In this document: in pieces, positions 1-44,544 of the stretch
How the letters are laid out: each line of letters starts with the position of its first letter
How positions within the stretch are numbered: position 1 is the first letter of the stretch
Notes under the pieces: generated by a model
Database searches by the model: none
What the model was told of the DNA's origin: nothing
What the model saw: the letters and a program-made list of their open reading frames with translations, nothing else
Translations under genes and position numbers: made by a program
DNA from: Escherichia phage EC120
Direction: 5' to 3' (one strand)
Length of the DNA stretch: 44,544 nt
Sequence record: ON185580.1

Positions 1-51
1 TCTGTTCGTTTCGTTCACTCCGCTTGCGCTACGTTCACTCGCTCACGTGTA

Positions 52-397
52 CCTTAGGCTATTCCTTTATGGATAGCTTAGGTTATAGCTTAGTGGCCTA
101 CCTTAGTTATAACCTTAGTGCATAGCTTAGTATCAGCTTAGTAGTGTACCTTAGTAAGTCTTAGTGTCTTCTCTTAGTGATTGCACATGCAAGCATGTAA
201 GATGCCATTAGGTCGCGGTCGGTAGACCGCTACAGAAGGAGAATAGTAATAAGATGCAGTAGGAGGAACACCAGAAACCTAGCCAACCTAGCCTATCCTA
301 GCTCTGTATCTATTGCTTTTCCTTAGTCTAACATGTGAGACAACCTATCTTATTCTTAGTGATGGTAACTTAGTGTTGACAAGATAATCTTAGTGTA
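52..397. repeat. Left-end array of short CTTAGT(G)/CTTAGG direct repeats (at least 13 copies)
   Basis: Motif CTTAG(T/G) recurs every 10-35 bp between about 52 and 397; the same motif recurs near the right end (44003-44485). Analogous to short repeat arrays next to T7 genome ends. Confidence 0.6.
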
Positions 398-404
398 ATA
401 CTAT
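376..404 (+). promoter_or_regulatory. Candidate host sigma70 early promoter
   Basis: TTGACA (376-381), 17-nt spacer, TACTAT (399-404); upstream of the first early ORFs, where T7-like phages carry host-RNAP promoters. Confidence 0.4.
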
Positions 405-505
405 GCATCACGTAGGCGGTGCTGAGGCACCTAGTAGCCAGCTAGTAAGGCGTACGAAGAGACTAGTGCCTACATTGTTCTTTAACAATTTGCTTAATGT
501 AGCCT

Positions 506-727
506 ATGTATGCCGTGGTTAACTACTTATTGAATGAGGTATTAACTATGACATTAAATAACCGTGAACTGTCCGTTCTCTTCACTCTGTTGTGCTACAT
601 GATTCGTAACAACGAATTACTTACAGATGATGAGTTAGCCTTGTATCACCGCTTTCTTAACGAAGGTTGGACCGATACAGTTAATCAATACCGTAACATG
701 ATAGATGAGTTGAGGGAGGGTAAATAA
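506..727 (+). CDS. Hypothetical early protein (73 aa; alternative RBS-supported start at 548)
   Basis: ORF in early region; GAGG-type RBS precedes the in-frame ATG at 548; stop overlaps next start (TAATG). Confidence 0.5.
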   Translation: MYAVVNYLLNEVLTMTLNNRELSVLFTLLCYMIRNNELLTDDELALYHRFLNEGWTDTVNQYRNMIDELREGK

Positions 728-951
728 TGTATCAACATGAGGTATTCTTTGAATCAGCTAGCGAAGCTATTCGCTTCCGTGATGATATGATGCAAGCTGG
801 TGTAGGCGTTAATGTGTATCACTATTTGATAGATTACGACACTGAATATCACCGAGTTACCTTAGTATCTGAGTATGACAACCAAGTCATTACTGAGTAT
901 CTAGGCAGTGAAGATTACGATTACGATGAAGTAATCACGACAAATCTCTAA
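727..951 (+). CDS. Hypothetical early protein (74 aa, acidic)
   Basis: ATG overlaps upstream stop; GGAGGG RBS 8 nt upstream. Confidence 0.6.
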   Translation: MYQHEVFFESASEAIRFRDDMMQAGVGVNVYHYLIDYDTEYHRVTLVSEYDNQVITEYLGSEDYDYDEVITTNL

Positions 952-1080
952 ATTAACTGTTGACAGCCACGGCATACAAGGTTACATTAAGCATCAAGAC
1001 GGCGACGTCTTTAAACATCCCGCTCTTTAACAATACGGTTTGTGTCTTGATAGGCTAACTAACTAACTAAGGTAATTATC

Positions 1081-1191
1081 ATGAAAGGGTTAATTTGTGT
1101 AGAACGTATGGTCAATGGTAAACTTGAAATATTACCACTGGAAAACCAATCTAGCTTCAAAGAGTGGTATGGCTGTTTCTCACTGATTTAA
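1081..1191 (+). CDS. Small hypothetical early protein (36 aa)
   Basis: ATG preceded by TAACTAACTAACTAAGG (stops in all frames plus RBS); below the track size cutoff. Confidence 0.3.
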   Translation: MKGLICVERMVNGKLEILPLENQSSFKEWYGCFSLI

Positions 1192-1342
1192 GGTAAAGGC
1201 TGGCACTAGTCAGCCTATCAAGGCGCAAACCAAGCTCTTTAACAATTTGGATGGTAGCTTCTTAGTCTGGATAGGTTAAACCTAGGAGATTCTCTTGAGT
1301 CTCCTATAATGTAACCTAACTAACTAAATGAGGATTAATAAC

Positions 1343-1696
1343 ATGGCTATGTCTAATATGACTTACTCTCAGGTTTACAACACCGCTCATGCTGCATTAG
1401 TTGAACGTATCTGGAATGATGCTATTGATTGTATTGATAACGCACATGATGCAATCCATGATGCGGCGGATAGTGCTGTACCAATCTATTATGCTGACAT
1501 CTTCTCCGTGATGGCGAGTGAAGGAATTGATCATTTCTTCGAAGACTCCGGCCTGATGCCAGACACTAAGGATGTAACCGTAGTATTGCAAGCCCGTATC
1601 TATGAGCAACTCACAATTGATCTATGGGAACGTGTTCAGTATATGATTGTTGAATACGTCAACTCCGCCGAATATTTAGAAGAAGAAGAGGAATAA
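1343..1696 (+). CDS. ocr: Ocr-like DNA-mimic anti-restriction protein (T7 gp0.3 homologue, 117 aa)
   Basis: Translation MAMSNMTY...[13 protein letters not shown]...[11 protein letters not shown]...[15 protein letters not shown]... with acidic C-terminus closely matches recalled T7 Ocr (same length). GAGGA RBS 8 nt before ATG 1343; track start 1328 is less likely. Confidence 0.85.
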
Positions 1697-1698
1697 GA

Positions 1699-1812
1699 AT
1701 GGAAAAGCTATACAACTTCATCTTTTCAGACGGTGTAACCCTGAAGTGTTCCCTACGATTCGCTCAGATTCGTGAGGAAGTGCTAGGTACTACATACAAA
1801 CTATTTAGCTGA
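1699..1812 (+). CDS. Small hypothetical early protein (37 aa)
   Basis: ATG 2 nt after ocr stop with GAGGA RBS; same position as T7 gene 0.4. Confidence 0.3.
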   Translation: MEKLYNFIFSDGVTLKCSLRFAQIREEVLGTTYKLFS

Positions 1813-1825
1813 CACTATAAGAGAA
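1803..1825 (+). promoter_or_regulatory. Variant phage-RNAP promoter-like sequence (ATTTAGCTGACACTATAAGAG)
   Basis: Matches the SP6-type promoter except A instead of G at the expected +1; may be weak or non-functional. Confidence 0.35.
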
Positions 1826-1888
1826 GTCTTAACAAGGCGTTGCTACGGTAGCGCCTGATTAAACTTTCACTTACTAGAGGTTAAAATT

Positions 1889-2014
1889 ATGAAACTATCG
1901 CCATCCGCTAAAGGCCTCATTGCAGAACTTAAAGACTCTTTGAGGAATCCAATCATTTGGGCACTTATCTACATACCTTATGGTATCTACCTATTTCACC
2001 TCATCACTGAGTAA
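1889..2014 (+). CDS. Small hydrophobic early protein (41 aa)
   Basis: GAGG RBS; predicted TM segment IIWALIYIPYGIYLFHLI. Confidence 0.3.
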   Translation: MKLSPSAKGLIAELKDSLRNPIIWALIYIPYGIYLFHLITE

Positions 2015-2048
2015 ATAGCCTATAGCCTACCTATGTGGGCTATGTGAT

Positions 2049-2071
2049 ATTTACTTACACTATAAGGTGAT
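2049..2071 (+). promoter_or_regulatory. Divergent phage promoter-like sequence (ATTTACTTACACTATAAGGTG)
   Basis: Shares the ATTTAC and CACTATA blocks but has altered spacing and TATAAG; low confidence. Confidence 0.25.
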
Positions 2072-2075
2072 TAAT

Positions 2076-2999
2076 ATGACTACTGAAAACATCCTTCTGT
2101 CTGTTCGTGAAGCTGCAACCGCTGAAATCAAGCAGCACTTAGACAATATCGGCACTTCTTACATCAAAGTTGGCGCTTGTCTGAATGAATTACGCGGTGA
2201 TTTCGAAGGTCAAAAAGACTTTTTAGCTTATGTAGAATCAGAGTTCGGCATCAAGAAAGCACAATGCTACAAGCTGATGAGTGTAGCCCGTGTCTTTGAA
2301 GGAGACGAACGCTTTAAAGGTGTGGCTATGCGTGTAATGCTGGCGCTTGTTCCTTTCGCTGATGAAAATATGATCATGGAGAAGGCCGCAGAACTCGCCG
2401 CAGAGGGCAAGCTGGACACTAACGCCGTAAACGCCCTGATTGATCCTAAGAAAGAGACAAAGGCCGAGACGGTACAACCTAAGGTTGAGTCGGTAAAACC
2501 GCAGGAGAACGCGACTGAGGCCGCAGAAACTATGCAAGGACATGCAACCTTTGAGGATTTCATATTAGAGAAGGCGAAAGAGGAGCTACAAAGTGTGCCG
2601 CCAGCAAGTGAGTCTGGTAACGACGAATCCGCACCGTGGGAAGACAAAAGCAAGCAGGAAGACACAAAGGCAGCGCCACGGGATAACACGGCTAACACCG
2701 AGAGTGCCGCTATTGCTGGCCTTCTGGCACAAATTAAAGCACTGACCGAGCAATTACAGGCAGCTAATGACCGCATTGCCTCCTTAAGCAGCACACGCGA
2801 AAGCAAGAAAGCAGCCGCGCCTATGCTGCCGCAATTCAAATCTTCCTGCTTCTATGCTCGCTTAGGTTTAAGCGCTGAGGAGGCAACGAAGAAGACAGCA
2901 GTTAACAAGGCACGCCGCGAACTGGTTAAGCTAGGCTACGGCGAAGGCCATGAAGCATGGCCCTTAATCTCTGAGGCAGTAGAAGAATTAACTAAGTAA
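2076..2999 (+). CDS. Early protein of unknown function (307 aa) directly upstream of RNAP
   Basis: AAGGTGA RBS 5 nt before ATG 2076 (track start 2067 is GTG). Globular N-terminal region, low-complexity K/E/T/A-rich linker, conserved-looking C-terminal 60 aa. Occupies the T7 gene 0.7 position but has no recognisable kinase motifs. Confidence 0.7.
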   Translation: MTTENILLSVREAATAEIKQHLDNIGTSYIKVGACLNELRGDFEGQKDFLAYVESEFGIKKAQCYKLMSVARVFEGDERFKGVAMRVMLALVPFADENMIMEKAAELAAEGKLDTNAVNALIDPKKETKAETVQPKVESVKPQENATEAAETMQGHATFEDFILEKAKEELQSVPPASESGNDESAPWEDKSKQEDTKAAPRDNTANTESAAIAGLLAQIKALTEQLQAANDRIASLSSTRESKKAAAPMLPQFKSSCFYARLGLSAEEATKKTAVNKARRELVKLGYGEGHEAWPLISEAVEELTK

Positions 3000-3062
3000 C
3001 CTTATCGGTGGCATCTTCTTAGGTGTCACCTATTAAGGTTTCTTTCACTAGGAGTAAACAAG

Positions 3063-5690
3063 ATGCAAGACCTACACGCTATTCAACTTCAACTTGAAGA
3101 AGAAATGTTTAACGGCGGTATCCGTCGCTTTGAAGCGGACCAACAACGCCAGATTGCATCCGGTAATGAATCAGACACGGCATGGAATCGCCGCTTATTG
3201 TCCGAGTTAATCGCGCCAATGGCTGAAGGTATTCAGGCATACAAGGAAGAGTATGAAGGTAAAAGAGGCCGTGCACCGCGTGCATTAGCTTTCATTAACT
3301 GCGTAGAAAACGAAGTGGCAGCATATATCACGATGAAAATCGTTATGGATATGCTGAACACGGATGTAACTTTGCAGGCTATAGCCATGAATGTAGCTGA
3401 CCGCATTGAGGACCAAGTACGTTTTAGCAAGCTGGAAGGTCACGCCGCCAAATACTTTGAGAAAGTTAAGAAGTCACTTAAGGCAAGTAAGACTAAATCA
3501 TATCGCCATGCGCACAACGTAGCGGTCGTGGCTGAGAAGTCAGTAGCTGACCGTGACGCTGATTTCTCTCGCTGGGAGGCGTGGCCTAAAGATACCTTGC
3601 TACAAATTGGTATGACCTTGCTAGAAATACTGGAAAATAGTGTATTCTTCAATGGTCAGCCTGTCTTTCTTCGCACCTTGCGCACTAATGGTGGCAAGCA
3701 TGGCGTTTACTACTTACAGACTAGCGAACACGTGGGTGAATGGATAACTGCATTTAAAGAGCACGTAGCTCAGCTGAGTCCAGCCTATGCGCCTTGCGTT
3801 ATTCCTCCTCGTCCGTGGGTTTCTCCGTTTAATGGTGGCTTCCATACTGAGAAAGTAGCAAGCCGTATTCGTCTAGTAAAAGGCAATCGTGAGCACGTCC
3901 GCAAGCTGACCAAAAAGCAAATGCCAGCGGTTTACAAGGCTGTTAACGCTTTGCAGGCGACTAAGTGGCAGGTTAATAAAGAGGTTTTGCAGGTAGTAGA
4001 GGACGTTATCCGTCTCGACCTTGGTTATGGTGTGCCTTCCTTTAAACCACTCATCGACCGTGAGAACAAGCCAGCTAATCCAGTGCCGTTAGAGTTCCAG
4101 CACCTGCGAGGCCGTGAATTGAAAGAGATGCTAACACCGGAGCAATGGCAGGCCTTCATCAACTGGAAGGGTGAATGTACTAAGCTGTATACCGCTGAGA
4201 CTAAGCGCGGCAGCAAGTCGGCGGCGACCGTCCGCATGGTAGGACAGGCCCGTAAATACAGCCAGTTTGACGCTATTTATTTTGTATATGCACTGGATAG
4301 CCGTTCACGCGTTTATGCGCAATCTAGCACGCTCTCGCCGCAATCAAACGACTTAGGCAAGGCATTGCTCCGTTTTACCGAAGGGCAGCGTCTTGATAGC
4401 GCTGAGGCGCTTAAGTGGTTTTTGGTGAACGGGGCGAATAACTGGGGTTGGGATAAGAAAACTTTTGACGTGCGCACCTCTAACGTGCTGGATGGCGAAT
4501 TTCAAGACATGTGCCGCGACATTGCAGCCGATCCGCTGACCTTCACTCAATGGGTAAATGCTGATTCCCCTTACGGCTTCCTTGCATGGTGCTTTGAATA
4601 TGCGCGTTATCTGGATGCACTGGATGAAGGCACGCAAGACCAATTCATGACGCACCTACCCGTCCATCAAGACGGTAGTTGCTCTGGTATCCAGCACTAT
4701 AGCGCGATGTTACGCGATGAAGTAGGTGCGAAAGCAGTAAACCTTAAGCCTTCTGACTTCCCTCAAGATATTTATGGCGCGGTTGCGCAGGTTGTTATCC
4801 AGAAGAATTACGCCTACATGAATGCAGACGATGCAGAGACTTTCACATCTGGAAGCGTCACACTTACAGGTGCAGAACTGCGTAGCATGGCTAGTGCGTG
4901 GGATATGATAGGAATCACTCGCGGATTGACCAAAAAGCCCGTAATGACACTACCTTATGGCAGCACACGTCTAACCTGCCGTGAATCAGTGATTGATTAT
5001 ATCGTTGATTTGGAAGAAAAAGAGGCCCAACGAGCTATTGCGGAAGGGCGTACCGCCAATCCTGTACATCCTTTTGATAATGACCGTAAGGACAGCCTGA
5101 CACCTAGTGCAGCTTATAACTATATGACGGCTTTAATCTGGCCTTCTATTTCGGAAGTGGTTAAAGCTCCTATAGTGGCAATGAAAATGATTCGTCAGCT
5201 TGCCCGTTTCGCAGCTAAAAGGAATGAAGGCTTAGAGTATACCTTGCCTACTGGCTTCATCTTGCAACAAAAGATTATGGCTACTGATATGCTCCGCGTA
5301 TCCACTTGCCTGATGGGAGAAATCAAGATGAGTCTACAGATTGAAACGGACGTAGTGGATGAAACGGCTATGATGGGCGCTGCTGCTCCTAACTTTGTGC
5401 ATGGTCATGATGCCAGTCACCTTATCTTAACAGTCTGCGACCTTGTTGATAAAGGGATTACATCTATCGCAGTCATTCATGATTCTTTCGGTACTCACGC
5501 AGGCCGTACAGCCGATCTTCGTGATAGCTTAAGGGCAGAAATGGTGAAGATGTATCAAGGCCGTAATGCCCTGCAAAGCCTGTTAGATGAGCATGAAGAA
5601 CGCTGGTTAGTAGACACCGGAATCCAAGTGCCAGAGCAAGGAGAGTTTGACCTTAACGAAATCTTAGTATCTGACTATTGCTTCGCATAA
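3063..5690 (+). CDS. Single-subunit DNA-dependent RNA polymerase (SP6-type)
   Basis: 875 aa; N-terminus [32 protein letters not shown] and C-terminus ...[10 protein letters not shown]...FA align by recall with SP6 RNAP; catalytic [14 protein letters not shown] and VIHDSFGTH motifs present. Confidence 0.97.
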
Positions 5691-5698
5691 TATTAATA

Positions 5699-5729
5699 GG
5701 CCATTCCTTCGGGAGTGGCCTTTTCTTTT
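5699..5729 (+). terminator. Intrinsic terminator after RNAP gene
   Basis: 9-bp stem GGCCATTCC/GGAGTGGCC with TTCG tetraloop, followed by TTTTCTTTT. Confidence 0.6.
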
Positions 5730-5763
5730 ACCTACTACCGGTAACATTTCATTAACATAAAGT

Positions 5764-5779
5764 GTCTCACATGTGAGAC
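5764..5779. repeat. Palindrome GTCTCACATGTGAGAC (copy 1)
   Basis: Perfect 16-bp palindrome, 2 nt upstream of phage promoter 5782. Confidence 0.8.
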
Positions 5780-5781
5780 TT

Positions 5782-5804
5782 ATTTACCGGACACTATAGG
5801 ATAG
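5782..5804 (+). promoter_or_regulatory. Phage-RNAP promoter (ATTTACCGGACACTATAGGATAG)
   Basis: 18-bp SP6-type core; expected +1 G at 5799. Confidence 0.7.
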
Positions 5805-5947
5805 CCGTCGGAGACGGGGAAAGAAAGGGAAGATAAAGGATATAAAAAGGAAGTGATAGGTATTAAAGGCTATATAGGTTATCTAGGAATACCTATTACC
5901 TTCTTCCTTCCTCTTATTACTACTTAGAGGAAGGGCAGATCTAGGTT

Positions 5948-5963
5948 GTCTCACATGTGAGAC
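5948..5963. repeat. Palindrome GTCTCACATGTGAGAC (copy 2)
   Basis: Perfect 16-bp palindrome, 5 nt upstream of promoter 5969. Confidence 0.8.
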
Positions 5964-5968
5964 TTCGT

Positions 5969-5991
5969 ATTTACCGGACAGTATAGATAAG
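5969..5991 (+). promoter_or_regulatory. Phage-RNAP promoter variant (ATTTACCGGACAGTATAGATAAG)
   Basis: One substitution in the core (CAGTATAG); expected +1 G at 5986. Confidence 0.6.
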
Positions 5992-6016
5992 ACTAACTTA
6001 CTTTGGAGATTTAACC

Positions 6017-6145
6017 ATGCGTAACTTTGAGAAGATGACCCGTAAAGCTAACCGTTTTGACATGGAAGAAGGGCAGAAGAAAGGCAAGAAGCTGAATAAA
6101 CCTGTCCGTGACCGTGCATCTAAACGCGCTGCGTGGGAGTTCTAA
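6017..6145 (+). CDS. Small basic protein, T7 gp1.1-like (42 aa)
   Basis: MRNFEKMTRKANR...KLNKPVRDRASKRAAWEF resembles recalled T7 gp1.1 (MRNFEKMT...KLNK..RDR..KR); below track cutoff. Confidence 0.5.
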   Translation: MRNFEKMTRKANRFDMEEGQKKGKKLNKPVRDRASKRAAWEF

Positions 6146-6148
6146 GTT

Positions 6149-8137
6149 ATGGCTATTATTCAGAATGTACCGTGTCCTGCCTGTCAAAAGAATGGACATG
6201 ATATTACTGGCAACCATCTTATGATATTTGAGGATGGCGCTGGTTACTGTAACCGTGGTCACTTCCATGATAATGGGAAGCCTTATTACCATAAGCCAGA
6301 GGGTGGTATCGAGATAACCGAATTGCCTATTACTGGCAATATCAAATATACACCTTCTCAATTCAAAGAAATGGAGAAGGAAGGGAAGATAAGCGACCCT
6401 AAGCTACGCGCCATCGCTCTTGGTGGTATGCGTATGAAAGACCGTTGGGAGGTCATGAATGAGCAAGAAAGGGCAGACCAAGAAGCAGAGTGGAAACTTG
6501 ATGTTGAATGGTTCCTCACGCTTAAGCGTAAGAACCTTGTTTCCAGACACATTCGCGGCGACATTTGCGCATTGTATGATGTACGTGTCGGACACGATGA
6601 AGAGGGTAGAGTCTCGCGGCATTACTATCCACGCTTCGAGAAAGGTGAGCTAGTAGGAGCTAAGTGTCGCACATTACCTAAAGATTTTAAGTTTGGTCAT
6701 TTAGGTAAACTCTTTGGTATGCAAGATCTTTTCGGTATGAATACTTTGTCTCACGTGTTAGACAAGGGGAGACGAAAGGATTGCTTGCTTATTGTAGGCG
6801 GTGAACTTGATGCACTAGCAGCGCAGCAGATGCTCCTTGATTCTGCCAAAGGTACTAAGTGGGAAGGACAACCATATCATGTGTGGTCTGTCAACAAGGG
6901 CGAGTCTTGCCTTGAAGAGATAGTGCAGAACCGTGAGCATATCGCCCAATTCAAGAAGATTATATGGGGTTTTGATGGAGATGAGGTAGGGCAGAAGCAG
7001 AATCAGCAAGCGGCTCGCCTGTTTCCTGGCAAATCCTATATCCTTGAATACCCCTCTGGTTGCAAAGATGCTAACAAGGCATTGATGGCTGGCAAGGCCA
7101 AAGAGTTTGTTGATGCATGGTTTAATGCCAAGTCATCTGATGAAGTCTTTGGTAGCCAGATTAAATCTATCGCATCTCAAAGGGATAAGCTCAAGGCTGC
7201 ACGTCCAGAGCAAGGACTATCATGGCCTTGGCCTAAGCTGAACAAGGTAACGCTAGGTATTCGTAAGAACCAACTTATCATTGTAGGCGCAGGCTCTGGT
7301 GTAGGTAAGACTGAGTTCCTTCGTGAAGTAGTTAAGCACCTCATTGAAGAACACGGTGAATCTGTAGGCATCATTTCTACAGAAGACCCGATGGTCAAGG
7401 TGTCCCGTGCTTTTATCGGCAAGTGGATTGATAAGCGTATTGAGTTACCGCCAACCAACGACCCGAAAGAAGATGGATACCGTGAGGTGTTCGACTACAC
7501 CGAGGAAGAAGCCAATGCTGCCATTGATTATGTAGCGGATACAGGGAAGCTGTTTGTGGCTGACCTAGAGGGTGACTATTCGATGGAGAAGGTAGAGCAG
7601 ACTTGCCTTGAGTTTGAGGCTATGGGTATTTCTAATATCATCATTGATAACTTAACGGGGATTAAATTAGATGAGCGTGCTTTTGGTGGGAAGGTTGGTG
7701 CACTTGATGAATGCGTCAAGCGGATTGGTACTATCAAAGACCGACACCCGGTTACTATATTCCTTGTATCGCACCTTACACGTCCTCCGGCAAACCGTAC
7801 CCAACACGAAGAAGGTGGCGAGGTTATCCTTTCTGACTTCCGAGGCTCAGGAGCTATCGGATTCTGGGCATCTTACGCCTTGGGGATTGAGCGTAACACA
7901 AGAGCTGAAACGCTTGATGAAAGAACTACCACGTACATCTCATGTGTCAAAGACCGCGACCAAGGTATCTGGACTGGAACCAAGGTCATGCTTAAGGGTG
8001 ACATTCAAACCGGACGTTTAATGGAACCACAAGCCCGTACTAAGTCATTTGATACAGGTGAAGCAAGGCAACAAGAAGTACCAGATTTACCGGACACTAT
8101 AGAAGAGACTAACTTCGATGAAGAAAGTGAGTTCTGA
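6149..8137 (+). CDS. DNA primase/helicase (T7 gp4-like)
   Basis: N-terminal Cys4 zinc-binding motif (CPACQ...C..GHFHD), Walker A GAGSGVGKTEF, acidic C-terminus ending EESEF. Confidence 0.93.
   Translation: MAIIQNVPCPACQKNGHDITGNHLMIFEDGAGYCNRGHFHDNGKPYYHKPEGGIEITELPITGNIKYTPSQFKEMEKEGKISDPKLRAIALGGMRMKDRWEVMNEQERADQEAEWKLDVEWFLTLKRKNLVSRHIRGDICALYDVRVGHDEEGRVSRHYYPRFEKGELVGAKCRTLPKDFKFGHLGKLFGMQDLFGMNTLSHVLDKGRRKDCLLIVGGELDALAAQQMLLDSAKGTKWEGQPYHVWSVNKGESCLEEIVQNREHIAQFKKIIWGFDGDEVGQKQNQQAARLFPGKSYILEYPSGCKDANKALMAGKAKEFVDAWFNAKSSDEVFGSQIKSIASQRDKLKAARPEQGLSWPWPKLNKVTLGIRKNQLIIVGAGSGVGKTEFLREVVKHLIEEHGESVGIISTEDPMVKVSRAFIGKWIDKRIELPPTNDPKEDGYREVFDYTEEEANAAIDYVADTGKLFVADLEGDYSMEKVEQTCLEFEAMGISNIIIDNLTGIKLDERAFGGKVGALDECVKRIGTIKDRHPVTIFLVSHLTRPPANRTQHEEGGEVILSDFRGSGAIGFWASYALGIERNTRAETLDERTTTYISCVKDRDQGIWTGTKVMLKGDIQTGRLMEPQARTKSFDTGEARQQEVPDLPDTIEETNFDEESEF
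8085..8107 (+). promoter_or_regulatory. Phage-RNAP promoter embedded in 3' end of primase-helicase gene
   Basis: ATTTACCGGACACTATAGAAGAG; expected +1 G at 8102. Confidence 0.6.
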
Positions 8138-8157
8138 TTAGTGTATTTATCAGGGCT

Positions 8158-8175
8158 TGTCTCACATGTGAGACA
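8158..8175. repeat. Palindrome TGTCTCACATGTGAGACA (copy 3)
   Basis: Perfect 18-bp palindrome (extendable with wobble pairs to 8153-8180) right after the primase-helicase stop, followed by CTCTTATT. Confidence 0.8.
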
Positions 8176-8213
8176 GGCTCTTATTAAGTACATTAAATAA
8201 CTGGAGATTGATT

Positions 8214-8897
8214 ATGTATAAATTAGTATTGAATGTAGGTGATTATGTTCGTAACATCAATGAAGCCTCACGTCGTTATCGTTGCCGTGGTGTAGTGGCT
8301 CGTGTAAGTGAGAACATGTATCATGTAGAATATGAGGATGGTATTAAGGCTTCTTACCACAAGAAAACAGCACATAAATACCTTGAAAAGATTGTAGAGA
8401 TAAACAATCAATGTAAGTGCATACATGATGAGGTTTGCGATAAATGTGCTCGCCAGATGCTTAAGAATTTCCTAGCTCCTCTTTATTATGGTTCTGGCCC
8501 TCAAACACTAGCAGAGTACATGGCAGAAAAGAAAACCACACTCAAGAAAGAGCGCCGCAATGTAATCACTGGTAAGACTCAAAGTGAAATGATTAAACTA
8601 TGTGGCACTGCATTAGGTGTTACGCAGTTTAATACTCGTTCATTGGGTAAATCCACAGGGCAAGCTATGGTGAAGATTGGTGAAGCCATGATGCAACCAA
8701 ATGTACCTGTGCGAATCGTGGATATTGACCATGCAATCACAGAGCATGGTACACCACGCCGTGTAGCTAACAATCATTTTGCCGACACTATAGAAGACAT
8801 TATTCGTAAGCAAGGGTTGAAGGGTCTTCACATCTTAAATGGTGAAGAATTACTGTACCTACCTATCGTTACTGAAGAAACCTACGTGAATATCTAA
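8214..8897 (+). CDS. Hypothetical protein (227 aa)
   Basis: GGAG RBS then ATG 8214 (track start 8208 is TTG); no recognised motifs. Confidence 0.65.
   Translation: MYKLVLNVGDYVRNINEASRRYRCRGVVARVSENMYHVEYEDGIKASYHKKTAHKYLEKIVEINNQCKCIHDEVCDKCARQMLKNFLAPLYYGSGPQTLAEYMAEKKTTLKKERRNVITGKTQSEMIKLCGTALGVTQFNTRSLGKSTGQAMVKIGEAMMQPNVPVRIVDIDHAITEHGTPRRVANNHFADTIEDIIRKQGLKGLHILNGEELLYLPIVTEETYVNI
8776..8798 (+). promoter_or_regulatory. Weak or divergent phage promoter-like sequence (ATTTTGCCGACACTATAGAAGAC)
   Basis: Conserved GACACTATAGAAG with 4 mismatches in the upstream half; lies inside a CDS. Confidence 0.4.
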
Positions 8898-8907
8898 GGA
8901 GTTAATC

Positions 8908-9126
8908 ATGACTAAAGTATTAATTTATATGCGTGGACCTCATAAATGCTATGCAGTTGTAGCACCAAATGGTGTTAAGCCCTATAGTACTTCAAAAGGA
9001 TTGGCATTAATAGGTGCTAGTAGTAGTGCAAGTTTCCAAATGGAACTTTTTGGTCATTGGACTGAATGGCAATTCCGTGAGGATTTTAAAGTCATTGGCA
9101 GCTTCATGGTGAAACATGCAGAATAA
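8908..9126 (+). CDS. Hypothetical protein (72 aa)
   Basis: GGAG RBS then ATG. Confidence 0.55.
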   Translation: MTKVLIYMRGPHKCYAVVAPNGVKPYSTSKGLALIGASSSASFQMELFGHWTEWQFREDFKVIGSFMVKHAE

Positions 9127-9292
9127 ACATAGTCTTAAAATGTTCGATGGTCATGAAGACCTGCAAGCCAAGATTACTAACCAAGCCTTCCTGTTCGCAC
9201 AGTTAACTATGGCTGAAGCAAAGAAGAATAGCCTGACGCGTGAACAGGTTATCAAGGAAAGTGAAGTGAAACGTAAGATTCGCAGTCGATAA
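9116..9292 (+). CDS. Small hypothetical protein (58 aa)
   Basis: ATG overlapping the end of the previous ORF in another frame; basic C-terminus. Confidence 0.3.
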   Translation: MQNKHSLKMFDGHEDLQAKITNQAFLFAQLTMAEAKKNSLTREQVIKESEVKRKIRSR

Positions 9293-9302
9293 GTCAAGGG
9301 TT

Positions 9303-9318
9303 GTCTCACACGTGAGAC
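9303..9318. repeat. Palindrome variant GTCTCACACGTGAGAC (copy 4)
   Basis: 7-bp arms identical to the other copies with a 2-nt central mismatch; extendable to 9299-9322; followed by CTTTCATC. Confidence 0.75.
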
Positions 9319-9349
9319 AGCCTTTCATCATATTGATTGGAGGTGCATT

Positions 9350-9457
9350 ATGCCACGTGATTATGATTCTGATTGGGATTTCCAAGATTCAATGAATCCA
9401 AAACCAGAACGTTCAGATGATTACTACGAAACAGAGGCAATGTATGAAGACTATTAA
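9350..9457 (+). CDS. Small acidic protein (35 aa)
   Basis: GGAGGTG RBS then ATG 9350; MPRDYDSDWDFQDSMNPKPERSDDYYETEAMYEDY. Confidence 0.3.
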   Translation: MPRDYDSDWDFQDSMNPKPERSDDYYETEAMYEDY

Positions 9458-9662
9458 ATTAAGCAAGGTTTGCTCTTGCGGTAAAGGTTATCGCAGTCGT
9501 ATTGATGGTAAGTGTGGGCATTGCAGGTCTAAGAAAGAGGCTGCTTTGTTTGATAAGTACCACAATGAATTAGCATATAACTATCCTCATCTAACACCTA
9601 ATTCTTTATTAGGACTTGGTTATAGGGTTAAATACTTTGGAGCAATCTATGAAATCAATTGA
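9444..9662 (+). CDS. Small Cys-rich (zinc-ribbon-like) protein (72 aa)
   Basis: GAGG RBS then ATG 9444; CSCGKGY...KCGHC (two CxxC pairs); overlaps DNAP start by 14 nt. Confidence 0.5.
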   Translation: MKTIKLSKVCSCGKGYRSRIDGKCGHCRSKKEAALFDKYHNELAYNYPHLTPNSLLGLGYRVKYFGAIYEIN

Positions 9663-12195
9663 TTGGAAGAAGGAGGCAGAAGGTCGTATCCTCGTGATGG
9701 ATGCGGAAGCTAAAGGACTCCTTGACGCTATCCGATATGGACACCGTGAAGATGTGCATATCATTTGCTGCATGGACTTGCTTACTACCGAGGAGTTTCT
9801 CTTCTTTGACCCGTATGAGATGCGTGACCCTGAAGCAAGAGAACGCCTGAAGGAATGGGAAGGTCATCAAGATGGTGACTTGGTTGATGGTGTTAACTTC
9901 CTGAAGCACTGTGAGGCTATTGTGTCGCAGAACTTCCTAGGGTATGACGGACTCCTCTTTGAGAAAGCATTCCCTAATATCTGGAAAGGTTTTAACTATA
10001 CCGAGAAGCGCGGCAAGGGCAGGCTCCGCGCTGACCTGTGTCCTGTGCGAGTTATGGACACGCTGGTGATGAGCCGCCTGTTAAACCCCGATAGACGCCT
10101 CCCTCCGCAAGCATATGCCAAAGGTATGGGTAACGTCGCCCCTCACTCAATTGAGGCGCACGGCATCCGTATAGGCCGCTATAAACCGGAGAACGAGGAC
10201 TGGTCTAAACTAACTGACCACATGGTTCACCGTGTACGTGAGGACGTGGCGATTGGTCGTGACTTGTTCCTCTGGCTCTTTAACGGGGAATGGATGGAGC
10301 ACAAACGCCGTGGCGTGAATAAACGCACTGGCCTAGGTATTGAGACAGCCTTCCACATGGAGTCCATTGTGGCGCTGGAGATGAGCCGTCAGGCCGAGCG
10401 CGGGTTCCGTCTGGACATCGACAAGGCTTTGGCCCGATGCGAAGAATTGGACGCTAAGATTGATGAGACAGTCGCAGCGTTCCGCCCTCACATGCCTATG
10501 CGTATCAAGTCTAAACCTTTTAAACCGGAAGAAAAGAATGAAGTATGCCAACGCGCAAATGAGTATGGAGCTAGCAACAATATACCTACTGTCCTTGACC
10601 CCTCACACTTTCTTCATGCCGAGAGACGAGGAGATCGCAAGACAGTATGGAGTGTCACTACTAAGTCTGGTGATTGGTCGGCTAGTGTCAAGAAAGACTT
10701 TCCTCACCTTAGAGGAAACCGTAATGACACGCCAAGCATCAAGTGGATTGGCGCTTACTCGCCTGTTACTTTCGAAGAGATTCCCTTGGGTAACAGGGAT
10801 ACAGTTAAGCAAGTGCTCTATGAGTATGGATGGAAAGGTGTTGAATTTAACGATACCGAGCAAGCTCATCTCGATGAGCACGGAGTGTTACCCAAACCTT
10901 GGAGTGGTAAGATAAATGAAAAGTCCCTCACTTTATGGCAAGAAAGAGCCGCACGTGAAGGTAAAACAGTCCCTGATTGGTGCTTGGGTATCGCTGCATG
11001 GTACATACTCGTATCCCGTCGTGGTCAGATACTCAACCGTGGTGACGTTGAAGCCTTCAACGAGAAGGGAACGTGGCCCTCGCAGGCTGGTGTACGAAAG
11101 TGTCGCGGCCTTGTACCTGTAGCATTCAACAAGGAGCTAGGAATCAATGCGCAGCAATACTACGAGAGGTACGGATGTTGGCCTACGTCTGACAAAGATG
11201 ACGGAGAGTGGCGTGTTCCAGCTGTTGCTATTAGTATTGGCACTTCTACGTTCCGTATGCGTCATCGTAACGTGGTTAATATTCCTGCCCGTGGCTTGTA
11301 TCCTTTACGTGATTTATTCATAGCAGGGAAAGGCAAGCTAATCCTTGGTTGTGACGGTGCAGGTCTTGAACTGCGTGTCCTGTCTCACTTCATGAATGAC
11401 CCTGAGTACCAAGAGATTGTACTGCACGGTGATATTCATACGCATAACCAGATGAAGGCTGGTCTTCCTAAGCGTGATATGGCGAAGACGTTTATATACG
11501 CCTTCCTCTATGGTTCTGGTATAGCCAACCTTGCAGCAGTATGTGGTGTTACTGAGGAGGAAATGAAGGAAGTTGTGGCAAGATTCGAGATTGAACTGCC
11601 ATCTCTTGCACGTCTTCGTGAGAATGTTATCGCACAAGGTAACAAGTTTGGCTACCTGCAAGCACCTGATGGGCATTGGGGTCGCATCCGCATGTCTGGT
11701 GGTGAACTTAAAGAGCACACGATGCTTAACGTATTACTCCAGATGACTGGCTCTTTGTGTATGAAATATGCATTAGTAAAGGCATTTGCAGTAATGCGCA
11801 AGGAAGGTGTAGCCTTGGATGCTATGGGAAACCCTTGTGGTGTGGCTAACGTCCACGATGAAATCCAGATGGAAGTTCCTGAAGAAGAGGTCTTGTACCT
11901 TAACTATGACCTACCTTTCACCTTAGAAGGGTTTGAAACAGAGAAGGCTGCTGTGAAAGCAGTTTTCGATGCAGAAGAGAAACGTGTTCATGTGGATTCT
12001 GAAGGACGTATGTGGTCTGCTGCAAACCTCGTTAGTATTGATGCTGATGCTGGTGTACTTCATTGTCAGCGCCGTTATCACCGTGCTGGGCATATCATTG
12101 CCGACGCCATGACTTGGGCTGGTCAGTATCTGAAGATGCGTTGCCCGATGGCAGGAGAATATAAGATTGGCGCAAGCTGGAAGGAAACACACTGA
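9649..12195 (+). CDS. DNA polymerase (family A, T7 gp5-like)
   Basis: Exo I motif VMDAEAKGL, Pol A motif DGAGLELR, motif B KTFIYAFLYGSG, motif C VHDEIQ. ATG 9649 chosen (track start 9616). Confidence 0.95.
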   Translation: MKSIDWKKEAEGRILVMDAEAKGLLDAIRYGHREDVHIICCMDLLTTEEFLFFDPYEMRDPEARERLKEWEGHQDGDLVDGVNFLKHCEAIVSQNFLGYDGLLFEKAFPNIWKGFNYTEKRGKGRLRADLCPVRVMDTLVMSRLLNPDRRLPPQAYAKGMGNVAPHSIEAHGIRIGRYKPENEDWSKLTDHMVHRVREDVAIGRDLFLWLFNGEWMEHKRRGVNKRTGLGIETAFHMESIVALEMSRQAERGFRLDIDKALARCEELDAKIDETVAAFRPHMPMRIKSKPFKPEEKNEVCQRANEYGASNNIPTVLDPSHFLHAERRGDRKTVWSVTTKSGDWSASVKKDFPHLRGNRNDTPSIKWIGAYSPVTFEEIPLGNRDTVKQVLYEYGWKGVEFNDTEQAHLDEHGVLPKPWSGKINEKSLTLWQERAAREGKTVPDWCLGIAAWYILVSRRGQILNRGDVEAFNEKGTWPSQAGVRKCRGLVPVAFNKELGINAQQYYERYGCWPTSDKDDGEWRVPAVAISIGTSTFRMRHRNVVNIPARGLYPLRDLFIAGKGKLILGCDGAGLELRVLSHFMNDPEYQEIVLHGDIHTHNQMKAGLPKRDMAKTFIYAFLYGSGIANLAAVCGVTEEEMKEVVARFEIELPSLARLRENVIAQGNKFGYLQAPDGHWGRIRMSGGELKEHTMLNVLLQMTGSLCMKYALVKAFAVMRKEGVALDAMGNPCGVANVHDEIQMEVPEEEVLYLNYDLPFTLEGFETEKAAVKAVFDAEEKRVHVDSEGRMWSAANLVSIDADAGVLHCQRRYHRAGHIIADAMTWAGQYLKMRCPMAGEYKIGASWKETH

Positions 12196-12311
12196 TGGAT
12201 AGGCTTGACATTATTTGCCTATTCTTCACTCTCTTTCTTACACTCCTTATGCTTGCTTGTTATGGGAGTATGAGACTAGATATACCTGATGAAGAAGAGG
12301 GTTACGACTAA
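12195..12311 (+). CDS. Small hydrophobic protein (38 aa)
   Basis: ATG overlaps DNAP stop (TGATG); predicted TM LDIICLFFTLFLTLLMLACYG. Confidence 0.3.
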   Translation: MDRLDIICLFFTLFLTLLMLACYGSMRLDIPDEEEGYD

Positions 12312-12409
12312 TGCAAACTGCTTTTATTATTCTTGGTATCATATTATTTATGGTAGTACTCTGGGCCTTCTCTGGCATTGACCCGGATTGTGATGGTAAC
12401 TACGACTGA
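12311..12409 (+). CDS. Small hydrophobic protein (32 aa)
   Basis: TAATG overlap with the previous ORF; predicted TM FIILGIILFMVVLWAF. Confidence 0.3.
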   Translation: MQTAFIILGIILFMVVLWAFSGIDPDCDGNYD

Positions 12410-12476
12410 GTTATACTCAAGGTCACTTACGAGTGGCCTTTATGGATAACTTATCCCTACTTATTTTGTCTAACAT

Positions 12477-12499
12477 GATTTACTGGACACTATAGAAGG
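12477..12499 (+). promoter_or_regulatory. Phage-RNAP promoter (consensus copy)
   Basis: ATTTACTGGACACTATAGAAGGA; expected +1 G at 12494. Confidence 0.75.
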
Positions 12500-12564
12500 A
12501 AAGCCTAGACAATCTAGGTTTATAAGGTAGTATAGGTAATTAAGTAAATATAGGAGATATAAAC

Positions 12565-12942
12565 ATGTCTATGGTAACTACTCTGGTATTTGTAGCTCAA
12601 TACTTTCGTGGTCTGGCTAATAAGTTCAAGTCCAAGGCTATCAAAGCTATTGAGTCTCGCATCGAGGCAGTACAGGCAGAGCAGGTTAAAGTTGAAGAAC
12701 ATCGTAGTTCTCAAATGATTGACTGCCATAACCGCTACTATGCATCTCGTGATGACCTTAATGCACGCCAAGTCAAAGAGGTTGAAGAGATGCTGGCACG
12801 TCACCAGCAAGAGCGCGACAGTCTGAAAGCTGAATTTGAAGAGAACAAGGCATCCATCGCCCTTGTACATCAAGCCGCATCTGACAGCCTGAAGAAAGAG
12901 ATTGTTATGCTGGAAATTGAGTTAGACAACCTGACCAAATAA
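12565..12942 (+). CDS. Hypothetical coiled-coil protein (125 aa)
   Basis: AGGAGA RBS; heptad-rich charged sequence. Confidence 0.65.
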   Translation: MSMVTTLVFVAQYFRGLANKFKSKAIKAIESRIEAVQAEQVKVEEHRSSQMIDCHNRYYASRDDLNARQVKEVEEMLARHQQERDSLKAEFEENKASIALVHQAASDSLKKEIVMLEIELDNLTK

Positions 12943-12963
12943 TTACTGGACACTATAGAACAA
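12941..12963 (+). promoter_or_regulatory. Phage-RNAP promoter
   Basis: AATTACTGGACACTATAGAACAA; overlaps the stop codon of the upstream ORF; expected +1 G at 12958. Confidence 0.7.
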
Positions 12964-13104
12964 TAGGTCGGCTTAGTTCGGCCTATGATTGTAAAGTGTT
13001 GAACCTTATTGTGCATCTTGCACAACCCGATGCTATATCGGGCTTTCTAGTGAGTACATGCTTGTGCTCAGTACAAAGCTAACTGACAATAGGAGACTAA
13101 ATAA

Positions 13105-13911
13105 ATGGCACGTGGTGATTTTGATTTTGGTGCTCAGGTTACTAAGGCTGAAGGTAAAGTATTTAAGAACCCTGAAGTTGGTGATCATGAAGCAGTAATC
13201 TCTGGCATCATTCATGTTGGTTCCTTCCAAGATATTTTTAAGAAAGGTAATACCACTGAGGTTAAGAAGCCAGCAAACTTTGTTCTTGTTAAGATTATCC
13301 TGATGGGTGACGACGACAAGAATGAAGATGATTCTCGCATGGAACAGTGGATGGCTGTGCCTCTGAAGTCTGGTGACAAGGCAACCTTGACTAAGTTCCT
13401 GAATGCAGTTGACCCTAAAGAGCTGCTTGGTGGTTTCGATGACTTCATCGGTGAATGCCTGACTGCAACTATGGTTGGCTCTGGCGACAAGAATGATGAT
13501 GGTACTTTCAAGTATGTTAACTGGAAAGGCTTTGGCGGTATGCCTGATAAGTTGAAGAAGCTTGTACTGGCTCAGGTAGAAGAGGAAGGTCTGTCTATGA
13601 CAGGTCATATCACCTTCGACAAGCTGACCAAAGAAATCCTTGATGACATCCCAGCTAACTTGGTGCGTCAATACTTCCTTAATGAAACACCTCGTGGTAA
13701 GAACCTGTCTGTTGCTGGTTCTCACGTAGAAGCAATCATTAAAGCTGCTCGTGAAGAAGACCCAGAGTGGAAGAAAGCCAAGAAGAAAGATGACGAGGAT
13801 GCTACTCCAGCTAATCGTAAATCTCTGGATACTGGTGAGTCTGTTCCACAGGAAGTACCTGAAGCAGAAGATACTCCTGCACCGGAGATGGATGAGGACG
13901 CGGAATATTAA
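13105..13911 (+). CDS. Acidic-tailed protein (268 aa); candidate ssDNA-binding protein
   Basis: AGGAGA RBS; C-terminus ...PEAEDTPAPEMDEDAEY (acidic tail ending in an aromatic residue, as in T7 gp2.5). No direct sequence similarity to T7 gp2.5 recognised, so the function is inferred. Confidence 0.7.
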   Translation: MARGDFDFGAQVTKAEGKVFKNPEVGDHEAVISGIIHVGSFQDIFKKGNTTEVKKPANFVLVKIILMGDDDKNEDDSRMEQWMAVPLKSGDKATLTKFLNAVDPKELLGGFDDFIGECLTATMVGSGDKNDDGTFKYVNWKGFGGMPDKLKKLVLAQVEEEGLSMTGHITFDKLTKEILDDIPANLVRQYFLNETPRGKNLSVAGSHVEAIIKAAREEDPEWKKAKKKDDEDATPANRKSLDTGESVPQEVPEAEDTPAPEMDEDAEY

Positions 13912-13920
13912 GGAGAAAGG

Positions 13921-14139
13921 ATGAAAGTACAAATCGTAACCCTGCACTGCAAGAAAGGTATCACAACGCTCGTAGGTAGCACTTTCCACTCTTTCTCCGA
14001 AGGGGAGATTTATGCTGACCTGCACTACATCTGGCGCGATGGACAGCACGTGGTGAACTACAGCGACCCAGCTACGGGGAAACGCCACGGCGTATCGCTT
14101 CCTGCGCATGACATTGCTCAGGTGAACACAGTTTTATAA
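13921..14139 (+). CDS. Hypothetical protein (72 aa)
   Basis: AAGGAGAAAGG RBS then ATG. Confidence 0.55.
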   Translation: MKVQIVTLHCKKGITTLVGSTFHSFSEGEIYADLHYIWRDGQHVVNYSDPATGKRHGVSLPAHDIAQVNTVL

Positions 14140-14140
14140 A

Positions 14141-14156
14141 GTCTCACATGTGAGAC
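14141..14156. repeat. Palindrome GTCTCACATGTGAGAC (copy 5)
   Basis: Perfect 16-bp palindrome starting 2 nt after the stop of ORF 13921-14139; 15 nt upstream of promoter 14172. Confidence 0.8.
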
Positions 14157-14171
14157 AAATCGGTGTCCGGT

Positions 14172-14194
14172 ATTTACTGGACACTATAGAAGAG
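14172..14194 (+). promoter_or_regulatory. Phage-RNAP promoter (consensus copy)
   Basis: ATTTACTGGACACTATAGAAGAG; expected +1 G at 14189. Confidence 0.75.
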
Positions 14195-14243
14195 AAGAAT
14201 TTTAATCGGCGATAATGCCACAACTAACAAAGGAGAATTTAAT

Positions 14244-14618
14244 ATGTTCAAGATTGAAACTATCGTAAACCGTGTTGTTAAAGGTGCTGCTCTGGTATCC
14301 GTTGAGTCTTTCATTATCGTCGATGAAGCTGATCAACTGGTAGCTGGTACTAAGGCTTATGATACTCGTGAAGAAGCTCAGGCTAAGATTGACAGCATGG
14401 GTAACTTCGCTGCGGGTCTGGAGTTCGCTCGTGCTTGCTTCCCTGAGCAGGCTGACAAAGCTCAGATTGGTAAGGCTAATATCGTAGCTGAATATCTGGA
14501 TTGGATTGCTGCTGGTAAGCCGGTGAAAGAAGTTAAAGCTGCGGAAGAAGTTGAAGCTCCGGCAGTAGAAGAAGTAGCTGCACCGGAAGTTCCGGTAAGC
14601 GAAGAAGAAGAGTTTTAA
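14244..14618 (+). CDS. Small acidic protein (124 aa) with C-terminal EEEEF tail
   Basis: Own promoter, strong RBS (AAAGGAGAA) and a terminator hairpin directly downstream; codon usage looks highly expressed. Confidence 0.7.
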   Translation: MFKIETIVNRVVKGAALVSVESFIIVDEADQLVAGTKAYDTREEAQAKIDSMGNFAAGLEFARACFPEQADKAQIGKANIVAEYLDWIAAGKPVKEVKAAEEVEAPAVEEVAAPEVPVSEEEEF

Positions 14619-14624
14619 TTGATG

Positions 14625-14657
14625 CCCTGTCTGCCTTAGTGTAGGCAGGGTCTTTTG
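14625..14657 (+). terminator. Hairpin terminator after ORF 14244-14618
   Basis: 10-bp stem CCCTGTCTGC/GTAGGCAGGG (two G-U pairs), loop CTTAGT, then TCTTTTG; same architecture as the post-capsid terminator. Confidence 0.5.
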
Positions 14658-14682
14658 CGTAATAGTTATTGGAGAATGAATT

Positions 14683-14973
14683 ATGCCGACTATTGAAGAA
14701 CGTTTCCTGATTCACGTGAGCTTCTCATCCATACATCTTGGTTATCTTATCACTATCCTCTTAGGTGAAGAGATTTATCTGCATAACCACTTAATACCAG
14801 AGTATGTATGTCACCGAGATAAGATACACCCTGCTAATTGGGCGAAAGAGTGGCTGCGTGAACATGTGCTGAAGGAGTGGCCTACATGCGACCAAACTTC
14901 GACTTCGGAGCTACAGTATCGGAAGACAATAACCTGTTGCTGTGGCCGACTGAAGGTAATCGAATCGCTTTAA
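14683..14973 (+). CDS. Hypothetical protein (96 aa); overlaps exonuclease start by 88 nt
   Basis: GGAGA RBS then ATG 14683; the long overlap lowers confidence. Confidence 0.35.
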   Translation: MPTIEERFLIHVSFSSIHLGYLITILLGEEIYLHNHLIPEYVCHRDKIHPANWAKEWLREHVLKEWPTCDQTSTSELQYRKTITCCCGRLKVIESL

Positions 14974-15914
14974 TAGATGCTGATATGTTACCTTACATCG
15001 TCGGGTATACAATCAGTGACATGACTTATGTACGAGCTACAACTCGTGTTAAGTCAGGACAAGTCCCATCAATCAAAGATACCCCTGAGTGTAAGCAAGC
15101 GTGTGACCGTGTGAACTCCTTGCTTAACTCTTGGGTGTATGCAGCAGAGTGTGATGCTGCTAAGTTATTCATGACGAAATCAGAAGCTAACTTCCGAGTT
15201 CGCCTAGCCTTCACCAAACCTTATAAGGGTCAACGTAAGACCGAGAAGCCTCCGTTCTTCTATGAATTGCGAGAGCATCTCTTAGAGGTTCATGGTGCAA
15301 TATTGGCAGATGGAGAAGAGGCTGATGACCTCATGAGCATTGCACAATGGGACAGCCACCGCCGCTTCCAGCAAGATACAGGTAACGAGTTCCCTATCGG
15401 TAGTCCAGAGCATAAAGCATTCTCTGATACTTGCATCGTTTCCTTAGATAAGGATTTGATGATTGTTCCCGGTTGGCATCTTCAGCCGGGTCAAGAGAAG
15501 AAATGGGTAGAGCCTATGGGTTGGCTTGAGTTACGCCGTAAGGCTAATGGTCAGGTTAAAGACCTTAAAGGTGCTGGCCTCATGTTTCATTATGCACAGA
15601 TGATTATCGGTGATGATATTGATAACTATGCTGGCATACCTGGACGTGGTGCTAAATACGCCTATGATCTTCTCAAAGATTGTAAGACAGAGAAAGAGTT
15701 GTACATGGCAGTGCTTGGTGCTTACAAGGCTAAGTTCGGACATGGACAAGTTAAGATTAAGAATTACCGAGGTGGTTATCGTATCGGCAAGGCTTTTGAC
15801 CTGATGCTCGAATGTGGTCGCCTAGCTCACATGGCAAGATTCAAAGGTGATATATGGCGAGCCGATAAGAACCCAATCTTGTGGGGGGATGATGCAGAAT
15901 GGTTAGCAAATTAA
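14886..15914 (+). CDS. 5'-3' exonuclease (T7 gp6-like, FEN/PIN fold)
   Basis: IALIDADMLPYIVGY and LDKDLMIVPG motifs parallel recalled T7 gp6 (ILVMDGDWL..., CDKDFKTIP); GAAGGAG RBS; ATG 14886 (track start 14877 is GTG). Confidence 0.8.
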   Translation: MRPNFDFGATVSEDNNLLLWPTEGNRIALIDADMLPYIVGYTISDMTYVRATTRVKSGQVPSIKDTPECKQACDRVNSLLNSWVYAAECDAAKLFMTKSEANFRVRLAFTKPYKGQRKTEKPPFFYELREHLLEVHGAILADGEEADDLMSIAQWDSHRRFQQDTGNEFPIGSPEHKAFSDTCIVSLDKDLMIVPGWHLQPGQEKKWVEPMGWLELRRKANGQVKDLKGAGLMFHYAQMIIGDDIDNYAGIPGRGAKYAYDLLKDCKTEKELYMAVLGAYKAKFGHGQVKIKNYRGGYRIGKAFDLMLECGRLAHMARFKGDIWRADKNPILWGDDAEWLAN

Positions 15915-16309
15915 AATCATCGGAGGTAGCAGCTTATAAGAGGGAACTGCTAGAGAAGCAAGGATGGAAGTGCCCCCTATGTGGCGGCAGTCTCAAGGCT
16001 GTTACTCCTATAAACCGTGTACTTGACCATGACCATGAGACAGGATTCTGCCGTGCTGTTGTATGCCGAGGCTGCAATGGTGCAGAAGGAAAGATTAAGG
16101 GTGTTATCTCTGGTTATGGTAAGGCTGGTAACAACCGTTACTTCCAGCTTCAATGGTTAGAGCGACTATATGAATACTGGAAGTTACATAGTACGCCTCA
16201 GACAGATAAGTTATATCACAAACATCAAACGGAGGCAGAGAAGCGCGAGGTTAAGAACCGTAAGGCACGCCTTGCTTATGCAAGAAAGAAGGAGGTTAAA
16301 GTTGGGTAA
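15899..16309 (+). CDS. Endonuclease VII-type Holliday-junction resolvase
   Basis: CPLCGG...DHDHETGFCRAVVCRGCN matches the T4 endonuclease VII zinc/HNH-like signature. Confidence 0.8.
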   Translation: MVSKLKSSEVAAYKRELLEKQGWKCPLCGGSLKAVTPINRVLDHDHETGFCRAVVCRGCNGAEGKIKGVISGYGKAGNNRYFQLQWLERLYEYWKLHSTPQTDKLYHKHQTEAEKREVKNRKARLAYARKKEVKVG

Positions 16310-17309
16310 GCTTCGCAGCTTGTACAAAGACTCCGAGGTACTTGATGCAATCGAGCAAGCTACCGACGAGAAAGGTAATGTTAATTACAATGAGATGGCA
16401 CGTGTATTATCGTGTCACCCTGTGGGTAAGAAGATTACCCGCCAGTTGGCTCGATACTGGCATGGTCAATTCAAGAAGACCAAGAAGAATGGTGATTATT
16501 ACCAGACCCTTCTGCAAGAAGATAAGCGTATCAAAGAAGAGCGTAAGCTCAGGACTCCTGACCGCTACGAGGATTTGGCTATTGTACCATTGCCTGACTC
16601 GCCTCATCGAAGTGTATTGGTAATCCCTGATACTCATGCACCTTATGAGCATCCAGATACCTTAGAGTTCCTTGCAGCAGTCGCGGCACGTTACCGTCCA
16701 GATACAGTGGTTCACTTAGGAGATGAGGCAGATAAACACGCCCTCTCCTTCCATGACTCTGACCCGAATCTGGATAGTGCTGGCATGGAGCTAGAGAAGG
16801 CTCGTGTCTTCATGCACAAGTTGCACAAGATGTTCCCTGTGATGCGCCTGTGTCATTCTAATCACGGCTCTATGCACTTCCGTAAGGCAAGCGCCAAGGG
16901 TATTCCAGTGCAATATCTTCGCACCTACCGTGAAGTCTTCTTCCCAAATGGAGGTGGCGACCAGTGGGATTGGCAGCATACACATGTTCTTGAGTTGCCG
17001 AATGGCGAACAGGTGGCATTCAAGCATCAACCTGCTGGCTCTGTCCTAGCAGATGCAGCGCATGAGCGTATGAACCTTGTGTGTGGTCACTTGCACGGTA
17101 AGATGTCTGTGGAGTACGCACGTAATACACATGAACAGTATTGGGCTGTGCAAGGTGGCTGCTTAATTGATGAGTCATCCCGTGCATTTGCCTATGGGCG
17201 TGAGTCTAAATACAAGCCAGCATTAGGTTGTGTGGTTATTCTGGAGGGTGTACCTCATATTGTCCCGATGCAAACCAATAGCGACAACCGTTGGATTGGC
17301 AAGATTTAG
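16302..17309 (+). CDS. Calcineurin-like metallophosphoesterase (335 aa from TTG; alternative ATG at 16393)
   Basis: Motifs IPDTHAPYEH (DxH), HLGDEADKH (GDxxD), CHSNHG (GNH-like), CGHLHG (GHxH). Strong AAGGAGG RBS 6 nt before TTG 16302. Confidence 0.75.
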   Translation: MGKLRSLYKDSEVLDAIEQATDEKGNVNYNEMARVLSCHPVGKKITRQLARYWHGQFKKTKKNGDYYQTLLQEDKRIKEERKLRTPDRYEDLAIVPLPDSPHRSVLVIPDTHAPYEHPDTLEFLAAVAARYRPDTVVHLGDEADKHALSFHDSDPNLDSAGMELEKARVFMHKLHKMFPVMRLCHSNHGSMHFRKASAKGIPVQYLRTYREVFFPNGGGDQWDWQHTHVLELPNGEQVAFKHQPAGSVLADAAHERMNLVCGHLHGKMSVEYARNTHEQYWAVQGGCLIDESSRAFAYGRESKYKPALGCVVILEGVPHIVPMQTNSDNRWIGKI

Positions 17310-17326
17310 TTGACACTATAGAACAA
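17304..17326 (+). promoter_or_regulatory. Phage-RNAP promoter (ATTTAGTTGACACTATAGAACAA)
   Basis: Overlaps the TAG stop of the phosphoesterase gene; expected +1 G at 17321. Confidence 0.7.
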
Positions 17327-17409
17327 AGGGCTAGGTAAGACTTTATCGGCTGGCGTATCCAAATGATATTGCACTAGCCCTTGATTGTATAGTGAATGGA
17401 GGATTCAAT

Positions 17410-17913
17410 ATGTCACACTATGAATGTAAGAAGTGTCATAAGCGTTATGATTACTGTACTTGTGGTCAAGAGAAAACATCTTTTAAAGTTGGAGACAAGG
17501 TATTTCGTAATGAAAAAGATTCTATTCCTTGGAATCAATTCTGCAAAGAAGCTGGTATTGACCCTGATAGCCCTGTAACCATAGATGATATTGATGGCAT
17601 TAACTTGTGCTTTCGTGAGGTGAGGGGTATAGGTTGGGATTCCAAAAAATTCAAACTTGCATCTGATAAGTTAGACAACAATATGGTAACTCAGCCTAAG
17701 CACTACGAGTTCTTTGATGGTGTAGAGGCAATCACTATCATTGCCCGCAGTATGACTGAAAAGCAATTCGCGGGGTACTGCATGGGTAATGCCCTTAAGT
17801 ATCGCCTGCGTGCAGGTAAGAAGTTCAATACTGAAGAAGACTTGAAGAAGGCAGATTATTATAAAGAGTTATTCCAGAAGCATCGTCACGAATGTATTGA
17901 TGAGGATATTTAA
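17410..17913 (+). CDS. Hypothetical protein with N-terminal Cys cluster (167 aa)
   Basis: GGAGGA RBS then ATG 17410; N-terminus CKKCHKRYDYCTCG; C-terminal GNALKYRLRAGKK motif of unknown function. Confidence 0.65.
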   Translation: MSHYECKKCHKRYDYCTCGQEKTSFKVGDKVFRNEKDSIPWNQFCKEAGIDPDSPVTIDDIDGINLCFREVRGIGWDSKKFKLASDKLDNNMVTQPKHYEFFDGVEAITIIARSMTEKQFAGYCMGNALKYRLRAGKKFNTEEDLKKADYYKELFQKHRHECIDEDI

Positions 17914-17914
17914 T

Positions 17915-18088
17915 ATGGAAGGTAAACTGTATAGAGGGTACTTCGGTAACTTATATAAAGTAAGCTCTCGCGGTTTTGTATTGACCTCTGATGATGAAGG
18001 TGCAATGTGGCACCTAAGTGCATATGGTTCTAACTTAGAACACTTTAAAGAGGCAATAGTCAAAGGTGTGATGAAGGAGGTGAAATGA
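17915..18088 (+). CDS. Small hypothetical protein (57 aa)
   Basis: ATG 2 nt after the upstream stop; its stop overlaps the ligase start. Confidence 0.45.
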   Translation: MEGKLYRGYFGNLYKVSSRGFVLTSDDEGAMWHLSAYGSNLEHFKEAIVKGVMKEVK

Positions 18089-19032
18089 ACATCTTCCAAT
18101 TCCTAGGTCTTCCAGAAGACCACCGCAATCATCCATTCATGCTGGTGAAGCATCGCGGTGAAGTTCCTGAGAAGAAACTTACTTTTCCATGTTATGCACA
18201 GGTGAAACGAGATGGTATCTTTTCTGCTGTTGTTGTTCGCACTGATGGTGTCGTTGGCATTTTTGGTCGCACTGGTAAGAAACTGGCAAACACTGAAGTC
18301 CTCGAACAAACATTTGCTACCTTTCCGGTTGGCATTTATCTTGGTGAGCTTCAGTCTATGGCCGTTGATATCTACCTTGAAGCTCTATCAGGGGTGGTAA
18401 ATCCTAATCGTACAGAGCCGCTTGACTTTATAGGCCAGCAGATTAAAGACAACCTGTATATCGACTTCTTTGATATGTTAACCATTAAGGCATTCCATGA
18501 TGGATTCACTGATGTTTCTTATCTCAAACGTTACGACGCTTTACATCGTCGCATCGGCACTCATCTTAGCGGGTACAACGCTATTCTTCCTATTACTCCT
18601 TGCCATAATGAGCGAGAAGTTGAAGCGTTTGCGCAAGAGCAAATAGATGCAGGCAGAGAGGGTGCTGTGTTTAAACTTGACGTGGAGTATGAAAGTGGGC
18701 ACAAGGGCTATCGTCAAACGAAGATCGTTCGTATGGTATCTTACGACCTAACCTGTATTGGGTGGGAGGAAGGAAAAGGTAAGTATAAAGGTAAAGTAGC
18801 TAACCTCATTTTCAAATGGAAAGGAGGCAAGTCTGTTAAGGCTATGCTGGGTCGTGGCTGGTCACATGAGGATGCAGCCCAAATGTATCACGATATTAAG
18901 CACGGTGGCGAACTGAACGTCATTTGGAAGATCTTCGCTGTCAAGGCGTTGCAGGAATCTAGCAAGGGAGTCCTGAGACTTCCCAAGGTTTCTGAATTAC
19001 GCCACGATAAGGAGGTTCCTGATGTTTATTGA
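18085..19032 (+). CDS. ATP-dependent DNA ligase
   Basis: Adenylation motif KRDG in CYAQVKRDGIF; size and position match T7 gp1.3-type ligases. Confidence 0.85.
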   Translation: MNIFQFLGLPEDHRNHPFMLVKHRGEVPEKKLTFPCYAQVKRDGIFSAVVVRTDGVVGIFGRTGKKLANTEVLEQTFATFPVGIYLGELQSMAVDIYLEALSGVVNPNRTEPLDFIGQQIKDNLYIDFFDMLTIKAFHDGFTDVSYLKRYDALHRRIGTHLSGYNAILPITPCHNEREVEAFAQEQIDAGREGAVFKLDVEYESGHKGYRQTKIVRMVSYDLTCIGWEEGKGKYKGKVANLIFKWKGGKSVKAMLGRGWSHEDAAQMYHDIKHGGELNVIWKIFAVKALQESSKGVLRLPKVSELRHDKEVPDVY

Positions 19033-19147
19033 TTTGAACGAAAAACAGCTTGAATTGTTAATAGAAGCCATTGAGCAATACTATTACATGTGGGGCTATC
19101 AGTCAGAAGAATTAGACTCCTTATATTCACAACTAAAAGGAGGTTAA
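19022..19147 (+). CDS. Small hypothetical protein (41 aa)
   Basis: ATG overlapping the ligase 3' end in another frame. Confidence 0.3.
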   Translation: MFIDLNEKQLELLIEAIEQYYYMWGYQSEELDSLYSQLKGG

Positions 19148-19149
19148 TT

Positions 19150-19347
19150 ATGTCTTTTGATTCTATGAAGGCAACTCGTGCTGTTGAGGTAGCAGAGGCC
19201 ATCTTCGAAACTCTATCCTGTGGCATGGAAGTGCCATATACTTTACTGGCTGATGCAGAAGAACTTGGTCTTTCTGTAGAAGCTATCCAAGAGAAGGTTG
19301 ACGAATTATATGGTACAGACGAAGAAGAAACCGACGATTTCATTTGA
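19150..19347 (+). CDS. Small acidic protein (65 aa)
   Basis: AAAGGAGG RBS then ATG 19150; C-terminus DEEETDDFI. Confidence 0.5.
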   Translation: MSFDSMKATRAVEVAEAIFETLSCGMEVPYTLLADAEELGLSVEAIQEKVDELYGTDEEETDDFI

Positions 19348-19357
19348 AGGAATGGAG

Positions 19358-19480
19358 ATGCTTGAGATGATTCTCAAGCCTTCTTCTCCTAAGGTGACTA
19401 AGACTCATGAAGAGTTAATCGTTGATGAAGTTAAGCGTTACATCATGGATTGTGTCAGAGCACAACTGGTGGTCCAATGA
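19358..19480 (+). CDS. Small hypothetical protein (40 aa)
   Basis: GAAGGA RBS; stop overlaps the GNAT start in an ATGA arrangement. Confidence 0.3.
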   Translation: MLEMILKPSSPKVTKTHEELIVDEVKRYIMDCVRAQLVVQ

Positions 19481-19938
19481 TACGTCCAGCTTCCTTCCTA
19501 GATATTCCTGAGATTATAAACCTTGGGAATAAATATGTGGAAGAGGAAGTCAAGGTTGTAGCCCACCACTCAGCCTCATGGAATGCAGAACAAAGTGCAC
19601 ATAACCTTTGTGCATCTCTTAGTAGAGAAGATTTATTCCTATGGGTTGCTGTAGATGAAGGGCAGATTGTAGGGTTCCTGTGGGCTGGCTATCACGAGTT
19701 GGCCCCTTGGACACCTGTAAGAGTTGCCTCTGACATTCTCTTTTATATTATACCAGAGAGGCGAGGAACACTTCTTGGTATGCGTCTCATCAAAGCCCTA
19801 AAGCAATGGGCTAGTGATAATGAATGCTCTGAGGTTCGCCTGTCTATCGCCTCTGGTATTAATGAAGAACGTGTCGGACGTATGTATAAGCGACTTGGCT
19901 TTGAACCGTTTGGCACTGTGTATAACATGAAGTTCTAA
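19477..19938 (+). CDS. GNAT-family N-acetyltransferase
   Basis: Acetyl-CoA-binding-like segment GQIVGFLWAGYH...RRGTLLGMRLIKALKQWA...KRLGFEP; ATG 19477 (track start 19450 is TTG). Confidence 0.7.
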   Translation: MIRPASFLDIPEIINLGNKYVEEEVKVVAHHSASWNAEQSAHNLCASLSREDLFLWVAVDEGQIVGFLWAGYHELAPWTPVRVASDILFYIIPERRGTLLGMRLIKALKQWASDNECSEVRLSIASGINEERVGRMYKRLGFEPFGTVYNMKF

Positions 19939-19947
19939 GGAGATAAC

Positions 19948-20157
19948 ATGGGTGTTGTAAAGAAAGCATTTAAGGCTATCGGTCTTGCTCAAGATGCACC
20001 ACGTATTGAAGCGAAAGTGCCAGCACAGCAGCTTGAGCGTAAGCCAGAGACTGAAGCTGAAGATATTCAGATTGGTGCAGGAGATGATGATGCTACTGCA
20101 TCTGCAAAAGGCAAGCGTGGCCTTGTCCGTCCGGTAGCTTCTAGCTTGAAGGTGTAA
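19948..20157 (+). CDS. Hypothetical protein (69 aa)
   Basis: AAGGAGA RBS; directly upstream of the portal gene. Confidence 0.55.
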   Translation: MGVVKKAFKAIGLAQDAPRIEAKVPAQQLERKPETEAEDIQIGAGDDDATASAKGKRGLVRPVASSLKV

Positions 20158-20158
20158 T

Positions 20159-21709
20159 ATGAAACAGAGCACAGATTTGGAGTATGGAGGTAAGCGGTCT
20201 AAGATACCTAAGCTATGGGAGAAATTCTCCACTAAACGTAGCTCTTTCCTTGATAGGGCGAAGCATTACTCCAAATTAACCTTGCCCTATCTGATGAATG
20301 ACAAAGGTGATAACGAGACTTCGCAGAATGGATGGCAAGGTGTAGGTGCTCAGGCAACCAACCATCTAGCCAACAAGCTAGCGCAAGTACTATTCCCTGC
20401 ACAGCGTTCCTTCTTCCGTGTAGACTTAACTGCACAAGGTGAGAAGGTTCTTAATCAGCGTGGCCTGAAGAAGACAGAGCTAGCTACCATCTTCGCTCAA
20501 GTGGAAACACGGGCAATGAAAGAGTTAGAGCAACGTCAATTCCGGCCTGCTGTAGTAGAAGCATTTAAGCATCTTATTGTTGCTGGCAGCTGTATGCTAT
20601 ACAAGCCGAGCAAAGGTGCAATCAGTGCTATCCCAATGCATCACTACGTAGTTAACCGTGATACCAATGGCGACCTGTTAGACATTATCTTGCTACAAGA
20701 GAAAGCCTTACGTACCTTTGACCCAGCTACACGTGCTGTAGTAGAGGTTGGCCTGAAAGGTAAGAAGTGCAAAGAAGATGACAGCGTTAAGCTGTACACA
20801 CATGCTAAGTATCTTGGTGATGGATTTTGGGAACTCAAGCAATCTGCTGATGATATCCCTGTGGGTAAGGTGAGTAAAATCAAATCAGAAAAGCTACCTT
20901 TCATCCCATTAACTTGGAAGCGAAGCTATGGTGAGGATTGGGGTCGCCCTCTTGCAGAGGATTACTCCGGTGATTTATTCGTTATCCAATTCTTATCTGA
21001 AGCGGTTGCCCGTGGTGCTGCGCTGATGGCAGATATCAAGTACCTGATTCGTCCGGGTGCTCAAACTGATGTTGACCACTTTGTTAACTCTGGCACTGGT
21101 GAGGTTATCACTGGTGTAGAAGAAGACATCCATATTGTACAGTTAGGTAAGTATGCAGACCTCACACCTATTAGCGCGGTTCTAGAGGTATACACTCGCC
21201 GTATCGGTGTTGTCTTCATGATGGAGACAATGACACGCCGTGACGCCGAACGTGTTACTGCTGTAGAAATCCAGCGAGATGCGTTAGAGATTGAGCAGAA
21301 CATGGGTGGTGTATACTCCCTCTTTGCTACTACTATGCAATCGCCAGTAGCGATGTGGGGTCTGCTGGAGGCAGGGGAGTCCTTCACTAGTGACCTAGTG
21401 GACCCTGTGATTATCACAGGTATTGAAGCTTTAGGACGCATGGCTGAGTTGGATAAACTGGCTAACTTTGCTCAGTATATGTCACTGCCATTACAATGGC
21501 CTGAGCCTGTCCTAGCTGCTGTGAAATGGCCTGACTATATGGATTGGGTGCGTGGTCAAATCTCTGCTGAACTGCCGTTCCTTAAATCAGCTGAAGAGAT
21601 GGCACAAGAACAGGAAGCACAGATGCAAGCACAGCAAGCACAGATGCTTGAAGAAGGTGTGGCTAAGGCCGTGCCGGGTGTAATTCAACAAGAACTTAAG
21701 GAGGCGTAA
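20159..21709 (+). CDS. Portal (head-to-tail connector) protein
   Basis: SQNGWQGVGAQATNHLANKLAQVLFP parallels recalled T7 gp8 (QTPWQAVGARGLNNLASKLMLALFP); 516 aa. Confidence 0.9.
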   Translation: MKQSTDLEYGGKRSKIPKLWEKFSTKRSSFLDRAKHYSKLTLPYLMNDKGDNETSQNGWQGVGAQATNHLANKLAQVLFPAQRSFFRVDLTAQGEKVLNQRGLKKTELATIFAQVETRAMKELEQRQFRPAVVEAFKHLIVAGSCMLYKPSKGAISAIPMHHYVVNRDTNGDLLDIILLQEKALRTFDPATRAVVEVGLKGKKCKEDDSVKLYTHAKYLGDGFWELKQSADDIPVGKVSKIKSEKLPFIPLTWKRSYGEDWGRPLAEDYSGDLFVIQFLSEAVARGAALMADIKYLIRPGAQTDVDHFVNSGTGEVITGVEEDIHIVQLGKYADLTPISAVLEVYTRRIGVVFMMETMTRRDAERVTAVEIQRDALEIEQNMGGVYSLFATTMQSPVAMWGLLEAGESFTSDLVDPVIITGIEALGRMAELDKLANFAQYMSLPLQWPEPVLAAVKWPDYMDWVRGQISAELPFLKSAEEMAQEQEAQMQAQQAQMLEEGVAKAVPGVIQQELKEA

Positions 21710-22629
21710 TGTCTTTCTCATTTACTGAACCGTCAACCACTCACCCTACTACTGAAGAGGGTCCGGTAGAAACCAAGGAGGTAACAACTGATGCTGCTAC
21801 TACTGATGCTACTGCTGACGCTGGCACTGCTGTACAAGATGACAATGCTGGTGCACAACCTACTGAAGACACCGGAGGAGAAGCTTCTGGACAGCCTTCA
21901 GAAAAAGGAGACAATGGCGGAGAGAATGGTGAATCTAAGCCAGATGATACCGCGACCGACACTGAGGAAGTGCAATACTTCTTCGGAGAACATGAAGTAA
22001 CAATAGACATCCCACAGGATGTAACTGACAGCCTTAAAGAGAAAGGCATTGATGCCAAGCAGGTTGCCAAGGAACTATATTCCAAAGGTGGCAAGTTTGA
22101 ACTGTCAGATGTAACCAAGCAGAAATTGTATGATGCTTTTGGCAAGTTTGCGGTAGATGCTTACCTGTCAGGTCTTAAGGCTCAAAATGAAGCCTTCTTC
22201 CTGAAAGAAGCCAACGCAGCTAAAGAGTTGGAAGCAGCTAACACCCAACGCTTCTCTGATGTTTCTAAGGAAATTGGTGGCGAAGAAGGTTGGTCCCGTC
22301 TTGAGGAGTGGGCGCTTGAAACGCTATCCGATGACGAACTCACGGCATTCAATGCTGTGATGGAGTCTGGCAACCAGTACCTCCAGCAGTACGCTGTGCG
22401 TGAACTGGAGAGCCGCCGTAAGGCTGCACAGGGTGATGATAGGCCATCCCTGATTGAGCCATCAGCACCTGCTAAGGCTAATGAAGAGAATGGCCCACTG
22501 ACGCGAGATCAGTACGTTCAAGCAATCGCAACTCTTAGCCAGAAGTACGGCAATGACCGTAAAGCTATGGCAGAAGCTCAGGCTAAACTGGACGCCCGTC
22601 GCCGTGCTGGCATGGCTCGCGGTATCTAA
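21709..22629 (+). CDS. Capsid assembly (scaffolding) protein
   Basis: Highly acidic, T/A/E/D-rich 306-aa protein between portal and capsid genes; start overlaps portal stop. Confidence 0.75.
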   Translation: MSFSFTEPSTTHPTTEEGPVETKEVTTDAATTDATADAGTAVQDDNAGAQPTEDTGGEASGQPSEKGDNGGENGESKPDDTATDTEEVQYFFGEHEVTIDIPQDVTDSLKEKGIDAKQVAKELYSKGGKFELSDVTKQKLYDAFGKFAVDAYLSGLKAQNEAFFLKEANAAKELEAANTQRFSDVSKEIGGEEGWSRLEEWALETLSDDELTAFNAVMESGNQYLQQYAVRELESRRKAAQGDDRPSLIEPSAPAKANEENGPLTRDQYVQAIATLSQKYGNDRKAMAEAQAKLDARRRAGMARGI

Positions 22630-22635
22630 TTCAGT

Positions 22636-22658
22636 ATTTACTGGACACTATAGAAGGG
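22636..22658 (+). promoter_or_regulatory. Phage-RNAP promoter upstream of major capsid gene
   Basis: ATTTACTGGACACTATAGAAGGG; expected +1 G at 22653; transcript begins with stem-loop GGGAGAA/TTCTCCC (22656-22672). Confidence 0.8.
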
Positions 22659-22708
22659 AGAAAAGTTCTCCCTAGTTATCAATTTGATTTATAAGGAGAT
22701 TATAATAC

Positions 22709-23917
22709 ATGTCTACACCGAATACTCTGACTAACGTTGCTGTATCTGCATCCGGTGAGGTTGACAGCCTTCTCATTGAGAAGTTTAATGGTAAGGTCAA
22801 TGAGCAGTACCTGAAAGGTGAGAACATTCTGTCCTACTTTGATGTACAAACTGTTACTGGCACTAACACAGTGAGCAACAAATATTTGGGCGAAACTGAG
22901 TTGCAGGTGCTAGCACCGGGTCAGTCTCCTAATGCCACCCCCACTCAGGCGGATAAAAACCAGTTGGTAATTGATACCACTGTCATTGCTCGTAACACTG
23001 TGGCTCACATCCACGATGTACAAGGTGACATCGATAGCCTGAAACCAAAATTGGCTATGAACCAAGCCAAGCAACTGAAACGTCTGGAAGACCAGATGGC
23101 AATTCAGCAGATGCTGTTAGGCGGTATTGCTAACACCAAGGCCAAACGTAACAAGCCGCGTGTTAAAGGGCATGGCTTCTCTATCAACGTTAACGTAACT
23201 GAGAGTGAAGCACTGGCTAACCCTCAGTATGTTATGGCTGCGGTAGAGTATGCTCTGGAGCAACAGCTTGAGCAGGAAGTGGACATCTCTGATGTAGCTA
23301 TCATGATGCCGTGGAAGTTCTTCAATGCTCTGCGTGATGCAGACCGAATTGTAGATAAGACTTACACTATCAGCCAGTCTGGTGCAACCATTAATGGCTT
23401 CGTTCTCTCTTCTTATAACTGCCCTGTGATCCCGTCTAACCGATTCCCTACCTTCGCTCAGAATCAGGCTCACCACCTGTTGTCTAATGAAGATAACGGC
23501 TATCGTTATGACCCTATCGCAGAGATGAATGGTGCAGTTGCTGTTCTGTTCACTGCCGACGCACTGCTGGTGGGTCGTACCATTGAAGTGACTGGTGACA
23601 TCTTCTATGAGAAGAAAGAGAAGACTTATTACATTGACACCTTCATGGCTGAGGGTGCAATCCCTGACCGTTGGGAAGCAGTGTCTGTAGTTACCACTAA
23701 ACGTAATGCAACTACTGGTGCTGCTGAAGGTTCTGGTGATGATCACGCAACCGTACTGGCTCGTGCACAGCGTAAGGCTGTATATGTCAAAACCGAAGGT
23801 GCTGCGGCTGCATTCTCTGCTGCCCCAGCAGGTATCCAAGCGGAAGACCTTGTAGCGGCGGTACGTGCTGTAATGGCAAATGACATCAAGCCGACTGCAA
23901 TGAAACCTGCTGAGTAA
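22709..23917 (+). CDS. Major capsid protein
   Basis: 402 aa; own promoter, strong RBS TAAGGAGA and a terminator directly downstream; T7 gp10-like position. Confidence 0.9.
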   Translation: MSTPNTLTNVAVSASGEVDSLLIEKFNGKVNEQYLKGENILSYFDVQTVTGTNTVSNKYLGETELQVLAPGQSPNATPTQADKNQLVIDTTVIARNTVAHIHDVQGDIDSLKPKLAMNQAKQLKRLEDQMAIQQMLLGGIANTKAKRNKPRVKGHGFSINVNVTESEALANPQYVMAAVEYALEQQLEQEVDISDVAIMMPWKFFNALRDADRIVDKTYTISQSGATINGFVLSSYNCPVIPSNRFPTFAQNQAHHLLSNEDNGYRYDPIAEMNGAVAVLFTADALLVGRTIEVTGDIFYEKKEKTYYIDTFMAEGAIPDRWEAVSVVTTKRNATTGAAEGSGDDHATVLARAQRKAVYVKTEGAAAAFSAAPAGIQAEDLVAAVRAVMANDIKPTAMKPAE

Positions 23918-23925
23918 TACCTATG

Positions 23926-23960
23926 CCCTATCTACCTTGCGTAGGTAGGGTTCTTTTTTT
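23926..23960 (+). terminator. Intrinsic terminator after major capsid gene
   Basis: Stem CCCTATCTACC/GGTAGGTAGGG (one G-U pair), loop TTGC, then TTCTTTTTTTG; positional analogue of T7 T-phi. Confidence 0.7.
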
Positions 23961-23973
23961 GTTAGGAGGATTC

Positions 23974-24711
23974 ATGCCTGTTATTAAACAACAAAGTTAC
24001 ACTGGCTATACTGTCTCAGATGTAGCCTTTCAAGTGATTGATAGTAAGCTGGAGGCTGTTAACCTTTGTATGCGAGCCATTGGTCGTGAGGGTGTGGATT
24101 CTCTCGACTCAGGCGACCTTGATGCTGAAGATGCTAGCAAAATGATTGATATCGTCTCCCAACGTTTCCAATACAACAAAGGCGGTGGCTGGTGGTTCAA
24201 TCGTGAACCTAACTGGCAGCTTGCACCAGACACGAACGGTGAGATTAACTTGCCTAATAACTGCCTAGCTGTATTGCAGTGCTACGCATTGGGTGAGAAG
24301 AAAGTGCCTATGACTATGCGTGCAGGTAAGCTCTACTCTACTTGGAGTCACACCTTTGATATGCGTAAGCATGTTAATGCTAATGGTATGATTCGTCTTA
24401 CCTTACTCACCTTACTACCCTACGAGCATTTACCTACAAGTGTAATGCAGGCTATTGCCTATCAAGCTGCTGTAGAGTTTATTGTGTCTAAGGATGCAGA
24501 TCAGACTAAGCTAGCCACTGCGCAGCAGATAGCCACTCAGCTTCTTATGGATGTACAATCTGAGCAAATGTCACAGAAGCGATTAAACATGCTGGTACAT
24601 AACCCCACTCAGCGTCAGTTTGGTATCATGGCTGGTGGCTCTCAGAATGTACCTGCTTACTCTCATTCACCTTATGAGAGTTGGGCGCTCCGTCCGTGGG
24701 AGGATCGTTAA
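23974..24711 (+). CDS. Tail tubular protein A (gp11-like)
   Basis: AGGAGGA RBS then ATG 23974; position and length match T7 gp11; weak recalled similarity. Confidence 0.7.
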   Translation: MPVIKQQSYTGYTVSDVAFQVIDSKLEAVNLCMRAIGREGVDSLDSGDLDAEDASKMIDIVSQRFQYNKGGGWWFNREPNWQLAPDTNGEINLPNNCLAVLQCYALGEKKVPMTMRAGKLYSTWSHTFDMRKHVNANGMIRLTLLTLLPYEHLPTSVMQAIAYQAAVEFIVSKDADQTKLATAQQIATQLLMDVQSEQMSQKRLNMLVHNPTQRQFGIMAGGSQNVPAYSHSPYESWALRPWEDR

Positions 24712-27113
24712 TGGAAGTACAAGGTTCATTAGGTAGACAAATCCAAGGGATTAGCCAGCAGCCGCCAGCGGTACGCTTGGATGGTCAGTGCACAGCTATG
24801 GTTAATATGATACCTGATGTAGTGAATGGTACTCAATCACGCATGGGTACAACTCATATTGCAAAGATACTTGATGCGGGGACTGATGACATGGCTACTC
24901 ATCATTATCGCAGAGGTGATGGTGATGAAGAGTATTTCTTCACGTTGAAGAAAGGACAAGTTCCTGAGATATTTGATAAGTATGGGCGCAAATGTAATGT
25001 GACTTCACAAGATGCACCTATGACCTACCTCTCTGAGGTTGTTAATCCAAGGGAAGATGTACAATTCATGACGATAGCTGATGTTACTTTCATGCTTAAT
25101 CGTAGGAAAGTAGTTAAAGCTAGTAACAGGAAGTCACCTAAAGTTGGAAACAAAGCCATTGTGTTTTGTGCGTATGGTCAATATGGTACATCTTATTCCA
25201 TTGTAATTAATGGGACCAACGCTGCTAGTTTTAAAACACCGGATGGTGGAAGTGCAGACCATGTTGAACAAATTCGAACTGAACGTATCGCTTCTGAATT
25301 GTACTCTAAGTTGCAGCAATGGAGCGGTGTGAGTGACTATGAAATACAAAGAGACGGTACTAGTATATTTATCGAGAGACGGGATGGTGCTAGCTTTACA
25401 ATAACAACCACCGATGGTGCAAAAGGTAAGGACTTAGTGGCTATCAAGAATAAAGTTAGCTCTACTGACCTACTCCCTTCTCGTGCGCCTGCTGGTTATA
25501 AAGTACAAGTGTGGCCTACTGGCAGCAAACCTGAGTCTCGTTACTGGCTGCAAGCTGAGCCTAAAGAGGGAAACCTTGTGTCTTGGAAAGAAACAATAGC
25601 TGCTGATGTATTACTTGGGTTTGATAAAGGCACAATGCCTTACATTATTGAACGTACAGATATCATCAACGGCATAGCTCAATTCAAGATAAGACAAGGT
25701 GATTGGGAAGATCGTAAAGTAGGGGATGACTTGACTAACCCTATGCCCTCTTTTATTGATGAGGAGGTACCCCAGACAATAGGTGGAATGTTCATGGTGC
25801 AGAACCGCCTATGCTTTACAGCAGGTGAAGCGGTTATTGCTTCTCGTACATCATACTTCTTCGATTTCTTTCGTTATACGGTTATCTCTGCATTGGCAAC
25901 TGACCCATTTGATATTTTCTCAGATGCTAGTGAAGTCTACCAGCTAAAACATGCAGTGACCTTAGATGGCGCTACCGTGTTGTTCTCTGATAAGTCACAA
26001 TTCATACTGCCAGGCGATAAGCCTTTAGAGAAGTCAAATGCACTGCTTAAGCCTGTTACAACATTTGAAGTGAACAATAAAGTGAAGCCAGTAGTAACTG
26101 GTGAATCGGTAATGTTTGCCACTAATGATGGTTCTTACTCTGGTGTACGAGAGTTCTATACAGACTCTTATAGTGACACTAAGAAGGCACAAGCAATCAC
26201 AAGTCATGTGAATAAACTCATCGAAGGTAACATTACCAACATGGCAGCAAGCACCAATGTCAACAGGTTACTTGTCACTACCGATAAGTATCGTAACATA
26301 ATCTACTGCTACGATTGGTTATGGCAAGGAACAGACCGTGTACAATCGGCATGGCATGTATGGAAGTGGCCTATAGGTACAAAGGTGCGAGGTATGTTTT
26401 ATTCTGGTGAATTACTTTACCTGCTCCTTGAGCGAGGAGATGGCGTATATCTGGAGAAGATGGATATGGGTGATGCACTAACCTACGGTTTGAATGACCG
26501 CATCAGAATGGATAGGCAAGCAGAGTTAGTCTTCAAGCATTTTAAAGCAGAAGATGAATGGGTGTCTGAACCTCTTCCTTGGACCCCTACTAACCCAGAG
26601 CTTTTGGATTGCATCTTAATAGAAGGATGGGATTCATATATTGGTGGTTCTTTCCTATTCAAATACAACCCCGGTGATAACACCTTGTCTACAACCTTTG
26701 ATATGCATGATGATAGCCACGTAAAAGCGAAGGTTATTGTTGGTCAGATTTACCCTCAAGAGTTTGAACCAACACCTGTAGTTATCAGAGATAGGCAAGA
26801 CCGTGTATCCTATATTGATGTACCTGTTGTGGGATTAGTTCACCTTAATCTTGATATGTATCCTGATTTCTCCGTGGAGGTTAAGAATGTGAAGAGTGGT
26901 AAAGTACGCAGGGTGCTAGCGTCAAACCGTATAGGTGGTGCTCTCAACAATACAGTAGGTTATGTTGAACCAAGAGAGGGTGTCTTCAGATTCCCACTGA
27001 GGGCTAAGAGTACGGATGCTGTTTATCGTATTATTGTAGAATCACCTCACACATTCCAGCTCCGCGATATTGAGTGGGAAGGGAGCTACAATCCAACCAA
27101 AAGGAGGGTCTAA
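24711..27113 (+). CDS. Tail tubular protein B (gp12-like)
   Basis: N-terminal GISQQPP motif as in T7 gp12 (GGISQQP); 800 aa; ATG 24711 overlaps the upstream stop. Confidence 0.85.
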   Translation: MEVQGSLGRQIQGISQQPPAVRLDGQCTAMVNMIPDVVNGTQSRMGTTHIAKILDAGTDDMATHHYRRGDGDEEYFFTLKKGQVPEIFDKYGRKCNVTSQDAPMTYLSEVVNPREDVQFMTIADVTFMLNRRKVVKASNRKSPKVGNKAIVFCAYGQYGTSYSIVINGTNAASFKTPDGGSADHVEQIRTERIASELYSKLQQWSGVSDYEIQRDGTSIFIERRDGASFTITTTDGAKGKDLVAIKNKVSSTDLLPSRAPAGYKVQVWPTGSKPESRYWLQAEPKEGNLVSWKETIAADVLLGFDKGTMPYIIERTDIINGIAQFKIRQGDWEDRKVGDDLTNPMPSFIDEEVPQTIGGMFMVQNRLCFTAGEAVIASRTSYFFDFFRYTVISALATDPFDIFSDASEVYQLKHAVTLDGATVLFSDKSQFILPGDKPLEKSNALLKPVTTFEVNNKVKPVVTGESVMFATNDGSYSGVREFYTDSYSDTKKAQAITSHVNKLIEGNITNMAASTNVNRLLVTTDKYRNIIYCYDWLWQGTDRVQSAWHVWKWPIGTKVRGMFYSGELLYLLLERGDGVYLEKMDMGDALTYGLNDRIRMDRQAELVFKHFKAEDEWVSEPLPWTPTNPELLDCILIEGWDSYIGGSFLFKYNPGDNTLSTTFDMHDDSHVKAKVIVGQIYPQEFEPTPVVIRDRQDRVSYIDVPVVGLVHLNLDMYPDFSVEVKNVKSGKVRRVLASNRIGGALNNTVGYVEPREGVFRFPLRAKSTDAVYRIIVESPHTFQLRDIEWEGSYNPTKRRV

Positions 27114-27835
27114 TGGCTATAGGTTCTGCCGTTATGGCTGGTATGTCTTCTATTGGTAGTATGTTTACAGGCAGCGGTGCAGCAGCCGCTGCTGGAGGTG
27201 CTGCCGCAGGTGGCGGAGGCTTGCTAGGTTCTCTAGGTGGCTTCCTAAGCGGCTCTACTGCTGGCTTCTCTAATGCTGGGCTTCTTGGTGCTGGCCTTCA
27301 AGGTTTAGGCTTGATTGGTGATCTCTTTGGTGGAAGTGATGAAGCCAAGGCAATGAAGAAAGCACAAGAAGAACAGTGGCGGCAGCAACTTATTGCTACA
27401 CAAGAAGCATACAAAACAGTAGCAGATGCAGAGCGTTCTGCTGCTAAACAATATCATGCAGATGCAATAAGCAATCAGGCTTCACTACTACAGCAGCGAG
27501 CACAGGTTGCATTACTAGCAGGTGCTACTGGTACTGGTGGTAACTCTGTATCTTCTATGCTGAATGACTTAGCAGCAGAGGGCGGGAGGAACCAGAGTAC
27601 AATTATTGATAACTATGAGAATCAGAAGATTAACTTCACCAATCAGCTTAAGTCTATCCAGCGAGGTGGACAGATGCAGATGCGTGAGTTTAAGAAGCCT
27701 TCTGCCGTGAGCACCTTGGTGCAAGGTATACCGAGTCTGGCATCTGCCTATGTAACAGGTAGTAAGTCCGGCATGGCTTTAGGTAAAGCTTTAACTGATT
27801 CTCGTACATATTCATCTGGAACAAGAGGTATTTAA
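27113..27835 (+). CDS. Internal virion protein (Gly/Ala-rich N-terminus)
   Basis: AGGAGGG RBS; ATG overlaps the upstream stop; low-complexity G/A/S N-terminal region. Confidence 0.6.
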   Translation: MAIGSAVMAGMSSIGSMFTGSGAAAAAGGAAAGGGGLLGSLGGFLSGSTAGFSNAGLLGAGLQGLGLIGDLFGGSDEAKAMKKAQEEQWRQQLIATQEAYKTVADAERSAAKQYHADAISNQASLLQQRAQVALLAGATGTGGNSVSSMLNDLAAEGGRNQSTIIDNYENQKINFTNQLKSIQRGGQMQMREFKKPSAVSTLVQGIPSLASAYVTGSKSGMALGKALTDSRTYSSGTRGI

Positions 27836-30783
27836 TGGCAATTGAGCGACAAGCAGTACAAGGTCTGCCACAAGTGCAGGCCACTTCTCCTAATGTCATG
27901 ACCTTTGCACCTCAGCGAGTTGGAGGTGTGGAGGTTGGCGTAGCTTCTACCTCCGGTAGTCGATTTATCGAAGACCTTATTCGAGCAGCCAGTAGTGTAG
28001 CTGATGTAACCACTGGTATCCTTAATCAAAAGATTGAGGAAGATAAGGTTGTTCAAATGGAACGGGCATATAACGGATTAATGCCTTCTGAGGATGCAAC
28101 TCGTGGTGGCGCTCGTGCTAACATGCTTGTCAAAGCTCAACTGCTAGCTAATGATGAAGCAGCACGAATGAAAGACATGGCTACTCGTTTCCAAGGAACG
28201 GATGACGAGTGGACACAACTTATGGTTGACTCTCGTAATGAGATGCAGAATAAGCTGTTCCAGCAATACCCTGAGTTGCAAGGTGACAAAGATACTATGC
28301 GTATGGTCACTAATGTCTTCCAAGAACAGCAGCCTCAGATTTGGGCGACACGAACCCAGCATAAACTTGACCGTGAACAAGCAGACCGTGAGGATACCTT
28401 TGACGGGCGAGTGGCTTCTACTTGGGATTCTAATATTGACCCTGAAGCATCTGGTTATGCTTTACAGGAACGAATCCGCGAAGGTCTTACTCAAGGATTA
28501 CTACCTGAACAGATGCACAAGAAGTTAGTCCAGCGAGCAATTTCACTTGCACAAGGCGGTGATGTTAGCATGGCTGAAGCCCTGAAGTATGTGAAGGACG
28601 ATAAGGGTGTTTCTGTTTATGCTAAGAATCCACAGCTTATCACAGCCATCACTAGTGGTAATGCAGTTTGGGCTAGGAATAATGTAGCTGATGTAACTCG
28701 TATGTCTTTCGAAGTTAAAGAATCCTACCTTGCAGGTGATTTAACTGATGAAGAATTGTTGGAACGAGCACAGCACATTAATAATCTGACAGGTAACTCT
28801 GTCTTCTCTAATCCAGAGCTAGAGGCACTGATGCGCCAACGGGCTAAGCAGAATGCAGAGCTAGGTGCAATGCAGGATATGCGACGTGAGCTTTACTCCG
28901 ACCGCCTGACTGGCTTCCAAGGTAAGACTGATAAAGAGAAGAAGGCTTACATTGATGTTATCAAACAGGATAGCCAACTTTATGCAGACCAGCAAATCAA
29001 ACAACGTGGCTTGGACCCTTACAGTCAAGAGGCTGAAGCTATTCGTGGTGCAGTGGAAGTGCAGCGCCTGCAATTCATGAACTCCAAAGGCTTAGTGGAT
29101 GATACCTTTGAGTCTCGTATCAAAGCCATGGAATCTATGCTATCGCCTGAGCACTTTGCCAAGGGCGAACCACAGGAGTTGATGACTATTCGCCAGTTGT
29201 GGGAACAGTTGCCAGAAGAGAGCCGAGGTGTCTTTGGTGACACGGTGAATGGCTACATGGATAACTACAACACTGCACTACAAATGGGAGAGACACCTTT
29301 GCAGGCTGCAAGGTTTGCGCGTGAAGCACAGCAGAAATTCTCTCGTACTGAGAAGGAAACCAAGAAGTTCAACTCAGCTATTGGAGATGCACTGGATGAG
29401 GTATCTGGTGCTGGCTGGTTTGATGGTAAAACCGAAGTGTCAGACTTAGGTAAAGCTATTGCGGAAGAAGAGTTACGAGCTAAGGCCAATATGTTGTGGT
29501 CTAGTGGTATGCGTAACATGGATTCTATCAAGAAGGCTTTAATTACTTGGGGCAATAAACGCTACACTCAAACAGAGGATGCAAAGACTTCCGGTGGCTA
29601 TTTCATTAAAGGTGATTACACTTCTGCCTCTGATATGCTTATGTCAGTTGGGAAAGGCGTAAATCCTACCGATGTACCTCTGGCGCTTGGTAGGTATGTA
29701 GAAACACAGATGCCAGAATTGAAGAAGGAGCTTCAAGAGTGGGAAACTAAAGATGATATATACATTGATTACAATGAACAGAAAGGTACTTTCGTGATTC
29801 GTGCTGGTGCAGCAGGTCGCCCTCTTTCTGGAGTAATCCCTGTAACCTCTTTAGATACCACTTCACTACTAGATTCTGCCTATCAGAAGAAAGTAGAGGA
29901 ACGAGATAAAGGCGAGTATGTTCACCCTTATCGTACAGATATTGGTGCACAAGAGCCTATGCCAGCTAAACCAACTGCCAAAGATATTGGTAAATTTGGA
30001 CTAGCTAACTTCCTCATGTCTTCTGCTTTTGCTTCTGGTGAGAATCTGCCTTCTAACTTCGAGATTAACTATCGAGGTAATATGCAACAATTCTATGACA
30101 AGCTAGCTATGGATGAGAATAAAGATAAAGTTGGCTTTAATAAGGCAACTGGAACCTTTACTCCATATAAAGATGCTCACGGTGAGTCTATCGGTTACGG
30201 TCATTTCTTAACGGAAGAAGAGAAGCGAAACGGGTATATTAAGATTGGTGATGAACTAGTTCCCTATCGAGGGTCTATGTCTCAGCTTACAGAGAGCAAG
30301 GCTCGCGCTCTTATGGAGCAAGATGCCAAGAAGCATGTGCCTCCTACTCGTGACTGGAAGATTCCGTTTGACCAGATGCATCCTGCACAGCAACGTGGCT
30401 TGATGGATTTAACCTACAATTTAGGTAAAGGTGGAATCCAGAACTCACCGCGTGCTCTTGCTGCATTCAAAGCTGGTAAGCTTACGGAAGGCTTTATCGA
30501 AATGCTGGGCACTGCATCAAGTGAAGGTAAGCGTATCCCTGGTCTACTGAAGCGACGCGCTGAGGCATACAATATGGCATCTGCTGGTGGTGTGCCTAAG
30601 ATTACCGAAGTGGAGACTCGTGAAGATGGCTCCATGTGGGTTAGGTTTGGTGGACCTATGCCAGCAGGTTCTGTCTCGGCATGGACTCATAAACGTATTG
30701 GCGCGGATGGTTGGTATCAGGTTTATGAGGCTGCACCTACCAAGTTAGCTAAAGGTTCTAAGGTAGGTAAATTTAAGTTGTAG
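27835..30783 (+). CDS. Internal virion protein with C-terminal lysozyme-like domain
   Basis: 981 aa; segment TFTPYKDAHGESIGYGHFLTEEEK resembles the T4/P22 lysozyme core (YKDTEGYYTIGIGH). Confidence 0.75.
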   Translation: MAIERQAVQGLPQVQATSPNVMTFAPQRVGGVEVGVASTSGSRFIEDLIRAASSVADVTTGILNQKIEEDKVVQMERAYNGLMPSEDATRGGARANMLVKAQLLANDEAARMKDMATRFQGTDDEWTQLMVDSRNEMQNKLFQQYPELQGDKDTMRMVTNVFQEQQPQIWATRTQHKLDREQADREDTFDGRVASTWDSNIDPEASGYALQERIREGLTQGLLPEQMHKKLVQRAISLAQGGDVSMAEALKYVKDDKGVSVYAKNPQLITAITSGNAVWARNNVADVTRMSFEVKESYLAGDLTDEELLERAQHINNLTGNSVFSNPELEALMRQRAKQNAELGAMQDMRRELYSDRLTGFQGKTDKEKKAYIDVIKQDSQLYADQQIKQRGLDPYSQEAEAIRGAVEVQRLQFMNSKGLVDDTFESRIKAMESMLSPEHFAKGEPQELMTIRQLWEQLPEESRGVFGDTVNGYMDNYNTALQMGETPLQAARFAREAQQKFSRTEKETKKFNSAIGDALDEVSGAGWFDGKTEVSDLGKAIAEEELRAKANMLWSSGMRNMDSIKKALITWGNKRYTQTEDAKTSGGYFIKGDYTSASDMLMSVGKGVNPTDVPLALGRYVETQMPELKKELQEWETKDDIYIDYNEQKGTFVIRAGAAGRPLSGVIPVTSLDTTSLLDSAYQKKVEERDKGEYVHPYRTDIGAQEPMPAKPTAKDIGKFGLANFLMSSAFASGENLPSNFEINYRGNMQQFYDKLAMDENKDKVGFNKATGTFTPYKDAHGESIGYGHFLTEEEKRNGYIKIGDELVPYRGSMSQLTESKARALMEQDAKKHVPPTRDWKIPFDQMHPAQQRGLMDLTYNLGKGGIQNSPRALAAFKAGKLTEGFIEMLGTASSEGKRIPGLLKRRAEAYNMASAGGVPKITEVETREDGSMWVRFGGPMPAGSVSAWTHKRIGADGWYQVYEAAPTKLAKGSKVGKFKL

Positions 30784-30799
30784 TATCTAACTCAAGGCT

Positions 30800-30817
30800 T
30801 GTCTCACATGTGAGACA
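30800..30817. repeat. Palindrome TGTCTCACATGTGAGACA (copy 6)
   Basis: Perfect 18-bp palindrome between two internal virion protein genes, followed by GGTCTTTATG. Confidence 0.8.
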
Positions 30818-30847
30818 GGTCTTTATGATAGGCACTATGGAGGAATT

Positions 30848-33800
30848 ATGGAACAAGACATTAAGACTAATTGGGCTGGATATGTCCAGTCTACTCCTGA
30901 GCCGTTTTCTATTGAGGCGGCTCCGGTATCGGCTCCTACGATACGCCAGCGTAATGAGTTACAAGAGCAAGTTCTTGAAGCTAAAGCTGATGCTGATATC
31001 TTAGGTGCTGTAGGTGCTGCCTTCCAGAATGAGTGGTTGGCATTCGGAGGCAAGCGGTGGTATGACCGTGCCACTGCTGATTTCACACCTCAACCAGACT
31101 TCGAGATACAACCTGAGCAACGTGAAGCACTACGTTTCAAATATGGTACAGATATGATGCAGACAATCACTGAGGGTGTTCGTTCTGAGGATGAATTGAA
31201 CTTCCGTATTCAGAATGCTGATGAAGACCTTGAGCGCAATAAGCGCATTGCTCAGGCTGGCTGGGTTGGCTCTGTGGCGACGATTGGCGCTGCTGTGCTT
31301 GACCCTGTGGGATGGGTTGCCTCTATTCCAACCGGTGGTGCCGCTAAAGTTGGACTCGTAGGCCGTGCTGTGCGTAGCGCTATCGCCGCTGGCGTAAGTA
31401 ATGCCGCTATCGAATCCATATTGGTCCAAGGTGACATGACTCGTGATTTAGATGACATTATGGTAGCACTAGGCTCCGGTATGGCTATGGGTGGCGTTAT
31501 TGGCGCTGTAGCGCGTGGTAGGGCCACTAAGCTCAGTGAGCAAGGGGATGACAGGGCTGCGAGCATTGTGCGCAGTGCAGACGCAGGGGACCGCTATGTG
31601 CGTGCTGTTGCTGATGATAGTATCGGTGCGATGCGTGTTAAGGGTGAAGAGGTACTCACTGAGGGTGCATTTGATATCTCTAGCAAAGGTGAAGGTTTGC
31701 TGAAAACCCTACAGCGGGAAGGTAATGCAATTGATATGACCCCTCGCCGCTGGGCCGGAACTCTGTCTGCCCTTGGTACTGTCGTACATTCCTCTCAGGA
31801 TGCAAGTGTACGCGGCCTTGGTGCTCGCCTGTTTGAGTCCCCCCAAGGCTTAGGTATGCAGAAGGCATCTGCTAGTCTCATGCAGAATACTAACTTGAAC
31901 CGTCTGAAATCTGCTGATATGAATCGTTTCAACGATGGGTTCGATTTATGGCTCAAAGAGAATAATATCAATCCGGTTGCAGGTCATACTAACTCTCACT
32001 ATGTGCAGCAATATAATGAGAAGGTATGGGAAGCTGTACGCATCGGTATGGATGAGTCTACGCCTAAGTCTATCCGTATGGCAGCAGAGGGGCAGCAAGC
32101 TATGTATCGTGAAGCATTAGCATTACGTCAACGCTCTGGTGAATCTGGGTTTGAAAAGGTTAAAGCAGATGATAAGTACATGCCTGATATTTTTGACAGT
32201 ATGAAGGCTCGTCGTCAATTCAGTATGCACGATAAAGAGGACATCATTGAGTTATTCTCTCGTGCATACCAGAATGGTTCTCGTAAGGTTCCAAAGGAAG
32301 TGGCTGATGATATTGCACGAGCACAAGTAAACCGCGTTGCTGATGCCACCTTGACCGGACAGCTTAGCTTTGAAAAGGCTATGTCTGGTCAAACCAAAGC
32401 AGAATATGAAGCACTAATGCGCAAAGCAGGCTTTAGTGATGAAGAGATTGAAAAGATGGTAGAAGCTCTGGATAATAAAGAAACCAGAGATAATATCTCT
32501 AACCGAGCTAAGATGAGTTTAGGCTTAGATGTTACTCAAGAGTACAATGGCATTCGTATGCGTGACTTTATGAACACTAACGTGGAAGAGTTAACAGATA
32601 ACTACATGAAGGAAGCGGCAGGTGGTGCTGCCTTGGCTCGTCAAGGTTTCTCTACCTATCAGGCTGCACTTAATGCAATTGATCTTGTAGAGCGAAATGC
32701 ACGAAATGCAGCTAAAGATACAAAAGCACACGCACAATTTGAAGCGGAGTCGGCTAAGATCCGTCAATCAGAGCCTGATTACAAGAAGGCACAAGAGAAG
32801 ATTGAAGAGTTAAAGAAGCGACTTAAATTGAAAGAGAAAGATGAAGCAGCTGGTCTGGCTATTGATGAAGAAATCCGTCAGATGCGAGAAGGGCTTCGCT
32901 TGATTATGGGTAAATCTATCGATTCAAACCCACAAGATTTGTCTACTAAAATGCTGCGTCGTGGGCGTGACATTACAGGTGTACTTCGCTTAGGTCAGAT
33001 GGGCTTCGCACAGCTAGGTGAACTTGCTAACTTCATGGGTGAGTTTGGTATTGCTGCCACCACTATGGCTTTAGGTAAGCAATTCCGCTTCACCTCTAAG
33101 GCGTTGCGTAATGGCGATGGCTTCTTTCGAGATAAGAATTTAGCTGAGGTTGAGCGAATGGTAGGTTACATTGGTGAAGACAACTGGCTGACAACTAAGG
33201 GTGCGCGTCCCGATGAGTTTGGTGATGTAACCACAGTGCGAGGTATGATGGCCCATTTTGACCAGTCCATGAACTCTATACGACGTGCTCAGACAAACCT
33301 ATCCCTCTTCCGCATGGCACAGGGTTCTCTGGAGCGAATGACCAATAGGCAAATAGCTTTGTCTTTCATTGACCACCTTGAAGGCAAGAAGATTATTCCT
33401 CAGAAGAAACTGGAGGAACTTGGTCTTACTCAGGAGTTCATGACTAACCTACAGAAGCACTATGATGCTAACTCTAAAGGTTCTGGCTTGCTTGGCTTTG
33501 ATACAATGCCTTATGCCATGGGTGAAACTTTAGCTAATGCTATTCGTCGTAAGTCAGGTCTAATTATCCAACGTAACTTCATTGGTGATGAAGGTATCTG
33601 GATGAACAAAGCACTAGGTAAGACATTTGCACAGCTTAAGTCATTCTCTCTTGTATCTGGTGAGAAGCAATTTGGTCGAGGGATTCGCCACGATAAAATT
33701 GGTCTTGCTAAGAAGACAGCTTATGGTTTTGCTTTGGGTTCAATAGTGTATGCGGCAAAAGCCTATGTGAACTCTATTGGTCGAGAAGACCAAGATGAAT

Positions 33801-34156
33801 ATTTGGAAGAGAAGTTATCGCCTAAAGGGTTGGCCTTTGGTGCAATGGGTATGATGAGTACAACTGCTGTATTTAGTCTAGGTGGAGATTTCTTAGGTGG
33901 CCTAGGTGTTCTACCTTCTGAGTTAGTACAATCCCGTTATGAGGCTGGCTTTCAGACTAAGGGTTTGATAGACCAAATACCACTAGTAGGTGTTGGTCAA
34001 GATGCATATCGTTTAGCAGATTCTATAACTAAATACGCAGAGGGTGATACAGAAGGTGTAGATGTGGCACGTAGGGCTTTACGCTTAGTGCCTCTAGCTA
34101 ATGTAATAGGAATCCAGAACGCATTGCGTTATGGCTTAGATGAACTGGAGGATTAA
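30848..34156 (+). CDS. Large internal virion (ejection) protein (gp16-like)
   Basis: 1102 aa; GGAGGA RBS; last and largest of the internal virion protein genes. Confidence 0.75.
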   Translation: MEQDIKTNWAGYVQSTPEPFSIEAAPVSAPTIRQRNELQEQVLEAKADADILGAVGAAFQNEWLAFGGKRWYDRATADFTPQPDFEIQPEQREALRFKYGTDMMQTITEGVRSEDELNFRIQNADEDLERNKRIAQAGWVGSVATIGAAVLDPVGWVASIPTGGAAKVGLVGRAVRSAIAAGVSNAAIESILVQGDMTRDLDDIMVALGSGMAMGGVIGAVARGRATKLSEQGDDRAASIVRSADAGDRYVRAVADDSIGAMRVKGEEVLTEGAFDISSKGEGLLKTLQREGNAIDMTPRRWAGTLSALGTVVHSSQDASVRGLGARLFESPQGLGMQKASASLMQNTNLNRLKSADMNRFNDGFDLWLKENNINPVAGHTNSHYVQQYNEKVWEAVRIGMDESTPKSIRMAAEGQQAMYREALALRQRSGESGFEKVKADDKYMPDIFDSMKARRQFSMHDKEDIIELFSRAYQNGSRKVPKEVADDIARAQVNRVADATLTGQLSFEKAMSGQTKAEYEALMRKAGFSDEEIEKMVEALDNKETRDNISNRAKMSLGLDVTQEYNGIRMRDFMNTNVEELTDNYMKEAAGGAALARQGFSTYQAALNAIDLVERNARNAAKDTKAHAQFEAESAKIRQSEPDYKKAQEKIEELKKRLKLKEKDEAAGLAIDEEIRQMREGLRLIMGKSIDSNPQDLSTKMLRRGRDITGVLRLGQMGFAQLGELANFMGEFGIAATTMALGKQFRFTSKALRNGDGFFRDKNLAEVERMVGYIGEDNWLTTKGARPDEFGDVTTVRGMMAHFDQSMNSIRRAQTNLSLFRMAQGSLERMTNRQIALSFIDHLEGKKIIPQKKLEELGLTQEFMTNLQKHYDANSKGSGLLGFDTMPYAMGETLANAIRRKSGLIIQRNFIGDEGIWMNKALGKTFAQLKSFSLVSGEKQFGRGIRHDKIGLAKKTAYGFALGSIVYAAKAYVNSIGREDQDEYLEEKLSPKGLAFGAMGMMSTTAVFSLGGDFLGGLGVLPSELVQSRYEAGFQTKGLIDQIPLVGVGQDAYRLADSITKYAEGDTEGVDVARRALRLVPLANVIGIQNALRYGLDELED

Positions 34157-35118
34157 TGAGTTATACTTTCACAGAACATATAGCCAACGGTACGCAAGTA
34201 ACCTATCCCTTTAGCTTTGCTGGTAGGGATAAAGGTTATCTTCGTGCCTCAGATGTGATAGTGGAGTCTCTTCAAGGTAACACTTGGATTGAGGTTACAT
34301 CTGGCTGGCAACTAACTGGCACGCACCAGATTACTTTTGATGTAGCACCAGTTGCAGGTTTGAAGTTCCGTATTAGAAGGGAAGTACAAAAGGAGTATCC
34401 ATACGCTGAGTTTGACCGTGGTGTTACCTTGGATATGAAGTCTTTAAATGGTTCTTTCATTCATATACTGGAGATTACACAGGAGTTACTTGACGGGTTT
34501 TATCCAGAAGGATACTTCATTAAACAGAATGTAAGCTGGGGCGGCAATAAGATTACTGATTTGGCTGATGGCACAAATCCGGGAGATGCAGTAAATAAAG
34601 GGCAGCTTGATGCCATCGACAAGAAGCATACAGATTGGAACGCCAAACAGGACATTGAGATTGCTGGCCTTAAGGCTGGTATGACTTCTGGTATTGCGCA
34701 CAGAACTGTTCCTTGGTACACGATAGCCCAAGGTGGTGAGATTTCCGTAAAACCACCTTATGAATTTCAAGATGCACTAGTTTTCCTTAATGGGGTGTTG
34801 CAGCACCAAATTGTAGGCGCATACTCTATAAGCAACAACACTATCACTTTCGCAGAGCCGCTTGTGGCTGGTACAGAGGTGTATGTGCTGATTGGTAGTC
34901 GTGTGGCTACATCTGAACCTAATATTCAGTTAGAGTTGAACTTTGACTTAGTAGAAGGCCAACAAGTAGTACAGATTGGCTCTGCATTTAAGTACATTGA
35001 GGTCTACCTTGATGGATTATTACAACCTAAACTTGCTTATCAGGTAGACGGTGACATTGTTACTTTCTCAGAGGGAGTGCCAGAATGCCGGATGACTGCT
35101 AAGATTATCACAGCATAA
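34156..35118 (+). CDS. Tail-fibre/tailspike adaptor protein (T7 gp17 N-terminal domain-like)
   Basis: N-terminus TYPFSFAGRDKGYLRASDVIVESL...FRIRREV resembles the tail-attachment domain of T7 gp17; no long fibre shaft. Confidence 0.65.
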   Translation: MSYTFTEHIANGTQVTYPFSFAGRDKGYLRASDVIVESLQGNTWIEVTSGWQLTGTHQITFDVAPVAGLKFRIRREVQKEYPYAEFDRGVTLDMKSLNGSFIHILEITQELLDGFYPEGYFIKQNVSWGGNKITDLADGTNPGDAVNKGQLDAIDKKHTDWNAKQDIEIAGLKAGMTSGIAHRTVPWYTIAQGGEISVKPPYEFQDALVFLNGVLQHQIVGAYSISNNTITFAEPLVAGTEVYVLIGSRVATSEPNIQLELNFDLVEGQQVVQIGSAFKYIEVYLDGLLQPKLAYQVDGDIVTFSEGVPECRMTAKIITA

Positions 35119-35127
35119 GGAGGTAGG

Positions 35128-35352
35128 ATGATTAACTCCGAACTGGTAGATAGTGGTGTGAAGCTTGCGCCACCTGCACTCGTATCAGGTGGGTACTTCC
35201 TCGGTATCAGTTGGGATAACTGGCTCGTAATTATGACCCTTATTTACACAGTAATGCAAATGGGTTGGTTTATTTATGAGAAGGTCCAGACTATAAAGAA
35301 GAGGAGAAAAGCTAAATGTACTCAGAAGTTGAAAGAGCAGGATACATCATAA
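35128..35352 (+). CDS. Putative holin (T7 gp17.5-like, 74 aa)
   Basis: AAGGAGG RBS; one strong TM (WLVIMTLIYTVMQMGWFIY) and a basic C-terminus; same relative position as T7 holin. Confidence 0.5.
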   Translation: MINSELVDSGVKLAPPALVSGGYFLGISWDNWLVIMTLIYTVMQMGWFIYEKVQTIKKRRKAKCTQKLKEQDTS

Positions 35353-35747
35353 GAGAAGATGGTGTTATCTTGAGCAAGAAGGGACAGCCGATGGTTGGTG
35401 CTATTCGTGAAAGAGGATACCGCACAGTAACATTAAGGATAGATAATAAATCCAAGACTTATAAAGTACATAGGTTGATTGCATGGAAGCATGTGCCGAA
35501 CCCTCATAACTATAAGGTTGTTAACCATAAAGACCGCAACCCATCTAATTGCCATAAAGATAACCTAGAGTGGTGCACTCAACAGGAAAACACTATACAT
35601 GCACACTATGGTTGTCTTGACATACAAGATAAAATAGATGAAGCCAAAGCATTAAGAAGCCAAGGCTGGTCTTATCCTAAAATCGGTAAATACTTTGGGT
35701 TAGACCATAAGACTGTTTGGTATTGGATTAATGGGAGAAGAACTTGA
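35316..35747 (+). CDS. HNH homing endonuclease (copy 1)
   Basis: HNH signature VNHKDRNPSNCHKDNLEW...QQEN; overlaps holin 3' end and small terminase start. Confidence 0.7.
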   Translation: MYSEVERAGYIIREDGVILSKKGQPMVGAIRERGYRTVTLRIDNKSKTYKVHRLIAWKHVPNPHNYKVVNHKDRNPSNCHKDNLEWCTQQENTIHAHYGCLDIQDKIDEAKALRSQGWSYPKIGKYFGLDHKTVWYWINGRRT

Positions 35748-36043
35748 GCGTACATAACAAACATGCAGCTACAGAAGACGAGGTTGGCATTCTGCATGGT
35801 GCTATTACCAAAATCTTCAATAAGAAAGCACAGGCAATACTGGACACTATAGAAGAAGACCCTGATGCAGCACTGCATTTAGTGTCTGGTAAAGACATTG
35901 GAGCTATGTGTAAGTGGGTTCTTGATAACGGCATTACCGCCACACCTGCTGCACAGCAGGAAGAATCCAAGTTATCTAAGCGCCTCAAGGCTATCCGAGA
36001 GGCATCCAGTGGCAAGATTATTCAGTTTACAAAAGAGGAGTGA
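35744..36043 (+). CDS. Putative terminase small subunit (TTG start)
   Basis: 99 aa directly upstream of large terminase; no in-frame ATG near the 5' end; GGAG 8 nt before TTG 35744. Confidence 0.45.
   Translation: MSVHNKHAATEDEVGILHGAITKIFNKKAQAILDTIEEDPDAALHLVSGKDIGAMCKWVLDNGITATPAAQQEESKLSKRLKAIREASSGKIIQFTKEE
35835..35857 (+). promoter_or_regulatory. Phage promoter-like sequence inside small terminase gene
   Basis: CAATACTGGACACTATAGAAGAA; 3 upstream mismatches to the consensus. Confidence 0.45.
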
Positions 36044-36044
36044 T

Positions 36045-36488
36045 ATGCATAGATGGTGTGAATCTCAAGGTTATACCATCTTACCTTCTGGTGTCATCCT
36101 TTCAAAGGGTGGCACCCCTCTCAAACCATTCAAGGCGGGTAGGGGTTATTTAGCAGTTAAAATTAAAAATAAAGAAGGTAAATGGCGTAATGTCTATGTT
36201 CATCAATTAGTGGCTTATAAATATTTACCTAAAACTAATAATGAAGTAAACCACAAAGACGGCGATAAGCACAACAATGATGTTAGCAACTTGGAGTGGG
36301 TAACAAGAAGCGAGAATAACTATTTAAAATGCAATGGAAATGATAGGAGTGCCTTAAATAGCTATTTAGCAAGATTAAAAGATTGCTTCTTGCAAGGTAA
36401 GGGTGTAGCAGAAACCGCTAGACTTACTGGTAAAAGTGAACCAAGAGTTTCTTCTCTCTTTAAGGAGTGGCGAAATGGCAAAGGCTAG
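36045..36488 (+). CDS. HNH homing endonuclease (copy 2)
   Basis: GAGGAG RBS then ATG 36045; VNHKDGDKHNNDVSNLEW...RSEN; clearly paralogous to copy 1; overlaps large terminase start. Confidence 0.75.
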   Translation: MHRWCESQGYTILPSGVILSKGGTPLKPFKAGRGYLAVKIKNKEGKWRNVYVHQLVAYKYLPKTNNEVNHKDGDKHNNDVSNLEWVTRSENNYLKCNGNDRSALNSYLARLKDCFLQGKGVAETARLTGKSEPRVSSLFKEWRNGKG

Positions 36489-38373
36489 AGAATCACAGGC
36501 AGAGGCATTAAAGCGGTGGGAAAACCTTAAAGAACTACAAGACACTTTTAAATATACAGCGGAAGGTTTGCTTCTCTTTGCAGATACAGTTATTCATAAC
36601 TTAATTGCAGGCAACCCTCATCTGATTCGTATGCAGGCGGATATCTTGAAGTTCCTATTTTACGGACACAAGTACCGCCTCATCGAAGCGCCTCGTGGTA
36701 TCGCTAAGACAACACTATCAGCAATCTATACGGTATTCCGTATTATTCATGAACCGCATAAGCGTATCATGGTTGTGTCCCAAAACGCCAAGCGAGCAGA
36801 GGAAATCGCAGGTTGGGTAGTTAAAATCTTCCGTGGCTTAGACTTTCTTGAGTTTATGCTGCCGGATATCTACGCTGGGGACCGTGCATCCGTTAAGGCG
36901 TTTGAGATTCATTACACCCTACGTGGTAGTGATAAGTCTCCTTCTGTATCCTGTTACTCAATCGAAGCAGGTATGCAGGGTGCTCGTGCTGATATTATTC
37001 TAGCGGATGACGTAGAGTCGATGCAGAATGCTCGTACGGCAGCGGGCCGTGCCTTGCTTGAGGAACTGACTAAGGAGTTTGAATCTATCAACCAGTTTGG
37101 GGATATCATTTACCTTGGTACACCTCAGAACGTAAACTCTATCTACAACAACCTACCTGCTCGTGGTTACTCTGTTCGTATCTGGACTGCGCGTTACCCT
37201 TCAGTAGAGCAAGAGCAATGTTATGGCGACTTCCTTGCACCTATGATTGTTCAAGATATGAAGGACAACCCAGCACTTCGCTCAGGGTACGGGTTGGATG
37301 GTAATAGTGGTGCACCTTGTGCCCCTGAAATGTATGATGATGAAGTCCTGATTGAGAAGGAAATCTCTCAAGGTGCTGCTAAGTTCCAGCTTCAGTTCAT
37401 GCTTAACACTCGCATGATGGATGCTGACAGATACCCATTACGCCTGAACAATCTAATCTTCACCTCGTTTGGTACAGAGGAAGTCCCTGTGATGCCTACG
37501 TGGAGTAATGATTCCATAAACATCATTGGTGATGCACCTAAGTATGGTAACAAGCCTACGGATTTCATGTACAGACCTGTAGCTCGCCCATACGAATGGG
37601 GTGCTGTCTCCCGCAAGATTATGTATATTGACCCTGCGGGTGGTGGTAAGAACGGAGATGAGACGGGTGTAGCCATCGTATTCCTGCACGGCACATTCAT
37701 TTATGTGTATCAGTGCTTTGGTGTACCTGGCGGATACCGAGAGTCGTCCCTGAATCGCATTGTGCAGGCCGCAAAGCAGGCGGGTGTTAAAGAGGTATTC
37801 ATTGAGAAGAACTTTGGTCATGGCGCGTTTGAGGCGGTAATTAAGCCGTACTTTGAACGAGAGTGGCCTGTAACTCTGGAAGAGGATTACGCCACCGGAC
37901 AGAAAGAGTTGCGTATCATTGAGACGCTGGAGCCGCTCATGGCAGCCCATAGGCTTATCTTCAATGCAGAGATGGTGAAGTCAGACTTTGAGTCGGTACA
38001 GCACTATCCGCTTGAACTACGCATGTCCTACAGTCTTTTCAATCAAATGTCGAACATAACGATTGAGAAGAACAGCCTCCGGCACGATGACCGCCTAGAC
38101 GCCCTGTATGGCGCTATACGGCAATTAACTTCTCAGATAGACTATGATGAGGTTACACGGATTAATCGCCTCAGAGCGCAGGAGATGCGCGATTACATCC
38201 ATGCTATGAACACACCTCATCTACGCAGGGCAATGCTATATGGAGATTACGGTACTGAGCGAAGAGTGACCAACACTTCCGTAGCGATGCAGCAGCGAGT
38301 TTACGGGCAGAACTACCGAAATAAATCGGCAAGCAGAAATACACTTTCTGCAAGGATTTCAAGGACTTATTAA
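36475..38373 (+). CDS. Terminase large subunit
   Basis: ATPase region ...YRLIEAPRGIAKTT... and nuclease region parallel recalled T7 gp19; TAAGGAG RBS then ATG 36475 (track start 36436). Confidence 0.9.
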   Translation: MAKARESQAEALKRWENLKELQDTFKYTAEGLLLFADTVIHNLIAGNPHLIRMQADILKFLFYGHKYRLIEAPRGIAKTTLSAIYTVFRIIHEPHKRIMVVSQNAKRAEEIAGWVVKIFRGLDFLEFMLPDIYAGDRASVKAFEIHYTLRGSDKSPSVSCYSIEAGMQGARADIILADDVESMQNARTAAGRALLEELTKEFESINQFGDIIYLGTPQNVNSIYNNLPARGYSVRIWTARYPSVEQEQCYGDFLAPMIVQDMKDNPALRSGYGLDGNSGAPCAPEMYDDEVLIEKEISQGAAKFQLQFMLNTRMMDADRYPLRLNNLIFTSFGTEEVPVMPTWSNDSINIIGDAPKYGNKPTDFMYRPVARPYEWGAVSRKIMYIDPAGGGKNGDETGVAIVFLHGTFIYVYQCFGVPGGYRESSLNRIVQAAKQAGVKEVFIEKNFGHGAFEAVIKPYFEREWPVTLEEDYATGQKELRIIETLEPLMAAHRLIFNAEMVKSDFESVQHYPLELRMSYSLFNQMSNITIEKNSLRHDDRLDALYGAIRQLTSQIDYDEVTRINRLRAQEMRDYIHAMNTPHLRRAMLYGDYGTERRVTNTSVAMQQRVYGQNYRNKSASRNTLSARISRTY

Positions 38374-38394
38374 TTACTGGACACTATAGAAGGA
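38372..38394 (+). promoter_or_regulatory. Phage-RNAP promoter overlapping terminase stop codon
   Basis: AATTACTGGACACTATAGAAGGA; expected +1 G at 38389. Confidence 0.75.
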
Positions 38395-38525
38395 AGGCCC
38401 AGAGAATAAGAGAAATAACAAGGATAATATAGTTAACCTAGGTTATATAGGTTACTATAGTATGGGTGTACTCCTGTACACCCTATTCCTACTTACTATT
38501 TACTTATATGTATAAGGAGTATTAG

Positions 38526-38807
38526 ATGGCTAATGATTATAGTGATCAACCTTTAACGGGTCGATATGACCGTAAGCAGATTACACCGACCAGTGAGGCA
38601 TTAATGCTCCCTGTTGTTACAGAGGAGTCTATTACGAAGAAAGCCAATGTTATCAATGATGCAACCAAATCTGGTAAACAGAAAGCAGCAATGGTATGTC
38701 GTCCTGTAGGTGGCACTCTTGAGATTGCCATTGCTACTGGTAGCAAAGAGGATGCAGATTGGTTGTCTGTTAAAATGGACAGCGTTGGTCTTATTACACC
38801 GGCTTAA
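38526..38807 (+). CDS. Hypothetical protein (93 aa), paralogue A
   Basis: Shares SGKQK(A/G)AMV and (E/Y)IAIA(T/R)GS blocks with the next ORF. Confidence 0.6.
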   Translation: MANDYSDQPLTGRYDRKQITPTSEALMLPVVTEESITKKANVINDATKSGKQKAAMVCRPVGGTLEIAIATGSKEDADWLSVKMDSVGLITPA

Positions 38808-38824
38808 TAAAAGGAGAAGATAAT

Positions 38825-39112
38825 ATGTCTAAGTATGGCGATGCAGGTACGACTACTGGTCAGGTTTTTCGTGTAAAAGCAGTACAAACTATTGCAACTG
38901 CAATTCCTATGCCTATCGTGGCAGAAGCTGACCTTAAAAAGAAAGATCATCCAATTAATATTGAACACCTATCTGGTAAGCAGAAAGGTGCTATGGTGGT
39001 TGTAGATAAAGGAGATAGCCTTTATATTGCTATTGCGCGTGGCTCTGCACCAACTGACAAGTGGGATGCAACTACTATGGAGGTGACACCTGTCACTCCA
39101 GAAGGGGATTAA
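38825..39112 (+). CDS. Hypothetical protein (95 aa), paralogue B
   Basis: Tandem paralogue of 38526-38807; AAGGAGAAGA RBS. Confidence 0.6.
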   Translation: MSKYGDAGTTTGQVFRVKAVQTIATAIPMPIVAEADLKKKDHPINIEHLSGKQKGAMVVVDKGDSLYIAIARGSAPTDKWDATTMEVTPVTPEGD

Positions 39113-39114
39113 TA

Positions 39115-39459
39115 ATGCTTAACAAATACTTCAAGCGTAAAGAGTTCGCTTGCCGTTGTGGGTGCGGTACATCCACTGTTGATGCTGAATTACTACAGGT
39201 AGTCACAGATGTGCGTGAGCACTTTGGTTCTCCTGTAGTTATCACTTCGGGGCATCGCTGTGCTAAGCACAATGCTAATGTAGGAGGAGCTAAGAACTCC
39301 ATGCATCTTACTGGTAAGGCTGCTGACATTAAGGTACGAGGCATCTTACCTTCTGATGTACATAAGTATCTTACTGATAAGTACCAAGGCAAGTATGGTA
39401 TTGGTAAATATACCTCCTTTACTCATATTGATGTACGTGACGGGTGTGCACGATGGTAG
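39115..39459 (+). CDS. Endolysin, peptidase M15-type (zinc D-Ala-D-Ala carboxypeptidase/L-Ala-D-Glu peptidase fold)
   Basis: SGHRC...H...D pattern (ITSGHRCAKHNANVGG...HLTGKAADI...HID) typical of the M15 family; ATG 39115 (track start 39061). Confidence 0.7.
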   Translation: MLNKYFKRKEFACRCGCGTSTVDAELLQVVTDVREHFGSPVVITSGHRCAKHNANVGGAKNSMHLTGKAADIKVRGILPSDVHKYLTDKYQGKYGIGKYTSFTHIDVRDGCARW

Positions 39460-39567
39460 GTTGTGTTGCATGGTGTGAACGCATGGTTGCTAAGGCTTCA
39501 GAGGAAGGCAACTATGAAGATTGGCAGAACTACTCAACTTTATTAGCTCAATGGAAAGGGAGATGCA

Positions 39568-39717
39568 ATGAAAAAGCTGTTCAAATCTAAGAAGGTTGTA
39601 GGTGCACTAGTTGCATTGGCAATTGCTCTTGTTTCTGTAGGTCTTGGTGTAGACCTTGGCTCTGGCACGGAATCCTCTGTGACAGATGTGGTCTGCCAAG
39701 TGATCACCTGTGAATAA
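39568..39717 (+). CDS. Small membrane protein (49 aa) in lysis region
   Basis: AAAGGGAGA RBS; N-terminal basic residues then TM VVGALVALAIALVSVGLGV. Confidence 0.35.
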   Translation: MKKLFKSKKVVGALVALAIALVSVGLGVDLGSGTESSVTDVVCQVITCE

Positions 39718-39931
39718 GTTTCTAGAAGTGCTGGCAGGTCTTATTGGCCTGCTTGTCTCTGCTAAGAAGAAACAAGAAGAGAAGGAGGCACAAAGTGAAG
39801 CGAATCATGCTAGCGACAATCCTGCTGATTGGTTCGCTGACCATTTCAGGGTGTCAGCAGGTGTTACCAGAGAAAGCAATGGTGAAACCTCTGAGGCCGA
39901 CGCTGACGGAAGTTTACGAGGTAGACGATAA
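39710..39931 (+). CDS. Candidate i-spanin-like membrane protein (GTG start, 73 aa)
   Basis: N-terminal TM FLEVLAGLIGLLVSA then charged region; contains the lipoprotein ORF in the +1 frame. Short for an i-spanin and weak RBS. Confidence 0.3.
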   Translation: MNKFLEVLAGLIGLLVSAKKKQEEKEAQSEANHASDNPADWFADHFRVSAGVTRESNGETSEADADGSLRGRR

Positions 39932-40004
39932 GGTCTGCTTCAGTGAACCTGACGCTACAAAATTAGGTTTGTATATTCTTTCGCTAGAACGCGGATATAA
40001 TTAA
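39795..40004 (+). CDS. Candidate o-spanin (outer-membrane lipoprotein, 69 aa from GTG)
   Basis: GAAGGAGG RBS 6 nt before GTG 39795; signal MKRIMLATILLIGSLTISG followed by Cys (lipobox-like ISGC); embedded in the +1 frame of the previous ORF. Confidence 0.5.
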   Translation: MKRIMLATILLIGSLTISGCQQVLPEKAMVKPLRPTLTEVYEVDDKVCFSEPDATKLGLYILSLERGYN

Positions 40005-40033
40005 TACATAGCTTTATGTATCAGTGTCTTACG

Positions 40034-40056
40034 ATTTACTGGACACTATAGAAGAG
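40034..40056 (+). promoter_or_regulatory. Phage-RNAP promoter upstream of tailspike genes
   Basis: ATTTACTGGACACTATAGAAGAG; expected +1 G at 40051. Confidence 0.75.
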
Positions 40057-40135
40057 ATAAGATAGCGCCGTTCTTTTGAGCGGCCTATTACTAGCCAATC
40101 TTCATAGGGAGGGTTGGAAAGTAATAGGAGATAGC

Positions 40136-42034
40136 ATGGCTAAATTAACCAAACCTAATACTGAAGGAATCTTGCATAAAGGACAATCTTTGTATGAGTA
40201 CCTTGATGCGAGAGTTTTAACATCAAAGCCGTTTGGTGCTGCAGGTGACGCCACTACTGATGATACGGAGGTTATAGCTGCTTCATTAAACTCTCAGAAA
40301 GCTGTCACAGTCTCAGATGGTGTATTCTCTAGCTCTGGTATTAATAGTAATTACTGTAACTTAGACGGTAGGGGTAGTGGCGTGCTAAGTCACCGTTCCA
40401 GTACAGGTAACTACTTAGTATTTAACAATCTACGTGCAGGTCGCTTAAGTAATATTACGGTAGAAAGTAATAAGGCGACTGATACAACTCAGGGACAGCA
40501 GGTATCTCTTGCTGGTGGAAGTGATGTTACTGTAAGTGACGTTAACTTCTCAAACGTTAAAGGTACTGGTTTCAGTTTAATCGCATACCCTAATGATGCG
40601 CCACCTGATGGACTTATGATTAAAGGTATTCGAGGTAGCTATTCCGGCTATGCTACTAATAAGGCAGCCGGATGCGTACTTGCTGACTCCTCAGTTAACT
40701 CCCTCATAGATAACGTCATTGCTAAGAACTACCCTCAGTTCGGAGCAGTAGAGTTGAAAGGTACAGCAAGTTACAACATAGTCAGTAATGTTATAGGGGC
40801 AGATTGCCAGCATGTAACTTACAACGGCACTGAAGGGCCAATAGCCCCTTCTAATAACCTTATCAAGGGGGTGATGGCTAATAATCCTAAGTATGCAGCG
40901 GTTGTTGCAGGCAAAGGTAGTACGAACTTAATATCAGATGTGCTCGTAGATTACTCAACCTCTGATGCTAGGCAGGCTCATGGTGTTACAGTAGAGGGTT
41001 CTGATAACGTCATAAATAATGTGCTTATGTCAGGATGTGATGGTACTAACTCTTTAGGACAAGGGCAGACTGCTACAATTGCACGCTTTATAGGTACAGC
41101 TAATAACAACTATGCGTCTGTATTTCCTAGCTACAGTGCTACAGGTGTTATTACTTTCGAATCCGGCTCTACCCGTAACTTCGTAGAGGTAAAGCACCCT
41201 GGCAGGAGAAACGACCTTCTCAGTTCTGCTAGTACTATTGACGGTGCAGCTACTATTGACGGCACTAATAATAGTAACGTAGTGCACGCACCTGCCTTAG
41301 GGCAGTACATAGGTAGTATGTCAGGTAGGTTCGAATGGCGGATTAAGTCCATGTCACTCCCTTCAGGCGTTCTTACTTCTGCTGATAAGTACAGAATGCT
41401 TGGGGATGGTGCTGTATCATTAGCTTTAGGTGGGGGTACTTCTTCTCAAGTTCGCCTATTTACTTCTGATGGTACTTCTCGGACAGTGTCCCTCACCAAC
41501 GGTAACGTGCGTCTTTCTACCAGTAGCACAGGATATTTGCAGTTAGGTGCTGATGCAATGACCCCAGACAGTACTGGTACATACGCATTAGGTTCCGCCA
41601 GCCGAGCATGGTCTGGCGGTTTTACTCAAGCAGCGTTCACTGTTACCTCAGATGCTCGGTGTAAAACAGAACCTCTTACTATTTCAGATGCCTTACTGGA
41701 TGCTTGGTCTGAAGTTGACTTTGTGCAGTTTCAGTATTTGGATCGTGTTGAGGAGAAGGGTGCAGACTCAGCTAGATGGCACTTTGGCGTCATCGCTCAG
41801 CGAGCTAAGGAGGCTTTCGAACGTCACGGTATAGATGCACATCGCTATGGCTTCTTGTGCTTCGACAGTTGGGAGGATGTATACGAGGAAGATGCCGATG
41901 GCTCTCGTAAACTGATTACACCAGCAGGTTCCCGCTACGGTATTCGTTACGAGGAAGTACTGATATTAGAGGCTGCGTTGATGCGGCGGACTATTAAGCG
42001 TATGCAGGAAGCACTAGCTTCCTTGCCTAAGTAA
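40136..42034 (+). CDS. Tailspike 1: beta-helix polysaccharide depolymerase with C-terminal self-cleaving chaperone domain
   Basis: 632 aa from ATG 40136 (AGGAGA RBS). Beta-helix-like Gly/Ser/Asn/Thr-rich repeats; C-terminal ~128 aa begins SDARCK (Ser codon 41648-41650), matching the peptidase S74 intramolecular chaperone signature. Confidence 0.8.
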   Translation: MAKLTKPNTEGILHKGQSLYEYLDARVLTSKPFGAAGDATTDDTEVIAASLNSQKAVTVSDGVFSSSGINSNYCNLDGRGSGVLSHRSSTGNYLVFNNLRAGRLSNITVESNKATDTTQGQQVSLAGGSDVTVSDVNFSNVKGTGFSLIAYPNDAPPDGLMIKGIRGSYSGYATNKAAGCVLADSSVNSLIDNVIAKNYPQFGAVELKGTASYNIVSNVIGADCQHVTYNGTEGPIAPSNNLIKGVMANNPKYAAVVAGKGSTNLISDVLVDYSTSDARQAHGVTVEGSDNVINNVLMSGCDGTNSLGQGQTATIARFIGTANNNYASVFPSYSATGVITFESGSTRNFVEVKHPGRRNDLLSSASTIDGAATIDGTNNSNVVHAPALGQYIGSMSGRFEWRIKSMSLPSGVLTSADKYRMLGDGAVSLALGGGTSSQVRLFTSDGTSRTVSLTNGNVRLSTSSTGYLQLGADAMTPDSTGTYALGSASRAWSGGFTQAAFTVTSDARCKTEPLTISDALLDAWSEVDFVQFQYLDRVEEKGADSARWHFGVIAQRAKEAFERHGIDAHRYGFLCFDSWEDVYEEDADGSRKLITPAGSRYGIRYEEVLILEAALMRRTIKRMQEALASLPK

Positions 42035-42039
42035 GCAAC

Positions 42040-42064
42040 AGGCAGTGCGTAAGCACTGCTTTTC
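42040..42064 (+). terminator. Hairpin plus T-tract between the two tailspike genes
   Basis: Stem GCAGTGC/GCACTGC with GTAA loop, then TTTTC; probable partial terminator. Confidence 0.45.
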
Positions 42065-42119
42065 ACGCAACTTTTCTTAAAGGTTATCATGGTGGTAGCC
42101 TTTCAGAAAAGGAGGTTAC

Positions 42120-43832
42120 ATGCTTCAAAGATTAAGTGCTTACTTGGTGAAGTACAAGAGTAAACTAACAGGTACTATTGAGCGCCTGCTATCTGATAAA
42201 CTATCGGATACAATAGATGTTGCGGATTTTGGAGTTAATCCCTCTTCTAATGACAACAGGCAAGCCCTTCAAGCTGCATTCAATGCGGTCAGATTGCTAG
42301 GTGGTGGTACTGTATCAGTCACTAAAGCTGGCGAATATAAACTCAGTGGTACTGTTGAGATATTTGCTAATACACACTTCAAGGTTGCTAAAGGTGTAAC
42401 ATTTGTACGTGACTACGAAACAGGAGATACGCTATTCAGATTATCACAAGGGCAAGCTAGTAATGTAACAGTCAGTGGAGGTGTCTATGAAGGCAATGGT
42501 CACATTAAAGGAGATACACCTTTTGTAGTATTTGCATCTACTAGTAATAATGATTTGAAGTTTGAAGGCATAACAGTTAACAATGTAGTGGACTACCACG
42601 CCATAGATTTAGCAGATTGGAACAACGTAGTTATTCGTGATTGTAAATTCCTAGGGTTTAAGAATACAGGCAGTCGTAACTTCTCAGAGGCTATACAGTT
42701 AGACCCAGGACTTATTACAGTAGGTCGCTATGTGCAGTCTAGTGGTTTACTGGTAGAGAATTGCTATGCTGGCCCAAACCTTGATTCTGGATTTGGCGGG
42801 TATGGTGCTCTAGTAGGAAATCATGCATCAGCTTATGGTGTTCAAGATAACAACATTAGAATCCTAAATTGCACTACAGATGGTGCGCTCTTTGCAGGTG
42901 TACGTGTATTTAACTGGAAAAACTGGACAGTACGTGGTTGCACCTTTAGAAACTCTAATGCAAGAGGTGTTCATGTTACACCTGTCTCCTCTCAAACTAA
43001 ACCGCAAGGAACCAGACAAGGTAGTGTTGTAGATTGTACTTTTGATGGTGTAAGAACACCAGTGCTAATTGCTGCACCATCTTGGCCTTTTACCGATATT
43101 AGTGACATTTGGCATGACCATATTGAAATTTCTAATAATACTATGATCCTCACAGAGGATGTATCCTATGGTGTAGATGCAAGGTGGTGTAAGAATTTAA
43201 TTGTAAAAGGTAATACAGGCTCTGGTGGCTTAGGTTTAATCGGTTTACGCTTTGGGACAAAATACCACATCGAAGGTAATACTTGGGAAAACGGAAGAGG
43301 TAGTGGGATTTGGTTAGGTGAGTCTGATGCTACTACATTCATTGGTACGGGTTTATCAGGAGAAGGTATACTTAGTCGTAATATCTTCTCTAAATTAGGG
43401 CAATATGGTATTCATGTAAACTGCAAGGTTGGCGGTCTAGTGATTAAGGCTAATAATATGAAGGAAGTATCTACAGCTGAAGCAGGTAGGCACTTCATTA
43501 GCATAGACACAGGGGCTAACAACATCCTAGTAGAAGGTAATATTGGAGTAGATGGAGAAAGCCCTAACAAGCCAAGCCTTGGTATTCGTGTTACTTCTTC
43601 TTGTTCCAATATTAAACTCATTGGCAATGATTGCTATGGTACACAGGCGCCTCAGAATAACCAAGGAGTCGGTTCTAGTACGGTGATTGTTTATGGACTA
43701 AATGGCAATCCTACAACTTTAGGCGTAGGTGCACCTGTAGGCTCTTTAGCAACTGATATCAATGGGTCTGGTGGTAGTACATTGTACGTTAAAGAATCTG
43801 GTACATCTGCTCAAGGTTGGGTTGCAAAGTAG
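42120..43832 (+). CDS. Tailspike 2: right-handed beta-helix (pectate-lyase-like) protein
   Basis: 570 aa; AAAGGAGG RBS; N-terminal DVADFGVNPSSNDNRQALQAAFNAV...GGGTVSV typical of pectate-lyase-fold tailspikes; no C-terminal chaperone domain. Confidence 0.8.
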   Translation: MLQRLSAYLVKYKSKLTGTIERLLSDKLSDTIDVADFGVNPSSNDNRQALQAAFNAVRLLGGGTVSVTKAGEYKLSGTVEIFANTHFKVAKGVTFVRDYETGDTLFRLSQGQASNVTVSGGVYEGNGHIKGDTPFVVFASTSNNDLKFEGITVNNVVDYHAIDLADWNNVVIRDCKFLGFKNTGSRNFSEAIQLDPGLITVGRYVQSSGLLVENCYAGPNLDSGFGGYGALVGNHASAYGVQDNNIRILNCTTDGALFAGVRVFNWKNWTVRGCTFRNSNARGVHVTPVSSQTKPQGTRQGSVVDCTFDGVRTPVLIAAPSWPFTDISDIWHDHIEISNNTMILTEDVSYGVDARWCKNLIVKGNTGSGGLGLIGLRFGTKYHIEGNTWENGRGSGIWLGESDATTFIGTGLSGEGILSRNIFSKLGQYGIHVNCKVGGLVIKANNMKEVSTAEAGRHFISIDTGANNILVEGNIGVDGESPNKPSLGIRVTSSCSNIKLIGNDCYGTQAPQNNQGVGSSTVIVYGLNGNPTTLGVGAPVGSLATDINGSGGSTLYVKESGTSAQGWVAK

Positions 43833-43841
43833 TAGGATTGA

Positions 43842-43991
43842 ATGCCATTAATCAAATCAGTTAAGCAAAGTGCTGTACGCCAGAACACAGAAGAGCTTAT
43901 TCAATCAGGACGTGACCCTAAGCAAGCTTATGCCATTGCCAAGGCTGTACAACGTCGTGCCTTGAAGAAACCTTCTGCATCTTCTGCGTAA
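43842..43991 (+). CDS. Small basic protein (49 aa) at right end
   Basis: ATG 43842 shortly after tailspike 2; weak RBS. Confidence 0.35.
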   Translation: MPLIKSVKQSAVRQNTEELIQSGRDPKQAYAIAKAVQRRALKKPSASSA

Positions 43992-44002
43992 GCAGGTTAA
44001 TA

Positions 44003-44485
44003 TCTTAGTGTACACAAGGGCAGACCTAGGTTTGCTCTTAGTGTATTTACAATGGAGGTCTTATGTATATACCTATGGAAGCACTAGTAGGTTGCCTGTG
44101 TTTGTTGGTAGGCTTCATTATAGGCTTAATAGCAAACCCTTAGTGTAATCCAAGGAGGTAACATGCAAGAAGAGAATTGGGATGTGTAATATTGGGTTTG
44201 GAGGAGGCTGAACCTTAGTCCTGTACAAGGATTAACCAAAGTCAAAATTTTGATATAGGCGTGTGTGAGGTGTCTCGCCCTCGCCCTCGCCGGATTTCCC
44301 CCATATGGGGCCGCGCTGCGGTTGGCTTGGGAATTGGGCTGGGCTGGTGGGCTGGGCTGGTCCGTCGTGGCCTAGGGCTTGCCGAGGTCTGCTCTTAGTG
44401 GCTGCACAAGGAGAACGCCTAGGAAGCGCTAGGGCACGCCTTAGTATTGGACAAGGTGATTGCCTTAGTTCAACCGCTTAGGGCT
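44003..44485. repeat. Right-end array of CTTAGT(G) repeats (at least 7 copies) flanking a GC-rich tandem-repeat core
   Basis: CTTAGTG-like motif at about 44004, 44037, 44140, 44214, 44394, 44440, 44464; same motif as the left-end array. Confidence 0.5.
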
Positions 44486-44544
44486 TACACGGGCCGTTTT
44501 AGGGCCATTCCTGAGCGTTTGACAGGGTGTGAGTGGGTGGGCTA

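Follow-up and report, generated by a model that had tools for sequence, protein, structure and literature searches.

A metallophosphoesterase of the Bxb1 gp47 family encoded among the replication genes of a Vectrevirus is a candidate DNA nuclease

The replication module of Escherichia phage EC120 encodes a calcineurin-like metallophosphoesterase (MPE) with an N-terminal extension, which raises the question of what such an enzyme hydrolyses and whether its substrate is DNA, a small nucleotide, a nucleic acid end, an immune second messenger or a phosphoprotein. An earlier note, made from the sequence alone, had offered an Mre11/SbcD-like nuclease, a protein phosphatase or a phosphodiesterase that degrades host immune nucleotides. 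The window, by which we mean the whole stretch of 44,544 nucleotides that was analysed (record ON185580.1), is from a Vectrevirus and is 99.8% identical to phage EEc4; all of the features described below lie on its + strand.

The MPE coding sequence spans 16302..17309 (335 codons and a stop) and is a genuine gene, as the earlier note had it, since its position is that of the ‘metallo-phosphoesterase’ CDS of VEc3 (gp26) and of K1E gp22; it is also a homologue of SP6 gp23. The gene is an ordinary one, already annotated as ‘metallo-phosphoesterase’ in dozens of records, and does not represent a new kind of system. Translation had been proposed to begin at a TTG codon with a strong ribosome binding site, and the sequence (16289..16304) agrees, with AAGGAGG at 16289-16295 followed by a 6-nt spacer and TTG at 16302-16304. 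Comparison with 33 diverse relatives supports this position, since they have ATG, GTG or TTG there; three of the 33 also have a stop codon 0-3 nt upstream of it, which rules out the longer reading frame of 379 amino acids that would start at ATG 16170.

We next turn to the genes that surround it. Ten matches to an SP6-type promoter are found in the window, against none (0) expected, and the one at 14172..14192 heads a unit consisting of orf14244, a T7 gp6-like 5'-3' exonuclease (14877..15914), endonuclease VII (PF02945; 15899..16309) and the MPE. The stop codon of the exonuclease overlaps the start of endonuclease VII, and the start of the MPE overlaps the stop of endonuclease VII (TAA, 16307-16309) by 8 nt. 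The MPE is co-transcribed and translationally coupled with these two nucleases. A perfect SP6-type promoter (17304..17324) overlaps the MPE stop codon (TAG, 17307-17309) and starts the next unit, which encodes a DUF3310 nucleotide kinase (17410..17913; 64% identity to residues 122-194 of T7 gp1.7) and a T7 gp1.3-like replicative DNA ligase.

Conservation and synteny of the MPE extend over SP6-like, KP34-like, Aeromonas, Vibrio and Pseudomonas podoviruses and to the actinophages. In most of 80 related viral loci, at 42-100% identity, the gene directly before it is that for endonuclease VII. The slot 3' of the MPE is occupied by a DUF3310/gp1.7-type kinase in the window and most Vectrevirus loci; many other related phages have a P-loop dNMP kinase there (phrog_139), Vibrio phage Vc1 a deoxyribosyltransferase-like protein, and Aeromonas phage R1 and locus L077 a Pnkp-type HAD phosphatase, L077 encoding both HAD_PNKP and DUF3310 proteins in this slot. 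A DUF3310 kinase also adjoins the MPE in Gordonia phage JSwag, and is close by in Nonlabens phage P12024L. Linkage of MPE and DUF3310 in all lineages was considered and rejected: the neighbour in D29 and Bxb1 is a DUF6378 protein, the likeness of which to DUF3310 is marginal (BLASTP E 0.046). The operon and the conserved neighbourhood bear out the placement of the gene in a replication module; adjacency nonetheless discriminates poorly between functions, because the whole module is concerned with DNA metabolism.

The catalytic domain covers residues 103-335 (16608..17306), and its predicted structure shows the MPE beta-sandwich fold of the calcineurin-like superfamily PF00149. The Pfam model itself is barely reached (21.6 bits against a gathering cut-off of 21.5, over residues 105-213 only). 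Motif conservation was read from an alignment of 34 homologues, in which all five metal-ligand motifs are invariant: motif I, D110-T-H112 (16629..16637); motif II, G140-D141-E-A-D144 (16719..16733); motif III, S186-N187-H188 (16857..16865), a GNH-like variant in which Ser replaces Gly and no acidic residue follows the His; motif IV, H242 (17025..17027); and motif V, G262-H263-L-H265 (17085..17096). D110 and motif V are invariant across all of PHROG 221 as well; in its actinophage members H112 is replaced by Gln, and the alignment of motif IV (H242) to them is ambiguous. The earlier description of a calcineurin-like MPE with a full set of metal-ligand motifs is therefore upheld, and the loss of ligands on alignment that had been named as evidence against it was not seen. 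The gene product is predicted to be an intact two-metal hydrolase.

The same alignment revealed a subfamily-specific loop of invariant columns, H146-x-x-S-F-H-D-S-D-P-N-L-D-S-A-G161 (16737..16784), which probably lines the active site, the structural model being of low confidence here (pLDDT 58-77 for residues 141-160). Inteins at catalytic motifs are typical of enzymes of DNA and nucleotide metabolism. One relative (P0121) carries an intein exactly at motif II, and in a second (P0156) motif I is split by an intein that contains a LAGLIDADG domain; these insertions count toward an MPE that acts on DNA.

The extension of about 100 residues that had been noted upstream of the catalytic domain is a real part of the protein, being conserved among homologues and confidently modelled (residues 1-100, 16302..16601; pLDDT 76-93). 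It is all-helical and basic, with a three-helix core (helices 10-20, 29-37 and 47-57; invariant L36, L49, Y52 and W53) and a basic helix/linker (residues 57-90). Its structural neighbours are the DNA-binding domains of GcrA, Myb, small terminase and Tc3/TnsB, and the modelled core weakly resembles a Myb/homeodomain-like helix-turn-helix (HTH). The window domain gave no Pfam match, and the corresponding domains of 21 homologues gave scattered sub-threshold matches only. Some members of the family do carry an N-terminal HTH recognised by Pfam, namely HTH_24 in P0187 (27.4 bits; cut-off 21.9) and HTH_23 in P0167 and P0144; hhalign of the window N-domain with those of P0167 and P0187 gave less than 1% (<1%). 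P0187 is found on a contig of 3.7 kb, and its neighbourhood is uninformative.

We then asked to which MPE family the protein belongs. Searches found 2806 homologues, and the family comprises 3136 clusters at 50% identity. The window protein matches PHROG 221 ‘metallo-phosphoesterase’ over its full length with an E value of 3.4e-105, and the same model is matched by Bxb1 gp47 (4.5e-116), Gordonia phage JSwag gp60 (1.4e-112) and KP34 gp23 (2.6e-107). When the family profile was compared by hhalign, JSwag gp60 and Bxb1 gp47 aligned over the whole MPE domain with probabilities of 95.6% and 85.7%, against 0.6% for the control, the phage MPE D29 gp66, to which there is no specific relationship. On these profile comparisons the window MPE falls in the same phage family as Bxb1 gp47. 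T7, in agreement with the earlier note, has no such enzyme, the best match of the family profile to a six-frame T7 translation having an E value of 2.3.

What is known of this family by experiment comes from its actinophage members. Phage DNA replication depends on Bxb1 gp47, whose close relatives include L5 gp54 and A10ZJ24 gp48, and the protein shows a weak exonuclease activity (PMC11795197, PMC12287305), for which contamination was not excluded (PMC11795197); a passage in PMC12287305 cites earlier work in which gp47 had no phosphoesterase activity. A10ZJ24 Gp48 is a phosphodiesterase of the bis-pNPP type that degrades linear, plasmid and genomic DNA and acts as a DNase on host DNA, and its mutants D10G, D41V and H175D are inactive (PMC12287305). 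D10 and D41 align with D110 and D141 of the window protein. Experiments on the MPE gene of SP6, K1-5 or K1E, or on SP6-, K1E- and KP34-like members generally, were not found in the literature searched.

We conclude that the gene product is most likely an active phosphodiesterase with a binuclear metal site that belongs to the Bxb1 gp47 family, and that its substrate is most likely DNA. Because it shares a phage family with Bxb1 gp47, it most likely cuts DNA during replication rather than immune signals. For the fuller proposal, that it acts on DNA as a Mn-dependent phosphodiesterase or nuclease within a module for replication, recombination and host-DNA breakdown, we see an even chance. Two metal ions would be held by D110/H112, D141, N187, H242 and H263/H265 of the C-terminal MPE domain, which would hydrolyse phosphodiester bonds either as an exonuclease or as a single-strand endonuclease, and the basic three-helix N-domain would anchor it on DNA or, as a second possibility, on a partner protein. 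The transcript from which it is translated also encodes the 5'-3' exonuclease and endonuclease VII, with overlapping stop and start codons, and the MPE would join these two enzymes on replication and recombination intermediates and/or the host chromosome. The dNMPs released by DNA breakdown would then be phosphorylated again by the product of the adjacent dNMP kinase gene. Of the functions first offered for the gene, the nuclease is thus the one favoured, on account of the gp47 family, the likeness to DP1, SbcD and Mre11, the coupling and the HTH or HTH-like N-domains of the family, although membership of the Mre11/SbcD family itself did not stand.

The kinases in the slot 3' of the MPE bear on a second explanation, in which the enzyme is a nucleotide-pool phosphodiesterase or phosphatase that takes mono-, di- or oligonucleotides in place of polymeric DNA, for example by turning oligonucleotides into dNMPs or as an ApaH/YfcE-like hydrolase, and works with the dNMP kinase in salvage. 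Non-orthologous nucleotide kinases fill this slot in many lineages, the DUF3310 kinase recurs beside the MPE in JSwag, and the minimal phosphodiesterases YfcE and MJ0936 are structurally as near to the window protein as is its best neighbour, PolD DP1. However, the kinase belongs to the next unit, which starts from the promoter at 17304, and it is to two nucleases that the MPE is coupled. An N-domain that resembles DNA-binding domains would be unexpected for a small-molecule enzyme, as would the true HTH fusions of some relatives, and the characterised relative A10ZJ24 Gp48 degrades polymeric DNA (PMC12287305). We consider this explanation unlikely.

The gene order MPE, kinase, ligase would also suit an end-healing enzyme that readies broken DNA or RNA ends for the neighbouring kinase and ligase, acting as a 3'-phosphatase or 2',3'-cyclic phosphodiesterase in the way of the Clostridium thermocellum Pnkp MPE domain; the Pnkp-type HAD phosphatase that follows the MPE in Aeromonas phage R1 and at locus L077 could be read in the same way. 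Yet the kinase is of the gp1.7 type, or a P-loop dNMP kinase, and not a polynucleotide kinase, the ligase is an ordinary T7 gp1.3-like replicative enzyme, and an MPE next to a HAD 3'-phosphatase would be superfluous. End healing is accordingly judged improbable.

Lower still do we rate an anti-defence phosphodiesterase that would destroy immune second messengers (cyclic di- or trinucleotides, or cyclic mononucleotides), the immune-nucleotide function of the earlier note, for which positive evidence is absent. The anti-defence enzymes Acb1 and Apyc1 have a 2H-phosphoesterase and a metallo-beta-lactamase fold, respectively, rather than the calcineurin-like fold seen here. Typical anti-defence genes occupy variable accessory positions, whereas this one belongs to the conserved core of the replication module, and an N-domain resembling an HTH would be unexpected in a messenger-degrading enzyme. 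PADLOC returned no similarity for the window MPE, and an anti-defence role of the family was not found in the literature searched. In its favour are the invariant 146-161 loop, which has no assigned role, and the generic possibility illustrated by D29 gp66, a different phage MPE that hydrolyses cAMP according to a citation within PMC12287305, but which, as noted above, lacks a specific relation to the window family (hhalign 0.6%). This makes the explanation very improbable.

Least probable of all, and scarcely credible, is a lambda PPase-like Ser/Thr/Tyr protein phosphatase, despite some records labelled ‘phosphatase 2a-like’, since the PPP signatures GDxHG, GDxVDRG and GNHE are absent, with PDTHAP, GDEADKH and SNHGS instead, and PPP enzymes score structurally well below DP1, YfcE and Mre11; the protein phosphatase suggested by the earlier note fails on these motifs.

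The assignment links the MPE of therapeutic phages of the SP6, K1E and KP34 types with those relatives that alone have been studied by experiment, Bxb1 gp47 and A10ZJ24 gp48, and predicts a Mn-dependent DNase with a DNA-binding N-domain and a phenotype in replication or host-DNA breakdown. It also removes a tempting over-interpretation, that of an anti-CBASS phosphodiesterase. More speculatively, the PHROG 221 enzymes, from Bxb1 gp47 of a mycobacteriophage to SP6 gp23 and K1E gp22 of coliphages, may form one widespread class of DNA-tethered MPE, a third core nuclease for phage replication and recombination, or may act as shredders of the host genome, as has been reported for A10ZJ24 gp48. In the SP6/KP34 branch the added HTH-like domain and the 146-161 loop would target the substrate. 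We hold this generalisation only tentatively; if true, host-genome shredding would supply nucleotide salvage and also shut down defence genes of the host.

How, then, does the enzyme compare with known systems? In placement by structure, which had been put forward as a check, the proofreading exonuclease subunit DP1 of PolD is the best neighbour, by a small margin over generic phosphodiesterases, and SbcD and Mre11 are also among the top neighbours. PDB sequences searched with both the sequence and the family profile yielded no MPE at E<=10, and there is no solved close relative. Mre11 and SbcD have a capping domain after the MPE domain, which the window protein lacks, and are not retrieved by its family profile; neither the annotation of the 17-kb module nor the set of window ORFs of at least 100 amino acids includes a Rad50/SbcC partner gene. 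Lacking both capping domain and partner, the window MPE lies outside the Mre11/SbcD family.

Archaeal PolD DP1 and the eukaryotic polymerase B-subunits join an OB-fold to the MPE domain and bind a PolD or family B catalytic subunit, whereas the window MPE has neither an OB-fold nor a PolD DP2, and its sequence identity to DP1 is 14% or less. A DP1-like proofreading role was rejected as unnecessary, because the phage DNA polymerase is a family A enzyme that holds its own ExoI (VMDAEAKGL) and ExoII (NFLGYDGLLF) motifs, like T7 DNAP. YfcE and MJ0936, unlike the window MPE, have no N-terminal domain; the YfcE family model TIGR00040 gives no hit to the window protein at E<=0.1, and this NCBIfam model is matched, weakly, only by relatives without the N-domain. 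The MPE also falls outside the ligase-associated ssDNA endonucleases (TIGR04123) typified by the Pseudomonas putida nuclease MPE, or PdeM, with only 33 residues aligned and a score of 21.9 bits where the curated cut-off is 150.

The closest known counterparts are the actinophage MPEs Bxb1 gp47, L5/D29 gp54 and A10ZJ24 gp48. They share with the window MPE the PHROG model, a collinear MPE domain with the D, GD..D, NH and GH.H motifs, a Pro four residues past the motif I Asp, and a position among replication genes near endonuclease VII and a small kinase-like gene, and DP1 and Mre11 are the top structural neighbours of Bxb1 gp47 as they are of the window protein. In contrast, identity to the gp47-type proteins is only ~20%, and these are shorter (~255 aa), with no N-terminal domain, a Gln where the window has His112, and no HxxSFHDSDPNLDSAG loop. 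Bxb1 gp47 doubles, moreover, as the recombination directionality factor for a serine integrase, an enzyme that the lytic phage of the window does not have.

The region around the metallophosphoesterase (MPE) gene (16100-17500) is 99.8% identical, by sequence search, to Escherichia phage EEc4 and many Vectrevirus genomes and 90-95% identical to SP6-group phages, which places the window among the K1E/K1-5/SP6-like podoviruses (Autographiviridae, Molineuxvirinae). Neither the gene nor its annotation is new; in these records it is labelled 'phosphoesterase', 'metallo-phosphoesterase' or 'calcineurin-like phosphoesterase', with annotated counterparts such as VEc3 gp26, K1E gp22 and SP6 gp23. One UniProt/BFVD version of K1E splits the protein into A0A2I4Q1Z7 (104 aa, the N-domain ORF) and A0A2I4Q1Y4 (237 aa, the MPE ORF). 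In the original K1E record (AM084415) gp22 is intact at 1008 nt (L091 4096-5103), and the split version probably reflects another K1E record that differs by a frameshift or in its sequencing.

The earlier note had described this ORF, its start, its catalytic motifs and its absence from T7, and on these points it is confirmed in every particular. Translation of 16302-17309 (+) gives 335 codons and a stop, with AAGGAGG at 16289-16295 as a strong RBS ahead of the TTG at 16302, and the ORF shares its first 8 nt with the end of the endonuclease VII gene (stop codon at 16307-16309). Across 33 diverse related loci the homologous start is ATG, GTG or TTG, again with an RBS. A 379-aa ORF from an ATG at 16170 was rejected because three related loci (L029, L033 and L036) have an in-frame stop 0-3 nt upstream of the homologous start. 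A six-frame search of T7 returned no homologue (best E 2.3).

The ligand motifs are complete (D110-x-H112, G140-D141-x-x-D144, S186-N187-H188, H242 and G262-H263-x-H265) and unchanged throughout an alignment of 34 homologues of 48-87% identity. The protein barely attains Pfam PF00149 (21.6 bits against a cut-off of 21.5) and matches PHROG 221 over its full length (E 3e-105). There are 2806 relatives in a 90% clustered database and 3136 related 50%-identity clusters at E<=1e-3 (782 of them at E<=1e-30), the typical representative being a lone MPE domain of 235-250 aa. No solved MPE was retrieved at E<=10, either by sequence or by family profile, and the family is therefore remote from all structurally characterised subfamilies. 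PHROG 221, which already groups the window protein with the gp47-type proteins, is also matched by Bxb1 gp47 (E 4.5e-116), Gordonia phage JSwag gp60 (1.4e-112), KP34 gp23, Pelagibacter phage HTVC111P gp61 and Nonlabens phage P12024L gp17. When the family profile was compared by hhalign with JSwag gp60 and Bxb1 gp47, scores of 95.6% (E 1e-8) and 85.7% (E 5e-6) were obtained across the whole catalytic domain. Since the control, D29 gp66, a phage MPE and good PF00149 member, scored 0.6%, the relation to gp47-type proteins is specific and goes beyond shared superfamily membership.

Twelve residues are invariant PHROG-wide (D110, P114, G140, D141, D144, S149, N187, H188, W222, G262, H263 and H265), whereas in the actinophage branch the position of H112 is occupied by Gln. 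That branch also lacks the loop HxxSFHDSDPNLDSAG (16737-16784, residues 146-161), which comes directly after motif II and does not vary within the podovirus branch. The loop contributes three further conserved residues, His or Asp, and lies in a low-confidence part of the model (pLDDT 58-77). Two independent inteins split relatives at catalytic motifs: in P0121 (635 aa) after GDE of motif II (LGDE/CYPAD…VNGN/CDNHAISFHD), and in P0156 (595 aa) after DLH of motif I (PDLH/CVPTY…ITGN/CPYHH), the latter with a LAGLIDADG_3 homing-endonuclease domain. BFVD probably holds a third example, a 637-aa protein of Proteus phage vB_PmiP_RS8pmA.

The N-terminal extension of about 100 residues proposed previously is borne out by model and alignment: residues 1-100 form a three-helix core (10-20, 29-37 and 47-57, with invariant L36, L49, Y52 and W53) that leads into a basic helix and linker. 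Within the family the domain occurs only in the branch of podoviruses that comprises SP6-like, KP34-like, Aeromonas, Vibrio and Pseudomonas phages. It is basic (median net charge +6, pI 9.55), in contrast to the acidic catalytic domain (-5, pI 6.3). A Pfam search of the domain gave no match. Other family members carry an N-terminal HTH, above cut-off in P0187 (HTH_24) and near cut-off in P0167 and P0144 (HTH_23), with no sequence homology to the window N-domain. This recurrent, independent fusion of HTH domains to the catalytic domain is the best argument for an enzyme acting on or at DNA. The N-domain of the window protein may likewise be an HTH and is predicted to bind DNA.

Ten SP6-type promoters, where none was expected, lie on the + strand of the window, at 1803, 8085, 8776, 12478, 12941, 14172, 22636, 38372, 40034 and 17304-17324. 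The last is the sole perfect match to the query consensus and overlaps the MPE stop (ATTTAG, TAG being the stop). As promoters sit at 14172 and 17304-17324, MPE is the last gene of its unit, which comprises orf14244, a T7 gp6-like exonuclease (14877-15914), endonuclease VII (15899-16309) and MPE, with stop/start overlaps chaining the last three. Within the unit, directly past orf14244 and ahead of the exonuclease gene, lies a strong terminator-like hairpin (14624-14651, +; 11 bp stem, 6 GC pairs, T-run) that may attenuate nuclease-gene transcription. On the opposite strand, a 358-aa ORF at 13033-14109 (-) covers the conserved gene 13105-13911 (+; phrog_862); though unusually long, it is probably spurious.

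Endonuclease VII directly precedes MPE, with the exonuclease before it, in most of 80 related viral contigs (MPE identity 42-100%). Vibrio phage Vc1 (L005, KJ502657) is recorded as Drexlerviridae, yet its 56% identical MPE and its gene order (exonuclease, endonuclease VII, MPE, kinase, ligase) are those of an SP6-like podovirus; the assignment is probably wrong. The slot downstream of MPE, after which DNA ligase comes next, holds varied genes on a constant theme: a DUF3310 kinase (in the window at 17410-17913, 64% identical to T7 gp1.7), a dNMP kinase of the P-loop type (phrog_139), or, in L077 and in Aeromonas phage R1, a kinase together with a HAD Pnkp-type phosphatase. The DUF3310/T7 gp1.7-type and phrog_139 kinases show non-orthologous displacement (L021, L023, L025-L027, L029, L032, L038-L042, L047, L054, L065, L070 and L077).

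The best-supported reading, to which we give an even chance, is that the window MPE acts on DNA as a Mn-dependent phosphodiesterase or nuclease, working with the exonuclease and endonuclease VII. Its targets would be replication and recombination intermediates and/or the host chromosome, and its products would pass to the neighbouring dNMP kinase. With T7-like ExoI and ExoII motifs in its own DNA polymerase, the phage does not need a dedicated proofreading subunit. In descending order of our confidence, a nucleotide or oligonucleotide phosphodiesterase acting in salvage is a possible but doubtful alternative, and an end-healing cyclic phosphodiesterase or 3'-phosphatase is unlikely. Degradation of immune nucleotides, as suggested earlier, found no positive evidence and appears very unlikely, since MPE belongs to the syntenic core genes and differs in fold from Acb1 and Apyc1, and PADLOC and literature searches of the family revealed no link. 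The protein phosphatase also offered then is highly improbable, as PPP signatures are missing.

Modestly new for the window MPE are the connection to actinophage enzymes with experimental data, made explicit and backed by a control, the organisation of its unit as an operon with translational coupling, the probable DNA-binding nature of its N-domain, and the invariant 146-161 loop. In JSwag a DUF3310 kinase likewise adjoins MPE, and in P12024L MPE lies beside Erf, YqaJ exonuclease, SSB and a DUF3310 protein, whereas D29 and Bxb1 have a DUF6378 protein next to MPE, related to DUF3310 marginally at best. These neighbours, D29 gp55 (L089 3546-4001) and Bxb1 gp49 (L004 6961-7515), are labelled 'phosphofructokinase'; both carry DUF6378 (E 1e-30), and the label looks wrong.

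Our literature search found no experiments on any podovirus member of the family. Bxb1 gp47 serves the Bxb1 integrase as recombination directionality factor and is separately needed for phage DNA replication; its best structural neighbours are Mre11 and the PolD DP1 editing exonuclease, and it showed limited 3' exonuclease activity, for which contamination was not excluded (2025 study, PMC11795197). Prior work, as cited in PMC12287305, found no phosphoesterase activity in gp47. A10ZJ24 Gp48 has phosphodiesterase activity and in vitro breaks down DNA in linear, plasmid and genomic form; its expression fragments the host chromosome, phage DNA replication in M. tuberculosis depends on it, and its motif mutants have no activity (PMC12287305). 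It is a close relative of gp47, and its D10 and D41, the motif I and II aspartates, correspond to D110 and D141 of the window MPE.

Follow-up and report, generated by a model that had tools for sequence, protein, structure and literature searches.

Two Free-Standing I-HmuI-like HNH Endonuclease Genes, Probably Selfish and Independently Acquired, Flank the Small Terminase Gene of Escherichia Phage EC120

Introduction

I-HmuI of Bacillus phage SPO1 (PDB 1u3e), a 174-residue member of the NUMOD4/HNH_3 family, combines an N-terminal β-sheet region with an HNH ββα-metal core and a C-terminal helix-turn-helix, and lies inside a group I intron. Homing by free-standing homing endonuclease genes (HEGs) has been described in PMC2988022 and PMC2790892, and the seg and mob genes of T4-like phages (such as mobE and SegG) are found between conserved essential genes, are optional among relatives, and come with linked differences in the neighboring genes. 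A T7-like example is ORF48 of Hafnia phage Ca, a polymorphic HEG of 397 bp overlapping the start of the large terminase gene (terL), which, like the HEG upstream of terL in Citrobacter phage CR44b, encodes a 143-residue HNH protein, overlaps the stop codon of the upstream gene as well as the start of terL, and shows a presence/absence polymorphism of ∼0.4 kb (PMC8861465). HNH proteins are also encoded beside the terminase genes in HK97 (gp74) and in phage gamma (N.phiGamma), both cos-type phages. There, however, the proteins are conserved and have a zinc-binding core of the [CxxC]2 or CxxC/CxxH type, a site given as the hallmark of HNH proteins encoded next to terminases, gp74 among them (PMC3592412). 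HK97 gp74 is required for packaging, according to work cited in PMC8861465.

Here, we analyze two HNH genes, HNH1 and HNH2, that bracket the small terminase gene (terS) of Escherichia phage EC120 (sequence record ON185580.1; the window is the entire 44,544-nucleotide stretch of this DNA). The resemblance to the T4-like seg and mob genes lies in the position between conserved essential genes, the optional occurrence, and the linked differences in the neighboring genes, whereas EC120 belongs to the T7 supergroup, two HEGs bracket one gene of 300 bp, and the arrangement is known here from sequence. The HEGs of Hafnia phage Ca and Citrobacter phage CR44b, in turn, are found in Kayfunavirus with a lysis gene as the upstream neighbor, while EC120 is a Vectrevirus in which the upstream neighbor of the terL-proximal HEG is terS, and their sequences are not close to that of HNH2. 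We consider it very likely that HNH1 and HNH2 are independently acquired, free-standing HEGs of the I-HmuI/HNH_3 type that have spread by intronless homing, each apparently inserted into a different one of the two gene junctions on either side of the 300-bp terS of a K1-5-like Vectrevirus. As such, they give a clear-cut but unremarkable example, of a known kind, of selfish genes carried by a T7-type phage.

Results and Discussion

Organization of the terS Locus

The window is that of a Vectrevirus (K1-5/SP6-like Autographiviridae, Molineuxvirinae): a 2-kb query around the terS locus matches 77 phage records, nearly all of them Escherichia Vectrevirus phages, with Escherichia phage 6948 as the best match (99.5% identity over the part common to both). 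The genes run in the order internal virion protein, tail fiber, class II holin, HNH1, terS, HNH2, and terL, where the two HNH genes are the optional members of the series (Table 1). The coordinates originally predicted for HNH1, terS, HNH2, and the terL overlap are exact to the base. HNH1, which starts at an ATG, shares 37 nt with the holin gene and 4 nt with terS (TTGA, made up of the TTG start of terS and the TGA stop of HNH1), and HNH2 begins 1 nt past the terS stop and overlaps terL, from the ATG of the latter at 36475, by 14 nt. Relatives free of HNH genes begin terL at the same position of the protein (MAKARESQ), and in these the terL start overlaps the stop codon of terS.

Table 1. Features of the terS Locus of Phage EC120, in Coordinates of the Window
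Feature	Coordinates	Strand	Evidence
Class II holin, 74 aa	35128..35352	+	Pfam Phage_holin_2_2, E = 5.7e-19
HNH1 cassette	35220..35776	+	mapping of mismatches to loci that have HNH1 and to loci that lack it
HNH1, I-HmuI-like free-standing HNH endonuclease gene, 143 aa	35316..35747	+	HNH_3, E = 5e-9
terS, small terminase subunit, 99 aa, TTG start	35744..36043	+	DNA_Packaging_2, E = 3.6e-16
HNH2 cassette	36013..36555	+	variants strictly linked to HNH2
HNH2, I-HmuI-like free-standing HNH endonuclease gene, 147 aa	36045..36488	+	HNH_3, E = 2.6e-11
terL, large terminase subunit, 632 aa, T7 type	36475..38373	+	Pfam Terminase-T7_RNaseH-like PF22530, E = 1.5e-35

A group I intron context such as that of I-HmuI was considered for the HNH genes and rejected, as an Rfam scan of positions 34800–37000 returned no family at E ≤ 1 and no intron-like RNA, and the neighboring genes are uninterrupted; HNH1 and HNH2 are thus free-standing, between intact genes. 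In the surrounding region (34000–39500), the counts of σ70 promoters and of terminators are at or below the shuffled expectation, and no terminal direct repeats of at least 60 nt, which would have confirmed T7-type packaging, are present within the window. Translation signals accompany each of the inserted genes: HNH1 starts within the holin tail, 9 nt downstream of a GAGGAG motif, HNH2 relies on a GAGGAG in the terminal part of terS, a motif by which terL is served in empty genomes, and the 3′ end of HNH2 itself carries an AAGGAG (36462–36467) located 7 nt before the terL ATG. The Shine–Dalgarno motifs and overlaps that the inserted segments supply would therefore preserve the coupled translation of the late operon.

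HNH1 and HNH2 as Relatives of I-HmuI

Both open reading frames encode HNH endonucleases, as the original prediction had it. Their scores against the Pfam family HNH_3 (36.1 bits for HNH1 and 43.4 bits for HNH2) exceed the curated cutoff of 24.8, and both match PHROG 59, “HNH endonuclease” (E = 4e-36 and 1e-29, respectively). The sole significant solved relative of either protein, by sequence as well as by fold, is I-HmuI: sequence comparison with 1u3e gives E values of 1.4e-8 (HNH1) and 5.4e-6 (HNH2), and Foldseek searches of the PDB with the predicted models (mean pLDDT of 86.7 for HNH1 and 78.7 for HNH2) each return a single match at E ≤ 0.001, namely 1u3e (HNH1, E = 2.5e-7, 151 aligned columns; HNH2, E = 5.1e-8, 115 aligned columns). 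The likeness comprises the N-terminal β-sheet region and the ββα-metal core, in which the catalytic His and Asn are kept, in proteins shorter than I-HmuI (143 and 147 residues). The C-terminal helix-turn-helix of I-HmuI may have a counterpart in HNH1, with a match to HTH_23 that lies under the gathering score (E = 1.8e-4) and three confident helices at residues 103–139. The C-terminal half of HNH2 is modeled as helical with a pLDDT of ∼55, and has a weak match to σ-factor region 4 (E = 0.5).

In an alignment with nine database homologues, retrieved by a word-indexed search with the HNH1 protein, and a third Vectrevirus HNH protein, residues H52, H71, D73, N78, N83, and N92 of HNH1 are invariant, as are H70 and D72, the HNH2 equivalents of H71 and D73. 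The residue preceding the catalytic His, which is Asp74 in I-HmuI, is Asn in HNH1 and HNH2 as in most of their close homologues (11 of 12). We considered this Asn as a possible inactivating lesion and rejected it, since Asn is nearly invariant among the homologues. Both EC120 copies are full length, with every conserved motif residue present.

These family assignments bear on a second proposal of the original prediction, namely, that the HNH proteins are partners of the terminase. In that case they would be accessory subunits of the packaging machine, needed for terminase cutting in the manner of HK97 gp74 and the HNH proteins of staphylococcal cos phages. The two genes do adjoin terS and terL directly, HNH genes located beside the terminase are known to function in packaging in other phages (PMC3592412; Kala et al. 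2014, cited in PMC8861465), and HNH1 has a match to Terminase_5 (E = 0.0017). This match, however, is below threshold (18.7 bits against a cutoff of 20.3) and is limited to the putative helix-turn-helix (residues 108–139), which HTH_23 fits better, so that we rejected it, and the fold search with both proteins yields I-HmuI only. Furthermore, both proteins belong to HNH_3 rather than to the zinc-binding HNH proteins, and the hallmark zinc site, looked for as either [CxxC]2 or CxxC plus CxxH, is absent from both, each having three scattered Cys residues and one isolated HxxC. The Pfam match of terL is confined to the T7-type RNaseH-like terminase domain (PF22530), and is thus not to the Terminase_1 family for which an HNH requirement has been reported (as quoted from PMC8861465). 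Finally, the genes are dispensable, in that K1-5 and many other close relatives package their DNA with neither of them. A role as terminase partners is thus not borne out, and we regard it as extremely improbable.

The two genes had also been described as paralogous, which is correct at the family level and not beyond it. HNH1 and HNH2 belong to the same family, are of similar length, lie 300 bp apart, and show 41% identity in 95 N-terminal residues (E = 1e-17), as might be the case for true in-genome paralogues that arose by local duplication around terS. Their C-terminal halves, however, do not align, each of the two genes is found alone in many relatives, and an HNH gene of a third lineage occupies the HNH2 site in an IMG/VR phage (L005). 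In addition, HNH1 scores higher against the HNH genes of phages unrelated to EC120, namely Klebsiella, crAss-like, Vibrio, and Staphylococcus phages (73–76 bits), than against HNH2 (61 bits), and these scores point toward the two not being sister groups. We hold an origin by local duplication to be most improbable, and the independent acquisition of the two genes remains our preferred reading. With respect to HNH2, no phage record outside Vectrevirus reaches 60% identity.

Occupancy of the Two Junctions among Relatives

All four possible occupancy states are found on flanks that are at least 97% identical: neither HNH gene in K1-5, in which terS overlaps the holin gene by 17 nt; HNH2 only in VEc3 and AAPEc6; HNH1 only in ULINTec4, 6948, and K1E (record KY435490); and HNH1 together with HNH2 in the EC120 window plus one or two SRA contigs (L031 and L036, the latter a contig of 965 nt in which HNH2 reaches no further than codon 62). 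Most Vectrevirus genomes lack both genes, their terS and terL being otherwise near-identical to those of the carriers. Of 10 contigs that match the HNH1 protein exactly, 8 carry HNH1 alone and 2 carry both genes, and HNH2 stands alone in 10 of 10 contigs with the exact HNH2 protein among the matches listed, where loci retrieved by exact protein sequence are not an unbiased sample. In GenBank, HNH2 is present at an identity of at least 90% in 17 records and an HNH1-type gene at an identity of at least 60% in 5, while no GenBank record has both, and none covers at least 80% of the 2-kb query. The double arrangement is thus uncommon but not unique.

The copies themselves also vary. K1E has an intact HNH1 of 143 codons at 83% identity, the HNH1 of ACG-C91 (76% identity) is disrupted by a frameshift, and the third HNH gene, which L005 carries at the terS/terL junction, encodes a protein 35–38% identical to both EC120 proteins. 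The records of VEc3, AAPEc6, and KMB47 already label HNH2 an “HNH endonuclease” or “HNH homing endonuclease”, and the ACG-C91 record annotates HNH1. The literature that we found on these particular Vectrevirus HEGs consists of passing mentions, and a 2026 preprint notes that another Vectrevirus has two HNH genes more than K1-5.

Taking these distributions into account, the reading of HNH1 and HNH2 as selfish homing endonuclease genes, which the original prediction had offered alongside the packaging role, is supported by the independent presence and absence of the two genes on near-identical flanks, the existence of one decayed copy, and the I-HmuI type of both proteins. In practical terms, HNH1 and HNH2 would be optional selfish genes outside the packaging machinery and would be removable, and the value of the present analysis is chiefly for annotation and phage engineering.

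Cassette Boundaries and Linked Recoding

Comparison with relatives lacking the HNH genes, which had been suggested as a check, defined the insertion boundaries (Table 1). Each HNH gene resides on a discrete cassette of ∼0.55 kb with fixed ends, found or missing irrespective of the other, with a net gain over K1-5 of 438 nt for the HNH1 cassette and 432 nt for the HNH2 cassette. The HNH1 cassette takes in a replaced 3′ half of the holin gene, HNH1 itself, the base at 35744, and, further into terS, synonymous substitutions at 35755, 35758, and 35776, all three strictly linked to HNH1. The holin gene belongs to the cassette from about position 35220 onward, giving a protein of 74 residues as opposed to the 64 residues of the K1-5 type, as seen in an alignment with K1-5, VEc3, ULINTec4, and ACG-C91. 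Among the loci compared, the 74-residue type occurs only with HNH1.

The HNH2 cassette comprises the last ∼10 codons of terS, HNH2, and the first 27 codons of terL, which are heavily recoded. At the 3′ end of terS, 7 nucleotide changes in the last 12 codons (stop included) are linked to HNH2. Codons 1–32 of terL show 29 nucleotide differences from K1-5 in 96 nt (15 synonymous and 5 nonsynonymous codons), as compared to 3 differences in the next 1329 nt. This recoded 5′ type of terL is present in 15 of 15 loci with HNH2 and in 0 of 31 loci without it, and the tract in 61 GenBank records falls into two groups, 17 at an identity of at least 94.6% and 44 at 60–80%, with none between and with perfect linkage to HNH2. 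We found no HEG-less source of the tract in 50,697 phage records, the tract always being accompanied by HNH2. The divergence reaches 67 nt past the HNH2 stop, and overlap with the HNH2 coding sequence is therefore not its cause.

Recoding of a neighboring essential gene is what intronless homing, by analogy with the described systems, would predict, either as immunity of the target site or as co-converted donor sequence. We note, however, that the linked flanks end at the same positions in every locus examined, and are not the graded co-conversion tracts expected from many homing events, such that one ancient acquisition followed by ordinary recombination could equally have produced them. Separately, the sharp bounds of the recoded flanks predict the positions of the target sites.

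The uniform cassette ends, which are consistent with spread by general recombination, also allow for a different view of the HNH genes, in which these are relics, inactive or in the course of decay, or else domesticated genes (for instance, serving to exclude competing phages), and are kept by linkage to essential late genes and not by homing. Decay does happen, as seen from the frameshift in ACG-C91, and HNH1 is left unannotated in at least two GenBank genomes. The EC120 copies, however, retain their full length and each conserved motif residue, identical HNH proteins recur across many independent samples whose backgrounds are otherwise mosaic, and the intact K1E copy implies selection for an open frame across the 83% identity that separates it from EC120. 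Inactivating mutations, which had been named in advance as contrary evidence, are thus found in one relative and not in EC120, where both copies are intact, and we regard the relic or domestication scenario as quite unlikely.

Returning to intronless homing, I-HmuI and the T4 seg and mob genes suggest how HNH1 and HNH2 might spread. In a mixed infection, each enzyme would nick or cut the HEG-less allele near its own insertion point, repair from the HEG-bearing genome would copy the cassette in, and the recoded flanks would shield the carrier from its own enzyme. A genome with both HEGs, such as EC120, could then result from two homing events or from a crossover within terS. Family membership and the optional, mobile distribution are observed here, and from the same analogy we infer cleavage, target sites, and biased inheritance. 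The four occupancy states, the decayed copy of ACG-C91, the third HNH lineage at the terS/terL junction, and the sharp limits of the recoded flanks would make the terS locus a natural system for the study of intronless homing in a T7-type phage.

A more elaborate version of this scenario, which we think unlikely, is that the two HEGs act as a composite unit, cleaving genomes that lack them to the left and to the right of terS and thereby driving their own terS allele, an embedded SP6-type promoter, and the recoded 5′ end of terL through populations of Vectrevirus. If so, the unit would amount to a “packaging-gene drive” or a device for interphage exclusion, and toggling between GTG, ATG, and TTG start codons would tune the dosage of terS as a side effect of the cassette carried.

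Start Codon of terS

The original prediction that terS starts at TTG, with no plausible in-frame ATG, is confirmed. In the terS frame, a TAA at 35729 is followed by four nonstart codons and then by the TTG at 35744, which is the sole ATG, GTG, or TTG before codon 47; the next candidates are a GTG at codon 47 and an ATG at codon 55 of 99. The TTG is preceded, at a distance of 6 nt, by a GGGAG Shine–Dalgarno motif (35733–35737), the DNA_Packaging_2 match of the protein begins at residue 9, and residues 2–14 are conserved in relatives. Translation of terS thus probably restarts at the HNH1 stop, behind this GGGAG.

It had further been supposed that insertion of the HNH gene reshaped the start of terS, and this holds in part. 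The sequence common to loci with and without HNH1 starts at the TGA of xTGAGCGTACA, such that the start codon of terS has its first base on the cassette side, and the right edge of the HNH1 cassette did alter the codon. A non-ATG start nevertheless existed beforehand: in loci free of HNH1, terS starts with GTG in 30 of 31 cases and with ATG in one, and the GTG start extends to relatives with only 69–82% identity in terS. The non-ATG start thus appears to be ancestral in the genus and not a product of the HNH1 insertion. The codon is TTG in 13 of 13 loci with the EC120-type HNH1 allele, and ATG in K1E and ACG-C91, which carry the K1E-type HNH1. An ATG-initiated terS beside an HNH gene at the same site, which had been listed as an observation that would speak against the prediction, therefore does occur in K1E, the HNH1 of which is 83% identical to that of EC120. 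The TTG of EC120 is the cassette-side variant of a start codon for which empty genomes have GTG and carriers of the K1E-type HNH1 have ATG. For annotation, this means that terS in Vectrevirus starts at GTG, or at TTG when the HNH1 cassette of EC120 type is present, and that gene callers restricted to ATG would truncate terS.

Repeated Invasion of the terS/terL Junction

The junction between the small (terS) and large (terL) terminase genes, occupied by HNH2 in the window, has been invaded by HNH genes at least twice, as it carries a different, intact HNH_3 gene in one relative (locus L005), in which the 5′ sequence of terL is of the type found in K1-5, a relative that lacks both HNH1 and HNH2, and not of the recoded type. 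We note that the L005 gene, which occupies the same junction as HNH2, shares 35–38% identity with HNH1 and HNH2. The coordinates of this gene and of the other features discussed here are collected in the table below.

Features of the window and of the loci compared with it
Feature	Location	Source	Remarks
HNH_3 gene	L005 2804-3232	IMGVR_UViG_3300045988_003055	third HNH gene, intact; terS/terL junction
HNH1-type gene	L003 1207-1634	phage ACG-C91, NC_019403	frameshifted
HNH1 gene	L026 1619-2046 / L025 1-3	phage 6948, OL362272	intact, unannotated
HNH1 gene	L004 1201-1632	ULINTec4, MZ997839	intact, unannotated
terS start	L006 2501	IMGVR_UViG_2974615129_000001, 37775 nt	ATG
SP6-type phage promoter site	35829-35855; core GACACTATAGAAG at 35843-35855	window	inside terS, between the two homing endonuclease genes
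Small ORF	38526-38807	window	93 aa; downstream of terL
Small ORF	38825-39112	window	95 aa; downstream of terL

Decay and Annotation of HNH1 Copies

In phage ACG-C91, the site of HNH1 is occupied by a decaying HNH1-type gene, with a frameshift close to codon 112 and an annotated product that ends early, without the helix-turn-helix, and this gene adjoins a terS gene with an ATG start. Among the HNH1-free loci, terS starts with ATG only in L006, where the Shine-Dalgarno context is slightly altered (ggaggaggagccATG), and with GTG elsewhere. In the GenBank records of phages 6948 and ULINTec4, HNH1 is intact yet unannotated; the 6948 record is linearized precisely at the terS TTG, and the HNH1 stop codon is therefore divided between the two ends of the record.

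HNH1 content also seems to differ between the two deposited "K1E" genomes (44,246 and 45,251 bp; KY435490 compared with AM084415/NC_007637), since only one K1E-named record is found among the HNH1-type tblastn matches at ≥60% identity.

The genus as a whole shows hypervariability in the C-terminal half of the holin, with 37–72% identity to the window holin in loci L007, L014, and L016–L023, and this variability persists where terS is ≥93% identical. Thus, the stretch that the HNH1 cassette replaces is a recombination-prone or fast-evolving spot regardless of the cassette.

Neighboring Sequence Features

The SP6-type promoter core within terS is an exact match to the core that recurs at approximately nine further sites of the window genome (consensus ATTTACTGGACACTATAGAAG), with the 5′ portion of the terS site (CAATACTG) differing from the consensus at two to three positions. 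The site is kept in relatives of the K1-5 group and is missing in more distant relatives, and this putative promoter could drive the transcription of HNH2 and terL.

A terminal direct repeat is expected in a T7/SP6-type genome. No direct repeats of ≥60 nt were found across window positions 1–44544, and thus the expected repeat is not present twice in the window sequence.

Finally, the adjacent 93- and 95-aa ORFs, which are followed by the Peptidase_M15 endolysin gene, are paralogous to each other, aligning over 83 aa with 40% identity (E = 8e-13), and are annotated in phage 6948 as hypothetical proteins only.

Follow-up and report, generated by a model that had tools for sequence, protein, structure and literature searches.

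Two adjacent open reading frames (ORFs) on the (+) strand, encoding 93 and 95 aa and called gp41 and gp42 below, lie in the late region of the window, by which we mean the whole 44,544-nt stretch of phage DNA analyzed here. Both are present exactly as an earlier sequence-only reading of this DNA had described them, with the gene for the large terminase (TerL) on the 5′ side and an M15 endolysin gene on the 3′ side (Table 1), and each ORF has an AAGGAG ribosome-binding site 6–8 nt upstream of it. The 1 kb of DNA around the pair shares 99.8% identity with Vectrevirus LI10P3, 98.8% with Escherichia phage ULINTec4, and about 81% with K1E and AAPEc6. Based on these nucleotide identities, we assign the window to Vectrevirus, i.e., to the K1E/K1-5-like phages of the Autographiviridae, subfamily Molineuxvirinae.

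Table 1. Features of the window discussed in the text
Feature	Position	Strand	Remarks
Major capsid protein	22709..23791	+	tblastn: 75% identical to its Kp7 counterpart over 361 residues
Small terminase	35744-36043		Pfam DNA_Packaging_2
HNH endonuclease ORF	35898-36488	+	Pfam HNH_3, E 4.4e-11
Large terminase (TerL)	end 38373		77% identity to Kp7 TerL
Putative phage RNA-polymerase (SP6/K1E-type) promoter, core CTGGACACTATAGAAGGA	38377..38394	+	Exact match; begins 4 nt past the terminase stop codon
Leader hairpin GGGTGTAC-TCCT-GTACACCC	38464..38483	+	8-bp GC stem followed by a pyrimidine-rich tract; between promoter and gp41
First paralogue (gp41), 93 aa	38526..38807	+	ATG start; orthologue of K1E/K1-5 gp41, SP6 gp42, PP1 gp43, Kp7 gp45
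Second paralogue (gp42), 95 aa	38825..39112	+	ATG start; orthologue of K1E/K1-5 gp42, SP6 gp43, Kp7 gp46
M15 peptidase endolysin	39115-39459		Starts 2 nt past the stop codon of the second paralogue
Holin, then spanin			3′ of endolysin
Tailspike with endosialidase-chaperone domain			3′ of lysis genes

The surrounding genes showed some peculiarities of their own. The HNH ORF sits between the small and large terminase genes, overlapping both ends, and the small-terminase gene contains, just 5′ of the HNH ORF, another copy of the phage promoter (35840-35857). The terminase region of K1E likewise contains a homing endonuclease (gene 40.5), and its TerL is annotated as 40B. In the lysis cassette, a 48-aa ORF (39444-39590, [+] strand) that overlaps the end of the endolysin gene had no family match, and a 73-aa ORF (39710-39931, [+] strand) belonging to phrog_9219 (unknown function) overlaps the spanin region in another frame.

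The pair had been described as standing under its own promoter, and at the level of the motif this was borne out by the exact copy of CTGGACACTATAGAAGGA directly behind the terminase gene, the flanks of which agree with the consensus (A/T)TTTACTGGACACTATAGAAG. Allowing up to three mismatches, we counted eight copies of the core motif in the window, all on the (+) strand, with 0.03 expected by chance. SP6, Pectobacterium phage PP1, and Klebsiella phage Kp7 carry equivalent promoters at the same place, and the copy in front of gp41 is predicted to be active.

Between this motif and gp41, the leader (38395-38525) consists, in order, of AU-rich TAGG repeats, the hairpin, the pyrimidine tract, and the ribosome-binding site. 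The hairpin had a local folding energy of −14.7 kcal/mol (z = −3.6), and none of 200 shuffled sequences proved as stable. We compared this leader with those at L002 2029-2174, L003 2245-2409, and L007 19397-19546, folding the hairpins one by one, and found that the layout of promoter, hairpin, and gene is kept in SP6, PP1, and Kp7. Specifically, the SP6 and Kp7 stems are also 8 bp long, GC-rich, and located at the same position, and they are built from other sequences (GGGAGGUA/UACCUCCC and GGGUACUC/GAGUACCC, respectively). A close relative, MK373771, annotates the hairpin as a putative terminator; a terminator placed 3′ of its own promoter is an odd arrangement. The hairpin could terminate part of the transcripts, mark a processing site, or stabilize the mRNA.

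Paralogy, distribution, and age of the family

Pairwise alignment of gp41 and gp42 revealed 33 identities over 83 residues (40%; E-value of 8e-13, BLASTP with compositional adjustment), covering nearly the entire proteins and extending beyond the SGKQK and IAIA.GS blocks from which the relationship had initially been proposed. The Smith-Waterman score of 115 compares with 27.2 ± 5.0 (maximum 52) in 2,000 shuffles, which corresponds to z = 17.6. A similarity confined to low-complexity sequence, named in the sequence-only reading as the outcome that would speak against paralogy, is therefore ruled out by the composition-adjusted search, the shuffle test, and the spread of the similarity along the whole chain. 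Both proteins also matched phrog_2725 from end to end (residues 1–93 of both), with E-values of 8.5e-37 for gp41 and 6.8e-45 for gp42, and a six-frame HMM scan detected exactly these two family copies in the window.

Next, we compared the pair with its R4596 and K1E orthologues. The dN/dS ratios were 0.10–0.30 for the first gene and 0.14–0.26 for the second, similar to those of the adjoining endolysin gene (0.22–0.25). Both genes are therefore under purifying selection and maintained as coding genes. At the amino acid level, gp41 is 62% and gp42 is 84% identical to its K1E counterpart. The dS values are similar (1.01 for the first and 0.87 for the second), and within the genus it is the first paralogue that changes faster.

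Using tblastn, we found the family in 182 phage records, the hosts of which include Escherichia, Klebsiella, Salmonella, Proteus, Vibrio, Pseudomonas, Pectobacterium, Aeromonas, and others. The more distant records often or mostly displayed a single detectable copy by this method, in counts that are lower bounds because SP6 was scored as having one copy despite carrying two. Tandem copies number two in K1E and SP6 and three in PP1 (gp43-45), Kp7 (gp45-47), and the R4596-type phages. The order of TerL, family genes, and lysis genes is common to R4596, SP6, PP1, Kp7, F5M1D, and K1E, and the pair in the window stands at this same conserved place, with a promoter motif and a hairpin in front of it.

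The R4596-type Vectreviruses carry a third, 229-aa paralogue between gp42 and the endolysin, which we found in 33 phage records. This protein (phrog_32357; L001 3283-3972) consists of the module shared with gp41 and gp42 and a 150-residue C-terminal extension of unknown fold. The six-frame scan returned no third paralogue in the window, and this gene is a presence/absence polymorphism among some Vectreviruses and their relatives.

A neighbor-joining tree, drawn without bootstrap support values, and the matrix of pairwise identities placed gp41 of the window, SP6 gp42, PP1 gp43, and Kp7 gp45 in one group, the gp42-type genes in a second, and the C-terminally extended third paralogues in a third. 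Because the first-position genes of four lineages cluster in this way, the duplication is, as judged from the tree, older than the split of Vectrevirus, Zindervirus, Axomammavirus, and the Kp7 lineage within the Molineuxvirinae. The clades common to these four lineages, together with dN/dS values within 0.10–0.30 for both genes, agree with the earlier proposal of an old duplication maintained in tandem.

Single-copy homologues, for which the sequence-only reading had suggested a search, do exist. In Pectobacterium phage PP99, a single family gene lies on the stretch from TerL to the lysozyme gene. In two metagenomic contigs (L010 1632-1919 and L011 1023-1310), the DNA from the promoter to the endolysin start contains as its sole family copy the gene for a hybrid protein (P0102) with a gp41-type N-terminal part and a gp42-type C-terminal part, joined at the SGKQKGAM block. 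This hybrid represents either a natural deletion through recombination between the paralogues or an assembly artifact; the coverage of the contigs is low. As for PP99, its single copy of the gp41/gp42 family follows gp48 (L008 4346-4957), a 203-aa protein encoded directly after TerL that contains an Sf6-type tail-needle-knob domain (Pfam E-value of 1.8e-46). Given that gp48 and the family gene both follow TerL in PP99, the slot behind the terminase seems to be a collecting point for small virion-surface modules.

Module architecture and predicted fold

A profile search run exhaustively over 1.84 billion representatives yielded 205 hits at an E-value of ≤0.001. To describe domain architectures, 152 proteins were re-scored, mostly from the 150 listed hits, and the following counts refer to these. 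Single-module proteins were the most numerous (87/152), followed by proteins with three detected modules (25/152, two of which also carry a C-terminal extension). Two modules were detected in 17 of the 152, mostly with the same length of 260–300 aa as the triples, and an N-terminal module followed by a C-terminal extension was found in another 17 (126–438 aa in total). Doubles of ~180 aa were nearly absent; the short proteins with two modules numbered just two, of 164 and 205 aa. In a 44.8-kb T7-like contig, the gene directly 3′ of TerL encodes a three-repeat protein. The same T7-like metagenomic phage also encodes an 89-aa early-region protein (L004 8141-8410) with a precomputed Pfam match to the Tad2-like (anti-Thoeris) family.

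The domains of the single-chain triples were all most like the gp42 type and did not map one to one onto the three clades, which excludes an origin of these chains as fusions of a gp41/gp42/third-paralogue array; the triplication is therefore independent. Each repeat keeps a G-D-K or T-G-Q arm motif, an S-G-K-x-x-G strand, an A-x-G-S turn, an invariant Trp, and a terminal T-P-A. A scan of IMG/VR with the 438-aa extended homologue returned no match. P0263 (794 aa, eight matched stretches), a candidate giant member, failed a stricter local search and proved to be an unrelated Ig-like repeat protein.

In gp41 and gp42, the module consists of an N-terminal arm of ~30 conserved residues with a T-G-Q/K motif, a compact alpha/beta core of ~55 residues that includes an S-G-K-Q-K-G-A-M-V strand, an I-A-x-A-x-G-S strand, and the invariant Trp, and a C-terminal end with a conserved T-P-A. 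Structure prediction had been proposed as a check on the pair. The AF2 model of gp42, built from 122 sequences, reached a pLDDT of 70.6 (moderate confidence), with a core (residues 30–85) of beta-alpha-beta-beta-beta order, the helix being short, at a pLDDT of about 80; the conserved first 30 residues were modeled with low confidence. A Foldseek search of this model against the PDB returned nothing below an E-value of 0.5, and a search against BFVD retrieved, besides members of the family, longer phage proteins in which the module is N-terminal. Sequence searches of the PDB with each of the two proteins, and with a profile of 16 sequences, gave no match, and the PDB contains no family member. 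For a three-repeat homologue, AF2 predicted domains that fold singly (pLDDT 80–90), with a pTM of 0.31 that makes the model uninformative about how they pack. Since no structure has been solved and no significant fold neighbor was found, a capsid map resolving the family would add a new decoration-protein fold.

Candidate roles of gp41 and gp42

The sequence-only reading had held that the pair has no assignable function. The position it gave for the two genes stands, and the statement on function is outdated, given the mass-spectrometric identification of the Kp7 homologues gp45, gp46, and gp47 in gel bands of purified virions (preprint, bioRxiv 10.1101/2024.05.19.594906). The same study named gp45-gp47 minor capsid proteins and described the T7-like phages Kp9 and Kp11 as lacking them. 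In GenBank ON148527, Kp7 genes 45 and 46 are annotated as "minor capsid protein" and gene 47 as "minor capsid protein with Ig-domain." We found that gp41 of the window is 41% identical to Kp7 gp45 (E-value of 1e-18) and that gp42 is 51% identical to Kp7 gp46 (E-value of 8e-20) and 32% identical to the N-terminus of Kp7 gp47 (E-value of 2e-6). The Kp7 proteins match the same PHROG, phrog_2725, and their genes occupy the slot between TerL and endolysin, as in the window. The C-terminal half of Kp7 gp47 scored 31.2 with Pfam Ig_3, against a cut-off of 30; its best PHROG match was "Hoc-like head decoration" (4e-23), and its nearest PDB sequences include the Ig domain of T5 pb10 (5lxk, E-value of 2.8e-16; 8zvi, E-value of 6e-17).

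Since purified Kp7 virions contained the homologues, which carry the annotation of minor capsid proteins, we lean toward reading gp41 and gp42 as small accessory proteins of the capsid surface, located on the outside of the phage head. Further points in favor are the 75% identity of the two major capsid proteins, the modular build of the family, expression of the pair together with late structural and lysis genes, purifying selection on both genes and their conservation across several genera, the recurrence of three modules, and the precedent of tandem decoration proteins in related podophages. Their association with the virion as such, by analogy with Kp7, we consider likely. The deposited Kp7 capsid structure (7y3t) matched the major capsid protein and no family member; the capsid location of the family therefore rests on the naming by the Kp7 authors. 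In the literature searched, we found no experiments on the K1E, K1-5, SP6, or source phage proteins and nothing usable on virion proteomics or capsid structures of K1E, K1-5, SP6, ACG-C91, or PP99.

The databases offer a different role. phrog_2725 is labeled "acetyl-CoA acetyltransferase," a label that is carried by RefSeq and many phage records and that apparently stems from the annotation of K1E gp42 as "putative acetyl-CoA acetyltransferase." Taken at its word, it would make gp41 and gp42 thiolases, and its inheritance from K1E gp42 through phrog_2725 is the sole support for that identity. Thiolases are ~390 aa long, and gp41 and gp42, at 93–95 aa, reach about a quarter of that size. Neither protein had a Pfam match of any kind at an E-value of ≤1, a match in NCBIfam, or a match among PDB sequences, and no thiolase occurred among the fold neighbors of the gp42 model. 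A thiolase would have N- and C-terminal domains with a catalytic Cys; Pfam, NCBIfam, the PDB, and fold comparison give such an identity no backing, and we give the enzymatic reading practically no credence.

Two further roles deserve consideration. gp41 and gp42 might be non-structural late proteins, such as an assembly or maturation chaperone or a lysis-timing or anti-defense factor, that co-purify adventitiously with virions. Their place directly 5′ of the endolysin, holin, and spanin genes, with a transcript in common, would suit such a role, as would the lack of family members in the deposited Kp7 capsid model and a copy number that is dispensable (one to three), down to the single hybrid copy. 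Against this, all three Kp7 paralogues came from purified-virion bands, the module is fused to Ig and other surface-type extensions typical of exposed structural proteins, and neither Pfam nor NCBIfam suggests an enzyme or a regulator, so that we judge a non-structural function unlikely. We regard it as less likely still that the pair forms tail or neck components of the virion, e.g., bases or anchors of fiber-like appendages near the tailspike adaptor.

Under the capsid-surface reading, the pair would be transcribed late from the promoter at 38377, along with the lysis genes, and the two proteins would attach to the exterior of the mature T=7 capsid through the conserved arm and core, with the major capsid protein as the proposed binding partner. 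The bare modules, gp41 and gp42, would coat or cement the shell. The module would serve as an anchor that in relatives carries outward-facing domains, such as the Hoc/pb10-type Ig domain, and the divergence of gp41 from gp42 would probably reflect non-equivalent lattice sites or co-assembly. For this phage, we infer the anchor role, the capsid-surface location, and any stoichiometry.

The preference for three tandem genes or three repeats per chain hints at a three-module unit, a suggestion that we make only tentatively. The window has two copies and some relatives apparently one, and a strict three-module unit is therefore not required. We likewise consider it rather unlikely that the family is a capsid-anchoring module of a new structural kind operating in threes, whether as three genes, as two that share sites, or as one three-repeat chain. 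Such an arrangement would be a "split pseudo-trimer" decoration system with a fold unlike those of gpD, Dec, Soc, Hoc/pb10, and the alpha-claw. If it were true, a three-unit anchoring module would offer a natural plug-in point for displayed Ig domains and other C-terminal extensions.

The two genes are long-sequenced members of a known, poorly characterized family and are ordinary for this phage group. What the analysis contributes is the correction of a misannotation that has spread widely and a pointer to what is likely a new decoration-protein module. The mislabel reaches SP6-like and other Autographiviridae through annotation pipelines (182 phage records with a match), and "acetyl-CoA acetyltransferase" should become "virion/minor capsid protein, Kp7 gp45/46 family." Should the capsid-surface role hold, therapeutic phages of the Vectrevirus and SP6-like groups would carry an unrecognized pair of surface proteins that could influence particle stability, immunogenicity, or adhesion, and the ~90-residue module, which accepts C-terminal fusions in nature, would lend itself as a possible anchor for display.

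Comparison with known systems

Among established capsid decorations, lambda gpD and the phage L protein Dec (trimeric cement) may resemble gp41 and gp42 in their role as small stabilizers of the capsid surface, and the three-repeat chains of the family hint at a three-module unit; gpD and Dec were absent from the fold neighbors of gp42. T5 pb10 and T4 Hoc combine a capsid-binding domain with an Ig-like domain, a two-part build that Kp7 gp47 shares. However, the match of T5 pb10 to Kp7 gp47 is limited to the Ig domain, and the N-terminal anchors of the two are unrelated by sequence. gp41 and gp42 themselves contain no Ig domain detectable with Pfam.

The organization of the locus is also reminiscent of pairs in related podophages, PhiM1 gp43/gp44 (PMC11440229) and Ar-KM gp54/gp55 (bioRxiv 10.64898/2026.05.18.726046), both of which are tandem paralogous decoration proteins with a common anchor, one of each pair carrying an extra displayed domain. 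These alpha-claw/alpha-paw proteins (PhiM1 gp44/gp43, HRP29, and Ar-KM gp55/gp54) share with the present pair the small size, the tandem paralogy, and the late region of an Autographiviridae genome, and they sit on the capsid surface, the location we favor for gp41 and gp42. In contrast to the latter, their helix-turn-helix anchors dimerize into a four-helix bundle at two-fold axes. Membership in this group is ruled out for the present family: the secondary structure predicted for gp42 is rich in beta strands with a single short helix, and neither sequence nor fold matched any PDB chain. The alpha-claw/alpha-paw system is an analogue of the family described here and not a member of it.

The closest comparison is with Kp7 gp45-gp47, which share homology, the same slot, and the same promoter and hairpin leader, in a phage with a capsid protein 75% identical to that of the window. 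Kp7 differs in having a third paralogue with an Ig domain, whereas the window has two bare modules, and virion association is known for Kp7 alone. Finally, K1E/K1-5 gp41-gp42, SP6 gp42-gp43, and PP1 gp43-45 are orthologues and paralogues of the pair, found at the same position and without substantial differences, with two copies in K1E and SP6 and three in PP1.

Follow-up and report, generated by a model that had tools for sequence, protein, structure and literature searches.

A K5 lyase tailspike with a C-terminal S74-type chaperone domain in Escherichia phage EC120

The analysed stretch of DNA, hereafter the window, is the whole 44,544-nucleotide record ON185580.1 of Escherichia phage EC120. 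It is a complete Vectrevirus (SP6/K1-5-like) genome, and its right-hand 24.5 kb are 94-98% identical to phages EEc4, vKMB47, 101101UKE1 and Sem1-4. A long direct terminal repeat was looked for in the window and none was found. The tailspike gene kflA (gp46) occupies positions 40136..42034 of the plus strand and consists of 632 codons and a stop. The tailspike cassette is preceded by a 23-nt phage-RNA-polymerase promoter of the SP6/K1-5 type, ATTTACTGGACACTATAGAAGAG (40034..40056, plus strand). Eight copies of this sequence are present in the window, all on the plus strand, against zero expected by chance. The copy at 40034-40056 falls inside the promoter annotated at 302-351 of the GenBank entry Y10025.2.

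The kflA gene is followed by an 85-nt spacer (42035..42119, plus strand) with two predicted hairpins (MFE -35.3 kcal/mol, z = -6.7), which hardly varies between the window, K1-5 and K5A. Next comes the gene of a second tailspike (42120..43832, plus strand; 570 aa), which occupies the slot of the K1-5 endosialidase and has a Pfam match to Beta_helix. Only its N-terminal approximately 45 residues resemble K1-5 gp47, and no S74 domain was found in it by the Pfam search. This protein is present in 21 phage records at 95-99% identity, and CFT073 is among the hosts recorded for phages that encode it. Its pairing with the K5 lyase has already been published for vKMB47 and 101101UKE1 (PMC11162368). 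The adaptor protein expected to carry both tailspikes is encoded at 34156..35118 of the plus strand. It is a homologue of gp37, identical to YP_654138 of K1-5 at 318 of 320 positions, and the adaptor role of gp37 has been described (PMC6872550). YP_654138 itself is annotated as a tail fiber protein.

The 632-aa tailspike was compared with KflA of coliphage K5A (Y10025.2, CAA71133; PDB 2X3H) and gp46 of phage K1-5 (AAG59821). The protein alignments cover all 632 residues and have no gaps, with 98.26% identity to KflA (11 differing positions) and 98.89% to gp46 (7 differing positions). The substitutions are conservative, examples being N8K, L99P, A101T, G310R, N378S, L431V, V552I, E580D, D588N and S629A, and none of them touches Ser505 or Lys510. 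At the DNA level, the gene is 98.0-98.4% identical to the lyase genes of K5A and K1-5. In a megablast search against phage genomes, the region 40000-42100 matched 101 phage records; in 50 of them the coverage of the query is 80% or more and the identity 90-99%. Phage K1-5 is among the matches, with "K5 lyase" as the name of the feature, and so is Y10025.2, the original entry for the lyase of the K5 phage. The protein also has an end-to-end match to PHROG 14895 (tail spike), and in a comparison with PDB sequences the K5 lyase structure 2X3H is an almost perfect match to its residues 1-505.

As judged from these alignments, the gene product is the K5 capsule (heparosan) lyase tailspike KflA/gp46 itself and not merely a K5-lyase-like protein. 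It is effectively an allele of a characterised protein. The original prediction, a K-antigen-specific receptor-binding protein, thus gains a named antigen: since KflA and gp46, at 98-99% identity, come with a crystal structure and published processing, the specificity is known to be for the K5 heparosan capsule of E. coli, and the checks suggested originally are in essence already on record. Activity of the K5 depolymerase has been reported (PMC5696595), and the window protein should likewise cleave the K5 (heparosan) polysaccharide by beta-elimination.

The mature lyase would comprise residues 1-504 (40136..41647, plus strand; 52.0 kDa), that is, a beta-helix catalytic body followed by a triple-stranded beta-helix stalk. 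In KflA, a trimeric beta-helix is followed by a triple-stranded beta-helix (PMC8822698). A search of the 632-aa protein found no Pfam match to Beta_helix at E <= 0.01, and the assignment of the body therefore rests on the near-identity to 2X3H. With this basis, the expectation of a beta-helix capsule depolymerase holds.

The start of the gene deserves a separate comment. The mechanically derived open reading frame runs from a TTG codon (40076-42034) and would encode 652 aa, whereas the ATG at 40136 yields 632 aa. A ribosome-binding site AGGAG (40126..40130, plus strand) lies 5 nt upstream of the ATG and coincides with the one annotated at 428-432 of Y10025.2, where the same start codon is annotated as well. 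One could assume that translation begins at TTG 40076 and that the protein has a 20-residue N-terminal extension: the frame is open up to 40076, and this position is downstream of the promoter at 40034-40056. However, no Shine-Dalgarno sequence was found before this TTG. The annotated KflA and gp46 both begin at the ATG, K1-5 gp46 being annotated at the same length of 632 aa, and the native part of the crystallised KflA sequence (2X3H) opens with MAKLTKP. The same heptapeptide forms residues 1-7 of the window protein (40136..40156, plus strand). It has been reported to dock the lyase on the adaptor gp37 in K1-5 (PMC6872550, citing Leiman 2007), a role that requires it to be N-terminal, and it is the proposed docking peptide here as well. 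The TTG start was rejected on the position of the ribosome-binding site, the annotation of Y10025.2 and K1-5 and the docking role of MAKLTKP, and we consider it extremely improbable. All these signals point to the ATG at 40136 as the real start, and the 20 codons from 40076 would, as originally suggested, be untranslated.

The last 128 of the 632 residues form the C-terminal intramolecular chaperone domain (residues 505-632, 14.7 kDa; 41648..42031, plus strand). It lies at the extreme C-terminus, directly after the stalk region that is near-identical to that of KflA 2X3H, and opens with SDARCKTEP (residues 505-513). Residues 505-565 are matched by the Pfam family Peptidase_S74 (PF13884, "Chaperone of endosialidase") at 55.8 bits and E = 5.5e-15; the gathering score is 22, and the match covers positions 1-57 of the 58 in the profile. 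The match begins exactly at Ser505. A search of PDB sequences with the full-length protein identified five solved chaperone-bearing chains: the chaperone of the GA-1 neck appendage 3GUD (E = 3.4e-23), endosialidase F in the S911A mutant form 3GW6 (E = 5.7e-20; 1.6e-21 with the C-terminal query), the tail spike protein 6EU4 (E = 5.2e-20), the phage tail fiber 7Y5S (E = 7e-20) and the L-shaped fibre of T5, 4UW8 (E = 2.2e-9). These alignments extend to residues 603-629. The alignment with 3GW6 resumes at query residues 593-630, which indicates that the C-terminal helical part is conserved. A chance occurrence of the SDARCK motif was rejected on the PF13884 and PDB E-values. Thus both the S74-type chaperone and its beginning at Ser505, postulated originally from the motif, were recovered by the profile and the structures, and the proposed sequence check against KflA and the endosialidase chaperone gave near-identity to 2X3H and the above match to 3GW6.

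In the founding study of this domain, by Schwarzer in 2007, the K5 lyase used for Ser-to-Ala mutagenesis was reportedly ElmA. K5 lyases are one of the four founding phage protein families with this domain, the cited example being ElmA and not KflA (PMC8326128). K1-5 and K5 have been listed as 'presumably' using the cleavage mechanism, with reference to Schwarzer 2007 and the KflA structure paper (PMC4690869), and the S74 domain has previously been noted in the Sem phages (PMC13005862).

The residues required for cleavage can be read from the alignments. Ser505 (41648..41650, plus strand), the first residue of the S74 match, is the predicted autoproteolytic nucleophile and cleavage site, and Lys510 (41663..41665, plus strand) is the predicted general base of a Ser-Lys dyad. 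In the alignment with 3GW6, "ftvtSdarcKtep" stands opposite "pivtAngerKtep", so that Ser505 corresponds to position 911 (Ala911 in this mutant) and Lys510 to Lys916 of the endosialidase endoNF. Ser505 also aligns with the first residue of 3GUD, and Lys510 with the lysine of the S-x4-K motif in 3GUD and 7Y5S. A Ser-Lys dyad has been described for endoNF, T5 (Ser1264/Lys1269) and MyRF (Ser587/Lys592) (PMC4690869, PMC8326128).

A third element is less regular. In endoNF and T5, a stalk arginine of the neighbouring subunit (Arg897 and Arg1250, respectively) couples cleavage to correct folding (PMC4690869). The candidate counterpart in the window protein is Arg490 (41603..41605, plus strand), the only arginine in the nearby stalk (...GSASRAWSGGF...). 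However, it precedes Ser505 by 15 residues, whereas in 3GW6, 7Y5S and T5 the arginine stands 14 residues before the serine, and in ungapped alignments Arg490 pairs with Asn896 of 3GW6. The local context also differs, being GSAS-R-AWSGGF here and G(G/S)xSNR-Fxx in the others. The simplest explanation of the offset is a local shift by one residue, and Arg490 may then be the folding-sensor arginine. It is also conceivable that K5-lyase-type chaperones have a slightly different geometry of cleavage and folding, of which the arginine offset would be a trace, and perhaps the other scissile bond, Ser505|Asp506, in this subfamily; this we consider rather doubtful. Apart from the position of the arginine, every character that defines the S74 chaperone family or the KflA cassette and can be examined in a sequence is present.

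By calculation, the precursor has a mass of 66.8 kDa, of which residues 1-504 make up 52.0 kDa and residues 505-632 make up 14.7 kDa. This agrees with the published values of 67 and 52 kDa: recombinant K5 depolymerase has been observed at 52 kDa "after proteolysis" (Lin et al., PMC5696595), and a review table lists ORF46 of K1-5 as "67/mature form 52/trimer" (PMC5380687). The expected size of about 504 aa for the mature spike is thereby supported. A different reading is that the C-terminal domain is retained and serves at the distal end of the virion spike in binding or stabilisation. In its favour, the PDB entry 9VVR lists a full-length sequence of 843 aa that includes a homologous C-terminal domain; this is a deposited sequence only, which does not prove that the particle contains the domain. 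However, retention disagrees with both published observations of the 52-kDa form, the catalytic serine and lysine are intact in the window protein, and competition assays with the T5 protein showed function only for the processed form (PMC4690869). Retention was rejected on the published 67/52 kDa processing (PMC5380687, PMC5696595), and there is very little chance that it is correct. In the papers surveyed, we found no mutagenesis of KflA itself.

The original prediction placed the auto-cleavage at Ser505. Removal of the chaperone by such a cut agrees with the conserved dyad and the published 52-kDa processing; on the exact bond, Thr504|Ser505 or Ser505|Asp506, the literature on the family is divided. 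With the same mechanism but a cut behind the serine (Ser505|Asp506), residues 1-505 would make up the mature spike, and the released chaperone would have 127 residues. This would fit the deposited KflA chain 2X3H, which ends at Ser505 and includes it. The abstract of Schwarzer 2007 is said to place the cut that frees the domain 'after' the conserved serine. The appendage of phi29 has also been modelled with the serine as its final residue (PMC4690869). On the other hand, T5 pb1 is cut at Thr1263-Ser1264, the serine has no density in the mature fibre, and K1F has been reported to behave likewise (PMC4690869). Mass spectrometry of MyRF placed the cut at Pro586-Ser587 (PMC8326128), and the chaperone chain 3GUD opens with the serine. 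The cuts in T5, K1F and MyRF and the start of 3GUD therefore favour Thr504|Ser505 with a 504-aa product, which we consider the probable site; a cut after the serine is possible but clearly less probable. The products of the two cuts differ by only 0.1 kDa and thus cannot be separated on gels.

Taken together, these data make it very probable that the gene encodes the K5 lyase KflA/gp46 with an S74 chaperone at residues 505-632, self-cut at Ser505 and docking on gp37, and no observation of this analysis contradicts the model. Translation from the ATG at 40136 would yield the 66.8-kDa precursor, which would trimerise through its C-terminal domain, the latter serving as a template for the folding of the stalk and the beta-helix body. 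In the correctly folded trimer, the Ser505-Lys510 dyad would cut the chain at Ser505, most likely at Thr504|Ser505, and an arginine of the neighbouring subunit, with Arg490 as the candidate, probably assists. The 14.7-kDa chaperone would then leave, and a kinetically stable 52-kDa mature spike would remain. Its trimer would dock on the adaptor gp37 via the N-terminal MAKLTKP and give the phage access to the cell surface by degrading the K5 capsule through beta-elimination. The identity of the protein, its domain match, the conserved dyad, the start site, the encoded adaptor and the calculated masses come from the present analysis. For the 52-kDa processing, the crystal structure, the docking on the adaptor and the chemistry of the lyase we rely on published work, and we infer which bond exactly is cut and what role Arg490 plays.

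Two practical consequences follow. A part of the host range can be predicted, since one spike of the two is directed at the K5 (heparosan) capsule of E. coli. Constructs for recombinant expression must contain the C-terminal domain, which removes itself to leave the 52-kDa enzyme. As a discovery the observation carries little weight: GenBank contains dozens of near-identical genes, as seen from the 101 matching records, and publications from 2000-2010 onwards already cover the protein and its structure as well as the capsule specificity and the processing at the C-terminus.

The closest known systems are K5A KflA and K1-5 gp46, which share with the window protein the length, the promoter, the ribosome-binding site, the MAKLTKP N-terminus, Ser505 and Lys510, and the downstream 85-nt spacer. 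The partner spike differs, being an endosialidase in K1-5 and the 570-aa beta-helix protein in the same slot of the window.

Endosialidase F of phage K1F (3GW6; S74 in MEROPS and Pfam) has a homologous chaperone with an aligned Ser-x4-Lys, which follows a triple-beta-helix stalk as it does here. However, its body is a sialidase beta-propeller unrelated to the lyase beta-helix of KflA. The KflA chaperone is also shorter, without the insert that separates the two aligned blocks in 3GW6, and its arginine stands at -15 and not at -14.

The chaperone of the neck appendage of Bacillus phage GA-1 (3GUD) is the best-scoring isolated chaperone domain (E = 3.4e-23), with an alignment that spans Ser505 to residue 623. 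The phage in this case infects Gram-positive bacteria, the domain is part of an appendage, and the upstream body is unrelated to KflA. The L-shaped tail fibre protein pb1 of T5 (4UW8) contains the same domain and dyad (Ser1264/Lys1269) and is more distant (E = 2.2e-9). Once folded, pb1 releases the domain, and the S1264A substitution prevents this cleavage (PMC4690869), but the mature protein is a non-enzymatic fibre tip, unlike the KflA lyase.

The tail spike 9VVR, for which the literature search found no paper, is closer: its residues 242-842 correspond to residues 31-631 of the window protein at approximately 95% identity. This stretch takes in the chaperone and the SDAR-x-K motif, with Asp at the position of Cys509. 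Its N-terminal region, however, is different, as approximately 240 residues stand in place of the short adaptor-docking peptide. Thus 9VVR contains the same lyase-plus-chaperone module on a different anchor.

The SP6/K1-5-type phage promoter ATTTACTGGACACTATAGAAGAG occurs in eight copies in the window with zero to three mismatches, where none would be expected by chance. All copies are on the plus strand, at positions 5782, 8085, 12478, 12941, 14172, 22636, 38372, and 40034. The last of these is a perfect copy situated shortly upstream of the tailspike cassette. Both genome ends contain clusters of the hexamer CTTAGT, again all on the plus strand, with 12 copies in 89-394 and seven in 44004-44469. 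The total is 50 copies, whereas chance would give 31 +/- 6. The sequence at approximately 44270-44400 is rich in G+C. No long direct terminal repeat was found within the window, and thus any such repeat, if the phage has one, was assembled as a single copy only.

The two spike genes are separated by a spacer of 85 nt (42035-42119, plus strand) that is nearly invariant among the window and the coliphages K1-5 and K5A; the sequences start to diverge just within the second spike gene. The spacer folds into two strong hairpins (minimum free energy -35.3 kcal/mol, z = -6.7). The first hairpin (approximately 42040-42061) is followed by UUUU, and the second one has a 3' arm that shares bases with AAGGAGG, the ribosome-binding site for the second spike. 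The spacer could serve for transcriptional attenuation, for translational control, or as a recombination boundary for the swapping of spikes.

The second tailspike (570 aa; 42120-43832, plus strand) occupies the slot held by the endosialidase gp47 in K1-5. The similarity to gp47 is limited to the first 45 residues or so, which begin with MLQRLSAYLVK, compared with the adaptor-docking peptide MIQRLGSSLVK of gp47. Its Pfam matches, Beta_helix and NosD, identify a right-handed beta-helix, and it lacks an S74 chaperone domain. The sole sequence match in PDB is weak (3ZPP, E = 1.6e-8). The protein is present in 21 phage records, with E. coli CFT073 and Klebsiella aerogenes among the listed hosts. 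The literature search found no publication establishing its substrate.

In the first tailspike, the K5 lyase, the candidate folding-sensor arginine of the stalk, Arg490 (41603-41605, plus strand), is 15 residues upstream of the nucleophilic serine of the autocleavage site, whereas the corresponding distance is 14 residues in endosialidase F, the phage tail fiber 7Y5S, and the T5 L-shaped fibre protein pb1. Cys509 (41660-41662, plus strand), set between the catalytic serine and lysine in SDARCK, is retained in K5A and K1-5. However, the aligned residue is Asp in 9VVR, His in the GA-1 neck appendage (3GUD), Arg in endosialidase F (3GW6), and Leu in 7Y5S. Since this position varies among homologues, Cys509 probably has no special function.

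PDB entry 9VVR is a solved "tail spike protein" of 843 aa, for which the literature search found no describing publication. Kayfunavirus records are also among the megablast matches to the tailspike region. Judging from these matches and from the 9VVR architecture, the lyase-plus-chaperone module appears to be mobile between spikes that dock on an adaptor and spikes that are anchored directly: the lyase body and chaperone domain of 9VVR are approximately 95% identical to residues 31-631 (40226-42028) of the first tailspike, whereas its N-terminal part is a region of about 240 residues in place of the short MAKLTKP peptide.

Follow-up and report, generated by a model that had tools for sequence, protein, structure and literature searches.

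The window, meaning the whole stretch of 44,544 nucleotides that was analysed, comes from Escherichia phage EC120 (sequence record ON185580.1). Because its first 25 kb are 96-98% identical to LL11-like Vectrevirus (K1-5 group, Autographiviridae), the window is essentially one phage genome; it holds no terminal direct repeats of 60 bp or more. Two tailspike genes lie in tandem across a structured spacer, and the gene of a tail adaptor lies upstream. The features are as follows.

34156-35118, + strand: adaptor of the gp37 type, 320 aa, with Pfam Phage_T7_tail (PF03906) at residues 3-153
40034-40056, + strand: SP6-type promoter ATTTACTGGACACTATAGAAGAG, upstream of spike 1
40136-42034, + strand: spike 1, a K5 heparosan lyase of 632 aa with the N-terminus MAKLTKP and a C-terminal Peptidase_S74 domain
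42041-42060, + strand: spacer hairpin 1, an 8-bp stem with a GTAA loop and a short T run
42071-42111, + strand: spacer hairpin 2, 5 + 11 bp interrupted by an internal loop, with the first G of the Shine-Dalgarno sequence in its last pair
42120-43832, + strand: spike 2 open reading frame, ATG start, 570 aa, TAG stop
42120-42233, + strand: docking module of spike 2, residues 1-38, from the alignment with K1-5 gp47
42210-43664, + strand: predicted beta-helix body of spike 2 (residues about 31-515), which binds the receptor and probably acts as an enzyme
42597-42824, + strand: conserved-centre segment of spike 2, with H160, D163, Q193, D195 and H235 and the motifs DYHAID, SEAIQLDP and GNHA
43665-43832, + strand: C-terminal domain of spike 2 and stop codon, residues 516-570, with the motif GAPVGS...LYVKESGT..GWVAK

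The adaptor and the first spike place the locus firmly in the K1-5 group. The adaptor is identical to K1-5 gp37 at 318 of 320 residues, and the role of adaptors of this type is to carry both spikes on the tail (PMC6872550, PMC6966330). Spike 1 matches the K5 lyase structure (PDB 2x3h) over residues 1-505 (E=0), has Peptidase_S74 (PF13884) at residues 505-565 in Pfam, and is 98.5% identical in DNA to K1-5 gp46. The exact promoter core ACACTATAG lies at 40043-40051, and no further exact ACACTATAG core is found on the + strand from 40052 to 43165, including the interval between the spike genes. Since a single SP6-type promoter stands before spike 1 and none between the two genes, spikes 1 and 2 are co-transcribed.

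The spike 2 gene is preceded by a Shine-Dalgarno sequence, AGGAGG, at 42110-42115, 4 bases 5' of the ATG. The protein occurs in the same slot of 22 GenBank phage records at 97-99.5% amino acid identity and matches PHROG tail-spike family 2234 (5e-54), so that the gene stands far above chance; with its flanks, the reading frame is 95-99% identical in DNA to 21 records. Phages whose records carry it include LL11, vKMB47, 101101UKE1, T147_P1/P9, LI10_P3/P5, G9, Sem1-4, 6948/6949 and EEc2/4. Its counterpart in LL11, CPT_LL11_053, and the other copies are the same gene and show no difference in kind; the LL11 copy is labelled 'tail spike protein, glycoside hydrolase domain'. In Pfam, spike 2 hits Beta_helix (1.7e-10) and NosD only, and it has no significant sequence similarity to spike 1 (BLASTP E 0.34). 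The earlier note's second, unrelated beta-helix spike of 570 aa is thus present. Pfam finds neither a Phage_T7_tail anchor nor a Peptidase_S74 chaperone in it. The claimed absence of a gp17-like N-terminal anchor and of a chaperone domain therefore holds, but a short docking module occupies residues 1-38.

That module is best read against K1-5, in which the lyase docks on the adaptor via the heptapeptide MAKLTKP and the second spike via the undecapeptide MIQRLGSSLVK (Leiman et al. 2007, quoted in PMC6872550). Spike 1 begins with exactly MAKLTKP. Spike 2 begins with MLQRLSAYLVK, which shares seven of the eleven residues with K1-5 gp47, and identity over residues 1-38 is 20/38; beyond residue 38 the alignment finds nothing in common between the two proteins. 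Spike 2 has no sialidase or S74 hit in Pfam and does not belong to the endosialidases, so that the LL11 description 'distantly related to K1 endosialidase' is true of the first ~38 residues only. In the monomer model residues 1-28 are disordered (pLDDT <50). Across the group, the spacer and the first ~18 codons of the gene are 80-90% conserved in DNA.

The near-identical adaptor, the K5 lyase with its MAKLTKP start and the undecapeptide match of spike 2 establish the SP6/K1-5 reading that the earlier note had proposed, including its separate adaptor, which has a T7 gp17-type domain and no receptor-binding domain; gene order, the place of the two adjacent spike genes near the right genome end and the conserved spacer agree. 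The likeness to K1-5 gp37/gp46/gp47 (also to SP6 and K1E) thus covers genus, adaptor, K5 lyase, gene order, spacer and docking peptides, and extends to the principle of one phage for two capsule types. The difference lies in the second spike itself: K1-5 gp47 is an endosialidase of 811 aa, whereas spike 2 has a PfbA-like beta-helix and lacks both beta-propeller and C-terminal chaperone, and its probable target is K2 where that of gp47 is K1. By analogy, spike 2 trimers would dock at the C-terminal site of the adaptor and the K5 lyase at the middle site, so that each of the six tail vertices may carry both spikes, which are expected in equal numbers per virion (PMC6966330).

The reading of two spikes with two specificities is already published for near-identical phages, in the LL11 and vKMB47 papers. 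The present analysis adds a hypothesis on the receptors (K5 plus K2), assigns the protein to a family with a conserved candidate centre, and gives evidence that the two spacer hairpins are conserved as structures. The dual-spike architecture, which is textbook, in itself adds nothing new.

An AlphaFold2 model of spike 2 built with 15 homologues (mean pLDDT 88, pTM 0.88) predicts a long right-handed parallel beta-helix and a small C-terminal domain with strands at 521-569. The motif of the C-terminal domain is kept in homologues with other N-termini, and the absence of Peptidase_S74 in Pfam leaves this domain with no autoproteolytic chaperone. The 15-homologue alignment shows no variation at H160, Q193 and H235 and very little at E190 and D195. 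The centre formed by H160, D163, Q193, D195 and H235 matches no characterised catalytic mechanism, and the protein has no hit in NCBIfam and falls in no curated enzyme family of Pfam or NCBIfam. The label 'pectate-lyase fold' was accordingly apt as a fold class, which spike 2 shares, but by sequence the protein belongs to no pectate or polysaccharide lyase family; structure prediction, proposed as a route to the enzyme class, returned the right-handed beta-helix, and the fold alone gives no class.

The closest solved structure is PfbA of Streptococcus pneumoniae (PDB 3ZPP, 4MR0), at 19-23% identity. H160, D163, Q193, D195 and H235 align with PfbA H293, Q296, Q331, E333 and H377, and a significant match together with the HAIQ / ESIQIEP / GTH centre places spike 2 in the PfbA-like beta-helix family, which is unclassified in CAZy (PMC3718772). 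The PfbA authors took this very site for a putative active centre, conserved and lying in a basic groove that would suit an acidic polymer; the acidic polysaccharides that they tested revealed no lyase activity, and binding to glycosaminoglycans was not detectable. Catalysis by spike 2 is therefore not guaranteed. The two proteins also differ in setting: PfbA is an adhesin anchored in the bacterial cell wall and is not known to act as an enzyme, and spike 2 has a C-terminal domain and a docking peptide in addition.

Beyond Vectrevirus, spike 2 has its nearest cultured-phage relatives in tailspikes from phages of Bacillus, Staphylococcus/Mammaliicoccus, Streptomyces and Arthrobacter. SPO1 gp18.3 aligns over ~470 residues (2e-38) and shares the motifs D(Y/N)HA(I/L)D, DCKFLGF, SRN(F/Y)xEAIQLD and GNH; in a viral structure library the Bacillus phages Moonbeam, Karezi and Finn rank directly behind LL11. 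These tailspikes of Gram-positive phages (and, more distantly, phi29 gp12) have a homologous body with the same motifs, but at 25-30% identity and with other N-termini and other virion contexts. Metagenomic and prophage homologues at 44-51% identity carry P22 head-binding (PF09008), CBA120-type (PF18668) or other N-termini. Because the N-termini differ from homologue to homologue, the spike 2 body is a mobile receptor-binding module.

The spacer between spike 1 and spike 2, reportedly noted already by Scholl in 2001, is 85 bases long and folds into two hairpins (z = -6.1 against shuffled sequence). In hairpin 1 GGCAGTGC (42041-42048) pairs with GCACTGCT (42053-42060), and the last stem base is also the first of the run TTTT at 42060-63. 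Of the hairpin and T-tract that had been placed at 42040-42064, the hairpin is present, but the T-tract consists of only four T, and the larger hairpin 2 had been missed. An alignment of the spacer from nine phages in 5 genera shows compensatory changes at three pairs of hairpin 1 and two of hairpin 2, and G-U changes at several further pairs, some of them in hairpin 2; the compensatory changes argue that structure, and not sequence alone, is under selection. Hairpin 2 is conserved in Vectre-, Zinder-, Acade- and Tuodvirus and in Justusliebigvirus alia, and the spacer with the first ~18 codons retains 75-90% DNA identity in K1-5, K1E, SP6 and Proteus, Citrobacter and Lelliottia phages. In alia, a 147-kb myovirus, the same 77 bases follow an unrelated spike gene; for this gene, alia_23, no relation to spike 1 or spike 2 was found. 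The conserved, structured spacer could form a seam at which second spikes are swapped. An RNA-level control element is the probable nature of the spacer, with processing, translational control and a recombination seam equally possible as its role.

One shared promoter, with none between the genes, also makes attenuation between the spikes possible. The hairpins might then act mainly as a partial terminator that keeps expression of spike 2 below that of spike 1, in line with the earlier note's idea that the intergenic hairpin could set the expression ratio; this proposal deserves consideration though it is rather unlikely. In its favour, hairpin 1 is G+C-rich and followed by T's, carries a terminator annotation in LL11 and shows compensatory changes. 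Against this, the T run is only 3-4 bases long and is lost in phD2B (CTACTT), so that termination would be partial at best; hairpin 1 is not called by a consensus scan of the + strand; and a search of the spacer against Rfam gave no match. Nor does a lowered yield of spike 2 sit well with the equal numbers of spikes expected in the virion, and hairpin 2, which is equally conserved and abuts the Shine-Dalgarno sequence, fits processing or translational control as well.

Extra-intestinal pathogenic E. coli have K2 among their commonest capsules, for example in CFT073/ST73 and in part of ST131. The group 2 capsules K5 and K2 are alternative products of a single kps locus. Spike 2 is assigned no receptor in the searchable literature, the LL11 and vKMB47 papers included, and its receptor was therefore inferred from public data on the hosts hit by phages with the same spike. 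The interaction matrix and strain table are those of Gaborieau et al. (bioRxiv 10.1101/2023.11.22.567924), of which half of the matrix was covered, with the LI10 phage columns outside that half; the K types in it are in silico calls. On these data the receptor of spike 2 is, with good probability, the E. coli K2 capsule.

The evidence runs as follows. First, vKMB47, which has the K5 lyase and spike 2, scores 4 on its propagating strain CFT073 (K2) and forms haloed plaques, whereas vKMB14, with the K5 lyase and another second spike, scores 0 on CFT073 (vKMB47 paper). Second, LI10_P3 and LI10_P5, which have the K5 lyase and spike 2 (97% aa), belong to a set isolated on strain LI10, which is ST131 O25:H4 K2 (Gaborieau et al.). 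Third, the Vectreviruses of strain T147 (ST73 O6:H1 K5; Gaborieau et al.) carry spike 2 at 99% aa without a K5 lyase, their first spike being a different beta-helix of 630 aa. T147_P10 and T147_P9 hit nine of ten K2 strains, with O types O1, O4, O75, O107, O25 and O6 and one untypable; once O6 and K5 strains are set aside, they hit 7 of 8 with K2 and 10 of 355 others (Fisher p = 1e-9). The T205 and PDP21 phages, with the K5 lyase and other second spikes, hit K5 strains and not one K2 strain. The contrast between the T147 phages and the T205 and PDP21 phages shows the K2 signal to track spike 2 and no other shared trait. The T205 phages hit K7 strains too.

The individual records are less uniform than the totals. 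Five of the K2 hits by T147_P10/P9 are at score 1 only, that is, lysis at top titre only; T147_P1/P7 score 0 on those K2 strains although all four T147 phages carry spike 2; and NILS75, likewise a K2 strain, escapes altogether. On eight K5 strains outside O6 the T147 phages reach scores of 1-2 despite having no K5 lyase, and host range in the matrix is thus not fully explained by spikes. An exact tandem duplication of 55 bp shifts the frame of the spike 2 gene in the GenBank record of vKMB47. It is probably an assembly artefact, an untrimmed contig overlap, 55 being a default SPAdes k-mer length; were it real, the argument for K2 from vKMB47 would be removed or weakened.

The chemistry of the capsule is in keeping with the family of the spike. 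K2 is a teichoic-acid-like polymer of galactosyl-glycerol-phosphate (Jann 1980, Fischer 1982, cited in PMC5974469, PMC13171606), and the hosts of the Gram-positive relatives display teichoic acids, which would make K2 a fitting substrate for a member of this family. All that is reported for SPO1 gp18.3 is a single mutation, which arose as the phage adapted to a mutant without teichoic acid glucosylation. The searchable literature holds no characterised K2 depolymerase and no K2-specific coliphage or phage protein; the work on K2 and phages in PMC12488582 does not involve phages of the type that carries spike 2.

In sum of its parts, spike 2 is the gp47-slot tailspike of a K1-5-like Vectrevirus, set beside a K5 lyase and likely directed at K2. 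The dual host-receptor specificity suggested from the sequence alone thereby gains indirect support, spike 1 being a K5 lyase and the host ranges of spike-sharing phages pointing to K2. Because K5 and K2 are alternative kps products, the phage would infect either K5 or K2 strains, as K1-5 infects K1 or K5 strains. If confirmed, a K2-specific spike would be a typing reagent, an anti-virulence enzyme candidate beside the K1, K5 and K30 enzymes, and a ready module with which K1-5-type phages could be retargeted at the spacer seam; the beta-helix family to which the pneumococcal adhesin PfbA belongs would moreover gain a testable function.

Whether spike 2 cuts what it binds is a separate matter, on which the balance leans towards an enzyme and away from a protein that binds only. 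With less assurance than for the receptor, spike 2 may degrade K2 in the groove of the helix at H160/D163/Q193/D195/H235, cutting either a phosphodiester or a glycosidic bond. A binding-only receptor protein, which would hold the phage on K2 and not cut it, is doubtful. PfbA, which has the same centre, is inactive on the acidic polysaccharides tested and shows no recognisable catalytic arrangement, and the failure of spike 2 to enter any curated enzyme family points the same way. Capsule-specific podophage spikes are, however, enzymes as a rule (PMC6966330); the His/Asp/Gln/Asp/His centre is invariant or nearly so in distant phage homologues; and vKMB47 forms haloed plaques, its propagating strain being CFT073, whose K2 capsule offers the K5 lyase no substrate. 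These halos and the spot lysis linked to K2 are indirect signs of capsule degradation.

As to the mode of cutting by such an enzyme, one speculative and on present grounds unlikely form is a polyol-phosphate (teichoic-acid-type) depolymerase, in which a His/His/acid centre cuts the phosphodiester backbone of K2. If true, this would be the first function for the PfbA / SPO1 gp18.3 beta-helix family, and would show that the chemical likeness of the surface polymers let a receptor-binding module pass between phages of Gram-positive hosts and those of Gram-negative ones.

It is improbable that the true ligand of spike 2 is some other surface glycan found together with K2, for instance an O antigen, a variant LPS core or another exopolysaccharide, K2 being a mere correlate. 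In favour of this are the P22 head-binding and CBA120-type N-termini of the relatives at 44-51% identity, which are typical of O-antigen-specific spikes, and the fact that T147 phages hit most O6 strains: T147_P10 and T147_P9 hit 14 of 17 O6 strains with neither K2 nor K5, whatever their capsule. The O6 hits are, however, explained by the first spike of these phages, relatives of which occur in the Kayfunavirus T147_P5, the Kagunavirus 536_P11, phiEB49 (host CFT073) and a phage of ATCC 25922, that is, in phages of O6 hosts (ATCC 25922 being of serotype O6). O6 was rejected as the receptor on this ground. O25 was rejected since the O25 strains that lack K2 (ECOR-52, ECOR-54, ECOR-15, LM33 and NILS01) escape, and LI10 is O25, not O6. 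The K2 hits extend across seven O-type classes.

That the two spikes act in sequence on one host, first on the capsule and then on a second layer, and do not serve alternative hosts, is very unlikely: encapsulated extra-intestinal pathogenic strains do bear capsule and O antigen, and the T147 phages pair spike 2 with an O6-type spike on an O6 host, but the partner here is a K5 lyase, a single kps locus means that no strain offers both K5 and K2, and the LI10 phages with the same spike pair were isolated on a K2 strain that lacks K5.

A copy of the spacer between the two spike genes is found in Escherichia phage alia (MN850632; 5001-5077 of the comparison sequence L003), where it matches window 42040-42116 over 77 bp at 87% identity and includes both hairpins. 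Alia is a 147-kb Justusliebigvirus, and its copy lies just 3' of alia_23, a tail-spike-like gene that is unrelated. Because the same spacer follows an unrelated spike-like gene, these sequences suggest that spike cassettes travel between very different phages together with the spacer.

The T147 Vectreviruses have the same spike 2 as the window but a different first spike, represented in Vectrevirus T147P9 (OZ035733; comparison sequence L004) by the following gene:

L004 1603-3495: T147 first-spike gene, product starting MARLTRP

Relatives of this spike occur in Kayfunavirus T147_P5, Kagunavirus 536_P11, phiEB49 and one phage of ATCC 25922, a strain of serotype O6; the phages carrying them have O6 hosts in every case. 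This kinship matches the lysis of most O6 strains by the T147 Vectreviruses. Host ranges were taken from columns T147_P1, P10, P7 and P9 of the interaction matrix (Gaborieau et al., Supplementary Table 3), in which eight non-O6 K5 strains score 1-2 with these phages, despite their having no K5 lyase, and about a dozen K1 strains score 1-2 with T147_P1 alone. Neither the scores on non-O6 K5 strains nor those of T147_P1 on K1 are accounted for by the two spikes.

In the GenBank record of vKMB47 (OR424385; comparison sequence L012, 389-498), the second-spike gene contains an exact 55-bp tandem duplication, corresponding to window 42223-42277, that shifts the frame and breaks the annotation into fragments. 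Since 55 is a default SPAdes k-mer, the duplication is probably an untrimmed contig-end overlap.

Elsewhere in the window, the small-terminase gene is flanked on either side by an HNH_3 ORF (Pfam PF13392):

35316-35747: HNH_3 endonuclease ORF (E 5e-9)
35744-36043: small-terminase gene
36045-36488: HNH_3 endonuclease ORF (E 3e-11)

Both ORFs look like homing-endonuclease insertions, given that K1-5 and LL11 have no HNH_3 endonuclease genes at the corresponding positions.

Directly 3' of spike 2 there is a further short reading frame:

43842-43991: ORF of 49 codons (150 nt)

LL11 gene 054 has the same position and length (150 nt), and K1-5 gene 48 the same length. No terminal direct repeats of at least 60 bp were found within the window. 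Its right end (44270-44544) is G+C-rich, with the short tandem motifs CTCGCC (three copies) and GGGCTG (four copies).
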